Source: Octopus vulgaris (taxonomy: Eukaryota). Taken from it: a stretch of DNA of 64,000 nucleotides. The stretch's first letter is position 1, and each line of letters begins with the position of its first letter. The stretch lies in contig OX597818.1 in the NCBI GenBank assembly GCA_951406725.2, positions 18,352,001 through 18,416,000 of the forward strand, written 5' to 3'. Shown here in pieces: positions 1-64,000 of the stretch. Both the position numbers and the translations under genes were made by a program. Under the pieces are notes generated by a model that was not told where the DNA came from, did no database searches, and was given only the letters and a program-made list of their open reading frames with translations.

Positions 1-227
1 GACCAGCCTCTCCTCTCCATACCATTGATGTTATCCAAGGGAAAGGCAGAGGCCGATACAGCTTGGAACTAGTAACGTCGCAATTCATTTCTACTGCTGA
101 GTTAACTGGAGCAGCGTGAAATAAAGTGTCTCGCTCAAGAACACAACACGCAGCCCGGTCCGGGAATCGAACTCACAACCTCATGACCGTAAGCTCGACG
201 CTGTAACCACTGAGCCATGCGCCTTCA
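1..227 (-). mobile_element. tRNA-derived SINE (family S1), runs off the window edge
   Basis: Minus strand begins GGCGCATGGCTCAGTGGTTA (A box)...GAGTTCGATTCCC (B box), then gtgttgtgttcttgagcgagacact body; same family at 47539-47875. Confidence 0.85.
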
Positions 228-249
228 CCATATATATATATATATATAT

Positions 250-647
250 AGGCGTAGGAGTGGCTGTGTGGTAAGTAGCTTGTTTACTAACCACATGATT
301 CCGGGTTCAGTCCCACTGCGTGACACCTTGGGCAAGTGTCTTCTACTATAGCCTCGGGCCGACCAAAGCCTTGTGAGTGGATTTGGTATACTGAAACTGA
401 AAAGAAGCCCGTCGTATATATGTATATATATATATATGCGTGTGTGTGTTTGTGTGTCTGTGTTTGTCCTCCTAGCATTGCTTGACAACCGATGCTGGTG
501 TGTTTATGTCCCCGTTACTTAGCGGTTCGGCAAAAGAGACCGATAGAATAAGTACTGGGCTTACAAAAGAATAAGTCCCGGGGTCGAATTGCTCGATTAA
601 AGGCGGTGCTCTAGCATGGCTGCAGTCAAATGACTGAAACAAGTAAA

Positions 648-650
<3 letters not shown>
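250..650 (+). mobile_element. tRNA-derived SINE (family S2) with internal (TA)/(TG) microsatellite
   Basis: TGGCTGTGTGG A box, GGTTCAGTCCC B box, ccttgggcaagtgtcttctactatagcc core; related copies at 718-880(-), 5935-6272, 25700-26080(-), 26515-26672, 63604-63760. Confidence 0.85.
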
Positions 651-723
<73 letters not shown>

Positions 724-1461
724 TACGAAATTCCTTCAGTTTCCGTCTCCACTCACAATGTTTTGGTCGAACTGAAGCTATAGTAGAAGACACGTGCCCA
801 AAGTGCCATGCAGTGCGTTTGATCCCGGAACCATATGTTTGGAGAGCAAGTGTCTTATCACACAGTCGCACGTGGCACATCATTATATCTTGTTCAACTC
901 ATCTCTACTGGAACCACAAATATGACGCATAGATCTCATGAGTAGAATAAAGTCTTGTTAGTTTGGCTTGTCGCTATGATTTTGTTTTAACGGCTCTAAT
1001 TCAGCGAATGGGAGTGTAGCACCAATATCCGGTTCAGATAAGAAGAAGACTTTCATCAAATGAAATATCATCATCACACTTGGACAATAACACTCACAGG
1101 CAAACACACATACATGTAACTGTGTGGTAGTAAGCAAGGTTAATTCTTCGTTGCTGAAGGATTGGTAGGTGAAAAGAAACATTCTCATTAACACAAAGTT
1201 ATAAGAGACGCTGCGAACTTTAGAATAAACATGTATCTAGTCTTTATCTACACAGAATCACAATCACATAATGATTTATATGTATACATACGCGCACACA
1301 TACGACACACAAACACACACACAGACACGCACACACAGACGTACACACACAAACACACACATGCACACACACACATACATTTATATACATACATAGATAC
1401 ACACATACATAAATGTATATATGTGTGTATATATATATATACGTATATGTATACTTAGATG

Positions 1462-1531
<70 letters not shown>

Positions 1532-1536
<5 letters not shown>

Positions 1537-1700
1537 GAAATTTACAGAAAGACAAAAAGTCGAAGAAGGTGTATAAACAACAAGCGGGTGTATTAGTTTG
1601 ACGCCCCAGAATGTGAATCTTTTATGTTTCGAGCCTACGCTCTTCAACAGAAAGGAACACAGAGAAATAAAAACAGAGAGAGAAGGGGACAGAATAAAAT
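1532..1700 (-). mobile_element. Penelope-like pLTR-type repeat with degenerate hammerhead (1619-1654)
   Basis: Minus: cttt CTGTTGA a gagc-gtag-gctc GAAAC ATA aaag. Stems I and II pair; core has A6U and a mutated stem III; the element runs into (TA)n. Confidence 0.55.
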
Positions 1701-1786
1701 AATTTTTGGAGTTAAGGAAAAATTTGTAGGTGTAGACGATTTTTAATTCATAAATTCATAATCCAGTTTGGTACAGATCCAATATA

Positions 1787-1878
1787 AATTCTACAAATTG
1801 TTTCGGAGTCTACTTAATTCCAAAGACATAAACGAAAAACTCTTCTTGAAATAAAAATGAGATTCTTCGTCAGGAATT
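1787..1878 (-). ncRNA. Type I hammerhead ribozyme motif with long stem II insert
   Basis: Minus: aattc CTGACGA agaatct...agactcc GAAAC aattt GTA gaatt. Perfect 5-bp stem I, intact core, near-palindromic stem III, stem II 5/7 paired. Confidence 0.7.
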
Positions 1879-3584
1879 ACATACTGGTATGAATAATTAC
1901 GACCGACAAAAATATACAAAAACCTTTCATAGCTCAGACGGGAACGAGCAAATATTATTTGTTCGTTCCCGTTCGTTCCCGTCTGGGCAATGTTTTTCTA
2001 AAAGTAGGTTATGAATTTCTGTTGATCTATCCGAGAACCAGTCACTGGACTTATGGGATTTAAATCCCACTGACGAACTTGCAGCCTGAAATACTTTTGT
2101 TTTAAAATCTTCCCATAGATTGCCAGTGCTTTGAGGGAGTCATTCTCAGAACGCTGTGCCACAGTCACCCGGCGAACAAGCAAAATACATACAGTCTGTA
2201 CGTGCGGTCGATAATGTTATCATATTAGCGCTACTTTTAATTCATAACAGAATTTAAACTTAAATATTAATCGTCGTGGTACACCAACAAATGGTTCTTA
2301 AACTATTTGTATATAGTCATAGACTGGCGAGGCAGTTCGTTTCCGGTTCGATTCAGATACGTTATGTTGATAATCCACAAAAAATGGCGAAATATCAGTA
2401 TCCGACATTCCTGGATGGGATTGGAAGTCTAGTAGTTTCACTTGTCTAAGACGTTCAAGTGTTTTAACACCCAGTGTTATGAGGGTGTCGTTTCAAGGTC
2501 GCTCCTCTGCAGTGAAGAGGCGAACAAGCAAAGCACATATACTGAGTATGAGCGGTCGATAATATATATATATATATATATACATACACCCCCCCACACA
2601 CACACATATGGTGACTGCGCAATCTTCACCGATGATTATCGTCTCCTTGTGTTACCACGTTGTCATTAGCATTTCTGACTTTCCATCCATGATCTCTCAG
2701 ATGACTATTCAATCCCACTCCTTTGTAACTTTGCTTCCAGCTGGTTAGGTCTGCACACGTCTCTACTCTTCCTTCGCCATATGACTTTCAGTATAATAAA
2801 TGACAAATGAGATCACAATAAAAAGACATGTATACATCACTGGATTATAGTGTTAAAAGCTGTTACAACACTCTGTGATTAGTACTTAATAAGAGACCGA
2901 AGCAAGATTGTTAGTAATCCTGTAAAACACAAAGTGTCTATCTCCCACCCTCCTGCTGGATTTTCTCTACATTCTTATTAACCCATAGCTGTGACCCTGG
3001 TATGTGATACTACTCTGGTTGAGAACAGACCTGGGAACAATTTTGTATAAGAGGGGGTTCCACACTTCTCAAAAACCTGGAATTCCCGAACCAGAGTCCC
3101 ACCACCGGATACCGCTTAAAATGTGATTGTGTCTGCATATATTAATATTTAGTTTATTTCTAGAGTTCATGCCAATAGATAAAGTCACCTTTTCTAACCG
3201 AGACCCAAGGCTCCTTCATTGAAATTTTAGACAGCATCACCAAAGTATTTGTGTATGTTTGTGTGTCTGTCTGTACTATTTGGAATCAGTACATGTGCTG
3301 AGTTGTATGTTTTATGTATATATTTTCAAGTATAGAGTTGTATGTCTCGACAAATGTTCGACTACATTTATACATACATATATATATAAATATATAAAAT
3401 TATAATTATATAAATATAAAAATATATACATTTATAAATTTATAAATTTATTTCGTCATTATATTTACTGCGGTGATATTTTGACCATATCGCACGAGGA
3501 GTTATAGGCGGGTAATTTAAACTGGTCGAGTGCATACGTGCATATAAATGTATGTATACGTTCCTATATGTAAGCATTTGTATG

Positions 3585-3640
<56 letters not shown>

Positions 3641-3659
3641 ATTTATGTTACTATCTGTG

Positions 3660-3865
3660 TATATTCCACTGATGAGGCAAAGAATTTCTTATGCAGAACC
3701 AGAACTGAGGGATCTAGAATTATCCAGTAATTTTTTCTAGTTTATGTTGTCCTTTTGTCTTCTCTCCTAGTGCTGTATGAACATTTAATGTGGTTTTAGA
3801 GTCATGTTTTGACTGGTATTTCCAGCGTGGTGGTATCTATTAGATACCCTAAATTATAATTTTAA
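3660..3865 (+). mobile_element. Possible Penelope-like pLTR remnant with degenerate hammerhead
   Basis: CTGATGA g gca...tgc aGAAC at 3669-3699, followed by a T-rich tail ending at (TACA)n; the GAAAC half is mutated. Confidence 0.35.
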
Positions 3866-3884
3866 TACATACATACATACATAC

Positions 3885-3915
<31 letters not shown>

Positions 3916-4027
3916 GCCCGAAGGCCGCGGCCATGGGGCACCACCGCTGAATACTAGTTTGTGAATCCATATATACAAGGGAGTTCGATGCTGCTGCCCG
4001 CATCCGTGTCTCCTGTCGTGAGGTAGG

Positions 4028-4070
<43 letters not shown>

Positions 4071-4072
<2 letters not shown>

Positions 4073-5263
4073 AGTAACTTTGAATGCCAAAGTTTGGGAC
4101 AAGCCTACATAATATTACTGCATATCTCTCCCGCCTCCGCTCCAGGAGAAGAGGTTTAATACCTTCAGTCTTTCCCAGTAGCTGACATTCTGCATTGAGA
4201 CGATTTTCTTTGTGTAGCTTCTCTGAGTTGCTTCGAGTTCTGCTGTTTGTTTTATATTGTGTGGTGACCAAAGTTGGGAGCAGCAGTCCAAGCGGCCGAG
4301 GACAAATGTCTTCCACAGGACCATCAGTGTCTCCCTCCCTCCTGCTCTGAAAGCTCGGAGAATCCATCCAGCCAGCCGTCTGCATTTTATCACCAGATTA
4401 GCAATATGCATTTGGAAAGATGCATCATTGCTCATGTCAATGCCCAGGTCACGCACTGATTTTGACTCAGGGATTGCAATTCTTCCTGGGCCAGTGTATC
4501 CAGTCTTCACGTCATTTACCTTTGTGTGCCAGTAGCGCAGGGCCTGGAACTTACCTGCATTAAACTGCATGTTGTTGTCCTCAGCCCACCTGTATATTGT
4601 GTCCAGCTCATGTTGCAGATGCGCAATATTTTCAGGGTTCTGTATTGCGTGGGAGACCTTTGTGTCATCTGCATAGCTAGCAAGGGTGGTCATCGTAGCA
4701 ACTGAAGGCATGTCTGAAAGGGCCACTATGAACATCAGTGGCCCCAAGACAGTGCCCTGTGGGACACCGCTTGTTATTTGCGTTTCCCTGGAGGTGGCTC
4801 CATTGCTCACAACTGCCTGTTTTCTGTCTTTTAGGAAGTTGTGCAGCCACTCTCCAAGTTTCCCGCCTATGCCGAGACCACGCAGTTTGTGACAGATCAT
4901 ACCATGGTCGACTTTATCAAAGGCTTTTGCAAAGTCAAGATATATTACATCCACATTTGAGCCATTTAGTAGCTGTTTCAACACCCAGTCATAGTGTTGC
5001 AGGAGCTGTGTTAGGCAGCCTCTACCTGGTCGAAATCCATGCTGGGTGTCAGACAGTAAGTCATTTTCTTCAAGGAACATGATTAGTTTCTTACGGACTA
5101 TTCGTTCCATGACTTTGCTGATGTGTGAGGTCAGAGAGATAGGCCTATAATTTTTAGCATCTGCTCTGCTACCTCCCTTATGGATAGGGCATATTACCCC
5201 CTCTTTCAGTTTGACTGGGAGCTTACCACTTGCAAGAAAGCTCTGAAAAAGAAGCTGTAGCTT
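4071..5263 (-). mobile_element. CR1/Jockey-group LINE reverse transcriptase fragment
   Basis: ORF 4115..5344 (N-terminal part is microsatellite) has NYRPISLTS, QHGFR, YLDFAKAFDKVDH, GVPQGTVLGP, YADDTK; both ends truncated at microsatellites. Confidence 0.92.
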
Positions 5264-5289
5264 CATACATACATACGTACATACATACA

Positions 5290-5339
<50 letters not shown>

Positions 5340-5384
5340 CACATACATATATATACATATATACATACATAGATATATCTAAAA

Positions 5385-5421
<37 letters not shown>

Positions 5422-5454
5422 CACATATCCCCCACAGATCTATATATGTATAAA

Positions 5455-5489
<35 letters not shown>

Positions 5490-6289
5490 TGTATTTTTTC
5501 TCCGTATACATGTATATATATGTATATACATATATACATATACGTTTGTGTTTGCGCGCGTATTTATGTGTGTGTGCTTGTGTTTGTGTGTATGTGTGAG
5601 TGCGCGCGCACTTTTGTGTATGTGTGTATGTGTGTGTGTATACTTACATGCATAAATACCGCATACATATATGTGGAGGGGATGTATGTCGATAAACAAA
5701 ATTGAAGACAAGAAACTAGCAAACAAGCATGTAAGTCAGTGATAACAATGAAGAAGAATGAATGGAGTTATAAGGAATTAGTGAAAGAATGCAAAATGAA
5801 ATATAATAAGATGGAATAAAGCTTGAAGCAAAAGCCATTAGGCATTAGTGAAAGGTAGAAATAAATGCTTTCATTATTATGGGGACTAAGGTAGTCAGAG
5901 TTATATAAAAATATAACCTTCTATTTATACATCTGTACGTGGTAAAAAAACTGGCTTCTCTAGCACATGGCTCTGGATTCAGTCCCAATCCGTGGAACCT
6001 TGAGCAAGTGTCTGCTAACATAGCCACGGGCCGACCAAAGCCTTGTAGATAGAAACTGAAAGAAGCCGGTCGTATATACACAACCGGTTTTTGTGTGTTT
6101 ACGCCCTTTTAACCTCGCGGTTCGGCAAAAGAGACCGGCTGAATAAATAACATTCGTAGCAAAAAGAAAAAAAAATCGATTGCTAAGGTCGATTCCTTCG
6201 ACTAAAAAGTTCTTCAAGGCGTGACCCAGTATAGTTGTAGTTTAATGACCGAAACAACTAAAAGATAAAAGATGAATGATCTATATATA

Positions 6290-7500
6290 TGTATAATCAA
6301 AATAAGCGACAGGATATCAGGAAGTGATGCAGTACGACTGTTTGTAGCGGCTCCATTTAACTGAACAATGCAATCATTATATCAATTTAAATGCAGTGCC
6401 ATCTTCAGCTGCACAAATAAATAAATTGAATTTTAACCGGTAGAACAAATAAATATAATATTTCTCAAATATTTTAACAGAGCAAGAAGATGGAAGAAAT
6501 TCATATCGTCGCTATTGTAGCTAAGAATAGACTACACTTCCAAGAATCGCATAGTGTTGTAAGAGGATTGTAATTCATTTCTAATTCATTTATCTCTTTA
6601 TCAACTACTAAATCTAAAACTAGAAGACTGTGTCTATTTTGAATAAAGGACAATAGTGAGTTCATGTATTCCTTTTTCTCGGGGAGGAAAGAAGACATGG
6701 ACGTAGTTGAGGGCAGTTAAAAGTTATTCAGATTGAAGACATTTTATAAATTGTAATGTTACAGGTGTTATTGTATCTATGAATTAATTTAATATTCATT
6801 TCTTTACTTAATTAATAACTTATTAGGTGGCTTCTAATAAAGACTGCTCAGGGCTTTTACTTATGGAAAGATAAACATTCTATCTATTAATTTCAAGCCG
6901 TGAATCAAGAAAAAAAGTAAAGATGCATACAGATACACACACATTCATATATGTGCATATATACATATATAAACACACACAAATATTTATACGTTTATAT
7001 GGATATGGTATAACCATCTCGCATAGACTAAAGTAACTGAAAAATATATATTTAAGAACAAGAAAAATAACAATTTATAAGGGATAAGATAATAGGTAAG
7101 AATATCAAATAAGAAAACAAAATAATAAGAATTTATAGAAAATAATAAGAAAGATATATAACCTACATTTAAAGAGTCAGAGGATTAAAATTTGAGGTTG
7201 GGAAGAGGTACAGGTAACCGGAAAAGAGGAGTAATAGGTATGGACGTAGTGAGGGCAGTTAAAGTTATTCAGATTGAAGACATTTTATAAATTGTAATGT
7301 TACAGGTGTTATTGTATCTATGATTTTATAGTTTTTGTGGGGTATATAATTTAATCGAAAGGCGTCTTGCATAAAGTCACCACAAATATACATTATATGA
7401 TCAATAGGGTAGAACATCACAGAAAGGAAAATAGTGTAATCACCAAAATAGGATGAAGTCAGACTAACTAGGCAGGGGTTATCATGGGAATCTCAATTAA
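6290..7500 (-). mobile_element. AT-rich non-autonomous repeat with 3' hammerhead-like motif (6328-6413); second copy at about 46640-47460
   Basis: 6295-6660 is the reverse complement of about 47070-47450. Minus: tgcag CTGAAGA tggc...gccg ctaCAAAC agtc GTA ctgca. Internal ~85-bp duplication (6698-6782 vs 7240-7323). The 5' boundary is uncertain. Confidence 0.6.
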
Positions 7501-7524
7501 TCATATATATATGAATATATATAC

Positions 7525-11668
<4,144 letters not shown>

Positions 11669-11711
11669 AGATCATATAATATATGATATTATATAACACC
11701 CACTGATACAT

Positions 11712-11759
<48 letters not shown>

Positions 11760-11797
11760 CAGGCACATACATTGATACACACTTATACATACATACA

Positions 11798-11899
<102 letters not shown>

Positions 11900-12479
11900 T
11901 AGATAGATAGCAACGCGCTCAGGAAATTTTGCCATTGTGTGAGATGAAGTATTGACATCCATGTCCTGGCTTAAGTCTTATGTTTTATTATTTTCCGAAA
12001 ATGTCTGCCACTGGCCATAACACGTTACAGTTTGCGGTTTGGTAGAATGTCAAGTTTCTGTATTAGCAATTACATCGGCCTGCGAGCGCAAGAGGAAGCA
12101 GTTTCATTTGTATTATAAAAAACGTGACAAAGAATAGGAAAGGTATCAGAAATAACGCAATTCACCTTTTAAACGTATGAGAAAGATGATAGCTGCTACT
12201 GCTGTTGTGTTAATGTCGTGTAACTGTTATATTTGCTGGAATAGCGTGGAATCTTAGACTGTTATTTATTATTGAGCTGGTTTCTTTCTTAATCTATTTG
12301 ATCATAATTGATTGAATTTTCTTGTATCGTAGTGATCAAGTGCAATTATTCTGTATCACTTTAACCTGCATCCTGTAGTAGGATTTTGGTTCGGAAGTTC
12401 TAGAGTTTTGATGGGTGTGGAATCCACTCTTAGCCACTATTTTTCCCAGGTCAACTCCGACCCAGATTAGTAGCACTTG

Positions 12480-13030
12480 CAAGGGTGATCTCAGTTAGGG
12501 GTTAGTTAGCAACTCCGCCGGGCAGATGGAGCTCGTTATTAGCCTGGTGGGGAGAGGGTAACACATCTAGTGGGAGAATAAACCTAATTCCAAACCTCAC
12601 TGCCTTGCGGCCATAAGTAGCGGTGGGCAAAATTTCAGGAATAAACTCTGAGGAAAAATCAGGAATCAGAGCCCTTGAAGTTGTTTGACGTTGTTTATAA
12701 TCTGTTTTGGCAACTTTTGCGATGGCGTTGGTGGAATTTTACTAAGCTTATGCTGTTTCCTTTGGAACCATCAGTAACGTGGGGAAGAAGATACGCCTTA
12801 GGAGCAACAACCTTTTCTCCGTACTATATTGGCCAGGCTTTGGTCCTATCGAAATGCCTTTATTAGAGAGACTGAACTCAGCAGAAAAAAGGCGGTTCCA
12901 CAGAGAAGACAACAAACAGTACGGAAACAGCCCCACAGGTGCGGCTTGTGTGGCAGAGATTGCCATTCATGCACATGACTGTTTCCCCGCAGTGACAATG
13001 CTGTTCCAATGGGGCAGACAACTAAGTACT
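12480..13030 (+). mobile_element. Possible degraded 5' UTR of an RTE-type LINE
   Basis: aaacctcactgccttgcggcc...ctctgaggaaaaatcagga pattern recalled from RTE-type 5' regions; no coding support here. Confidence 0.35.
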
Positions 13031-14198
13031 TTATTCATGGTCCATATTGACAAATGGAGATTGTATTCTGCATGTAGATCCAAGTGGCAGAGCTCTCTCT
13101 TGTGGAATTCATATTACATACATTTATCGTGTTCAAACCCTGCTAAGTTACAATTCTGCTGCCCTTATAGTCTTTTATCATCTCCCATGAGTATCATACA
13201 TGATATATAACATGACTATGATCCAACTTTATGTTCGGAAAATTCTTTAACCTCGATTAGGTGAAATCAACATCTGCGTGCTTCTTTCATATGTCTTGTG
13301 GGACAGAACTATTAGTAAGCAACTTAATATTCGCGACAAATCCTATAAAAGACCTTGCGATCTGATTAGCAAAGATTGAACCACCAACATTTTTAAACCA
13401 CTAGGTCATAGAGAATTTTGCCGAAGGGGTCCCTACCTGCTCGCTCAAAATACAGGAAATAGCAGTCAAATCTTCATTAAAATACACATCGCTGACTTAG
13501 AAAAAGATACATTGCATGATGTCTTTTTGGGGTGCCATTTACAATGAAAATAGGCCGAATAGTTGGCCCTGTCTAAAAGATAACTGTAATAACTAGGTCA
13601 AGTATGTGTTTGCTATTTCAGACCATTTTTTCCCGACAACAAAGACATCCGTTCTTCTCTAATACTTAGTTCTACCTTCTCTCTACACGGAATTGCTGTA
13701 TTTCGATTCTTCTCTGTTCTCCAGAATGTTAACTTTCTGGAACTAATTCTTTTTCTCAATGTTCCTTTGTAGCATCGACCTACAGATGTTCGAACATAAT
13801 TTCAAGCAAACAAACTGCATCAGTTTGGAATGGGGTCACGAAGAGGTCAGGACCACTAACTTTTCTCTTTTGACTAATTTACACATGAAAAATGCATGAG
13901 AATCCGTAAAACCAGTAGCCTTGAAACTGACATATAATAGGCCCCACACAGATATTTTGTTCCCTCCATTCACTGTTCATTTTTCTACTATAGGCACAAG
14001 GCCTGAAATTTTGGTGGATGGAGCTAGTCGATTGCATCGAGCCTAGTAATTGACTGGCACTTATTTTATCAGCCTTAAAGTGGACCTCGGCGGAATTTGA
14101 CTCAGTACGTAAAGCCGAAAGAAATGCCGCTAGCTCAGCGTGCTAACGATTCTACCAGTTCATCGCCTTTCCATCGTCTGGTAATAAGAAGACAACAT

Positions 14199-14765
14199 AG
14201 GCGGCGAGCTGGTACGCCGGACGAAATGCTTTGTGGTATTTCGTCCGCCGCTGCGTTCTGAGTTCAAATTTCGCCGAGGTCGACTTTACCTTTCATCCTT
14301 TCGGGGTCGATAAATTAAGTACCAGTGACGCACTAGGGTCGATGTAATCGACTTAATCTGTTTGTCTGTACTTGTCTATCCCCTCTATGTTTAGCCCCTT
14401 GTGGGTAGTAAAGAAATAGGTATTTCGTCTGCCGTTACGTTGTGAGTTCAAATTCCGCCGAGGTCCACTTTGCCTTTCATCATTTCAGGGTCAATTAAAT
14501 AAGTACCAGTTACGCACTGGGGTCGATATAATCGACTTAATCCGTTTGTCTGTCCTTGTTTGTCCTCTGAGTTTAGCCCTTTGTGGGTAGTAAAGAAATA
14601 GGTATTTCGTCTGGCGTTACGTTGTGAGTTCAAATTCTGCCGAGGTCAACTTTGCCTTTCTTCCTTTCGGGGTTGATAAATTAAATACCAGTTGCATACT
14701 GTGGTCGAACTAATCGACTGGCCCCCTCCCTCAAAATTTTGGGCCTTGTGCCATGAGTAGAAAAG
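14199..14765 (+). mobile_element. Trimeric tRNA-derived SINE (family S3) with 16-bp TSD
   Basis: One ggcggcgagctgg head plus three gagttcaaatt-y-cgccgaggtc units about 183 bp apart; TSD aataagaagacaacat at 14183-14198 and 14766-14781. Confidence 0.9.
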
Positions 14766-15229
14766 AATAAGAAGACAACATGCAGTTGGCTTCCATATTT
14801 CTTTTCCTTCGCCATAGATTTAGACAAATTTGAAAAGTTTCTAACCATTATAGTTGGCAATTTGTTAACCTTCGTTTCAACCACAGCGGTTCTCGTACGA
14901 GAAACGCTGCATTAAATCGTCTGCGATCCTCTTACTTCAAAAAATTATCCTTGTGTCAAAGATAGAAATCAGTCTTCCACACACATCAACACACACAGAG
15001 GCAGCCGCACGCGTCCATGCACTCATGTTCGTTTGCTTGTCTTCATTCTACATAATACATATGATAAATGTATATTAGTAAATGCCGAGTTTTTGTTTTA
15101 CTATTATAAATTTTCCGTGAAAATCACGACTTTATGGTTATGCCCTTCAGCGTAACTCCTGGCATAAGTTATGGTGACATCATAACAATATCGTAACTGC
15201 ATCAAAATATATTTTACCTATTTCTATCC

Positions 15230-15478
<249 letters not shown>

Positions 15479-15888
15479 CCTATCCATCTATCTCCATGTG
15501 ATGATATTTATATAGGTATGAATATAAACTCTTCTATGCATGAGTACACTCGCACGTACACACGCACGTACACACGCACGCACGCACGCACGCATAAATA
15601 CCCACACAAACACGCACACGCTCGCGCGAGGGTCTTACCGAAAGTAACACACACGTTGATACAGTATGTATGACGTTTTCATTAACTGATGGCGGTCTTC
15701 CAAATCAGGCATATCGATAGAGTAAGTCTTCGAGTTCTTCATTGCAGGCACATGATCAGTTTCAAGCAGAAACAACATGCTGTTATTGAGTTCTTGATGA
15801 AGAGGAGCAGACTATTGTCGGACATCCACAAAAGGCTACAGGTTTTTTTACGAAGATGTTCCTATTAACAAAAACAGTATGCACAGAT

Positions 15889-16352
15889 TGAAAATAAGAT
15901 GAACGTTAGAACACCGGGCGAAATGCTTAGCGGTATTACGTCTGTCGTTACGTTCTGCCGAGGTCGACTTTGCCTTTTATCCTTTCGGAGTCGATAAATT
16001 AAGTACCAGTTACGCACTGGGGTCGATATATCGACTTAATCCGTTTGTCTGTCCTTGTTTGTCCCCTCTATGTTTAGACCCTTCTAGGTAATAAAGAAAT
16101 AGATGATAAAGATACTTCCTGAACCCTGTAGACTTATAGGGCCGGTTTCCCGGTTTCCATGGCATTTATTTTGCCCCCTGGACCAGACGCCGGTTTGTCA
16201 CAGGATTACTCATTTTTGCCAGCTGAGTGGACTGGAGCAAGATGAAATGAGGCGTTTCACTCAAGAACACAAAACGTCACCCGGTCCAAGAATCGAAATC
16301 ACAATCTTAGGATCATGAGTCCAACACTCTAACTACTAAGCCACGTGCCTCC
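15889..16352 (-). mobile_element. tRNA-derived SINE with a nested S3 SINE (15903-16102, +)
   Basis: Minus head gtggaggcacgtggcttagtagttaga...gatttcgattc; cacagat repeated on both flanks. Confidence 0.7.
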
Positions 16353-16427
16353 ACACAGATGGATTATGCTGTTTGAGGAAGGGAAAAACAGCATCAAAAT
16401 CAAACCATGCTGCAGTAGATCATAAGC

Positions 16428-16815
16428 AGTGGAGGCGCAATGGCCCAGTGGTTAGGGCAGCGGACTCGCGGTCGTAGGATCGCGGTTTCGATTCCCAGAC
16501 CGGGCATTGTGATTGTTTATTGAGCGAAAACACCTAAAGCTTCACAAGACTCCTGCAGGGGGTGGTGGTGAACCCTGCTGTACTTTCACCACAACTTTCT
16601 CTCACTCTTTCTTCCTGTTTCTGTTGTACCTGTATTTCAAAGGGCCAGCCTTGTCACACTCTGTGTCACGCTGAATCTCCTCGAGAACTACGTTAAGGGT
16701 ACACGTGTCTGTGGAATGCTCAGCCACTTGCACGTTAATTCCATGAGCAAGCTGTTCCGTTGATCGTATCAGCTGGGACCCTCATCGTCGTAACCGATGG
16801 AGTGCTCCTAATAAA
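16428..16815 (+). mobile_element. Full-length tRNA-derived SINE (family S4) with 11-bp TSD
   Basis: TGGCCCAGTGG A box, GTTTCGATTCCC B box; TSD agatcataagc at 16417-16427 and 16816-16826; relatives at 26716-26998(-) and 55152-55430. Confidence 0.9.
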
Positions 16816-17045
16816 AGATCATAAGCTGTAATTACTGACATGAATCGCCAGCGAGTGAAAGTAGTGATTTACGAGGAGAGACGAATTACAATCAGTGAGC
16901 ATATTGCACAACTGGACAATAGTCACTATACATTACAGAAGATAGCGGAATCTTAGATATCGAAAAATGCGTGCAAAGTGGGTACCTCGGTAGTCAACAC
17001 TGTAACTGAAAGAGAGAAGGGTGGAAGAACTGTTCTGATCTGATC

Positions 17046-18600
17046 GATGCGTTTCTTCACTTTTTGGAAGTAGGAATTTTACACCATTAACTAGCCAAGA
17101 GGAAATCACACTAGGTTGTTGCAAAACATCGTTGTAAAGTTTTATCAGCAGTTCATGGCTCTCTGGGAAGGCATTCAACCAGAAGTTAGGAATTTTATCC
17201 TTTCCTGAGACTTCCATTTGCTTGACTTCCTGAGAGCAGATCTTACATCCTGTACCTTGATACCTTCCCATTTTTGCTCTTCCAAGGAATCTAAGTCTGT
17301 AAATATCCTATCAATCCAAGGAGCCTTTTCATTGTGTGTTTTTTCTTCTTGTAAAATTTTATTCCCAAATGCCCGCACTTATTTTGATGGGACATACTCT
17401 ACTGTAACTGGTATTTTCCCTATCTTCCTGTAAAAAGTTTTGGACATGCCATTGCCTTTGAAGAATCTAACACATTTTTCATACCTTGCTATGCGGGCAA
17501 TTTTAGCACATACCTTTTGCTTGATGGTTTCTATTTTGGTATCAATGTCAAATATGGTTTTCATATATTTTTTCTTGGGTTTCTGTGGGTTTGATAGTCT
17601 TGTCAAACTTAAGGTTTTTAAAACATTCTACGTCAGACCCAAGTAGGTGAATTTGGTGTTGAATAGTCTCTTGCCAAGAAAGCTTTATGTGGAAATTTTG
17701 TCGTTTTCTTATCTTTTCATCACGTAGAATCGTCGAGATTTTCGCGGATGCCTTATTCAGGTGGTTGAGATCTGTAATATCAACATCATTATCTGAAATT
17801 ATATCCTTAAGTGCAAGGCGGATTTAAAAAATTATTTTCAGGTTTTGGTTAGAATTACGAATTTTTGGGAGAGTGTCGTGTTCATTCATACTGGTTTCTT
17901 TAATTTTTAGCCATTCAATCATGATTTGATTTTTTAGATCATGTAGTTCTGTTGGGTCAATTTCTGTGTAACTTTCTTGATCTATTTGATTTTCATCTGC
18001 CTTAGTATTTATGGTTGTTTCAGAGAGTATTTCACTTTTCCTATCAGTTACATTAACTCTTTCAATCATTATTGCATTTTTATCAACCTTGGGCTGGTCA
18101 ATAATTATTTCCTCTGTAGTATCTTCTTTAGCTGCAGCTTCGTTCCTTTTATCTCTTACTGATTGTTTCATTTGGTCAGTCTCTAATTCAATTAATAATT
18201 TCTTTTTCATAATGTTTCTTCTAACGTTGGCAAGTTTGTTACTGTCTATGTAGGGTCTTACTTCAATGTGTTTCTGTCTCTAGTTTAAGTAGGTTTGTAC
18301 AGTATTAGATTTATTTGTGAGGAAATATATGGCATGGTAGAAGGCCTTCAGAACTTCTTTATTATCTCCCCTAGACCTTTTTTCACTCTTTTTCTTTTGG
18401 TTATTTGATGACGAGCATGCATGGCCATCTGTTGGAATATTCCAGTTGCGGAGTACTTCGAGCTCCTGGATTTCGGGAAGATTTGAACCAGTAGCTGATA
18501 TTTCGTGTCAAATCTGGTTCATCATTCGACTACAAGGCTCTTTGTGTTCCGGTCGACGACCAATCCGGTTTGTATTTTGCTTTGTTATCACTGAGGCATG
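17046..18600 (-). mobile_element. R4/Dong-type retrotransposon, degraded N-terminal half
   Basis: Translates RPYIDSNKLANVRRNIMKKK, ARIARYEK...FYRKI, WK..GKDKIPNFWL, LLPK (start of RT). Confidence 0.8.
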
Positions 18601-19093
18601 ACAAGCTAAGAAGTTGACATTATGGGACAGATCTGCATATTTAGGGTTAATTTTTTGCGCTAACACGTGTTTTCATATGCGTGTATGTGCGTCCTGTAAA
18701 TTTCACGTAGTTGTGTAAACACTGAGATGTATGTGTAGTGCTATGGGTATCAAAATGTGTATATGATCGTGTAGACATGTGAATGTATGTGTAATTACTC
18801 AATTTATGTACTTACTGTTTTGTTCCATTCATATTTTATAATTTGTAAACTTACCGGTGTTGATTTCGCGTGTGTGTTTCGCACATGTTTCACTGAGTCA
18901 TCGTGCATAGGAGGAACTGTGGTTTGTATGGCAGTAAAATTTCGTTTTGTGATTATTTTACTTAAAAGACCGCTTCCTTCAAGTCTTCCACAGGTTCCTT
19001 TATGCCATTACATCGATGTTATTGGATTAGATTCGTTTTTGAATGGGGAGCCCGGTGTAGCACATCCATGTTGTTATTCAGCGCGGGGCTCTT

Positions 19094-19222
<129 letters not shown>

Positions 19223-19246
19223 CATCATCATTATTATTATTATTAT

Positions 19247-20645
19247 CACCGGTTCCCGATGTCTGATCAGGTGATCGCGCTGAATCATTGTATCCCACAG
19301 GATTTTGCAATTCTCATTTTCCGTGACTCCTTCTGAGATTTGCTTATACCACGTCTTTGCTCTTTGTAGGTCGTGATTTCCACAGAGCTCCCAGTGGATC
19401 ATTCTTGTCACATTATCATGTCGTGCTTTGTATTCGCGTTGTGTCAATTTTAGGTATTCGCTAGCGATGTGCTATACCGTTTCATCCCTCTCTGCGTTTG
19501 TCACTGTCGATAGTGTTGCTGTCTATTCTGCACTTCACATAGTTGGTCCTTAACGCTTGTTCTTGAGCTACGCTTATGGATGCTTCTATCCCTTTCTTCA
19601 GGTCACTGCTCCTCATCCATAGCCACCGGACCAACATATCTGTCTTAGCGTTCATGTCTCTTGCAAACTGATTGTACATTTTTTCTTTCCATGATTTTTC
19701 TTTTTTTGTGTTCATTTCTTGTATAAATTCTTTCTTCATTACACAATTTTCAGTTTTGATGACGTCGGCCTTCGTATGTTTCAACAATGGCTGCACGGCA
19801 TTTTTATATACCACCCTAAGCTGTTTTCCTCTGCTTCGATACAGTCCTGGCAACTGATCAGAGCTCTTCCACCTTTTCGTCTAGAAAAGTACAGCCTAGG
19901 GTGGAAGGCTCCGTGTACTCTCAATATTTTTCTGGTCTTCCTGGTCTTAGTATCCATTTTCATCACTTCTCTTTTTTTGCCATTTTATAATTCCTGCTCC
20001 ATATCGAAGTGATGCTACCACCGACGTATTAGCTGCTTGGAATTTATTCCACCCAATCAATTTTGAGCGCAACACCAACCTCAGTCGTCGGAAATGGGAG
20101 TATTTGTATCCTTCCGTTTCAATTTGTTTAATCAAGTCTCTATTCGGTAATTCTACCCTTGCTAGGGCTTGTACCTTACCTCTTTTTCGGTAAATTATTC
20201 CGCACTTCTTGAGTCCAAATTCTATTCTAATATCAATACTAAATCAGTGGACCGTATTCACCAAGGTACTCACTTCAGCCTGATCCTTGCCGTGCAGTTT
20301 CAAATCATCCATGAGGTGCTTGTTTGTTTGGGACTTTCCTTTTAGTTGGTACACCAGGGTCATTTTCTTAAGTACCAAGATCAGAGGAATCATGCAGAGA
20401 ACAAAAAGCAACGGAGATAAGCTATCACCCTAGAAAATTCCTGTTGTAATATTCAGGGTGTCCAAGCTTTTCCCGTAAGATGTCAGTTCAGTTTTCCACC
20501 TCACCATACTTCTCTTCAGGAAACACGTTGCATTCCTCGCAGTTCCAAATAGATTTAAGTACTCGATGATCCACGCATGTGGAATCATATCACAAGTTTT
20601 GCGACAGTCAATCCAGGCCATTCCCAAATGTGTTTTTCTTCATTT
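19247..20645 (-). mobile_element. R4/Dong-type RT-RLE fragment, degraded
   Basis: MAWIDCRK..D.IPH, GIF.GDSLSP, MDDLKL, AQEQALRTNY, YKARHDNV, ILWD; abuts (TAA)n on the minus strand. Confidence 0.88.
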
Positions 20646-21088
20646 ACAATCTTGCATTAACAAAGCGATGATCTGGCAGAATCGTTAGCGGTATTCGCCT
20701 GTTGTTACGTTCAGAGTTCAAATTCCACCGAGGTCGCCTTTGCCGTTCATTCTTTCGGGTCGATAAATTAAGTACCAGTAAAATTCTGGGGTCGATGTAA
20801 TCGACTAGTCCCCTCATAAATAAATTCATGAATGGATGTTGTTTTCACAGCGATAATGCTCTTCTCAGTACATGAGTCGTTCCAGTTAACACGCTTTTTT
20901 GCACTTCCTATAGGGATGGTAAGCCTGGTATCATTTTCAAATAGGTTTCAGTACCGTTTTTATTATTCCTAGAGATCCTACAATCACTGGTGCTGTAATT
21001 GCCTTGAGATGCCACATTTTTTGAATTTCTATTAGCAAGTCTTCTTCTTCTTCTTCTTCTTCTTCTTCTTCTTCTTCTTCTTCTTCTT

Positions 21089-21245
<157 letters not shown>

Positions 21246-21766
21246 GTAGTAGTAGTAGTAATATTGTTGTTGTTGTCGTTGATGTTCTAGCTTTAGGTTT
21301 TCATCTACAGTATTGGTTTCCTTTTCTGTTAAGTCTAAAATGTGAATAATTCCAACCAAACCAGTGAAAAGATTTTAAAAAGAAATCAGCATAAAATAAA
21401 CAAAACAATGAAAATCCAAACCAGGAAAACAATCAAATATGAAATAAAATGAAAAATAATATTGAACGAGAGACAGATAGAAAGAAAGAGAAATGAATAA
21501 ACGAACGAATGAAAATCTAAAATCTAAATACGACGATTTGAGGAATTATAACATCCATTGTCAATCACTTCATTTCTTTCTTTCTTTTTTTTTTTTCAAT
21601 TCTGAGGTGATGAGGTGGGTGGCTATTAATTGTATGCTTCGGCGAATTAAAACCTGAAGGTAAATCCGTATCAGCGTCTCCCTATTTCAAAGAATCAGTT
21701 TAGAAATATTATTGTTTGTGATATAACAATTGTAATTGTTACTGTTCAATGGCAAACACACACACG

Positions 21767-21885
<119 letters not shown>

Positions 21886-23903
21886 CATACACACATATAC
21901 AAATGCGTGAGTGTATATATATATTCACGCAAACACAACTTAAGAACGACATTTTATCGCGTTTTCATAATATACTAAATGGATTGTCTCTCTAGCTTTC
22001 TTGTTTCTTATTTCCTTTCATATTTTCTTTCTTTTTTCCCTCCTTTCTTTAACAATTAATTTCCTTCACTTCATGTCAATTTTAGGAGATAAAAATAAAA
22101 AATAAAAAATAAAATTAAAGATAAAATAAAATGTCTACATACACAATAAGCAAACAATACACCTGCAAACACACACACACACATACAATTGCACACCTAC
22201 ATATACATACAGGCTGAGATTCATAGCCGCTCCTGTACACTCCTACACGTTCGAAATATCATAGCAACAAACCGAAAACTAATTTGGAAACTGAAAAATA
22301 TATTCCATAATATAAAGTTTTTAATGTATTTACTTTTAAAATTAACGGTTAGGCGATGAATTAAAAGGATAAAGCGTAGAAGAAAATACAAAACAACAGA
22401 CAATTAAGAACAATTTAGAACGTAGAAAACATATTAGTCATTCAAATACGCATAAAAAATTATTAGCTTCATTTAAGCATTTTTTTTATTTGGTGTCAAA
22501 ATGTCTAAGCGAAGTTGAGATTTTGTGTGTTTTTAAATGTTTAATACGTATTTTCTTAGGTGGAATTGTTCATAATTATCTGTTGTGTCAGTGACCAGGT
22601 CGCGATTAGTGCGATGAAAAATTTTAATGCAAATAATAAATGTTTAAATGAAGTCAACAGATTTTGTTAGCTTTTGAATGCCTACTAATGTGTACCTTCG
22701 TCGCAGTAATTGTTTTACTATCACCGAATGGCCTCAGATCAAATCACTTGCCAATAAAGAACATCCTCCAAAAATAATTATGAAATTTCGTAATAACGAT
22801 GATGATAATAATAATAATAATGGTTTCAATTGTTGGCACAAGGCTAGCAATTTTGGGGGCAGGAATAAGTCGAATACATCGGCCTTAGTGCTCGACTGGC
22901 ACTTATTTTATCGATACCGAAAGGATGAAAGTTAAAGTCGACCTTGGCGGTATTGAACCTAGACCTAAAGACGAACGAAATGCTGCTAAGTATTTTAACT
23001 AGCGTGCTAACGCTTCTGCCAGCTCGCCGCTCAAATAATGATGATAATAATAATTATTTCTAATTTTTGCCATAAGGGCAGCTGGGGGGAGGTTGGCAAG
23101 ATATATAAAACATTCCATGAATAAGCGGCAGACGGTGCTACAGCTCCAGACAAAAGAGGGACTCATAAAACCCAAAGCCATCCCCATTAGAAGAGGAATA
23201 TTCCAAGGAGACACATTCTCTCCACTCCTTTTCTGCTTGGCACTGACACCTTTATCTGATATGCTAAACAGAACTGGATGTGGATAAAACTGTTACGGTA
23301 AAACAATCAGCCATCTCTTATATATGGATGATATAAAACTGTACGCTACAAATGTTAAACAGCTGGAAACATTACTACAGGCAGTACATGGATTTACCAA
23401 AGAAATAAATACGAAATTTGGCTTAGAAAAATGTGCCAAAGCAACCTTGAAAAGAGGAAAACTAGTTAATAGTAGCAACATTACACTAGATAAAGCAAAT
23501 GAAATGAGAGAATTAGACCAAAGCCAGACATACAAATACTTAGGAATCAATGAACCAGATACGATACAACAGACACAAATGAAAGAGAAGATGGGAAAAG
23601 AATGCTATAGACGAATTAGATTAATATTGAAAACAGAGCTCAAAGCGAAAAAATAAGATAATAGGTATCAATACTCTAGCCGCCCCAGTTATAAGTTACA
23701 GCTACAATATTCTTAACTGGTCTCTAAATTACCTAATCAGGGAAACAAGCAAAATAATGACAGGATTTAGGATGCACTATCCAAAATCTGATATAGAAAG
23801 GTTACACAATTCTATATTTAAGAAATGAGGAATTATGTATATTATTTACATTATTTACATTATTTAGATTTGACGGATATTTATCCTCATCTTGTTTGTT
23901 GTT

Positions 23904-23949
23904 AACACAACGTTTCGGTTTATATACCCTCCAGCCTTCATCAGGTGTT
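23904..23949 (-). ncRNA. Minimal type I hammerhead motif (stem II partly mutated)
   Basis: aacac CTGATGA a ggctg-gagggtatat-aaacc GAAAC GTT gtgtt. Confidence 0.7.
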
Positions 23950-23996
23950 TTGGGGAAATTTCGAACCTGGGTTCTCATTCCTAAGGTATTTTTCGA

Positions 23997-24032
<36 letters not shown>

Positions 24033-24135
24033 CATCATCATTATTATGATTATTATTCAGGTCACTGCTTGGAATCGAACTCGGAATCTTGGGGTTAGTA
24101 GCCCGCGCTCTTAACCACTACACCATATGCCAGTG

Positions 24136-24181
24136 GACACCTGATGAAGGCTGGAGAGAATATCAGCCGAAACGTTGTGTT
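24136..24181 (+). ncRNA. Minimal type I hammerhead ribozyme motif
   Basis: gacac CTGATGA a GGCTG-gagagaatat-CAGCC GAAAC GTT gtgtt; loop-less palindromic stem III (ACGT); predicted cut after 24176. Confidence 0.8.
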
Positions 24182-25081
24182 AACAACAAACAAGATGAGG
24201 ACAAATATCCGTCAAATGTAAATAATGTAAATAATGTATAGAAAGGTTATATTAATACAACGTATCGAAGGTGGTAGATGCCTTATCCAGCTAGAAAACC
24301 ATTACAAAATAGCCACCATATGTCTACAGCAAGGAAAACTAATACAAATAGGTATAAAACATGAACAAAACAAAATAAAAAGTGTTGCCAGTCTTTAAGG
24401 AAACTGACAAATATAAAAAAAAAGAAGTCATAGTACCTAACTACTATGAAGAAAAAGAAGAAACAACGAAAGCTGTAAAACAACTGAAACAGCAGAAGCT
24501 CCCACCAACGTTATATAGAATCTCAGCGTCTATTCAGGCAATTAATAATTACAAAAACAGTATTAATACCCAAAAGGTCATCTTCGTTTCCAACTTAACG
24601 TGGAGGTTGTATTTATGCTCCAAAATGATGTTTGTCCCCTAAAGTAAGATATGGTACTTATTTCTTTACTACCCACAAGGGGCTAAACACAGAGGGACAA
24701 ACAAGGACAGACAAATGGATTAAGTCGATTACATCGACCCTAGTGCGTAACTGGTACTTATTTAATCAACCCCGAAAGGATGAAAGGCAAAGTCGATCTC
24801 GGCGGAATTTGAACTCAGAATGTCGTGGCAGACGAAATACCGTTAGACATTTCGCCCGGCGTGCTAACGATTCTGCCAGCTCGCCTCGAAGCAAGATATG
24901 GTACCTCCTTAGGCCGGAAATACTCTCCAAATTAAAAGCTATTGGTGTCTTTGTTCTATGAAACTTATGTCTAAAGCCATCGAGCCACACTCGTCACATA
25001 AGAAAAAAGACGAAATATCAGCTGCAACTTAAGTAACAAACTTTTATGAAACGTTAACCACTTTATTATATCGTACAAAAA

Positions 25082-25157
<76 letters not shown>

Positions 25158-26677
25158 GAGAAAGAGACAGAAAGAGACAGAAAGAGAGAAAATGAGAAAG
25201 AGAGACTATATCCTCAGTATTATCTAGTTGATATATGCATTGGGTAATATGCTGTCATTTCTGCTTGCGAGAAAAACTGAGATTAAATTGCATAAACATG
25301 CAAAGAATCAGTTATGTGACATGCTCAGGTTACTATGTGTTATATCTGTCTAGACAGACAAATAGATCAAAGCGAACTACCTAAGTATCGTATTCAGAAT
25401 GCTACAGCTGCTGATAATGATGCTGATTCGATGGCAATTACCAACGTATATTTGCGGTTAAACTCTATGGCCATATTCCAAAGAACAAGTATTTTTTTGC
25501 CAATTGAATAGAAAGAAGGCAGAAAATGAGAGGAAGCCAAAGAATATCTGATCTTCTTTTGACAAATTTGTTATGAGATATTCTACGCGACAAGAAAGAA
25601 AGTTGAACATAACTTTGATTATTTCGGGAAATCAAATGATGTGGTTGCCCATTCTGGAGTCACAAAATTTCTTAAGATGTTTAGTATTTAAACTTCTACC
25701 TTTTACTTGTTTCGGACATTGAACTGCTCCCATGCTGGGACACTGTCTTGAATGGTTTTATTCTTTTGTTTTAAAGTTTGTTACTCTATCGGTGTCTTAG
25801 GCTGAACCGCCAAGTAATAGGAACGTAAATAAACCAACACCCGTTGTCAAGTGGTGTGGGCTGGGAAACAAACATAGACATGAACAAACGCACACATACA
25901 AACACAGACACACACACACAATCACACACACGCAGACACACACCCAGACACACACACACACATGCACGCACACACACACACATAGACACACACACACACA
26001 CACATACACACGACGGACTTCCACACAGTTTTCTCCTACCAAATTCACTCACATGGCATTAGTCAGTCCAGAGCTATAGCAGCGAGTTCCTTAACTAGAT
26101 AGCAATACATACAATTTGATTTAATCGGTTTTGTCATCTAAGTAAAAAGGAATAAAAATATTTATTCCTTATTCTTTAATTTGTGTTAGTCATTTGATTG
26201 ACAAACACACACATACACACGTACGACGGGCTTCTTCCAGTTTTAAACGGTCGCTTGACCGTATATATTTGCACTCAGAATTCCTTCGGATCACTCATCA
26301 ACCTTTTAAATTGCAAAAGGCTACGTTATTTAATGTCCTTACATAATGCTTGAAGAAGGGAATAAAAGTAAAAGATGGGGTTGACAGTGTTGGAACGCTT
26401 TTGATCATCTGACTTTCCGATCAGAACTGACGGGAGACTAGCAAACGACAACCATTTCTTACATATACAATTTACTAAGGATCAAAAAGAAATCAAATGT
26501 CTTATTCGATAGGCATAGATATGGCTGTGTGGTTAAGAAGTTCGTTTGGTAACTTCGTAGTTTCGGGTTCAGTTCCACTGCGAAGCACCTCGAGCAACTG
26601 TTTTCTGCTTAGCTCCAGGTGGATCAAAACCTTGTGAATGGATTTACTAGACGGAAACTGTGGAAGCACGGCATAAG

Positions 26678-26710
<33 letters not shown>

Positions 26711-27124
26711 ATATTCCTTATCGAGCCATGTCCGGCTCATGAGAGCCGGTTTCCCGGTTTTATTAGCGTAAAAGTTTCCCACCTGGACGGGACGCCGGTC
26801 CGTCGCAGGTGAGCTGCTAGATACAAGAGGAAAGAGTGAGAGAAACTTGTGGCGAAAGAGTCAGCAGCACCATTACCTTCTGCCGGAACCGTGTGGAACT
26901 TAGGTTTTTCGCTCATATGCACACACATCGCCAAGTCTGAGAATTCACAATCCTTCGAACGCGAGTCTGCTGCTCTAACCACTAGGCCATGAGCCTCCAT
27001 ATATATATATATACGAATGTATTTATACATATATACACCCACATATGTGTCTTTGTGTTTGTTCCTATTGTAGCTTGTCAACGTGTGTTAGTGTGTTTAT
27101 GTCCCGTAACTTCGGCAGAAGAAA

Positions 27125-27785
27125 TACGTTACTGAAACTCATGAAATGCTCCAAAGTGCTTTATGGATGAAGTTTTTCACTGGCGCAAGAAGTTAAGGAC
27201 TGCAGAGAAGAGGGGTGAGATAGTGAGAGGTGTGGGAAGGAGGGAGTGAGAAAACATCAGAGCTGGTTGAGAAAATTTCCAAGTTTCTCGATGAAGGCCG
27301 ACGTGTTTCTATAAACCGAATAAACATACAGTTTGTTGTTGCTGGAGCAATTGTACATAGAATTATTCATGAAGATCTTAACATGTGTAAAATTGTGCAA
27401 AATTTATTCCCAAGCTGCTGGTTACCAGGACGACGCCACGACATCCTGGTAACCAACTACTTGACAGAGATGGGCAACAAAACTATCTCTCACCCTCCTA
27501 CAGTCCAGATATTGCTTCCCTGTGACTTTTAGTTGTTCTTCACACGGAAGGAGAACCCCAGGGACAGTCGTTTTGAAGACATTGAGATGATAGATGCTGT
27601 GATAACGGTCCTGGACACCTTCACATTGAAGGACTTGCATGGAGTCTTTACGACGTGGTCGGGACGTTACAATAAGTGTATCGAAGTCAGAAGATGCTAC
27701 TTCGAAGCAGATTAGAGTTTTGTACTCCTTTAAAACTATCAAATATCTCTCCTGAAATAATCTGAAATCTCCTGGGATGCACCTT
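27125..27785 (+). mobile_element. Mariner remnant, internally deleted
   Basis: TETHEMLQSA, VHRIIHEDLNMCK, HPP...PCDF, RYNKCIEV..CYFE motifs. Confidence 0.75.
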
Positions 27786-29202
27786 TTATTTGCCCTTATT
27801 TATCCTGTAAAAAGATCGAGTTATCCTCTGTCACAATACCAAAAGTTTGAGTAACACGTTATTCAGGATTTCATAGCGGTGAGAAGTAAACGCTCATTAT
27901 TCATGGTATATGTAGCCGTCGTACTGGCAGAATTGTTAGAGCGTTGTAAAATATATCAAAGTTAATTGTTCCACATCATTGCGTTTTGAGTTCAAGTTTT
28001 TATTTACCTTTTACCCTTTCGGGACCAATAAAATAAAGTACAAGTCAAGTACTGGGATCGATGGAATCGACTATTAGCCACTTTCAAATTACTAGCCATG
28101 CGCCTGAATTGGAAGCCATTATTTCCTGAATCGGAGCCAAATTTTAATGATGACACCAATGAATTTTATGCGGAGAATGCTGTTGATGTTCTCTTTAACA
28201 TACCGATTAAGTGCCAAGTTAGGCATTTGACAACATCATAAAATGTTTTGATGATAATGATGCAGTTCATTGAATTTATTTCCTCGATGGCTCTAGAGGT
28301 TTTGGTAAAACATACTGTCCTCTTGTACTCATTATTGTAACAATTGTTTCGGGAAATTCTCAGACAATAAAAAACGTTACATTGAATATAACAGATGATG
28401 CTCCCAGTAAAATAGGTATTTGAAAACCATAAGAAACAACAAGTACTTCAATGACAAGCTTCTTCTGGGTGGAAACGTCCCTCACACAAAATGCATAGAA
28501 TGCATAAGAGGCTTCAATACAGACCTAACAGAAATATAAGAGTATATATAAACAGTAATTGAATCGGTGACGCTGGGCAAACTGTATATTATCTCAGAGA
28601 ATTTGTGAACAAACTTACTCTTCAGGATTACTTCCTCATGAGCCAACACTAAATGTATTGTTCATTTATAATGTTCATGAAATTCTAGAAAAAGTTTACT
28701 GAACGATACTAGAGAGATTTTTAGCTTTCGATGTTTAGAAATCCATTGCATCAATGTAAATATTAGAGCAAGCAGCAGAAACGAACACAATGAGATAATT
28801 CGCTTTTATCTGCATTATTTAATATGACTGTTACTAACCCTTAAGTTCAAAGATTTGTTCATCATCCTTAAAACAAACCTTATTCAAGTGGGATTGGCTA
28901 CTCGACCTGACAAAAGTTCTAGCTGGGCCTAATCTGCAAAGTCATGCGCGGTTTATCTTGGTATAGGATCAGCTTCCGGTAACCTGCCTATGAAGTCTAT
29001 CTAAGTTGACTTTGCACATGAACTCGGTGTAGCTAACGATTTTAAGAAGTGGACAAATTATACTATCCTTATCTCCCGACCTACAGAATACTCTAGATAC
29101 GACCTCATGCAGTTCGGCCATGTCCACACAGGCACATTCGAGAAATAAAGTCAGTACCGGTCAGACAGTTGAAAACGTCTAACCGGTAATGACTTGTTAA
29201 CT

Positions 29203-29289
29203 AAATAAGCCAGTTTACCAACTAATAAAACAAAACATATTACAGAAAACTTGCGAGCCACGACCTAGCGTCCACTCCTTCTAATCACC
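29203..29289 (+). repeat. 87-bp direct repeat, copy 1 (copy 2 at 31734-31820)
   Basis: Identical aaataagccagtttacc...ctaatcacc, each copy followed by (AAT)n. Confidence 0.95.
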
Positions 29290-29402
<113 letters not shown>

Positions 29403-29442
29403 TAATAATAATAATGATAATAATAATAATAATAATTTACTG

Positions 29443-31578
29443 CAGTGATATCACAAAGGCTGAACAAGCACCTGGACGAAAACAAACTGTTCCCAGAAGA
29501 GCAGAAAGGATGCCGCAAAGGCTCATATGGCTGTAAAGATCAACTAATGATTAATAAAGCCATAACTGAAGACAGCCACAGAAAGAAGAAAGGCCTCAGT
29601 ATGGCCTGGATTGACTACAAAAAGGCGTTTGATAGCATCCCCCACACATGGATCCTCGAAACACTAGCCATTAACAAAGTAGCACCAACAATCATAAAAT
29701 TCATAGAGCACTCTATGAATAAATGGCAAACAGTCCTACACCTCCAAACAAAAGAGGGACTCATGAAAACCAAAGACATCCCCATTAAAAGAGGAATATT
29801 CCAGGGAGACACGCTCTCTCCACTCCTTTTCTGCTTGGCACTGTCACCTCTATCTGATATGCTAAATAGAACTGGATGCGGATATAAATGTTACGGCAAA
29901 ACGATCAGCCACCTTTTATATATGGATGACCTAAAACTATACGCTGCAAATGACAAACAGCTGGAAACACTATTAAAGACAGTTCATGGATTTACCAAAG
30001 AAATAGATATGAAATTTGGATTAGAAAAATGCGCCAAAGTAACCATGAAAAGAGGAAAACTAGTTAAGAGTAACAACATCACACTAGATAAAACCAATGA
30101 AATAAAAGAATTAGACCAAAGCCAAACTTACAAATACTTAGGAATCCATGAACTAGATAAGACACAACACACACAAATGAAAGAGAAAATAAAAAAAGAA
30201 TATTATAGACGAGTTAGATCAATACTAAACACAGAGCTCAATGCTAAAAACAAGATAATAGGTATCAACACTTTAGCTGTCCCAGTTATAAGTTACAGCT
30301 ACAATATCCTTAACTGGACACGAAATGAACTGACCAAAATAGATAGGAAAACAAGAAAAATAATGACAGGATCTAGGATGCATCACCCAAAATCTGACAT
30401 AGAAAGACTATATATACAACGTATAGAAGGTGGTAGAGGCCTTATACAGCTTGAAAGCTACTATAAAATAACCACCATAGGACTGCAAAAATATCTACTT
30501 CAGAAGGAAGGAAAACTGATCCAGATAGCGGCAAAACACGAGCAAAACAAAAAACTGTTCTCAGTATTTAAGGAAGCTGACAATTACAAACAAGAAATCA
30601 TACCACCTAATAAACATGAAGAAGAAGAAGAAGATGAAGAAACAACAAAAGCTATAAAACAAATGAAATCCAAACTAAAAACAGAACAGCAACGAACCAT
30701 GATAAAACGATGGCAAGAAAAGCCCCTTCATGGTAAATACTGGACTAAACTAAACGCAAAAGAAATAGACAAAGAAAAATCCCAGCAATGGTTGAGAAGC
30801 TCAGGACTCAAAGCAGAAACAGAGGGATTTTTAATTGCAGCACAAGACCAAAGCCTCCCCACCAGAAATTACCAAAAACATGTAATGAAAAGAAATATTA
30901 CAAGTAACTGCAGAATATGTGGAGATGGACAAGAAACAATAAATCATATTATCTCTAGCTGCCCAGTCCTGGCTAAGAAGGAATATATTCACAGACATGA
31001 CAGAGTTGGAACCTACATACATTGGAAGCTATGCCAACATTATGGAATAACAACAGAAAAAAGATGGTATAGGCACACACCAGAAAAGGTCACAGAAAAC
31101 GAGAAAGCAACCATACTCTGGGATATGCCGATACACACAGATAGAGAAATTAAGGCCAACAGACCAGATATAGTTGTCAGAGATCATGAAGGAAAAAAAT
31201 GCTTTTTAATTGATGTATCAATACCGGCAGATGACAACGTGTCTCTAAAAGAAATGGAGAAACTCTCAAAATACAAAGACCTGGAAATAGAGGTAACTAG
31301 AATGTGGAATCTGAAAACAGAAACAATTCCTATCATAGTAGGTGCATTAGGCATGATAAAAAAATATTCAGACAAATACATAACAAAAACACCAAGACTT
31401 ACAAACACATATAACATACAGAAAATTGCACTACTAGGCACTGCCCACATCCTACGCAGAACACTTTCCATACAATAACCATCAGAGCATCACAACAAAT
31501 CACAGCACATACCCAAGGCACACAGAGCTGCGCTCGGTAGTGAAGTGAAAGCACGCTATAAAAATAAAAATAAAACTA

Positions 31579-31582
<4 letters not shown>
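29443..31582 (+). mobile_element. Young 5'-truncated R4/Dong-clade retrotransposon in (TAA)n
   Basis: Open frame plus ~100-bp 3'UTR ending directly in (TAA)n; (TAA)n also on the 5' side. Confidence 0.95.
29445..31478 (+). CDS. RT + CCHC zinc knuckle + restriction-like endonuclease (N-terminally truncated)
   Basis: EQKGC, WIDYKKAFDS, GIFQGDTLSP, YMDDLKLY, CRICG..ETINHIISSC, RHD, RPDIVV..IDVSIP..EKLSKY. Confidence 0.93.
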   Translation: MISQRLNKHLDENKLFPEEQKGCRKGSYGCKDQLMINKAITEDSHRKKKGLSMAWIDYKKAFDSIPHTWILETLAINKVAPTIIKFIEHSMNKWQTVLHLQTKEGLMKTKDIPIKRGIFQGDTLSPLLFCLALSPLSDMLNRTGCGYKCYGKTISHLLYMDDLKLYAANDKQLETLLKTVHGFTKEIDMKFGLEKCAKVTMKRGKLVKSNNITLDKTNEIKELDQSQTYKYLGIHELDKTQHTQMKEKIKKEYYRRVRSILNTELNAKNKIIGINTLAVPVISYSYNILNWTRNELTKIDRKTRKIMTGSRMHHPKSDIERLYIQRIEGGRGLIQLESYYKITTIGLQKYLLQKEGKLIQIAAKHEQNKKLFSVFKEADNYKQEIIPPNKHEEEEEDEETTKAIKQMKSKLKTEQQRTMIKRWQEKPLHGKYWTKLNAKEIDKEKSQQWLRSSGLKAETEGFLIAAQDQSLPTRNYQKHVMKRNITSNCRICGDGQETINHIISSCPVLAKKEYIHRHDRVGTYIHWKLCQHYGITTEKRWYRHTPEKVTENEKATILWDMPIHTDREIKANRPDIVVRDHEGKKCFLIDVSIPADDNVSLKEMEKLSKYKDLEIEVTRMWNLKTETIPIIVGALGMIKKYSDKYITKTPRLTNTYNIQKIALLGTAHILRRTLSIQ

Positions 31583-31677
<95 letters not shown>

Positions 31678-31694
31678 TAATAATGATGATGATG

Positions 31695-31736
<42 letters not shown>

Positions 31737-31820
31737 TAAGCCAGTTTACCAACTAATAAAACAAAACATATTACAGAAAACTTGCGAGCCACGACCTAGC
31801 GTCCACTCCTTCTAATCACC

Positions 31821-31870
<50 letters not shown>

Positions 31871-31872
<2 letters not shown>

Positions 31873-31976
31873 GCAGAAATTCAAAAGATAGTGCTCATGG
31901 GAACTGCTCATATCCTACGCAAAATACTCTCTATGTAATCCCAAGGTTTAAAACAAACTTTTTTTTTATTATTTGT

Positions 31977-32007
<31 letters not shown>

Positions 32008-32171
32008 TTTTTTATGTATAAGACATTCACTAGTACAACATCAGAAAAAAAAGAAACAAGGAAAAAAAACCCCCAAATATATGGCACAGAACTTCCAGCC
32101 TGTTGTCTCTTGAGGTCTCTGGGTGAGACTTGGAGCCAACTTGTACAGACATAAAGTAAAAGTCAAACATA

Positions 32172-32172
<1 letters not shown>
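31871..32172 (+). mobile_element. Short 3' end of a second Dong-like family
   Basis: MAEIQKIVLMGTAHILRKILSM* plus 3'UTR ending caaacatagaa(TAA)n. Confidence 0.85.
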
Positions 32173-32219
<47 letters not shown>

Positions 32220-32244
32220 TAATAATAATAATAACAATAATAAT

Positions 32245-32734
32245 GATAAGCTCATTGATATGACTGCCCCTCCTCATTGATATGACTGTCCCAATCGATA
32301 TAAACGTATCTGTCAAGACCTACCAAAAACTGAGCAAATATAAAGATCTTGAAATAGAAATCAGCAAAATGTGGAACCTGAAGACTAAAACAATACCTGT
32401 TGTCATAGGTGCTCTGGTAATGATAGCAAAAGAGGTTGATTGCTACCTAACTCAGATACCAGGAAGCCCCAAAATGGCAGAAATTCAAAAGATAGTGCTC
32501 ATGGGAACTGCTCATATCCTACGCAAAATACTTTCTATGTAATCTCAAGGTTTAAAGCAAACATAATTTTCGTATGTTTTTTTTAGACATTCACAAGTAC
32601 AACACTAAATACAAAACCAAATATATGGCACACAAGGCATAACAACAACATGAACTTCCAACCTGTTGTCTCCTGAGGTCTCTGGGTGAAACTTGGAGCC
32701 AACTTGTACAAATGTAAAGCAAAATTCAAACATA

Positions 32735-32736
<2 letters not shown>
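32245..32736 (+). mobile_element. 3' end of the second Dong-like family (RLE C-terminus)
   Basis: LIDMTVP..QKLSKYKDLEIEISKMW..IPVVIGAL; same 3' terminus as 31871-32172; a further 3'UTR piece at about 38998-39100(-). Confidence 0.88.
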
Positions 32737-32791
<55 letters not shown>

Positions 32792-32817
32792 TAAAAATAA
32801 TAATAATAATAATAATA

Positions 32818-33452
32818 ATGCTGAATTTGTGGTGAGAGCGGTAAAACGGTATGGCACATCGTTAGCGAATGCCCGAAATTGCCACAACGCGAATACAAAA
32901 GACATGACAATGTGGCAAGAATGATCCATTGGCAGCTCTGTGGGTATCACAAAGAGCAAAGACGTGGTATGAGCAACCTCAGAAGGAGTCACAGAGAATG
33001 AAGATTGCAAAATCCTGTGGGATGCAATAATTCAGTTCGATCACATGACCAGGCATCGGAATCCGGACATTGTTATAGTGCATAAAAAAAGAAAGAACAT
33101 GCATGATAATCGTCGTGGCATGTCCCGGTGACAACATGATCAAAGAGAAAGAAGAAAAACTAAACAACTATGATGATTTGAAGTGGGAATACGGAGCTTG
33201 TGGTCAGTGAGGACAGTAGACGCAATACCAATCGTAATTGGTGCACTTGAAAGTATTAGTATTTAACTACCCACATAGCTCAAAAAGATGGGTGCAAATG
33301 TAAAGGTAGAGCACCTACAAAAATCAGCATTGCTTGGAACTACGAGGATTCTTCGCAGGGTTCTTGAAGCACGACCAGTAAACAAGTGTCACCTTGGTCT
33401 GCTGACACTTTCCATCATACCCAACAAAATTAGCTGAAAGTTTTGATTAAGT
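32818..33452 (+). mobile_element. 3' end of a third Dong-like family (related to 19247-20645)
   Basis: ETVWHIVSECP-like, RHDNVARMIHW, ILWD, PDIV, LQKSALLGT.RILRRVL; ends in taataataa. Confidence 0.85.
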
Positions 33453-35004
33453 AATAATAATAATACTCTGTTTTGTTTTAACTTTTAGCGTCGCACTTAT
33501 TTTTACTGTCATTGCTGCTTTCATTGCCTTTATTTTTGTTGCTAGTTTGCTGTTGCTGTATTCACATTCAATAGTCTCGTCTCGTTCAGATTTACCAACA
33601 ATAGCAAATAAAGCGAAAACAAGTCTTTAGAGAAATTGAACAATAAATCTTGTACAAAGAATGGAGACTCAGCAAGCTGATTAAAAGAAAAAAGTGCGTG
33701 TATACGTCTGTTTTGTGGGTATATAGCAATGTCTGTCTGTATGTATATTGACAAAGAGAAAGAGAGAAGGAAAGAGAGATAGAGAGAGAAAGAGAAATAG
33801 ATAGGCGTAGAAAGAGTGGGGGAGTTGGATGTCAATAGATGGATACATAGACATTGACATATGATTATAAATTTATGTATATGAATTCCTGTAAAATTTG
33901 CGAAAGCTCACATATGTATACATGCATGTACATATATTTGTTTATATTTTATATACATAAACACACTTATGCACACACATACATGGTGTATCTGTACGTA
34001 TGGATCATTACGCATGCGTGTATTTCTGGATGTGTACTATAAATGAATTTTTCTGTTGGTAAAATAATTACTTCGAAGTGGAGTCAAGGGGAAAATTTTG
34101 TTGATTCATCTGACAAATAATCAGCATCATTCATTACGTAATTGACCGAGCAGACGTTAAGTAACCCGCCGAAATCTGAAAGCGCTTCTCGCCCATCCCT
34201 ATATCACCTGCCAGATCATTTTCTTATGATCTGATTAATAGCAGAAGCTATTTTCATTTCAGGCTCTTTCCATCCCGCTTAACTTCCAACAGAAAAAAAA
34301 AACCCCCAAAACATTGTCATCACCTTTTATTAACAAAAATAACAAATCTCATATGGTAATCACTTGTAAAGATAATTTGATGGCTGTGAAATATGTGTGC
34401 TCGTGTTTTAATTTTCTATGCTTGTCTATGTAGGTTGTGTTGGTAGAAAACTTGTGACTGCTGAATCTTAGGATGATTGCTGATCACTCTGTAATGATAG
34501 CGGTAGTGTTTTCCCTGGAGTTTCTTTCTTTTTTTAATAAATAAAGCACGTGTAATATTTAAATATTACGATATTTTTTCAAATCCTCTTTTGTATAAAT
34601 GAATTATTTGAAACAAACAAATACTGAAAATTAATCCAATAACTTTGCTTCCTACGGTAAGCCACATGATTATCCGGAGGTCGTTATATGTCTAGGAAGT
34701 TTTATCAGCAAAGTCCACAATGCGATAAAGGTCATCCTATCAAAACTTACCAAAGCTCGTGCGTGTGGACATTAAGGGAATAGTCGTTGAACTATTATTG
34801 GCTTCCATAACAGCAACGTTAAATCTTTTTTACAGTGTGATCCAGAATGCTCAGGAGCGTAAAGGAGATATGAAAACAATAAAAGCTTTTCACAATGGAT
34901 GGCTGGGGAAAATCTGCCACATGGTCTGGCAAACAAAATATCATAGGAAGAGTTGTACCACTGATCTTGTTATTGTATTGTCCTTGAAATAAAATACTAG
35001 CAGC

Positions 35005-35415
<411 letters not shown>

Positions 35416-35968
35416 CTGATACAGTACCAAGCAGCGGCTCTCATGGCTTCTGATCTTAACTGACTGGAAATGTTATCATGTACATTGTTTTGTCTTGGTA
35501 TAAAAGATGGGCTACAGCAAATATTCTGCTCAACACCAAAGATTTGTTTGTCAGTTGCTTGACCTTAACCAGTTGACCATGTCCCTCAGTGGCTGATGAT
35601 ATGTGTATCTCTGATCACGAGCAGAAGTAGTGGGGGAGCATCATAGCCAAGTGTTGAGAGGGATTCTTTGGGGTTTTAATAATTCACCTCTGGAAACATG
35701 GGTGTTTCATTCAACATCCTTAAACAACCCTTAATCAGGGACCTTTTGAGTAGGATGGTTTACCCGACCAGAAGAAAATTCTAACTGGACCCCACCCGCA
35801 AGGTCATGCACTATTTATCTTGTTATGAGATCACCATGTCGTGCACATATGGTTGTGATGCATGTGCCTGGTGTACCCTTATCAGACGGGTAGTCATGAT
35901 GGGTATACTGGGTTTCGTATATTTTACCCCAGTGTCACTTTGATGGCATGCACTGCTCTCTCACTCAA
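35416..35968 (+). mobile_element. ~550-bp non-coding interspersed repeat ending in (TAA)n; inverted copy at 38352-38901
   Basis: Colinear reverse complement with 38352-38901 with nearly the same ends; fragment near 28840-28970. Confidence 0.8.
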
Positions 35969-36050
35969 TAATAATAATAATTATTACTACTACTACTAAT
36001 AATAATAATAATAATAATAATAATTATTATTATTATTAATATTATTATAA

Positions 36051-36118
<68 letters not shown>

Positions 36119-36257
36119 GTAATAATTAACACGGCGAGCTGGCAGGAGTGTTAGCAAGCCGGGCAAAATGTTTGGAAATACTTCGTCTGTCTTTATGTTG
36201 AGTTCGAATTCCGCCGAAGTCGATTTTGCCTTTCATCCTTTCGGTCTCGATAAAATA

Positions 36258-37151
36258 CGAAGTTGTATCAAAAGGACTAGTTCTCTAGCGCGCCAGCAGA
36301 TGGCAGCACACGTTGTGTGCGCAGTGAGAGCTAGCAGTGACTTTCATGAGGCAGTGTACCGAGTGACATCGCTATATTTACTTTGCAAGTTGTGAAATTC
36401 GTGTTTTTGTGATTGTGTGCATGCTGTAGTTTACGATTTTTGTGTCATGGATAGGAAGTTGGAACAAAGAGCCAACGTGAAAATTTGCGTTAAATTTGGG
36501 AAGTCTGCTACTGAAACATTGAGCATATTTCAGCAAGCTTACGGTGACGAGGTAATGGATCGTACGCTATGTTTCAAGTGGCACCGGCACTTCAAAAGCG
36601 GAAGAACGTTCCTGAAAGATGATGAACGATCTGTAAAAACCTACCAAGAGTGTTATCCCCGGAAAAATCCATCAGTTTGTGCATGAGGATCGTCGGAGGA
36701 CAACCAACAACGTTTTGAAGCGTTTGAGGAGGATATTCGGCGAAAGTGACCAGATCTGTGGAGTGTGAAGGTTTGAATTCTTCACGACGACAATGCACCC
36801 TGTTAGCGATCTCTCCTCGTGCGCTTCTCAGCAAAAACAACATGGTATCGATTCTCCACCCGCCTTATTCGCCAGATTTAGTACCTGCGGAATTCTGTCT
36901 CCCTAGATGAAAAAGCAGCCCAAAGGTCACTGTTTTATCACCGATGTCGAGATACAGATCGAATAGTTGAAGGTCTCGACTCGCTCTACGGAAAACGACT
37001 TCCAGGCCTGATTCCAAAAGTGGCTGGAACGCTGGGACCGGTTTATTGCTGCACAAGATGACTATTTCGAAGGAGATGATGTTAAAACTTACGTAAATAA
37101 GATATTTTTTATCAAACATAAATACTCCGGAAACGTTTTGGTACCATCTCG
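36258..37151 (+). mobile_element. Mariner DNA transposon (degraded) nested in an S3 SINE
   Basis: TA at 36256-57 and 37152-53, degenerate TIRs, EQRANVKICVKFGKSATET..W.RHFKSGR, HDDNAP, HPPYSPDL; SINE halves 36131-36257 and 37152-37235 rejoin. Confidence 0.9.
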
Positions 37152-37528
37152 TAAGTACCAGTTGAGTATTGGGGTCGATATAATCGATTTATCCCCTCCC
37201 CCGAAATTGATGGCCTTGTGACAAAATTTGAAGTCATTATTATTATTACTGGATTGTTTTAAAAGTGTGGGCTTTAAATGTATTTTTCTTTTACAAAACT
37301 GATTCCAATTGATATAATGATGGAAATTGTTATGGCATTATAAGATAATAAATTAACTTAGTACTTCATTGATAGACATTAATTTCTTTCAAAACTCAAA
37401 ATATATTGTTCATACAGGCTATAAACTATTACTGTATTGACAATAAACCACTATGGTTTGCAGTTTACAACATTATTTTTAATATCTATAATAAGATACT
37501 TGTTAAAATTTACAACAATGTTTACTGA

Positions 37529-37605
37529 ATTATACAATATGATATAGGTTACATTATACAATATGATATAGGTTACATTATACAATATGATATAGGTTAC
37601 ATTAT
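37529..37605. repeat. 24-bp tandem repeat x3
   Basis: attatacaatatgatataggttac repeated three times. Confidence 0.9.
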
Positions 37606-38351
37606 TCAATAACACTATGTTTCATAATAGAGCTTAGTTAGTAATTAAAGATTTTGTATACATTTCGTAATATCATACATGTGTTAAACTGAAATATTTA
37701 CATTTCACATTATGACACGGTTTGCAGTGTGGAATATTACTTTACATAATATGATGCAGCCGTATTTTAGAGAGATATTCATATTTCATGATGTGATAGG
37801 AATCTCAGTTTGTATTTATTCGATATTACAGAATGCAGGTTGAAAACACATCAACATTATTTCCCAACATGTTACATGTTAAATTTAACTGTAATATTTT
37901 CAAAATATTATATCATGCTACAGATTGAGTTTACGCGAAATATTTATAACAATATTCTCCTACTATGATACAAGTTTGAGGATGCAACGAATGAAGCTCA
38001 AACCATATCTAGAGAAGCATATTAAATGTACATTTAACCTAAAATTTCTCAAGATACATGTTTTTGTATATATTTTATGAGATGACAACACACTTATGTT
38101 CTTTATTATAAATTAGTAGCCTAAAGGGAGGGTGCTGGTAGGATTGTTAGCGCGCCGGATAAATGATTTAGCAGCGTTTCTTCCTGCATTATGTTTTGCT
38201 TTCAAATCCCACTGACGACGACTTCGCTTTTTACCCTTTGGGAGTCGATAAAATAAGTACCAGTTAAATACGGAGGTTGATTTAATCGACTATCACCTTA
38301 CCCCAAAATTTCAGTCCTTCCGCCTATAGCAGAGAGCATCGTTATTATCAT

Positions 38352-38900
38352 TGAGAGAGCAGTGCATGCCATCAGAGAGACACTGGGGAAAAAATATGAA
38401 ACCCAGTATACCCATCATGACTACCCGTTTGATAAGGGTACATTAGACACATGCATCACAACCATATTTGCGCGACATGGTGATCTCATATGAAGATAAA
38501 CAGCGTATGACCTTGCAGGTGAGACCCAGTTAGAATTTTTTTCGGATCGAGTTGCACATCCCGCTCAAAAGGTCACTGAATAAGAGTTATTTAAAGATGT
38601 TGGACAAACCACCCATATTTCCAGAGGTGAATTATCCAAACACCAAAGAATTCCTCTCAACACATGGCTATCATGCTCCCCTACTACTTCTGCTCGTGGT
38701 CAGTGATGAACATATTGTCATCCACCAAGGCACATGCTCAACTGGTTATGGTCAAACAACTGACAAGCAAATCTGTGGTATTGAGCAGGATATTTGCTGT
38801 AGCCCATCTTTTATACCAAGACAAACAATGTACATGGGAACACATCTAATCAGTTAAGATCCGAAGCCATGAGAGTCACTGTCTAGTACTGCATCAGGGC

Positions 38901-38901
<1 letters not shown>
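38352..38901 (-). mobile_element. Second copy of the ~550-bp (TAA)-associated repeat
   Basis: Reverse complement of 35416-35968. Confidence 0.8.
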
Positions 38902-38976
<75 letters not shown>

Positions 38977-39104
38977 GTTATTATTATTATTATTATTATA
39001 TGTTTGATTTTGCTTTGTATTTGTACAAGTTGTATTTGTATTTGTACAAGTCTCACCAAGAGACCTCAAGAAACAACAAGTTAGAAGTTTATATTGGTAT
39101 TATG

Positions 39105-42100
39105 CTTTTTGATTAAGTTCAGGGACTTAATAAAAAAGTGGCAGCAGCACGAAACTATTGCCTCCCCCAGAAACAGTGCAGGCAATTAATGCCCGTACAG
39201 TTGTACATATGATATACAACATAAAAGAAAAAAAAATTATGGAGGCGAAAAATGAAGTGGTGGAGAGGTGCATGGCACCAGTATGGAATAAAGTATCCTA
39301 CGTCAGCTGTGGAACGCGAAGCGAAACCGTTGAAGCGCAGTTTCAAACGGCTGACGTAGCAAAGGAAGAGTCAACAAAGACACTAAAAACGACGAAATTA
39401 TGCTGCTACCCATATACTTGGGCCGCAGAACAGCGAAAGTCACAGTAGAAGATATACCAGCTGATTATGAAGTGATGTGGGTAGCAGCAGCAGTCATACA
39501 TTACGTTGAAGAAGAAGTATCCATCCTGCAAATGAAGGGGAGGGATGCCGTGAACTGGTGAGGCAAGACACTCGAGATGGTAATTCAAGCGGTGAACCAA
39601 AGTCTGGAAAATTTACCCGATAGAGTGTTTGTGGTGGAGGGGCTGGCAATGAGAGTGACTGTGGAGGGATGTAGGCCCCAATGCTTCAAGTGTGGAGAGA
39701 AGGGCCATGTCCGCTCCAAGTGTACCAAAAAGAATAGTGAAAATGAGGCTCCCCCCCCCCTCAAAAAAAAAGCTGTGAAGGAAACATCAGCAGACAGACC
39801 AGAAAGTGCAGTAGAAGCGAAAGAGGAGAGAACAACGGAAGAAAAGAACCAAACTGCCGAGGAGATGGAGTTTACAACAATGACTCATAAGCGTAAGAAG
39901 GCACAAGTCCCTGATTCCCCTCCCCAAACAAACACCCCCCAAAAAACAACACAAAACACACAGACACACAAAACACACAGACACACAAAACCAAACTCCC
40001 TAGCCCAAGCCCACTGCAAGGCCATTTGCCAAACCCTTCCCAGACTACAAGTAAAAACTATAGAGTTCCAGGAAAAGAACGAGCTGTTAGCGAGAGTCAT
40101 TAGAGAACACCATGACTCACGAGTGTTTAGAGTAACGGAAGAAACACTGATGGACGTTAGGTATGCAAAACTAAACGAGAAACTGTTTACAGATATGAAG
40201 GCGAGGTATCTGAAAGATATAAGAGATATAACCGCCGGAGGGTAAACATATTATAAGTGGCGGAGGGTAAACATATTATAAGCCCGGATGCCACACCCAG
40301 GAAAAGCCCAATGGTGACACCTAATAAGAAAAGGACGGGGAGGTAGGCGAATTTGTATAGACCTTCTCCAAACTGAAAATGTGAGTAATCTCTTTCCTTT
40401 TATTTTTCAAAAATGATTAAGTTAGGGTGCATAAATGTGCGAGGACTGGTGTCGAAATGGAAACAGGCTTGTTTTCTGGACGACCTCAGGAAAGGTGATA
40501 TAAATGTAGCAGTCGCAACTGAGTCCAAGATGAATGAATCACAAGCGTTCTCTCCTCTTCTGAATGACTATGAGAAAATTATTTCTCCTTGCCGACGATG
40601 GGTGGGGCGCATGGTGGTCCTATTCAGGCAGAACTTGGACTTGCAGGTAAGTACCGTCTTTTTGGACCCATAAGGTAGGCTGGTCGTCCTGGATGTAACT
40701 GACGAAAGTAAACAGGCCTTCTGGTTGGTAGCTGTGTACGCCCTGAACGAGCGTGGGCAGTCGGTTTTTTTTCGAGATCTGGAACACTTTCTAGGGACGT
40801 CTAAAAAGGTAGCTCTACTAGGAAACTTTAACGCTATACTCGATGCACGAGTGGATAGTGTAGGCTCTTCTAATAGGAAAGGAAATCCTGGCCTCAAGGG
40901 TCTACTAGAGAGCTATAATCTAGTAGACCGTTACAGAATGGATGAGTCGTTTGTTCCACAGTGGACGTGGAGTAATAATGACGGCTCTCGCAGATCGTAC
41001 ATAGATAGGGTATTCGTTAGAGATAGAGATAAGGATACTTTTAGTTGTCCACAATTTGATAAAGTATCTTACACGGATCACAAATTTGTGACATGTGAGG
41101 TACACTTAGATAAATGTCATAGGCAAGGACCCGGGTACTGGAAGATGAACAAGTCTATTTTGACTTTGTAAAGCCTTCCGTGCCCGGATTAAAGAGTTAG
41201 TAAAGAGGGCACTATGTAGCGCCATCATTAATAATAGATGGTGGAACGACCTCTAGAGAGCCATTCGTTTAGAGTCTATCAGATTTAGCAATCAGCTAAG
41301 TTTAGACAGATCTAGAATAGAAGGTGACTTAGTTGGGAACTTAGACGAGACCTTGGAATCTGACTCTGCATCTAGAGTGCTGGCGCCGAGAAGGTCTTGT
41401 ACCGTCACCTCAACGCCAAGCACGAAGTCAGAGGGATTAAAAGAGCCTCTATAAAGCCTTTAACAGACGAACAGGATGAGATGTGAAAGGCCTTTTATCA
41501 GCATTTTGCACGGTTGTTCGGGCAGGGCGGCGTGCTAGATAGTGGGGGGGGGGGGATTCCCTAAAAGGCTTCCTCACCGGCGGGCACCGTGACTCTCAGC
41601 ACGGGAGGCGAGGTGCTGTGAAGGGCCGCGGGGGTCAAAGAGGAGTTGGCCGAGTGCGCCAGGGAAAAGTCGCCGGAGTTGGATGGTCTACCCTATGAAT
41701 TTTATCGTTGCATGCCGTCTACACAACTGGCAACAGAATTGGAGAATTCCCAGCTCTATGAGTCGGAGAGTGGTGACGCAGATCCAGAAGGACTTGAGCA
41801 AGGGGGATATTATAAGTAATTACGGGCCCATAACTCTACTCAATGTACAATTAAAGATTTTGACTAAGGTGTTAGCTAAAAGGTTGATGCGTGTCGTGGA
41901 GAAACTTGTATAGAACGCGCTGACATGCGCCATCCCAGGCAGGTCGATCCAGGACAATCTTCACCTTATCCGCTACACCTTAGACAGGTTGGGTAAATTA
42001 ATCGGCAAAGGTGGGGCACTGGTCCATTTAGAGCAAGTAAAGCGTTTGATAGGGTAGACCATAAGTACCTGGCGGCAGTCCTCGAAGCGGCTGGGCTGCG

Positions 42101-42865
42101 TTCTGACTTCTGTGGTTGGATCTCCGCCATGTATAGCGGCATCAAATCCACAGTCCAGATAAACGGCTACCTTTCGGAGTCGTTTTCGATCAAGCGTTCA
42201 GTTCGTCAAGGGTGTCCACTGTCTCCGCTTCTGTACGTATTAACTCTTGAGCCATTAGTGCGAAAGTTGGAGAATTTGGGGGGCGCCCCCAATGAAATTG
42301 GTTGCGGTAAGTCGGTCTCTGCTTACGCGGTTGACGCCACCATCATCATGTCCAATGAGGCTCAGGTACCTTGTGTAGAGGAAGCTATCAGAGGATACGA
42401 GGCGGTGGCAGGGGAAAAAGTTAACAAGGACAAGTCCATCGGCTTGTCCCTCGGCACCTGGAGGAGCAAGTCGATATCGTCCAGTGTCGTGGGTCACTGG
42501 ACAGATGGTCCTGTTAAGTTGCTTGGAGTTTGGTTTGGACCGGACTCCCAGACGGAGAAGAATTATAGCGATGTGGCAGACAGGGTGGAGGCCCTATTCC
42601 GGACCTGGTCCGGAAGGTCTCTGTCCCTAAAAGGAAGGGCGGAGGTAGTACAGGTGCTTATTGCATCTCGTATCACCTACCGCCTGACCGATGTCCCTTG
42701 TCTCCGACTCGTGACTGAACAAGTTGGAGCGACTCCTCTTCCGCGTATTGTGGAAGGGAGAAAGCCACCTGTGAGGCGCTCTGGTTGCTGCCAGGAACCG
42801 CTAAAGAGTAGGTTAGGGATGCCCTGGTTGATTATACACAAACATGCGTTGAAGCTGAAGCTGGG
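39105..42865 (+). mobile_element. Second Tx1/L1-clade LINE with ORF1 and degraded ORF2, 3'-truncated
   Basis: ORF1 zinc knuckle CFKCGEKGHVRSKC (39577-40245); ORF2 from 40413: INVRGL, ATES, GNFNA, YIDR, TDHK, GPGYWK, VRQGCPLSP; many stops. Confidence 0.92.
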
Positions 42866-42879
42866 TGAGGGGTAAATCG

Positions 42880-43640
42880 TTTCCATAAATCCCAGTACTC
42901 AATTAATACTTATTTTATGGACCCCAAATGGATGAAAGGCCGAATTTGAATTCAGAATGTAAAGAGGAACCAAATATCGCTGAGCATTTTACCCAGTGCA
43001 CTAACGATCCTGCCAGCTCGCCGACTTAGGAATAATAATAATAATCCTTTCTACTATAGGCACAAAACCTTGAACATTTTGGGGGAAGGATGATAGTCGC
43101 TTACATCGACCCCAGTGCGTAACTAGTACATATTTTATCGACCCCGAAAGGAAGAAAGGCAAAGTCGACCTCGGCGGAATTCGAACTCAGAACGTAGCGG
43201 CAGACGAAATACCGCTAAGCATTTCGTCCGATATTCTAACGATCCTGCCAGCTCGTCTCCTTAGGGATAACAGTAATAATCCTTTCTACTAAAGGCACAA
43301 AGCCTGAAATTTTTGGGGAGGGAAGTAGTCGATTGCATCGACCCCAGTGTTTCACTAGTACTTAATTTATCGACCCCGAAAGGCAAAGTCGACCTCGGCG
43401 GAATTTGAACTTAGAACGTAAAGACAGTTGAAATGCCGCTAAGTATTTCGCCCGATATTCTAACGATCTTGCCAGCTCGCCTCCTTAGGAATGATAAATG
43501 GTTCGAAATTTTGGTACAAAGGCTGCAAGTATAGGGAGAGGAGGCTAGTCGATTACATCACACAAGTGTTCAATTGGTTCTTTATTTTAATCGACCCAAA
43601 AAAACTGAGAGGCAAGATCGATCTTGGTGGAATTTCAACA
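42880..43640 (-). mobile_element. Head-to-tail cluster of about four S3 SINE monomers
   Basis: Repeated gccagctcg heads near 43015, 43250 and 43475, each with body and short (TAA) spacer. Confidence 0.85.
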
Positions 43641-43962
43641 AGCAAGCAATTACCAAAAATTTTAGATTCGTTTTATGTTTACATAGAGAGGGTTAGAAAG
43701 ACGTGAAGGAGACACACATAATGGAAGAGAAGGAGAAAGAGAGGGAGAAGAGAAAGGGTGAGTGAGAGAGAAAGAGGGAAGAGAAAGTGTGTAGAAGGAG
43801 AGAGAGAGAGACAGAGAGAGTAGGAGAGAGAGAGGAAGAAATTGTGAGAGAAGTAGACATACATATATACAAAGGCAAAAATAGCTGGAGGACTACAAAT
43901 ATATTGCAGGAGAGAGATATTGAAAGTCAGAAAATAATACGTATGTATGCATACATACATCA

Positions 43963-44005
<43 letters not shown>

Positions 44006-44189
44006 TATATTATTACATACATACATAATACACTACCACAAACACACACATCTATGTGTGTGTACATATATTTATTATATAGTATATATACATGCGTGTA
44101 TATATATATATATATACACACACATACATGTACACATATAGACGTTTTTATGAATATATTAATATGCATGTAAAAGTGCACACACATAC

Positions 44190-44234
<45 letters not shown>

Positions 44235-45121
44235 CATACACACATTTATATATGCAATTACAGATGAGAACACGAACTGATTGAGACAGAGGGAGAAAGG
44301 GAGAAAGAGAGAGACAGAGTGAGTGACAGAGAGAGAGAAAGAGAGAGAGAGATGTAATACAAGAGAAAGGTACATAAGACAGGTAGAGAAACAGAGGGAT
44401 GGAAGAATAATGGAAAGTAATACACACACAAACACACACTGATATATATACATATACATATATATATATATATAGAGAGAGAGAGAGCGAGAGAGACGGG
44501 GGGGGGGGGGGAGATAGAGATGGAAAAAAATATAGAGACTGAAAGACAGACTAGTTTAAAAGGAAATATTTTCTTATCGTTAAGAAATACACAGTCAAGA
44601 TAATGGTTTGTTGCCACTCAGGAATTATTGAGATAACATAAGATAAAGGGAAGTTTTCTGCAAGTTTCGAAAGAAAGTAACGTTGTTGTTGTTGTTGTTG
44701 TTGTTGGCTTTGTTGCTGTTGATGTTGTTGTTGTTGTACGTGTGCGAGGGGAGGTGAACGAAGGGAGGGAGGAAGGAAGGTGTGTAATGGTGAAGGTATC
44801 AAACTGACAATGAATCATTCACACACACACGGACACATATAAGGCATACGAAGACATACAAAGACACATATAGACAAAGGCATTGGTGGACACACGTGTA
44901 CATATAATATAGAGTATGAACGCTAAGAAGTTTAAATAGAGATTATAGAAAACAGACAAATACACTCTGCTATTCATTCTTTCACTCTCCCCAAACTGTT
45001 TGTGTGTGTGTGTGCAATGTGTATGCAGGTATGTACGTATATATGTATGTATGTATGTATTTATGTATATATTTCTATAAACATTCATATGTACACATAC
45101 ATATATATATACGTATATGTA

Positions 45122-45198
<77 letters not shown>

Positions 45199-45253
45199 TA
45201 TATATATATATATGTACACACAAACACAATATATGTATATATATATATGTATG

Positions 45254-45316
<63 letters not shown>

Positions 45317-45459
45317 GTACATATACACAAACATATATAACTGACATATATGTATATATGTACGTATATGTGTGAGCGTGTGTGTAAGTGTCGGCGTGCG
45401 TGTGTGCATGTGTGCACGGCGTAAAACTATGTGTGTGTGAAAGAGAGAGAGAGAGAGAG

Positions 45460-45538
<79 letters not shown>

Positions 45539-46416
45539 GTGTGTATCTATGCATACGTTTGCTCGTAGTGCCATTGATGCCCGTTGGTCGCATATGTATA
45601 AACTCATACACAAATTCAGTATATACACTCATTAAACTCACATTATGCACACATGATACTCACTTAAACATTTACAATTACATATATCAATACAAACGTA
45701 TCTGATCGACTAACGAACAGACCAAAGACAGGTGATACACTTATGCACAGGTAATGCACATACGCACATACGCACAGGTAATACAAATCGACACAAATAC
45801 ACACGCTCACTAACACGTATCTATACACAAATACATAAAAGCATATAAGCATAAAACACACACTAATTATTAAATTGACAAACTTCACCGTACCCCCTCA
45901 GGGTACCTATTTCCAGCAGCCGCGTAGAATGGTTTTAAGAATAACCCAGATTCCAAAGACAGCGTTCGTGTTCACCAGATAAGAGAGTCCTCTGAGAGAC
46001 CGAGAAATGAAATCGAATGGAAATATTTCGGAAATTAACCAATACCTGAACATTCTACAGTCTCACGATATATGAGTGTATGTGCATCTATATATAAGCA
46101 TATATATGCGTGTATATATATATATATATATATATATAACACAGGTGTATATACAGGTATATGCAGAAAGCGGAAATCAAAATAGGCATAGATGCGTATC
46201 ATATAGAGAGTGTATACGCCATTGATAAACTACTGTTATAAATGCATTGAGTACTAAAACGATACAGACGTAGCATATATACAAAAATAGATTAATAAAA
46301 AATAAAAAAATCGAATATTATACTAATAAGTTTACATACATACATACATACATAAATAAATACATACATACATACATACATAAATACATACATACATACA
46401 TACGCAGATACATATA

Positions 46417-46632
46417 CGAGGAGTACCTATAAGTTCCTGGTTTTAACAATACTGTGAAATGTGTTGTTGGAGGCCCAAACTTCCGAGTTCTTTTACAGGT
46501 CTTAGAAAGACTGAAGGACCACTGCTCTACGTGTGTAAATCTGAGAGGGGAACATACTGAATAAAATCACAAATAACTGATCCTCCAGTATTTTCTTGTA
46601 CTCAAAGCCAGGAACTTTGCAGCACCCCTCAG
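46417..46632 (+). mobile_element. Mariner-derived MITE
   Basis: TA-flanked imperfect TIRs cgaggagtacctataagttcctggtttt / aaagccaggaactttgcagcacccctc; interior resembles a transposase C-terminus (CVNLRGEHTE*). Confidence 0.75.
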
Positions 46633-47330
46633 TAAATGCCCTGGGCAGTCTTTATAGAAACCACCTAACTAGTAATTAAGTACATGAATGAGCATTAAAG
46701 TAATTCTATGTTAATCTTTCCTTTTTAATGTTTATAATTGATATATACACACCTTTTACCTATTCTGGTTATGATATCACTTTTGAAATTCTTAAATTTT
46801 ATTTTTATACAACATAATATTGTTTATAAACAATCACCCATAGTGCCTCAAAATAAGATTTCCACTGTATTAACATCTTACGTTTCTTAGTGTCTTGCCT
46901 CTTTAACTGGTAATTAACATCATGATTTAAAGTCTACCCCTACCCTACTTATTTTTATAGACAGTTACTTATATCCAATTAACTACTTCTAATGTCTTAT
47001 TTCCTCCCTGAGGTAAAGGGGTGCATATGATAATATTTACGACCATACCTAGCCATGAGCTGTCACCTCACTCTTGTCCTTTATTCAAAATAGACACAGT
47101 CTTCTAGTATTAGCTTTAGTAGTTGATAAAGATATAAATGTATTAGAAATGGATTACAATCCCTTACAACACTATGACCCCACTAGGCTTCATGCGATTC
47201 TTGGAAGTGTAGTCTATTCTTACCTACAATGGCGACAATATGAATTTCTTCCATCTTATTGCTCTGTTAAAATATTTGAGAAAAATTATATTAATGTGTC
47301 CTACTTGTTAAAATTCTATTTATTTATTTG

Positions 47331-47416
47331 TACAGCTGAAGATGGCACTACATTTAAATTGATATGATGATTGCATTGTTCACTTAAATGGAGCCGCTTG
47401 AAACGGTTGTACTGCA
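47331..47416 (+). ncRNA. Type I hammerhead-like motif with long stem II
   Basis: tacag CTGAAGA tggc...catttaa...ttaaatg..gccg ctt GAAAC ggtt GTA ctgca; core intact but 3 extra nt before GAAAC. Confidence 0.6.
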
Positions 47417-47489
47417 TCACTACTTGATATCCTGTTTCTTATTTTGATTTTATATACATATATATGCGGGTGAGTGCGTGCGTGCGTGC

Positions 47490-47531
<42 letters not shown>

Positions 47532-47538
47532 ATGTGCA

Positions 47539-47875
47539 AAGGCGCATAGCGCTGTGGTCAGAGCATCGGGTTTATAATGCTGTATTAGTGAATTCCATTC
47601 CCGGACCAGGCTGTGTGTTGTTTTCTTGAGCAAGACACTATTTCACGTTGCTCCAGTTCACTCACCTGTACAAATGAGTCGTGACGTCACCAGTGCCTAG
47701 CTGCATTGGCCTTTGCTTTTCTCATGGATAACATCGGTGGTGTGGACAGGGGTGGTTGGTATGCATGGGCAACTGTTGATCTTTCATAAACAATCTTGCC
47801 CGGACTTGTGCATCAGGGGGTAACTTTCTAGGTGCAATTCCATGGTCATTTATGACCGGAGGGGATCTTTACCTT
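47539..47875 (+). mobile_element. S1 SINE
   Basis: Colinear with the reverse complement of 1-227. Confidence 0.8.
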
Positions 47876-47909
47876 TTATCTCTTATGATTGTATGTCTAT
47901 ATACAATGA

Positions 47910-48006
<97 letters not shown>

Positions 48007-48426
48007 GTCTGTTTGTCTGTCTGTCTGTCTATCTCTGTCTCTGTCTCTCTCTCTCTCTCTCTTTATATATATATATATATTATTCTTAAACAGGAATATC
48101 ATTGACAGTAACTTAGAGGTTTCGACCAGTTAAGCCATCGTCCGACGATAGCTTAGCTGACCAAAACTAAGCTGGACGACAATATTGTCAACAATATTCT
48201 TAATCAAACATAATAAATTTGTATTCTACAAATATATAGAATATACGAATATATAGAATAACCCGTCAGATTAATGTAGAATTGCGGCGAGCTGGCATAA
48301 CCATTAACATACTGGGCAAGAATGCTTAGCGGCACTTTGTCCGTCTTTGCGTTCTAAGTTCAAATTCCGCCGAAGTTGATTTTGCTTGCATCTTTCCGGG
48401 AACGATGAAATGAGCACACCTACCCT

Positions 48427-48480
<54 letters not shown>

Positions 48481-49899
48481 GCATACATACATATAAATGC
48501 ATGCATAATTATGTAACACTAAAATATATATATGTATTTGTATACATGTCATTCTAGTGATACTGGTAACATGTAACCCAATCAAACTTGCGCTATGTTT
48601 GGATGTAGGCGAATAATCCGGTAGCTCCAACAATCCTTTTTCGTAAAGAGGGTGGTTTTTGTTGGACACCCTGCAGAACTAATTGCAATACCCATCAAAG
48701 TTGGATAAACTCTGCAGAGTCAACAGCTTTCCAGTATGTAATGAGAGACTCCTAGTCTTTATTTAGATATCTTGCTAGGAAAAAGAAAACTGTTTAACGT
48801 CTGTGAGTACGTTTGCATCCAATAATGTAGACTAGTTCTTTCTGGGTCAGTGCGTACGTTGTTCAGAGTGTCATTCCACATTCTTTAAAAGCTTCAGGTA
48901 CTGGTATGCCTGATTTTAACATCTCTCCCGCTAGAGATGTTAGAGCTGAGAGTAACCGAAAGAGTCAAAACACTCAATGAATAATTTCATGAAGGAATGA
49001 AGAGGGGTGATAGGCTCCCTGAGTACCTACTGCAAGTGGTGCCCATCTTTACCACATCTGTATAAAAAATCTTTTGCTGAAGTTAGTATGTAGCATTTTG
49101 TTTACATCGCTGTCATGAACTACTAACATAGGAGATAAAAAACAGATTTTATATAGACAAGTACTTTTAATTAGTGAAAGAAATATATACTTATTTATTT
49201 ATATAAATCTGTCTGGGGCCCCTGTATCTCTGTCTACATTTTTTTTCTACTTAAACATATACCGTTTTGGAATCAGGATGATCCTGGGAATGAAATTCAT
49301 CCCTTCATTTGGTTCTTAAACATCCAGTATTGGAATCTAATTTAAACGCATTTGGTTTGCTACTTCTAGCAGGTAAGATTGGCGGGTTCACGCCATCTTG
49401 GTTGACGTTTGTCAGATGACGTAAGAGATCAAAGGGGAGATAAATGACATTCACTTCGTTAATTTTACGTCGAGATAAGAACTTTGGAACAAATTGGCCA
49501 ACAGTTGGAATTCAACTTGGGACTGAAACAGTAGAATGATTGCATTACAGAATTAATTCTCACTTGTCCTTAACTTCTCCTCAAACACTACTGGGGAATA
49601 TAATCATTATAGACGTATTATAGTCATATTTAGCCCCCTTTAGTCTTTTTTCCGCAGGCCCAGTTAGCCCTACGTAGGAGCTAGCTTAAAAGTCCGCACG
49701 AGGGCCGCTTTTAAGGTAGTATTTGATATACAGAAAGCCTAAAATCCTTCTACATATACTGAAAAAACTCGAGATGAAAATTATATGCATTTCATAAAAT
49801 AACATACGTATAACCTGTAGAAGAATTTCTTAGCCAAAAAAAAAAAATTGTATAATTCATTAAAAAAGATATATGAAGAAATAAAAATATGAAGAAAAA

Positions 49900-50700
49900 G
49901 AAGCAAATAAAGTTTTACTACTTCTGCTAGATTTTAAATTTTGCATAAAATGTATCGATTGTTGACTGTATTTGCCGTTTTCCTATTCTTTAAGTCTTCT
50001 AATAACAGGTCAGCCCAATCATTACAAGTATCTTAACTTCCACGCGTCGTTCAAAATGTTGATGGTTATCTGAAATTCGTTCGAAAGCATGAATTACTTC
50101 ACGAAGGCTTTGTTGTCAAAACTTATTATGGAGGAGTCACTTCTTTGTTATCAGACCCAGACGCTTGCACTTCTTTTAACTTCCTTAGATCTTCATAGGC
50201 GTGGGTCTCGTTATCAGAATTCAATAAATCCTGAATATCATCTGCATGATCTTCTTTAAGTCCTACTTTCTGCACCATTTGTTCAAGGCTATTGCTGTCT
50301 GAGACCGTTTCATCCTCTATCCTATAATCTTTCTTAACAACATTTGATCATAATGAGATATTTCTGTTTTAGTTCTTCACTGGTATTTTCGATATATATT
50401 TTTTTATTGCTTGCATAATGTAATTTTTATATAATACTATATCCGACAGATGTTTATCATCAGTCGCTGTATTCAACTGTTTTAGTGACGTCTTTATCAG
50501 ATCAGAACGATAAGCAAGCTAAGACTTATGTTTCAAGTCTTCAGTAAGATTTACAACTCACAACATTGTGTAACGATCTTTTGTTACTTTATACCCTGAT
50601 GCCTTCCTTTCCTTTTTTGAGATGGTAGTTTTTACTGGGCAATCGTTTCTACGTAACTCACATTCGTATGTAGTTAAATATAAATTTAGTAAATATTCTC
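49900..50700 (-). mobile_element. Pogo/Tigger-like transposase remnant
   Basis: Minus translation VGLKEDHADDIQDLLNSDNE..YEDL and DHQHFERRVEV..CY..QSTIDTFY resembles Tigger C-termini; heavily decayed. Confidence 0.5.
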
Positions 50701-50980
50701 TTCTTTCTCTAAAACACTTTCAATAATGCTGAAAAATCCGATGCAGTCAGAATGTCAGCACTTGCTGATTTATCTATTATCAGAATAAAACGGAGATTAG
50801 ACTGTTTCTGAAAATTTTTAAACAATTCTCAAGAAGCAGGAAGCGTTTGAAAGAAATGGTCAGCTATTCAAATATATTTAATGTTTTTTTTTACTGGATA
50901 ATGGCTTGAGAAAGTGGTGAATGACATAGTGACTATAATCTACGCAAACCCTTGGAAAAACAATATTTTCCATGATATTA

Positions 50981-51557
50981 AGGCGGCGACCTGGCAGAAA
51001 CGTTAGCACGCCGGGCGAAATGCGTAGCTGTATTTCGTCTGCTGTTACGTTCTGAGTTCAAATTCCGCTGAGGTCGACTTATCCTTTCATCCTTTCGGGG
51101 TCGATAAATTAAGTACCAGTTACGCACTGGGGTCGATATAATCGACTTAATCCGTTTGTCTGTCCTTGTGTCTGTCTCTGTTTAGCCCCCTGTGGGTAGT
51201 AAAGAAATATGTATTCCGTCTGTCTTTATGCTGTGAGTTCAAATTCCGTCGAGATCGACTTTGCCTTTCATCCTTTCGGGGCCGATTAAATAAGCACCAG
51301 TTACTCACTGGGGTCGATCTAATCGACTTAATCCGTTTTTCTGTCCTTGTTTGTCCTCTCTGTGTGTAGCCCCTTGTGGGTAGTAAAGAAATAGGTATTT
51401 CGTCTGTCTTTATGCTGTGAGTTCAAATTCCGCCGAGGTCGACTTTGTCTTTTATCCTTTCGGGGTTGATAAATTAAGTACCATTTGCGTACTGCGGTCG
51501 ATCTAACCGACTGTACCCTCCCCCAAAATTTCGGGCCTTGTGCCTAGAGTAGAAAAG
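50981..51557 (+). mobile_element. Trimeric S3 SINE with 19-bp TSD
   Basis: Same architecture as 14199-14765; TSD aatattttccatgrtatta at 50962-50980 and 51558-51576 (1 mismatch). Confidence 0.9.
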
Positions 51558-51999
51558 AATATTTTCCATGGTATTATTGTGTACTTGTGTTAGTTTAAAA
51601 GTATTAAAGGCACCTGAAATATCTGTGGTATTTTGTTCTGCGCAGTAACAACATTATATTTTCTCTTTTTCTCTTTATAATATTTAGTTTCGTATCTAAT
51701 GATATGATTTTAACTCTTATATGAAATTAAGAAATTGCTACAAAAGTGCAACAATATATTACAGGTAAGCTCTCTGGAAAGCAAATCAAACCAAGTGTAA
51801 CTGACCGATGGGTCTTATTGTCGTGCACAATAAAGAAAGCAGATATTTCCTTACAGGAAAATTCAAATTCAAGTAGGAAATTCCAGATTTAACTATGCAA
51901 CGAGTTTCATTCCTTGAACTTGTTTGTGAAATTGCAGCACGATAAGCGTCGTCATACTAGCCTCGTACTAAGAGGCAGCGTCAAAATAAGTAGTGGTAC

Positions 52000-52245
52000 G
52001 TGTGTGGGGGATGTAACGAAATAGGTGCTTTTCTCCAGGCTATCGTCTCCGTCCTCCTTTTCCTCTTTTCTGGAATTGTTCCTCTATCCGACGAAGAGCC
52101 ATGCTCGAAATGTCATTTCTATACCAAGTTTTCCATGAAAAATCTAAAATTTCCACTGAGCGTCAATCTGATATGTCCACTGTGTACGTCCAATTAACTT
52201 TTGTTGTGTTTCCTGTTTTATTTTGTTCTTGGATTTGCCTTCACA
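52000..52245 (+). mobile_element. pLTR-type repeat with degenerate hammerhead (52085-52116), similar to 1532-1700
   Basis: CCGACGA a GAGC-cat-GCTC GAAAT GTC, followed by gagcgtcaatctgat and a T-rich tail into (CA)n. Confidence 0.5.
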
Positions 52246-52348
52246 CATACACACACACGCTCCCTCCCAAATACTTGACAAATATATTTAAAAATCAGAA
52301 ATATTGAATTTCTAAATCTCTCGTAGAGACATGTACGGTGGTGGGGCG

Positions 52349-52735
52349 ATAGAATGGTTGTATACTGTCAATCTAACAAGAACGTGACAGTAGGGGGTAC
52401 ACCACCGCTGTATAGCACTAGGAAGCATCGAACGCCTCCTGATGGCTTTGACACATTTTTCCCTGTGTCCTTATATACATTTACGAAGGGGAGACAAACA
52501 CCCCCGGCTGCCGGAACTGCATCTAGGGACACGTGTTTCAGGATCGTTGTCCTTCATCGGCCTAGAGTAGCAGACACCGGGGGTGTTTGTCTCCCCTTCG
52601 TAAATGTATATAAGGACACAGGGAAAAATGTGTCAAAGCCATCAGGAGGCGTTCGATGCTTCCTAGTGCTATACAGCGGTGGTGTACCCCCTACTGTCAC
52701 GTTCTTGTTAGATTGACAGTATACAACCATTCTAT
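52349..52735. repeat. Perfect 159-bp inverted repeat with 69-bp spacer
   Basis: Arms 52349-52507 and 52577-52735; identical peptides appear in opposite-strand ORFs 52354+ and 52554-. Confidence 0.97.
52517..52573 (-). ncRNA. Type I hammerhead ribozyme (U4C variant) in the inverted-repeat spacer
   Basis: ctgc tac tctagg CCGATGA agga-caacga-tcct GAAAC acgt GTC cctaga t gcag; all three stems pair; stem III ACACGTGT is palindromic. Confidence 0.85.
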
Positions 52736-53053
52736 ATTTATAAATCATTTTATTCAAAGTATAGCGTATTCTTGTGATTGTATATATTTTAGTTGTAAAC
52801 CCGAGCAAACCCAGCTATAGCTGCTAGTATGTGTGTTGTTGTCATTGTGTGTGTTGTTGTGTGAGTGTGTTTGCTTGCATTTACACATAAACACTAGCTG
52901 TAGCAATAGGTGCCCTTCCTCAGGTTTGTACCTACATGGTTGTTTATATGTATCCTATATGTATATATGCGTACGTGTATGTATGTATGTATGTATGTAT
53001 GTATGTATGTATGTATGTATGTATGTATGTATGTATGTATGCATGCATGCATG

Positions 53054-53086
<33 letters not shown>

Positions 53087-53885
53087 CTGGCTCTATGTAG
53101 ACGACGGTGAACAGGTGTGGTCGCCGTTTGTGAGGCACGCTTTCCCGCAGCTCGTCTCCATGACCGAACTGCAGTCGTGGATCAAAAAGAGGCCGAGGAA
53201 GGGCGAATGGCACCGCGAGTGTCGCGTTGCTCTCAAGCAACTCTGCCGTCCTGGGTCGACCTTAAGTGACTTCAATACAACCAAAGCATTCTATAGGGGT
53301 TTAGTGGAGGGGAGGTACGACGACGAGCTCGGGGCGAACCTGGACGTCGACGAGGAGTACCTGACCCGCCTGTTCAGGACGACTCTCGGGCCAGGGCCCA
53401 TGGACAACTTCCAGAGATCCCTGGCCTGGCAGTGCTACCGAGAAGCGCTACCCGTTCGGGATAAGCTCTACAGACACGGCTCGAGAAACACGGGGCCGAC
53501 CTGCCCGAGATGCGGTCAGAGCGACGAAACCGTTCTGCACGCACTCGTTCAGTGTCCAACAATTTCCGACCTGTGGGCTTATGTCGAACAACTGCTGTCA
53601 CGTGTGGGACGAGTCGGTTTATCAGCTGAGTCTATCGTCAATATTGTCACGCCTCCTTCCTTCAAACGGGAAGGAAGAGCTATTTTCATCATCCTTGTGG
53701 CTATGGCGAAGGAATGTATCTGGTGGACGCGTCTGAAAGGATTGGAGACAAACACTTTCCTCTCTGGTCAATCTCTCATCAACTTCTTCAAGTACCACTT
53801 GAAAAGGAAAGTGAGAGTAGAGAGGCAAGTTTTGTCTAGCGAATGTTTTAAAAAAAGATGGGTGAATGTAGCAAGAATGGCTACG
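53087..53885 (+). mobile_element. Internal C-terminal ORF2 fragment of the Tx1 family at 7632-11640
   Basis: Highly similar to 10766-11397; open frame with CPRCGQSDETVLHALVQC; embedded in (TATC)n/(TGTC)n. Confidence 0.93.
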
Positions 53886-53955
53886 TATGTCTGTCTGTCT
53901 GTCTGCCTGCCAGTCTGTTTGTCTGTCTGTCTGTCTATCTATCTATCTGTCTGTA

Positions 53956-54031
<76 letters not shown>

Positions 54032-54066
54032 TTGTACATACTATGTATGTACGTATGTATGTATGT

Positions 54067-54408
54067 CATTATTCAGTTTATTTCAAGATATCTTGTCAAT
54101 AGAGAAAAACCTAGATCCCAGGCTCCTTCGTTGGAATTTTAACATATTTGTACGTTTTATGTATGTATTCTCATGCATATAGTTGCATATCTAGACATGC
54201 TCATATATATTTAAATGATAGACTTCTGGAAAGTTTTACAGACCTTTACAGTTCTAGTGATAGATTGGATATGTAGTCTTCGAATTAGCTTTCTCCTTTC
54301 TGCTTCTGAGAAGCCTAATTTCTCAAGATTGGTATTTAGGCAGTGTGTTACATATTCCAATAATTACAGGTATAAGCCTGAACTTGTAAGCTGGATACAG
54401 TAGCTGCA
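54067..54408 (-). mobile_element. 3' end of another RLE-type non-LTR element within (CATA)n
   Basis: Minus translation LYPAYKFRLIPVIIG..LEKLGFS..RKLIRRLHIQSITRTVKVCKTF*, then a 3'UTR also seen near 3170-3360. Confidence 0.65.
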
Positions 54409-56510
54409 GGTATGTATGTATGTATGTATGTATGTATGTATGTATGTATGTATGTATGTATGTATGTATGTATGTATGTATTCAAATACCTACGTCAGTA
54501 TATGTATGCATATAGTTTTAGTGGGCGCATGTCGGCGAAACGTGTAAATATCAATGAGAAAACTGATAAATTGTTGCTTTCGATCGAAACTACTTTGCGT
54601 AGTATTTGAAGTACCAAAATTGTACCGACACTCATTTCTCACACTTGATTTTGTAAATGTAGTGAACCACTGATTGATATGTTGAAAACTCGTAAACAAC
54701 GTCATATTCCCTTAGAATATGCGATATAAAATAAAAAGTGATAAAATAATGAAGAATCTTAAGGGTTGTAAATCAGGGAATAAAAATTTAGAACAAGTGT
54801 GTTTAGTACAGGAGTTGGAATAGAGGCGATGAACCATAGTAAGAGAGTAAATGAGGCGGGTGGTTTTCATGGGTATAGGGATGCATATATTTTAATCCAT
54901 TTGCTACATCAAAGAAATGAGAAGCATTAAAATGCGGTGTAAAAGATTGTGGGAAGATACGGTGTTTGGTGTGATGTTGTTGGCAAATGAACATCTGCTA
55001 ATCATGCAGGTGACCTAGTTTTTTGAATGCAATTTAGAACGTTGTTGAAATAATTGTTGTTGCTTAATTTAAGGCTAGCCTTGGTGAAGCAGACGAATGA
55101 TTAAAGGTGTTCCAACGTTCAGATTCCGTCATTTTGTATATCAAGGACTGTAGGCACATGACTCAGTGGTTAGATTATTGGGCTCACGATTGTAAGGTCG
55201 TGAGTTCGATTCCCGGGCTGAGAGGGGCGTAGTGTGCTTGAGTCAAGCACTTCATTTCACGTTGCCCCAGTTCACTCATTGTGTGTCACGCTGATGCACC
55301 CTGAGAACTACGTTAAGGGTACACGTGTCTGTGGAGTACTCAGCCCCTTGCACATTAATTCAAGGAGTAGTCTGTTCCGTTGATCGGATCAACTAGAATC
55401 CTTGATATAACTGGTATTTCGTAACCGGCGAAAAACCAGTTATATCAAGGACTACATTGTCCAGTGTGTCCACCTGTCTTATAAGAGAGGGAGAGAGAGG
55501 GAGGGAGAGGGAGAGAGAGGGTGAGAGAGAAGGAGAGAGAGGGAGGGAGAGGGAGAGAGAGGGAGGGAGAGGGAGAGGGAGAGAGAGGGTGAGAGAGAAG
55601 GAGAGAGAGGAAGGGAGAGGGAGAGAGAGAGGGGGAGAGATAGAGAACGAGTAGATGGGTAGAGAGGAGAGAGAGAGTGTGTGTATTTTGATTTTTAAAA
55701 AGTCGCTGTTATTTTTAACAGGTCGAATATTTGTGTAAGCGTGCATATGGCTGCGGCGGTGTTCCAGATATGTAAAGAGTAAGGTGGTATGGAGTTCACT
55801 TGGATGACTTGCATGCTAGGTTGAGTAGAAAGCGATCAGTGATGAAGCAGTTTGTAGCAATATAGAAAACGAGAAGAAGGACAGGCCAATGAGCGCCAGT
55901 TATGATAATATAAACAATAAATGGTTGTAGCATTTTATTGAGCTAATGAGAGTTGTAGCATTTTATTGAGCTAATGAGAAATTGTGAAACCTCGCATTTT
56001 ACTGAGTTCGTCAGAAAGTATGAGGCGGACACAAATACGCAAACACACACGCACGCGCGCACACACACACAGACACACAGGCATAAAGACAAACACAAAC
56101 ACACGTATTTATTATAATCACAATATACGCGCGCAAACACGCACACACACACGTATTATAATCACAATACAGATTTCTTTATGCCGTTCTTTATGCCAAA
56201 ATTTAAAATCACTATTATTATTAAAATGAGGACAGCAAGTTGGAGGAATTATTAACAAGCTGGGCAAAATACTTAGCGCCAATTCTTCCGTCTTTTCGTT
56301 CTGAGTTCAAATGTCACCGAGTTGATTTTGCCTTTCTTCCTTTCGGGGTCGATAAAATAAGTACCAGTTGAGTACTGGAGTCGATATAATCGATTTATAC
56401 CCTCCCCGAATTAACTAGCCTTGTGCCAAAATTTGAAATCATTATTATTATTATTAAGTTTACTACGATGATTTGTAGTTTTACTGTATGCTTATATACA
56501 AATATATATA

Positions 56511-56816
56511 CACATGCATGAGTACAGAACCTCACCAACGGTGCAAAAACCATGAAGTACGTTAACAAACGAGGGCGGGAGAAACGAGTGAAATACGTAA
56601 AGAACGAAAAAACAGGACAAGTTAACACGGAGAAAGGACCCGTCAGCAGTTTTGACGTTGAATGCTCGAAATAAGGAGTAGATAGACAATCGACAACTGA
56701 TGAAAAGTCCTTTCCTTGTGTTAACTTTTCCTGCTTTCCGTTTTTTCCTCGTTGTTTACTTATTTCACATTATTTGCCCCCGTTGGTGACATCCTGTACC
56801 CATATGTGCATGTGCA
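56511..56816. mobile_element. Head-to-head pair of a (TA)n-associated repeat (family A)
   Basis: 56511-56640 is an imperfect reverse complement of 56706-56816; further copies at about 57945-58180(-) and 58233-58865(+). Confidence 0.7.
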
Positions 56817-56947
56817 TATATATATATGATGGGATCCACTACCTCAAATGTTCTTAAAATTTAAGTCCACATCTTCGTCTATGTAACTACCTTCACTATA
56901 ATGTTGACAATTGATATGAAAATTTTTGTATTAATGGAAAACCTCTA

Positions 56948-57036
56948 TAATTGGCTGATGAGTGCTCAGCATTTTAAAACTGTTGTAATACAACATTTAA
57001 TAAAATGATGTAGTACGAAACGATCGTACCAAATTA
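56948..57036 (+). ncRNA. Type I hammerhead ribozyme, copy 1
   Basis: taattgg CTGATGA gtgct [catttta/taaaatg, tgttgt/acaaca extension] agtac GAAAC gatc GTA ccaaatta; canonical core; palindromic stem III ACGATCGT; predicted cut after 57028. Confidence 0.88.
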
Positions 57037-57099
57037 CCGGAGTCATTCTTGTTGCTTATTTTGATTATATATATATATGTGTGTGTGTTGTGTGTTGTG

Positions 57100-57138
<39 letters not shown>

Positions 57139-57243
57139 ATATATTATTTATTACTTCATTGAACGCGACGCATCCATTTCCAAGTATGTTTATATAAACT
57201 TACTTGGAAATGGATGCGTGAATAATATATATATACATACATA

Positions 57244-57305
<62 letters not shown>

Positions 57306-57587
57306 TACATAGGTACAGGACGTCACCAACAGTAAACAACATGAAATACGAAAACAAATGTTAACTTTTCCTGCTTTCCGTTTTTTCCTCGTTGTTTACT
57401 TATTTCACATTATTTGCCCCCGTTGGTGACATCCTGTACCCATATGTGCATGTGCATATATATATATGATGGGATCCACTACCTCAAATGTTCTTAAAAT
57501 TTAAGTCCACATCTTCGTCTATGTATCTACCTTCACTATAATGTTGACAATTGATATGAAAATGTTTGTATTAATGGAAAACCTCTA

Positions 57588-57676
57588 TAATTGGCTGATG
57601 AGTGCTCAGCATTTTAAAACTGTTGTAATACAACATTTAATAAAATGATGTAGTACGAAACGATCGTACCAAATTA
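57588..57676 (+). ncRNA. Type I hammerhead ribozyme, copy 2
   Basis: Identical to 56948-57036 shifted by 640; predicted cut after 57668. Confidence 0.88.
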
Positions 57677-57739
57677 CCGGAGTCATTCTTGTTGCTTATT
57701 TTGATTATATATATATATGTGTGTGTGTTGTGTGTTGTG

Positions 57740-57780
<41 letters not shown>

Positions 57781-57885
57781 ATATATTATTTATTACTTCA
57801 TTGAACGCGACGCATCCATTTCCAAGTATGTTTATATAAACTTACTTGGAAATGGATGCGTGAATAATATATATATACATACATA

Positions 57886-57947
<62 letters not shown>

Positions 57948-58858
57948 TACATAGGTACAGGACGTCACCAACAGTAAACAACATGAAATACGAAAACAAA
58001 TGAGTTCAGCACACAAACAACGAGAGAAACAAAATGGAAAACAGAACAAGTAATATAAAGAACTATCCTTCATCAGTTGTCGGCTCTTTATCTACACCTC
58101 ATTTCGAGCATTGAACGACAATATGACTTTTTCAAGGCAGTTGCTCCCATAAGTACCAAAATAAATTTACCCATGTATGCATATATATATATATATATAC
58201 ATACACATATATATGTATATATATATATATATCATTTATATTATTATTTGATTGAACGCCACGCTTTCATTTCCACGTAAGTTTATCTTAATCTTTTTGA
58301 TGCGTCTCTACTCTATACTGTTTTCTCCCTTTATCGTTTTCTCTCTTATTCTTTCTCTCCTTCACTGTTTTCTATCTGTCTCACTCTCCCCCCTGCTCCT
58401 TCACTCTCTCTCGTTGCTCACACGTGACCATCGTCCCTCTTTCTTTTCTTCACGTGATCATCTTTCTTTTTTCTCAAGGCTGTCATAAAGATTAGACGTG
58501 TCCTGTCTCTCTCCTCTACATTTTCTCTCGTCAAAGAAAATATTTCTCTACCGTTCGCTATTTTACCCTCGTTCGGGTCTAATGAGCCTCCTTGTTTGTT
58601 GTCGTTCAGTTTCCCTGTATGTCTCCACTGCCCTGTTTTTGTTCCCAAATTTGACCATCCATAAATCCAAAATTTTATTTTGGTACTTATGGGAGCAACT
58701 GTCGTTCAATACTCTAAATGAGGAGTAGATAGACAGCCAACAACTGATGAAGGGTCGTTCTTTGTGTTACATGTCCTGTTTTCCATTTGTTGCGTATTGA
58801 ATGCATTGATTTTCGTATTTCAAGTTGTTTAATGTTGGGGACGTCATGTACCCATATA

Positions 58859-58926
<68 letters not shown>

Positions 58927-59601
58927 AGTAATAAGAGAAAGACCATATGTGGTCTTTCTCTTATTACTTGTATTAATAATTTTTACTGTATCTCAGTTTT
59001 TTTACGCTAGGCCACTTGGTGTTTTAAATTGATGTTAGTAATTAATATTCAAGTTTTTCACCCTTATTGTGATTTTAATTATATATATATATATATATAT
59101 AGGTGTGTGTGTGTATGTTTGTATATACATCTATATTAATATATATGCGCATATATGTATAGATAGATAGCATGTATATACGCGTGTAGGAATCAATATC
59201 TATATATGCATATGTAAAATTTATGCGCATACACTTACACGCTCAAACATATATATGTGTATGTGTATATATGTATTTAGTGATAACTCTCTATTGCTTA
59301 ATAACATATGTATTATTTAACATATGGCTTAATGTTTCATTTCATAAATCGTTTCTACTTCACCGGAAATAATTTTTCGTTTGTGAAACATTTTGTTATA
59401 CATTATTTCTTCTCATATTAACATTCTCTGTGACGGAATGATTACATTCCTTCAGAATATTGCAATCCTTTTGTCTTTGATGATGATGCAAGTCTTCCTG
59501 TAATGTCTAACTAATGCACTAATGCTGTATATATTGATCCCATTTATATATGTATATGTGAACATATATATATACGTGTGTGTGTGTGTGCGTGCGTGTG
59601 A

Positions 59602-59661
<60 letters not shown>

Positions 59662-59859
59662 TTATATATATATATATAGACACATATACATACATATACA
59701 TATACGCATAATATATATGTGTGCGTATTTGTATGCGTGTATGTGTGTATGTATATGTGTGTGTATAAAATTTGTAGGGTAGCTCATGATGGAGGTATGT
59801 TGGATTGCTGGTATGGCTCTTTTTGTATATGTGGAATAGTATTATAACACATCCTTTTG

Positions 59860-59923
<64 letters not shown>

Positions 59924-59995
59924 ACATATTTATATAACATGAGTATATATGCATATACAAGTATATATATATCTCTCTATCTCTCACACACTCTG

Positions 59996-60047
<52 letters not shown>

Positions 60048-60055
60048 ATATACAT

Positions 60056-60095
<40 letters not shown>

Positions 60096-60251
60096 TAATA
60101 TTTAGCTGAAGTAACAGATTTAATCAATTTCCGGGAGTTTCATGTGTTGGCACTCACTCAAACTAAGAATACGTACATACTCATATCTTGTGTTTTATCT
60201 TACCTGTTTGCATCAACATACCTATATATAATACATACATGCATACCTATA

Positions 60252-60316
<65 letters not shown>

Positions 60317-60318
<2 letters not shown>

Positions 60319-60886
60319 CCCTGGGTGCCAGAGATTCTTTTCCATCCCAATTACGAAAAAAACCAGATATTTTGATGTGTTGTGAAAGAAGGAAAGTTGT
60401 AAATCTAGTCGAGTTAACGGTTTCTCATGAAGATAATATGGACGCCGCTCGGGCTCGAAAATTTAACCGTCATGTAAACCTCCTCGAGGAATGTGAAGAC
60501 GCAGGCTGGAAAGCGGAACATTTTCCAATCGAAGTCGGATGTAGATGGTTCGCTGGACACAGCGTGAGACGACTGTTGTTATCGCTAGTCCTAACTCATT
60601 GTAAAGTCAATACCACCATGACCGATATCCAATCTACAGTGGAGAAGGCTAGCCACTGCATATGGTTAAAAAGAGACGATGAGCGATTGCTAGAAGGATA
60701 TTGAGCTCTATTTGATAACCAGCTGATCTAGCAAGCGGGGCCTCATATCAGTGGTGCGCATTGATGCCGTCGAGAGGTAGGCCCCGAAACAGCGCGCATT
60801 CTGTCCTGATGACCCCATACACTTGCTGGCTTCCGGTATGCGGAGTTTTTGACTGGTAGCACTTGCATATGCAAGTTGTTTGCAAG
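60317..60886 (+). mobile_element. HERO-type RLE retrotransposon 3' end
   Basis: KPDIL..VELTVSHED..ARK..GWKAEHFPIEVGCR..ASHCIWLKR* followed by a GC-richer 3'UTR; flanked by (TA)n and (CA)n. Confidence 0.8.
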
Positions 60887-60962
<76 letters not shown>

Positions 60963-61729
60963 GTACCGAAGTACATGTAGAAAGATATTCAGGTTATGTA
61001 TACGATTATCTGTATATCACGAGACCTGAATCTAATCAAGAGACGCACATTGCACTAAATGCACGGTCCATAATATACTTCGGATCCAGACAAGATGCTG
61101 GTTCCGACGTAGGTGAATAATAAATAAAGAAATAACAACAGATGGATAATGAGCTATTTCGAACGAAATTAAATCAATAGGATAAAACCGTTTTCATCAG
61201 CTGAATACATGAATCACAACCTTCAAAAACTTTCAGAAGCCAACGGTTTGTGCCACTTCATGATGATATGACCAGTATCCGTCACAAGAATGTTTTGAAT
61301 GTCGTGATTTATTCCTTCACCTGAATAAAACGATTTTTCGTAATAAGTAATTTCTTCGTTAATCAATTAAAACTCGTTGTATATAGCTGTAGTGGATTGA
61401 CATATTATCCATCTGTTTTTATTATATACATACGTACACACACAAACACACTCTCACACACACACACACATACACACTTAGACACACACGCACACATATA
61501 TATGTTGTGTTTTGGTGATCAAAATGAGGGTTTTGACTCTCATTTCTAGCGGATAGATACGTTAATGTGTCCTTATGAGTAATATAATTTTAATTCTATA
61601 GCTATATAATGCTTATTTGGGCCTGCAACTACCTATATTAATATTGTTTGTTATTATGAACTATTTGTATTGCCTTCGATAATAATAACTAATATCTATA
61701 TAAATAGTCGCTTCCGAATATTCCTGCTG

Positions 61730-61990
<261 letters not shown>

Positions 61991-62660
61991 ATATATATTT
62001 ATGTATATATATATATGTATATATATATATGTATATATGTATATATATAAATATATATGTATGTATGTATATATATATATACATCTATGCGAGGCAATAT
62101 ATATATATATGCGTATCTAATGCGCGTGAGTGTGTGTATGTGTGTCTGTATGTGTGTGTGTATATGTGTTTATGTATGTGTGTGCCTGTGTGTGTGTGTG
62201 TATCAATGTATTTAAGTTTGTATGTATTTTGATACGTATGTTTTTATGTTCGCTTTTCTTTCAGGTTTGTTTAATTGCTTTTCACAAAACCAATAGGTTA
62301 TATACAAGTAACAAGGCTTCGACGTTTGCTTTAAGAGAATTCTTGAGATTTGAGATTTGCAATTATACGAATGATTAAATGTTTGTGTTTTATATGCCTG
62401 CATGTGTGGAAATATCTGAAGTCTTGTGATAGGCGTACTTGATACTTCTGTAGATAACTTTACGTAATTAATTGTCATTTACGTATGTATACCAGATGCA
62501 TATATATGAATGTGAATATATATTCATAACCAGAAATTGATATAGCACATCTTTGGACACTAACTAATTTTCATTGTGTTCGTAATCTACTCGAGTTAGT
62601 TTAATTTGTCCTTTGAAAACTCCCAAATCTTCAGGGTTTTACAAAATTCTATTATTATAT

Positions 62661-62865
62661 AATGTGAGGTATACTAGCCATCTCAATATGGCTAACCACT
62701 AAGGGTGGGTGTTACTGTAGCTTGTAGCCCTACGAGGACATCGTCTCCAGCTGGCTTTAGGCACACTTTCTCCAGCTGGAGACGATGTTCTCCTGGGGCT
62801 ACAAGCTACAGTAACACCCACCCTTAGTGGTTAGCCATATTGAGATGGCTAGTATACCTCACATT
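62661..62865. repeat. 94-bp inverted repeat with 17-bp spacer (foldback element)
   Basis: Arms 62661-62754 and 62772-62865 with a few mismatches; arms meet at palindromic ccagctgg. Confidence 0.93.
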
Positions 62866-63758
62866 GTCGTGCAGTTACTGTTTACATTTCGTTCAGAGAT
62901 TTATTATTGCTTATTATTATATATAGCCCGGTGTTTACTATGATAATTGATAAAATGGGAATCCTCAAGCAAGTTGCATGAGCTGTATGACCCGCATTCT
63001 CCCACAATATTTGTTCTCTACAACTTTTGACAAAGTATTCACATTCGTCGGGCAACATACGTGGCACATTGTTAATAGAAAGAAAACAAATGATATCATT
63101 ATGCAATAGAAAGTGACTCCGAGTGTGAGAAAGTGATCATGCTCTGAGATATGCAGAGTCAAAAAGGCAGGAAGATTAGAATAAACGAGATATCACCTGA
63201 GTGATGTATCCGGCTCAATAGACAATAATTTATCTCTAAAAAAAATCAATTCAAATATAGAAAGAGGGACAAGCAAGACATCGATTTCAAATTTTGACAC
63301 TGGGCTAGAAATTTCGGGGAGGGTATAAGTCGATCACATTGAATCCTAGTGCACAAATTGTATTTATTTTATCGAAAGGATGAAAAGCAAAGTCGATTTC
63401 AGGGGAATTTCGATTCAGAACGTTTGGACGGACGAAATATCGCTAAGTATTTTGCCCGACGCGCTATTTTACCAGCTCGCTGCCTTAAACAACATATATA
63501 TTGAGATGGAAAATAATAGCAAGGTATAAAAACAAAAAAATAAGTATCTTGAAAATAATTTAAAAAGAAACAAACATATACACAACCGAACTCTCAGGAC
63601 TTATAGGCGTGGCTGAGTGGCAATAAGTTTGGTTCCCAACCAAATCGTTCCGGGTTTAGGCCCACTGCATGGCATCTTGGACAAGTGTCTTCTACTATAG
63701 CCTCGGGTCGACAAAGCCTTGTGCTTGGATTTAGTTAACAGAAACTGAAAAAAGTCCG

Positions 63759-63827
<69 letters not shown>

Positions 63828-63898
63828 CATACTTACATATGCACACACACACATACACACACATACACACACATACACACACACACACATACACACAT

Positions 63899-63935
<37 letters not shown>

Positions 63936-64000
63936 CACTGACCTCATATGTTGAAGAATATTTTCAATAAAAGAAATACAGGAAAAAATACTGTATACAT

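Follow-up and report, generated by a model that had tools for sequence, protein, structure and literature searches.

Canonical type I hammerhead ribozymes (HHRs) with a 6-bp stem I and a 4-bp stem II mark retrozymes (PMC4209133, PMC7229834), and the type I HHRs of animals are described as dimer-dependent double hammerheads (PMC4209133). Penelope-like elements (PLEs) are the proposed mobilising partner of animal retrozymes (PMC7229834; bioRxiv 10.64898/2026.07.22.740005). Inverted 5′-truncated copies and head-to-head palindromic junctions, which have been read as products of self-priming, are typical of PLEs, and the tails and TSDs of PLE insertions are optional (PMC3846280, PMC8557442). In vitro, the PLE machinery acts mainly on uncleaved RNA and cuts AT-rich DNA (PMC11167929). 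The formation of PLE inverted repeats has been called unresolved (PMC3846280), and the later steps of PLE insertion are described as 'yet to be validated' (PMC11167929).

Pairs of minimal HHRs lie on opposite strands, 100-700 bp apart, in Schistosoma (PMC4209133), and the Sm-alpha hammerhead repeat of this genus is named in PMC6155905. The U4C core is a natural variant of a viroid hammerhead, with a much lower activity in vitro, yet infectivity is supported (PMC3088659). An octopus repeat annotation reports recently active Penelope families, and ribozymes are unmentioned in its main text (PMC13282606).

The window analysed here is a 64,000-nucleotide stretch of Octopus vulgaris DNA, which contains a palindrome at 52349-52735. 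Its arms, 52349-52507 and 52577-52735, are 159 nt each and 100% complementary across a 69-nt gap, as found by blastn and an inverted-repeat search, so that the absence of mismatches, judged by eye in the sequence-only reading, is borne out by computation. The palindrome is real and comprises one copy of an abundant hammerhead-bearing repeat and an inverted second copy of its tail end. The features of the locus are as follows.

52312-52341, plus strand: left-flank stretch, resembling a 30-nt sequence situated directly before the core in another contig.
52349-52507, minus strand: left arm, the native 3′ body of 159 nt, which follows the ribozyme and ends in ...CAACCATTC and then TAT.
52508-52576, minus strand: 69-nt spacer, the 5′ part of the element with the ribozyme.
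52517-52573, minus strand: type I hammerhead of canonical architecture with a U4C core, identified by motif descriptor and folding.
52527-52528, minus strand: cleavage site after GUC, between 52528 and 52527, predicted from the hammerhead consensus.
52577-52735, plus strand: right arm, an additional copy of the body, 5′-truncated and inverted, which faces the native one head-to-head.
52625-52686, plus strand: core of ~60 nt with a predicted stem-loop, a candidate recognition signal, also present in a sister subfamily whose sequence differs to its left and right.
52667, plus strand: private T (mirror A at 52417), present in both arms, where the family has G.
52736-52742, plus strand: TA-rich end or target, where the family depth collapses.

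On balance, the locus is probably a young insertion of a high-copy, likely non-coding retrozyme-like repeat of ~230 nt, the inverted repeat likely being an integration scar left by PLE machinery. No TSD is found at the flanks of 52349-52735, where the longest repeats are 5-6 nt and lie off the junctions, and the ORF list of the window contains no RT or GIY-YIG ORF in or beside the element. Exact-pattern scans of metagenome_contigs, genome_contigs and viral_contigs gave no match. The only stop-to-stop frame that crosses the palindrome, 129 aa long, was not accepted as a gene; indels that break the frame are numerous in the family.

The hammerhead is read on the minus strand of the spacer. Its distal stem CUGC/GCAG, in which 52573-70 pairs with 52517-20, is followed by an internal loop and by a stem I of 6 bp (52566-61 with 52527-22), next to which stands the core CCGAUGA (52560-54). 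Stem II has 4 bp and the 6-nt loop CAACGA, GAAAC is located at 52539-35, and stem III has 2 bp with a palindromic loop, together forming the palindrome ACACGUGU, with GUC at 52530-28. Every position of the type I core CUGANGA...GAAA...UH is present in the spacer HHR except for U4C. The hammerhead descriptor has two matches in the whole window, one in the spacer and one at 24141 on the plus strand, and its mean is 0 matches over 100 Markov-1 shuffles of the window, with 0 of 20,000 shuffles of the spacer matching. The earlier claim of a complete type I hammerhead on this strand, with the stems, core and GUC as proposed, is confirmed by the descriptor match and its absence from shuffled sequence. 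The folding energy of the spacer (z -0.76) is weak evidence alone. In Rfam, no family matches at its gathering score and no hammerhead family appears at E ≤ 10, the matches at that threshold being generic miRNA-hairpin models far under their gathering scores. The Rfam models miss a high-copy U4C hammerhead, and descriptors demanding CUGANGA would likely miss it too.

The repeat family is abundant. Parts of 52150-52950 occur in 20 of the 24 runs listed, under five organism labels, and four runs (X1, X2 and X5, DNA; X9, RNA by guess only) were aligned on 52478-52935 at 85% likeness. The contigs aligned in the three DNA runs, which represent organisms A and B, number 2129, 944 and 1483, and 10 X9 contigs carry family copies, the RNA nature of this run being only guessed and contigs being unable to show expression. 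The summed contig depth in X2, relative to the unique right flank (17.6), amounts to ~2,900x on the spacer and ~11,300x on the arm, which is no copy number and means 'very many copies' only. The arm exceeds the HHR 3.9-4.9x in family depth, which drops away at ~52740; 5′ truncation of copies that keep a fixed 3′ end would give this profile. The X2 depth is 212,815 at 52718-33, 15,064 at 52734-49 and 17.6, thus single-copy, from 52750. As the family depth collapses at 52736-52742, the copies have no common tail of 30-40 nt, and none is present on the right end of the locus in the contigs aligned over 52478-52935. From ~52740, 18 X5 contigs (organism B) run on into (TA)n, and X1 and X5 have no cover over 52750-52813, gaps which prove nothing.

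The unit measures ~230 nt from the HHR to the 3′ end. The inner 30 nt of the left arm and the spacer are bridged by other copies with 4-12 differences (X1 records 1 and 2; X5 records 17 and 18), in X9 records 25 and 26 the spacer continues in native order into 71-114 nt of the arm, and arm-matching pieces from other copies break off at 52577-52579, where the loose letters in X5 and X9 read as the 3′ half of a hammerhead. Natively, the ribozyme thus precedes the body (52576 to 52349, minus strand), and the right arm is the added inverted copy. It had been stated that the arm lies 5′ of the ribozyme, the reverse of a second hammerhead-bearing element at 23805-24236; this is wrong, as native copies have the HHR and then the arm, the same order as in that element. 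Across the family, the body follows the HHR, the 3′ end is fixed and in many cases continues into (TA)n, and head-to-head copies with varying starts recur. Upstream of the HHR in native copies, two differing loose ends occur among those listed (282 other rows exist).

Loose ends of the sister subfamily are located at 52625, 52653 and 52686, and the fold of the core between them is not significant (z -1.49). The left-flank stretch 52312-52341 is identical at 24 of 30 positions to the sequence 5′ of the element core in run X9 record 28, the best of 200 shuffled motifs reaching 21, and is either a remnant of the sister subfamily or a repeated insertion target. Another variant of the family has a different palindromic stem III and a different 3′ strand of stem I.

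No substitution in the core or in stems I and II is listed at ≥3% of depth in the four runs, where the listed variation of the HHR is confined to loop II (52546) and an insertion in loop III (52531). Variable sites number 1 of 56 in the HHR vs 15 of 159 in the arm, a difference which is not significant (Fisher p 0.076), and the U4 form is absent at ≥3% among the family contigs aligned at 85% likeness. The active monomer fold lies 2.7 kcal/mol above the minimum-energy fold, and stem III is unformed in the monomer ensemble and has 8 bp in the predicted dimer. The minimum-energy fold of two copies is the active double hammerhead, at -38.9 vs -29.2 kcal/mol for two monomers. The spacer HHR is predicted by these folds to cut mainly as a dimer via the palindromic stem III, and a single copy would thus be a poor cutter. 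Stems I and II persist within the full hairpin fold, with pair probabilities of 0.73-1.0. The function suggested in the sequence-only reading, a dsRNA hairpin capped by a self-cleaving loop, is unsupported, as the ribozyme carries the U4C core, its monomer disfavours the active fold by the margin given above, it is predicted to need a dimer, and no transcript of the locus was seen in the runs.

The private base bears on the origin of the second arm. G accounts for 99.95%, 99.98% and 99.95% of the depth at 52667 in X1, X2 and X5, respectively. The non-G depth in X2, a run that may be the source sample, is 36.9, which is 2.1x the unique-flank depth of 17.6 and therefore fits two arms at one locus, with no third copy; the non-G remainder is 325 in X1 and 287 in X5 and may include other letters. 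As both arms share a base that >99.9% of the family depth lacks, one arm was likely copied from the other. The simplest account is a first-strand cDNA error copied by fold-back, possible alternatives being gene conversion at a later time and twin priming with a source locus that X2 lacks. The private T also breaks a predicted G-C pair in the stem of the core at 52625-52686.

Similar joints recur elsewhere in the family. At least 15 distinct joints are listed, all on short contigs aligned at the loose setting of 85% likeness, their sides measuring 21-43 nt; one has the native order, and in 6 of the 14 others the antisense spacer side is joined to the sense arm, as follows.

Head-to-head joints: 52505>52579, 52544>52603, 52553>52673, 52561>52616, 52564>52626, 52574>52642.

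Each of the six is found in one contig, at a depth of 8.7-181.7, and they thus represent independent head-to-head insertions. The native copy extends 17-47 nt upstream of the cut in five of them, with loops of 63-142 nt, and in the sixth, from X5, the junction is self-complementary and closes a loop of 8 nt immediately after the cut site. Three further opposite-strand joints are of uncertain orientation, and two or all three of them may likewise be head-to-head. Four of the 14 resemble internal deletions or subfamily differences, and one is head-to-tail, its downstream unit beginning at the cut site in short contigs. No joint regenerating a full HHR occurs among the 15 listed, the contigs being short. 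Three of the 14 end within ~4 nt of the predicted cut site (p 0.10 under a uniform and 0.004 under a depth-weighted expectation, both post hoc). Inverted copies elsewhere in the family begin at varying positions, with like junctions in three runs, and most inverted copies, including that at 52349-52735, extend upstream of the predicted cut, in line with uncut RNA as the main PLE template in vitro (PMC11167929).

That the event is recent, and that it likely stems from fold-back or template switching in the course of reverse transcription, had been proposed from the sequence, and both points gain support from the private base common to the two arms and from the six further head-to-head joints. 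The ccgg at the arm ends is unproven as the priming homology: in the predicted fold of the cDNA, the terminal CCGG pairs with 52511-14 (p 0.93), vs a probability of 0.01 for the register seen, 52504-07, so that a realignment of 7 nt would be needed, and the other junctions have no overlap between their sides, several carrying inserted letters.

The mechanism we favour would begin with a PLE protein nicking AT-rich DNA and copying the RNA from its 3′ end. Copying would pass through the ribozyme, still uncleaved, and run on to a point 49 nt upstream of the cut, and the cDNA end would then fold back across the 69-nt ribozyme hairpin, prime itself and make the second arm. The long dsRNA hairpin would likely be a by-product. 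Against this account, the neighbouring element at 23805-24236 has both a TSD and a tail, and the element at 52349-52735 has neither. A more specific version is put forward tentatively and is conceivable rather than probable, namely that PLE machinery inserts, via cDNA fold-back, a family of canonical-HHR retrozymes whose U4C core is fixed and slowed, and that the paired arms of this family record both PLE second-strand priming and whether the template was cut or uncut. If true, this would provide structural evidence for the mobilisation of animal retrozymes by PLEs, which has so far been argued from co-occurrence and phylogeny.

The unit could instead be the terminal pseudo-LTR of an autonomous PLE, the locus then being a heavily 5′-truncated copy with the usual inverted pLTR. 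The layout fits PLE insertions (PMC3846280, PMC8557442), the ~230 nt compare with Adineta pLTRs of 193-218 bp (PMC3846280), and a TATA-like stretch is present in the arm; however, the HHRs of metazoan PLEs are described as minimal or atypical, whereas a canonical one is found here (PMC4209133), the tail is lacking and the loose ends listed have no upstream sequence in common, which makes this explanation unlikely. In vitro, the PLE protein acts on both strands, which it cleaves and extends (PMC11167929), as would suit a second arm made from a second RNA-primed cDNA at an opposite-strand nick (twin priming), the other explanation of the arms in this group being their later gene conversion. The lack of overlap at the other junctions, the inserted letters in several of them, their loops of 63-142 nt and the disfavoured fold-back register in the cDNA fold also speak for twin priming. 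We nevertheless consider such an origin quite unlikely, as the private base is in both arms, the 2.1x depth in X2 leaves no room for a third (source) copy and one X5 junction is a tight self-complementary hairpin.

Sm-alpha and Sj-alpha are SINE-like repeats with a 6-bp stem I with an internal loop and a 4-bp stem II with a 6-nt loop, and LINE 5′ inversions are known to invert without duplicating. The resemblance of the HHR to that of Sm-alpha, the continuation of 3′ ends into (TA)n, the LINE-like ORFs plentiful in the window (families judged by eye) and the GTTCGATGC in the arm, which we take to be B-box-like, would all suit a SINE that bears a hammerhead, as Sm-alpha of Schistosoma does, that depends on a LINE for its mobility and that carries 5′ inversions. 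It is very unlikely that the element is of this kind, as the whole 3′ end is duplicated here, unlike in LINE 5′ inversions, ARAGORN calls no tRNA at the element, and blastn of 52001-53000 against the window yields only matches of ≤17 nt between the element and other parts. A host-selected hairpin RNA gene, whose loop would self-cleave to release dsRNA, is hardly credible: stems I and II do survive in the full hairpin fold, but the locus is one of many similar insertion scars without a sign of conservation, and its hammerhead has the U4C core and a disfavoured active monomer. An assembly or chimeric-read artefact is scarcely to be believed either, as the symmetry ends at the family's 3′ end, the flanks differ on each side, the private base stands at 2.1x and like junctions are found in three runs. 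The right arm-to-flank junction is also matched in X2, where one contig spans 52714-52935 with 0 differences and only 22 nt on the arm side, under the 31-nt bridging rule. What an artefact has in its favour is that the inversion junction 52576|52577 is bridged by no piece among the 32 listed (4592 others exist) and that X2 could be the source sample. A MITE or TIR DNA transposon was rejected, as the inverted copies start variably, the native order is HHR then arm and a TSD is lacking.

The element at 23805-24236 contains minimal HHRs on both strands, a 13-bp TSD (23792 and 24237) and a one-sided extension of ~35-40 nt, and sits in an RT-like frame (insertion 23792-24249). Its interior comprises (AAT)n together with a minus-strand stretch that looks tRNA-like by eye, for which neither ARAGORN nor Rfam gives a call. 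It is a textbook PLE-type insertion and shows PLE-type integration in this genome. The element at 52349-52735 has no significant sequence similarity to it. The motif TTCTATATTT occurs at 23810, 52730 and 63253, which amounts to 3 matches vs 0.57 expected, counted post hoc, and stands twice at the ends of HHR-bearing insertions. It possibly reflects a common target preference; its occurrences at 23810 and 52730 were set aside as evidence, as they are in opposite orientation relative to the sense of each element. The stretch CCGACGA...GAAA at 52088-52115 on the plus strand, which lies 240 nt away from the element, has a 4-bp stem II but no stem I and was for this reason not accepted as a second ribozyme. 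It may be a chance occurrence or a decayed ribozyme; the similarity of the left flank to the element is not significant (121 of 300 shuffles are as good).

The window is AT-rich and microsatellite-rich and contains many LINE-like fragments (families by eye). A 680-aa open frame at 29436-31478 on the plus strand belongs, by eye, to an RT-like non-LTR element, has a restriction-like endonuclease motif at its end and is probably a young copy. Closely similar L1/Tx1-like RT fragments (family by eye) are located on the plus strand at 9241-11433 and 53080-53890, the latter bounded by microsatellites just right of the palindrome. Other inverted repeats include a near-perfect short one at 62713-62759 / 62768-62831, noted by eye, and one at 35489-38825 with 441-nt arms at 86%.

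The single locus is an ordinary retroelement scar, which is explained by known retroelement biology. The family bears on two questions, namely the enzyme that mobilises animal retrozymes and the origin of PLE inverted repeats, and with a short, abundant family carrying private mutations in paired arms, fold-back vs twin priming becomes testable from one assembly. The literature covered contains no description of this family, nor of inverted duplications in canonical-HHR retrozymes, most subscription papers, the supplements, Repbase and Dfam being outside its scope, and the family may be catalogued already. The word 'inverted' occurs 0 times in the main text of PMC7229834 and once, in a reference title, in bioRxiv 10.64898/2026.07.22.740005.

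Compared with known systems, the element resembles the animal non-LTR retrozymes, which likewise have a canonical type I HHR, a palindromic short stem III, a unit of 150-450 nt and very many copies, dispersed monomers being among the forms described (PMC7229834; bioRxiv 10.64898/2026.07.22.740005). Retrozymes are defined by tandem arrays and circular RNA (PMC7229834), whereas the family of 52349-52735 is known from short contigs and has a U4C core. This core change is identical to that of the viroid hammerhead (PMC3088659), with the difference that it appears nearly fixed here across a high-copy genomic family. The locus is like the EN+ PLEs with inverted pLTRs in its 5′ truncation, its head-to-head inverted 5′-truncated copy, its junction hairpin, its HHR near the start of the terminal unit and its AT-rich or (TA)n ends, and unlike them it is without an ORF, a 30-40 nt tail and a TSD and carries a canonical rather than a minimal HHR (PMC3846280; PMC8557442; PMC11167929; PMC4209133). 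The element thus appears to work like a PLE-mobilised retrozyme, its membership being incomplete on both sides, with no PLE ORF, tail, TSD or minimal HHR on the one and no array or circle on the other. Its stem layout and dispersed high-copy unit are also those of Sm-alpha and Sj-alpha, which were compared by description only. The combination of a canonical U4C hammerhead with recurrent fold-back of the PLE type makes the family useful for tests of mechanism.

Follow-up and report, generated by a model that had tools for sequence, protein, structure and literature searches.

Metazoan non-LTR retrozymes have monomers of 150–450 nt with a GC content below 50%, and their type I hammerheads carry a short palindromic helix III (PMC7229834). 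In the same source, axolotl dimers cleave better than monomers, and invertebrate ribozymes with such a helix III are able to cut as monomers too. Retrozyme units of 51–972 nt were reported by Li 2026 (10.64898/2026.07.22.740005), where the local amplification of the ends of Penelope-like elements (PLEs) is also described. (TA)n is a known PLE target (Craig 2021), and dispersed single hammerheads derived from truncated PLEs have been described (PMC4209133). Octopus vulgaris has 31 recently active Penelope-like families (PMC13282606), and 235 hammerhead-1 loci are given for the giant squid (PMC6962438).

The locus compared with these systems lies in a window of 64,000 nt from Octopus vulgaris (contig OX597818.1), which is the whole stretch that was analysed. 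The window is AT-rich and rich in microsatellites, with 105 rows in the TRF output; three of its ORFs match RVT_1, and a SINE-like repeat is scattered through it in many copies. The same repeat forms tandem arrays of 2.6–2.7 copies with a period of 182–184 at 14235–14719 and 51030–51512. Directly after an (AAT)49 tract, an uninterrupted LINE ORF of 680 aa was observed at 29436–31475 (RVT_1, zf-RVT). Its best relatives are 56% identical, the named matches among the 120 listed coming from a coral, shrimps, insects and a fish; it resembles an R4/Dong-type element.

Judged by sequence and pairing, the locus carries two real type I hammerheads on the plus strand, identical to each other, at 56948–57036 and 57588–57676, with predicted cuts after 57028 and 57668, respectively. 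In hammerhead 1, CUGAUGA occupies 56955–56961 and GAAA 57017–57020. Stem I pairs 56948–56954 with 57029–57036 (7 bp, one bulged A), and stem II extends over 55 nt (56962–57016), closed by G10.1–C11.1. The palindrome ACGAUCGU is found at 57020–57027, with GUA as the triplet at the predicted cut, and helix III of both hammerheads consists of 2 bp plus a palindromic tetraloop. All type I elements (CUGANGA, GAAA, UH, G10.1–C11.1 and stems I–III) are present in both. A type I descriptor with pairing checks recognized three sites in the window (24141, 56955 and 57595, all plus strand) and none in 100 out of 100 block-wise dinucleotide-shuffled windows; therefore, the hammerhead motif is real.

The first-pass annotation had described each copy as a fully canonical type I hammerhead with a palindromic stem III and an extended stem II of about 55 nt. 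The type, the palindrome and the length of stem II are borne out by the descriptor and the pairing anatomy, and the core is indeed canonical. The periphery is not: instead of the canonical stem II of ~4 bp with a loop I–loop II tertiary contact, there is an extended 55-nt hairpin without a short loop at the usual distance for that contact. Rfam gave no match in the whole window at the gathering threshold and, at E up to 10, no hammerhead among the 55 matches in 56000–59000, nearly all of which were miRNA models on microsatellites and hairpins.

Other hammerhead-like sites were observed in the window. Two minimal Penelope-type cores lie on opposite strands within 23847–24238 (23944 minus, 24141 plus), with an extra A after position 9 and the palindrome AACGUU; only the plus copy passes the descriptor. 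They are located in 102-nt inverted arms that are 94% identical and enclose a (TTA)n tract, and the pair lies inside a decayed LINE copy, its right part matching 30399–30668. Pairs of minimal hammerheads on opposite strands, as reported in PMC4209133, have this same arrangement. At about 1780–1880 on the minus strand (core 1873), a degenerate type I hammerhead-like motif has a long stem II region, a GUA triplet and a pairable stem I; it fails the descriptor and is dissimilar to the element at 56955. Core words without a stem I partner at 61200 (minus) are probably decayed or due to chance. Alignments of the hammerhead element with the other hammerhead-like sites in the window scored 25–28, within the shuffle range.

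The two hammerheads belong to a two-copy tandem at 56719–58002 with a period of 640 and 2.0 copies (TRF, period ≤1000). Pairwise alignment of unit 1 (56719–57360, plus; 640 nt and a shared 2-nt TG) with unit 2 (57359–58002, plus) gave 99.2% identity, which together with the TRF period confirms the claim of a tandem of identical hammerheads 640 nt apart. The units differ by three substitutions (56886/57526, 56924/57564 and 57101/57741) and by the TG tract, which is 32 nt in unit 1 and, with one TG more, 34 nt in unit 2. Both (TA)n tracts measure 54 nt, and the ribozyme regions (56940–57065 and its +640 counterpart) are letter-identical.

Each unit is a mosaic. It begins with the 3′ part of a plus-strand copy of a dispersed repeat, family A, ending in (AT)6, followed by the hammerhead element (56828–57065 in unit 1), a TA/TG microsatellite (57066–57134, with a copy at 57706–57776), a near-perfect 52-nt hairpin (57168–57219, with a copy at 57810–57861), the 54-nt (TA)n tract and a minus-strand family-A part. 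This anatomy bears out the earlier remark that the unit contains family-A pieces and microsatellites. Dinucleotide tracts account for 138 of the 640 nt, and the GC content of the unit is 30%. The 5′ arm of the hairpin with its preceding bases (57148–57198) matches 58241–58291 at 82%. A second, unrelated near-perfect 52-nt hairpin lies at 58922–58973; both adjoin (TA)n, have −35 kcal/mol each and are possibly fold-back footprints of insertions.

Both outer ends of the duplication cut family-A copies. The plus-strand copy at 56653–56827 is interrupted by the left end at 56719, and the minus-strand copy at 57883–58168 by the right end at 58002, while unit 1 ends in a truncated minus-strand copy with its (TA)n tract (57241–57360). 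An intact plus-strand copy outside the duplication, at 58671–58923, was used as the alignment reference. At the left end, the outside part aligns to 58700–58764 and the inside part to 58765–58863, adjacent in one family-A copy, with scores of 77 and 68 against shuffle maxima of 28 and 33 (200 shuffles). At the right end, the outside part aligns to 58671–58791 and the inside part to 58804–58861, with scores of 162 and 84 against maxima of 40 and 38 (200 shuffles). At both ends, the outside and inside parts thus belong to neighbouring stretches of one family-A copy; the junction interrupts family A, and deleting one unit restores two uninterrupted family-A repeats.

At the junction itself (57359–57360), a truncated family-A copy on the minus strand is joined to another, likewise truncated, on the plus strand through a 2-nt TG microhomology; the nearer upstream cut site is 332 nt away. 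Contigs exiting at 57360 go on with the family-A sequence that follows 58002 in the window (87, 71 and 70 in three DNA runs). None of the contigs listed bridges the junction at 57360, contigs showing presence only, and none of the four contig joints listed goes back within the ribozyme piece. A target-site duplication, an optional feature of non-LTR retrozymes that measures >4 bp when present, was not found at the unit ends; the flanks have at most a 5-nt word in common, and not at the boundaries. Family A has many copies in the contigs and forms inverted pairs around the locus, with (TA)n tracts on their outer sides (56490–56827 and 57883–58923), a layout that resembles Penelope-type inverted truncated insertions. 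Inspected by eye as a possible permuted hammerhead, family A was rejected, since neither a stem III nor a cut triplet is found where one would be expected.

The hammerhead element measures about 238 nt and is found on the plus strand at 56828–57065 (copy 1, between (AT)6 and (TA)6(TG)n) and 57468–57705 (copy 2). Its boundaries were taken from the flanking microsatellites and from contigs aligned to copy 2. The contig comparison covered 57303–57705 (403 nt) in four of the 24 runs listed, namely three DNA runs with two organism labels from three studies, plus run X13; run X1 may be the source of the assembly itself. The three DNA runs yielded 1851, 2620 and 1658 matching contigs, counts that include family A, with dense coverage only over 57471–57705 and the family-A end. 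Summed contig depth, which is not copy number, reached 2.2 × 10^5–5.7 × 10^5 over the ribozyme part versus 55–424 in bins 57373–57442. Copy 2 has many variant contigs in all three runs, and the hammerhead family is present as very many variant copies in public DNA contigs.

Comparison with this family separates what the two copies share from what is private to each. At 57505, 57516, 57535, 57547 and 57550, 71–100% of the contig depth is another letter, whereas both window copies agree. These five common letters point to the descent of both copies from a single insertion, already about 2% diverged by the time it was duplicated. In addition, one letter is private to each copy: that of copy 2 is at 57564, where the family agrees with copy 1, and that of copy 1 at 56886, where the family agrees with copy 2, the contigs listing no alternative letter at 57526. 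The element divides roughly equally into a part upstream of the ribozyme, which holds all five common departures, and the ribozyme part, which holds none (two-sided p about 0.06); this spread weakly fits ribozyme conservation.

Among the family variants, C-to-T and G-to-A changes affect the three CpG sites of the core, the apical loop of stem II can be 4 nt longer, and two changes preserve stem II pairs (57604 and 57655). Unlinked loose-end consensuses in two runs hint at a subfamily whose stem II base differs but can still pair. From run X13, which is only presumed to be RNA, 48 contigs were obtained, with the family letters wherever they cover the five positions above; their coverage is thin in bins 57359–57372 and absent in 57373–57442, and says nothing either way on transcription of the locus. 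Pattern scans for relatives found none in viral contigs and none in metagenomes; three further matches, located within bacterial-type reading frames and dissimilar to the window, were dropped as chance. In the main texts searched, no description of a family with a stem II of 55–59 nt was found. With its intact core and unusually long stem II, the family escapes Rfam and is a candidate addition to hammerhead models.

The 238-nt piece is probably the 5′-truncated 3′ end of a Penelope-like element, an assignment that rests on layout, with no linked ORF found. The cut site lies 37 nt before the 3′ (TA)n, i.e., the hammerhead is near the end of the element, which is preceded by (AT)6 and followed by (TA)6. 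Four contigs of X13 exit into TA-rich sequence at 57702–57704. Upstream, three contigs have other sequence before 57487 and one extends 21 nt beyond 57471, 57441–57470 being masked. A hammerhead close to the 3′ end, (TA)n on both sides, many dispersed variants and these upstream hints fit a truncated PLE 3′ end (PMC4209133; Craig 2021; Frangieh 2024). Within the window, no PLE ORF or motif (RT, GIY-YIG) was found by motif search or by Pfam on 10 chosen ORFs. That the piece is instead a remnant of a retrozyme family is unlikely, and is entertained because its helix III is of the canonical, retrozyme type and not the minimal PLE form.

The two copies had also been proposed to form a dimeric active fold in one transcript and to release a 640-nt RNA. 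In a 106-nt fragment, stems I and II are predicted to pair with probabilities up to about 0.9; of the four core pairs of stem I, the outermost two reach 0.65 and 0.36. When the unit or the dimer is folded, the values for both stems fall to 0.04–0.3. For the transcript 56940–57690, the nested double-hammerhead fold has −225.8 kcal/mol, compared with −213.5 for two monomers and −227.4 for the unconstrained minimum; it thus lies 12 kcal/mol below the two monomeric folds and 1.6 kcal/mol above the minimum, with a probability of 0.16 for the 8-bp palindromic helix. By this prediction the dimeric fold is feasible and the proposed mechanism physically plausible, and a plus-strand transcript through both units is predicted to be able to fold as a double hammerhead and release 57029–57668 as a by-product.

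The same energetic advantage is not peculiar to the locus. A gain of 10–12 kcal/mol over the monomers was also obtained in 8 out of 8 shuffled spacers; therefore, it is a property of the ribozyme and does not indicate selection on the locus. Since the gain is intrinsic to the palindrome, any duplication of such a ribozyme would confer it. The native spacer places the double fold nearer to the minimum than all eight controls (1.6 versus 2.0–7.3 kcal/mol), which in this small sample argues slightly for function. Li 2026 observed cleavage in only one out of nine predicted dimers tested.

We consider it moderately likely that the locus arose by a recent, local, in-place DNA duplication of a 640-base patchwork of repeats including one common hammerhead-bearing element. 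Family-A copies and the 238-nt hammerhead fragment would have inserted beside (TA)n, presumably via target-primed reverse transcription, and the hammerhead copy would then have acquired about five private substitutions. Slippage or repair at the 2-nt TG microhomology would subsequently have duplicated the stretch between two family-A copies, and the few inter-unit differences would have arisen last. The first-pass annotation had offered an ordinary local duplication with an accidental dimer only as a caveat, and this caveat is the better reading, given that the ends cut family A and no target-site duplication is present. Its main proposal, a retrozyme-like monomer of 640 nt, conflicts with these ends and with the five letters common to the copies and absent from the family. 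Accidental pairs are to be expected where, as in repeat-rich animal genomes, hammerheads occur by the thousand. An assembly artefact, in which a chimeric read or merged haplotypes made a tandem from a single genomic copy, is unlikely but carries appreciable weight. The 99.2% identity between units is consistent with it, as are the inverted family-A copies, hairpins and microsatellites all around and the identical 54-nt (TA)n tracts, although the latter fit a very young event equally. Against an artefact, each copy has its own private letter relative to the family, the TG tracts differ by one unit, and the junction is a clean 2-nt microhomology of the kind typical of real duplications. The private letters and the clean junction favour a real, recent event. 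The substitutions as such, which had been taken to argue against an assembly duplicate, are a weak argument, since haplotype merging or consensus errors could yield them.

Two further readings would tie the locus to retrozyme biology. It is improbable that the duplication, accidental but real and transcribed, already acts as a nascent retrozyme, with two cuts giving a 640-nt RNA that is circularised and could seed new copies. The intact and identical cores, the double-fold energy (−225.8 versus −213.5 kcal/mol) with its palindromic helix probability of 0.16, the better cleavage of axolotl dimers (PMC7229834) and the proposal of such an origin route by Li 2026 would suit it. However, the energy gain comes with the palindrome (8 out of 8 shuffled spacers), competing pairings mostly displace stems I and II in the folded unit, 138 of the 640 nt are microsatellite, and only one of the nine dimers mentioned above cleaved. 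Even less probable is a bona fide non-LTR retrozyme dimer, in which reverse transcription ran more than once around a 640-nt circular RNA and the product was inserted at the locus. Such an insertion would be expected between unrelated flanks, so the cut family-A ends speak against it: the flanks continue the repeats that the unit ends interrupt, a pattern not expected of a copy landing at a new site, and this reading is thereby largely refuted. The unit is thus not a mobile block of its own, as both of its ends cut family-A copies. The missing target-site duplication points the same way, as does the restriction of the ribozyme family to 238 nt of the unit, despite the complete type I hammerhead in each of the two tandem units, a GC content of 30% and agreement with the operational rule of Li 2026. 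The length of 640 nt exceeds the 150–450 nt of PMC7229834, yet falls within the 51–972 nt of Li 2026.

Under the rule of Li 2026 (TRF period up to 1000 and two consecutive complete hammerheads), the locus would count as a retrozyme. It therefore passes a published "active retrozyme" filter though its unit ends cut older repeats, and as such is a cautionary case; comparing breakpoints with the adjoining repeats would be a cheap filter for retrozyme catalogues. From its sequence, the locus reads as a false positive of that rule or as a dead-end first step, at best a snapshot of retrozyme birth. If it were a nascent retrozyme, a chance pairing of two Penelope-type hammerheads that work best as a dimer, it would provide direct evidence for the proposed route from PLE ends to non-LTR retrozymes, and a new circularised 640-nt RNA made largely of unrelated flanking repeats. 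If it yields circles, the PLE-to-retrozyme origin model would become testable on a single allele pair (one versus two copies).

Compared with the metazoan non-LTR retrozymes of PMC7229834, the locus shares the type I hammerhead, the short palindromic helix III, the tandem units and the low GC content, and it resembles the mussel ribozymes of the same source in lacking most loop–loop contact nucleotides. It differs in its stem II (55 nt versus about 4 bp), in its unit, a 640-nt mosaic ending in other repeats and known as a unit from this locus only, in having no target-site duplication and in being known from DNA alone. The retrozymes described as locally amplified PLE ends in Li 2026 are closer in one respect, as the locus fits the proposed first step, a local duplication of a PLE end; however, those families are pLTR-homologous, whereas most of the unit here is unrelated flanking repeat. 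With the PLE pLTR hammerheads, as described in PMC4209133 and Craig 2021, the element has in common very many dispersed variants, a larger-than-usual helix II, a palindromic helix III in need of a partner, (TA)n flanks and an apparent 5′ truncation.
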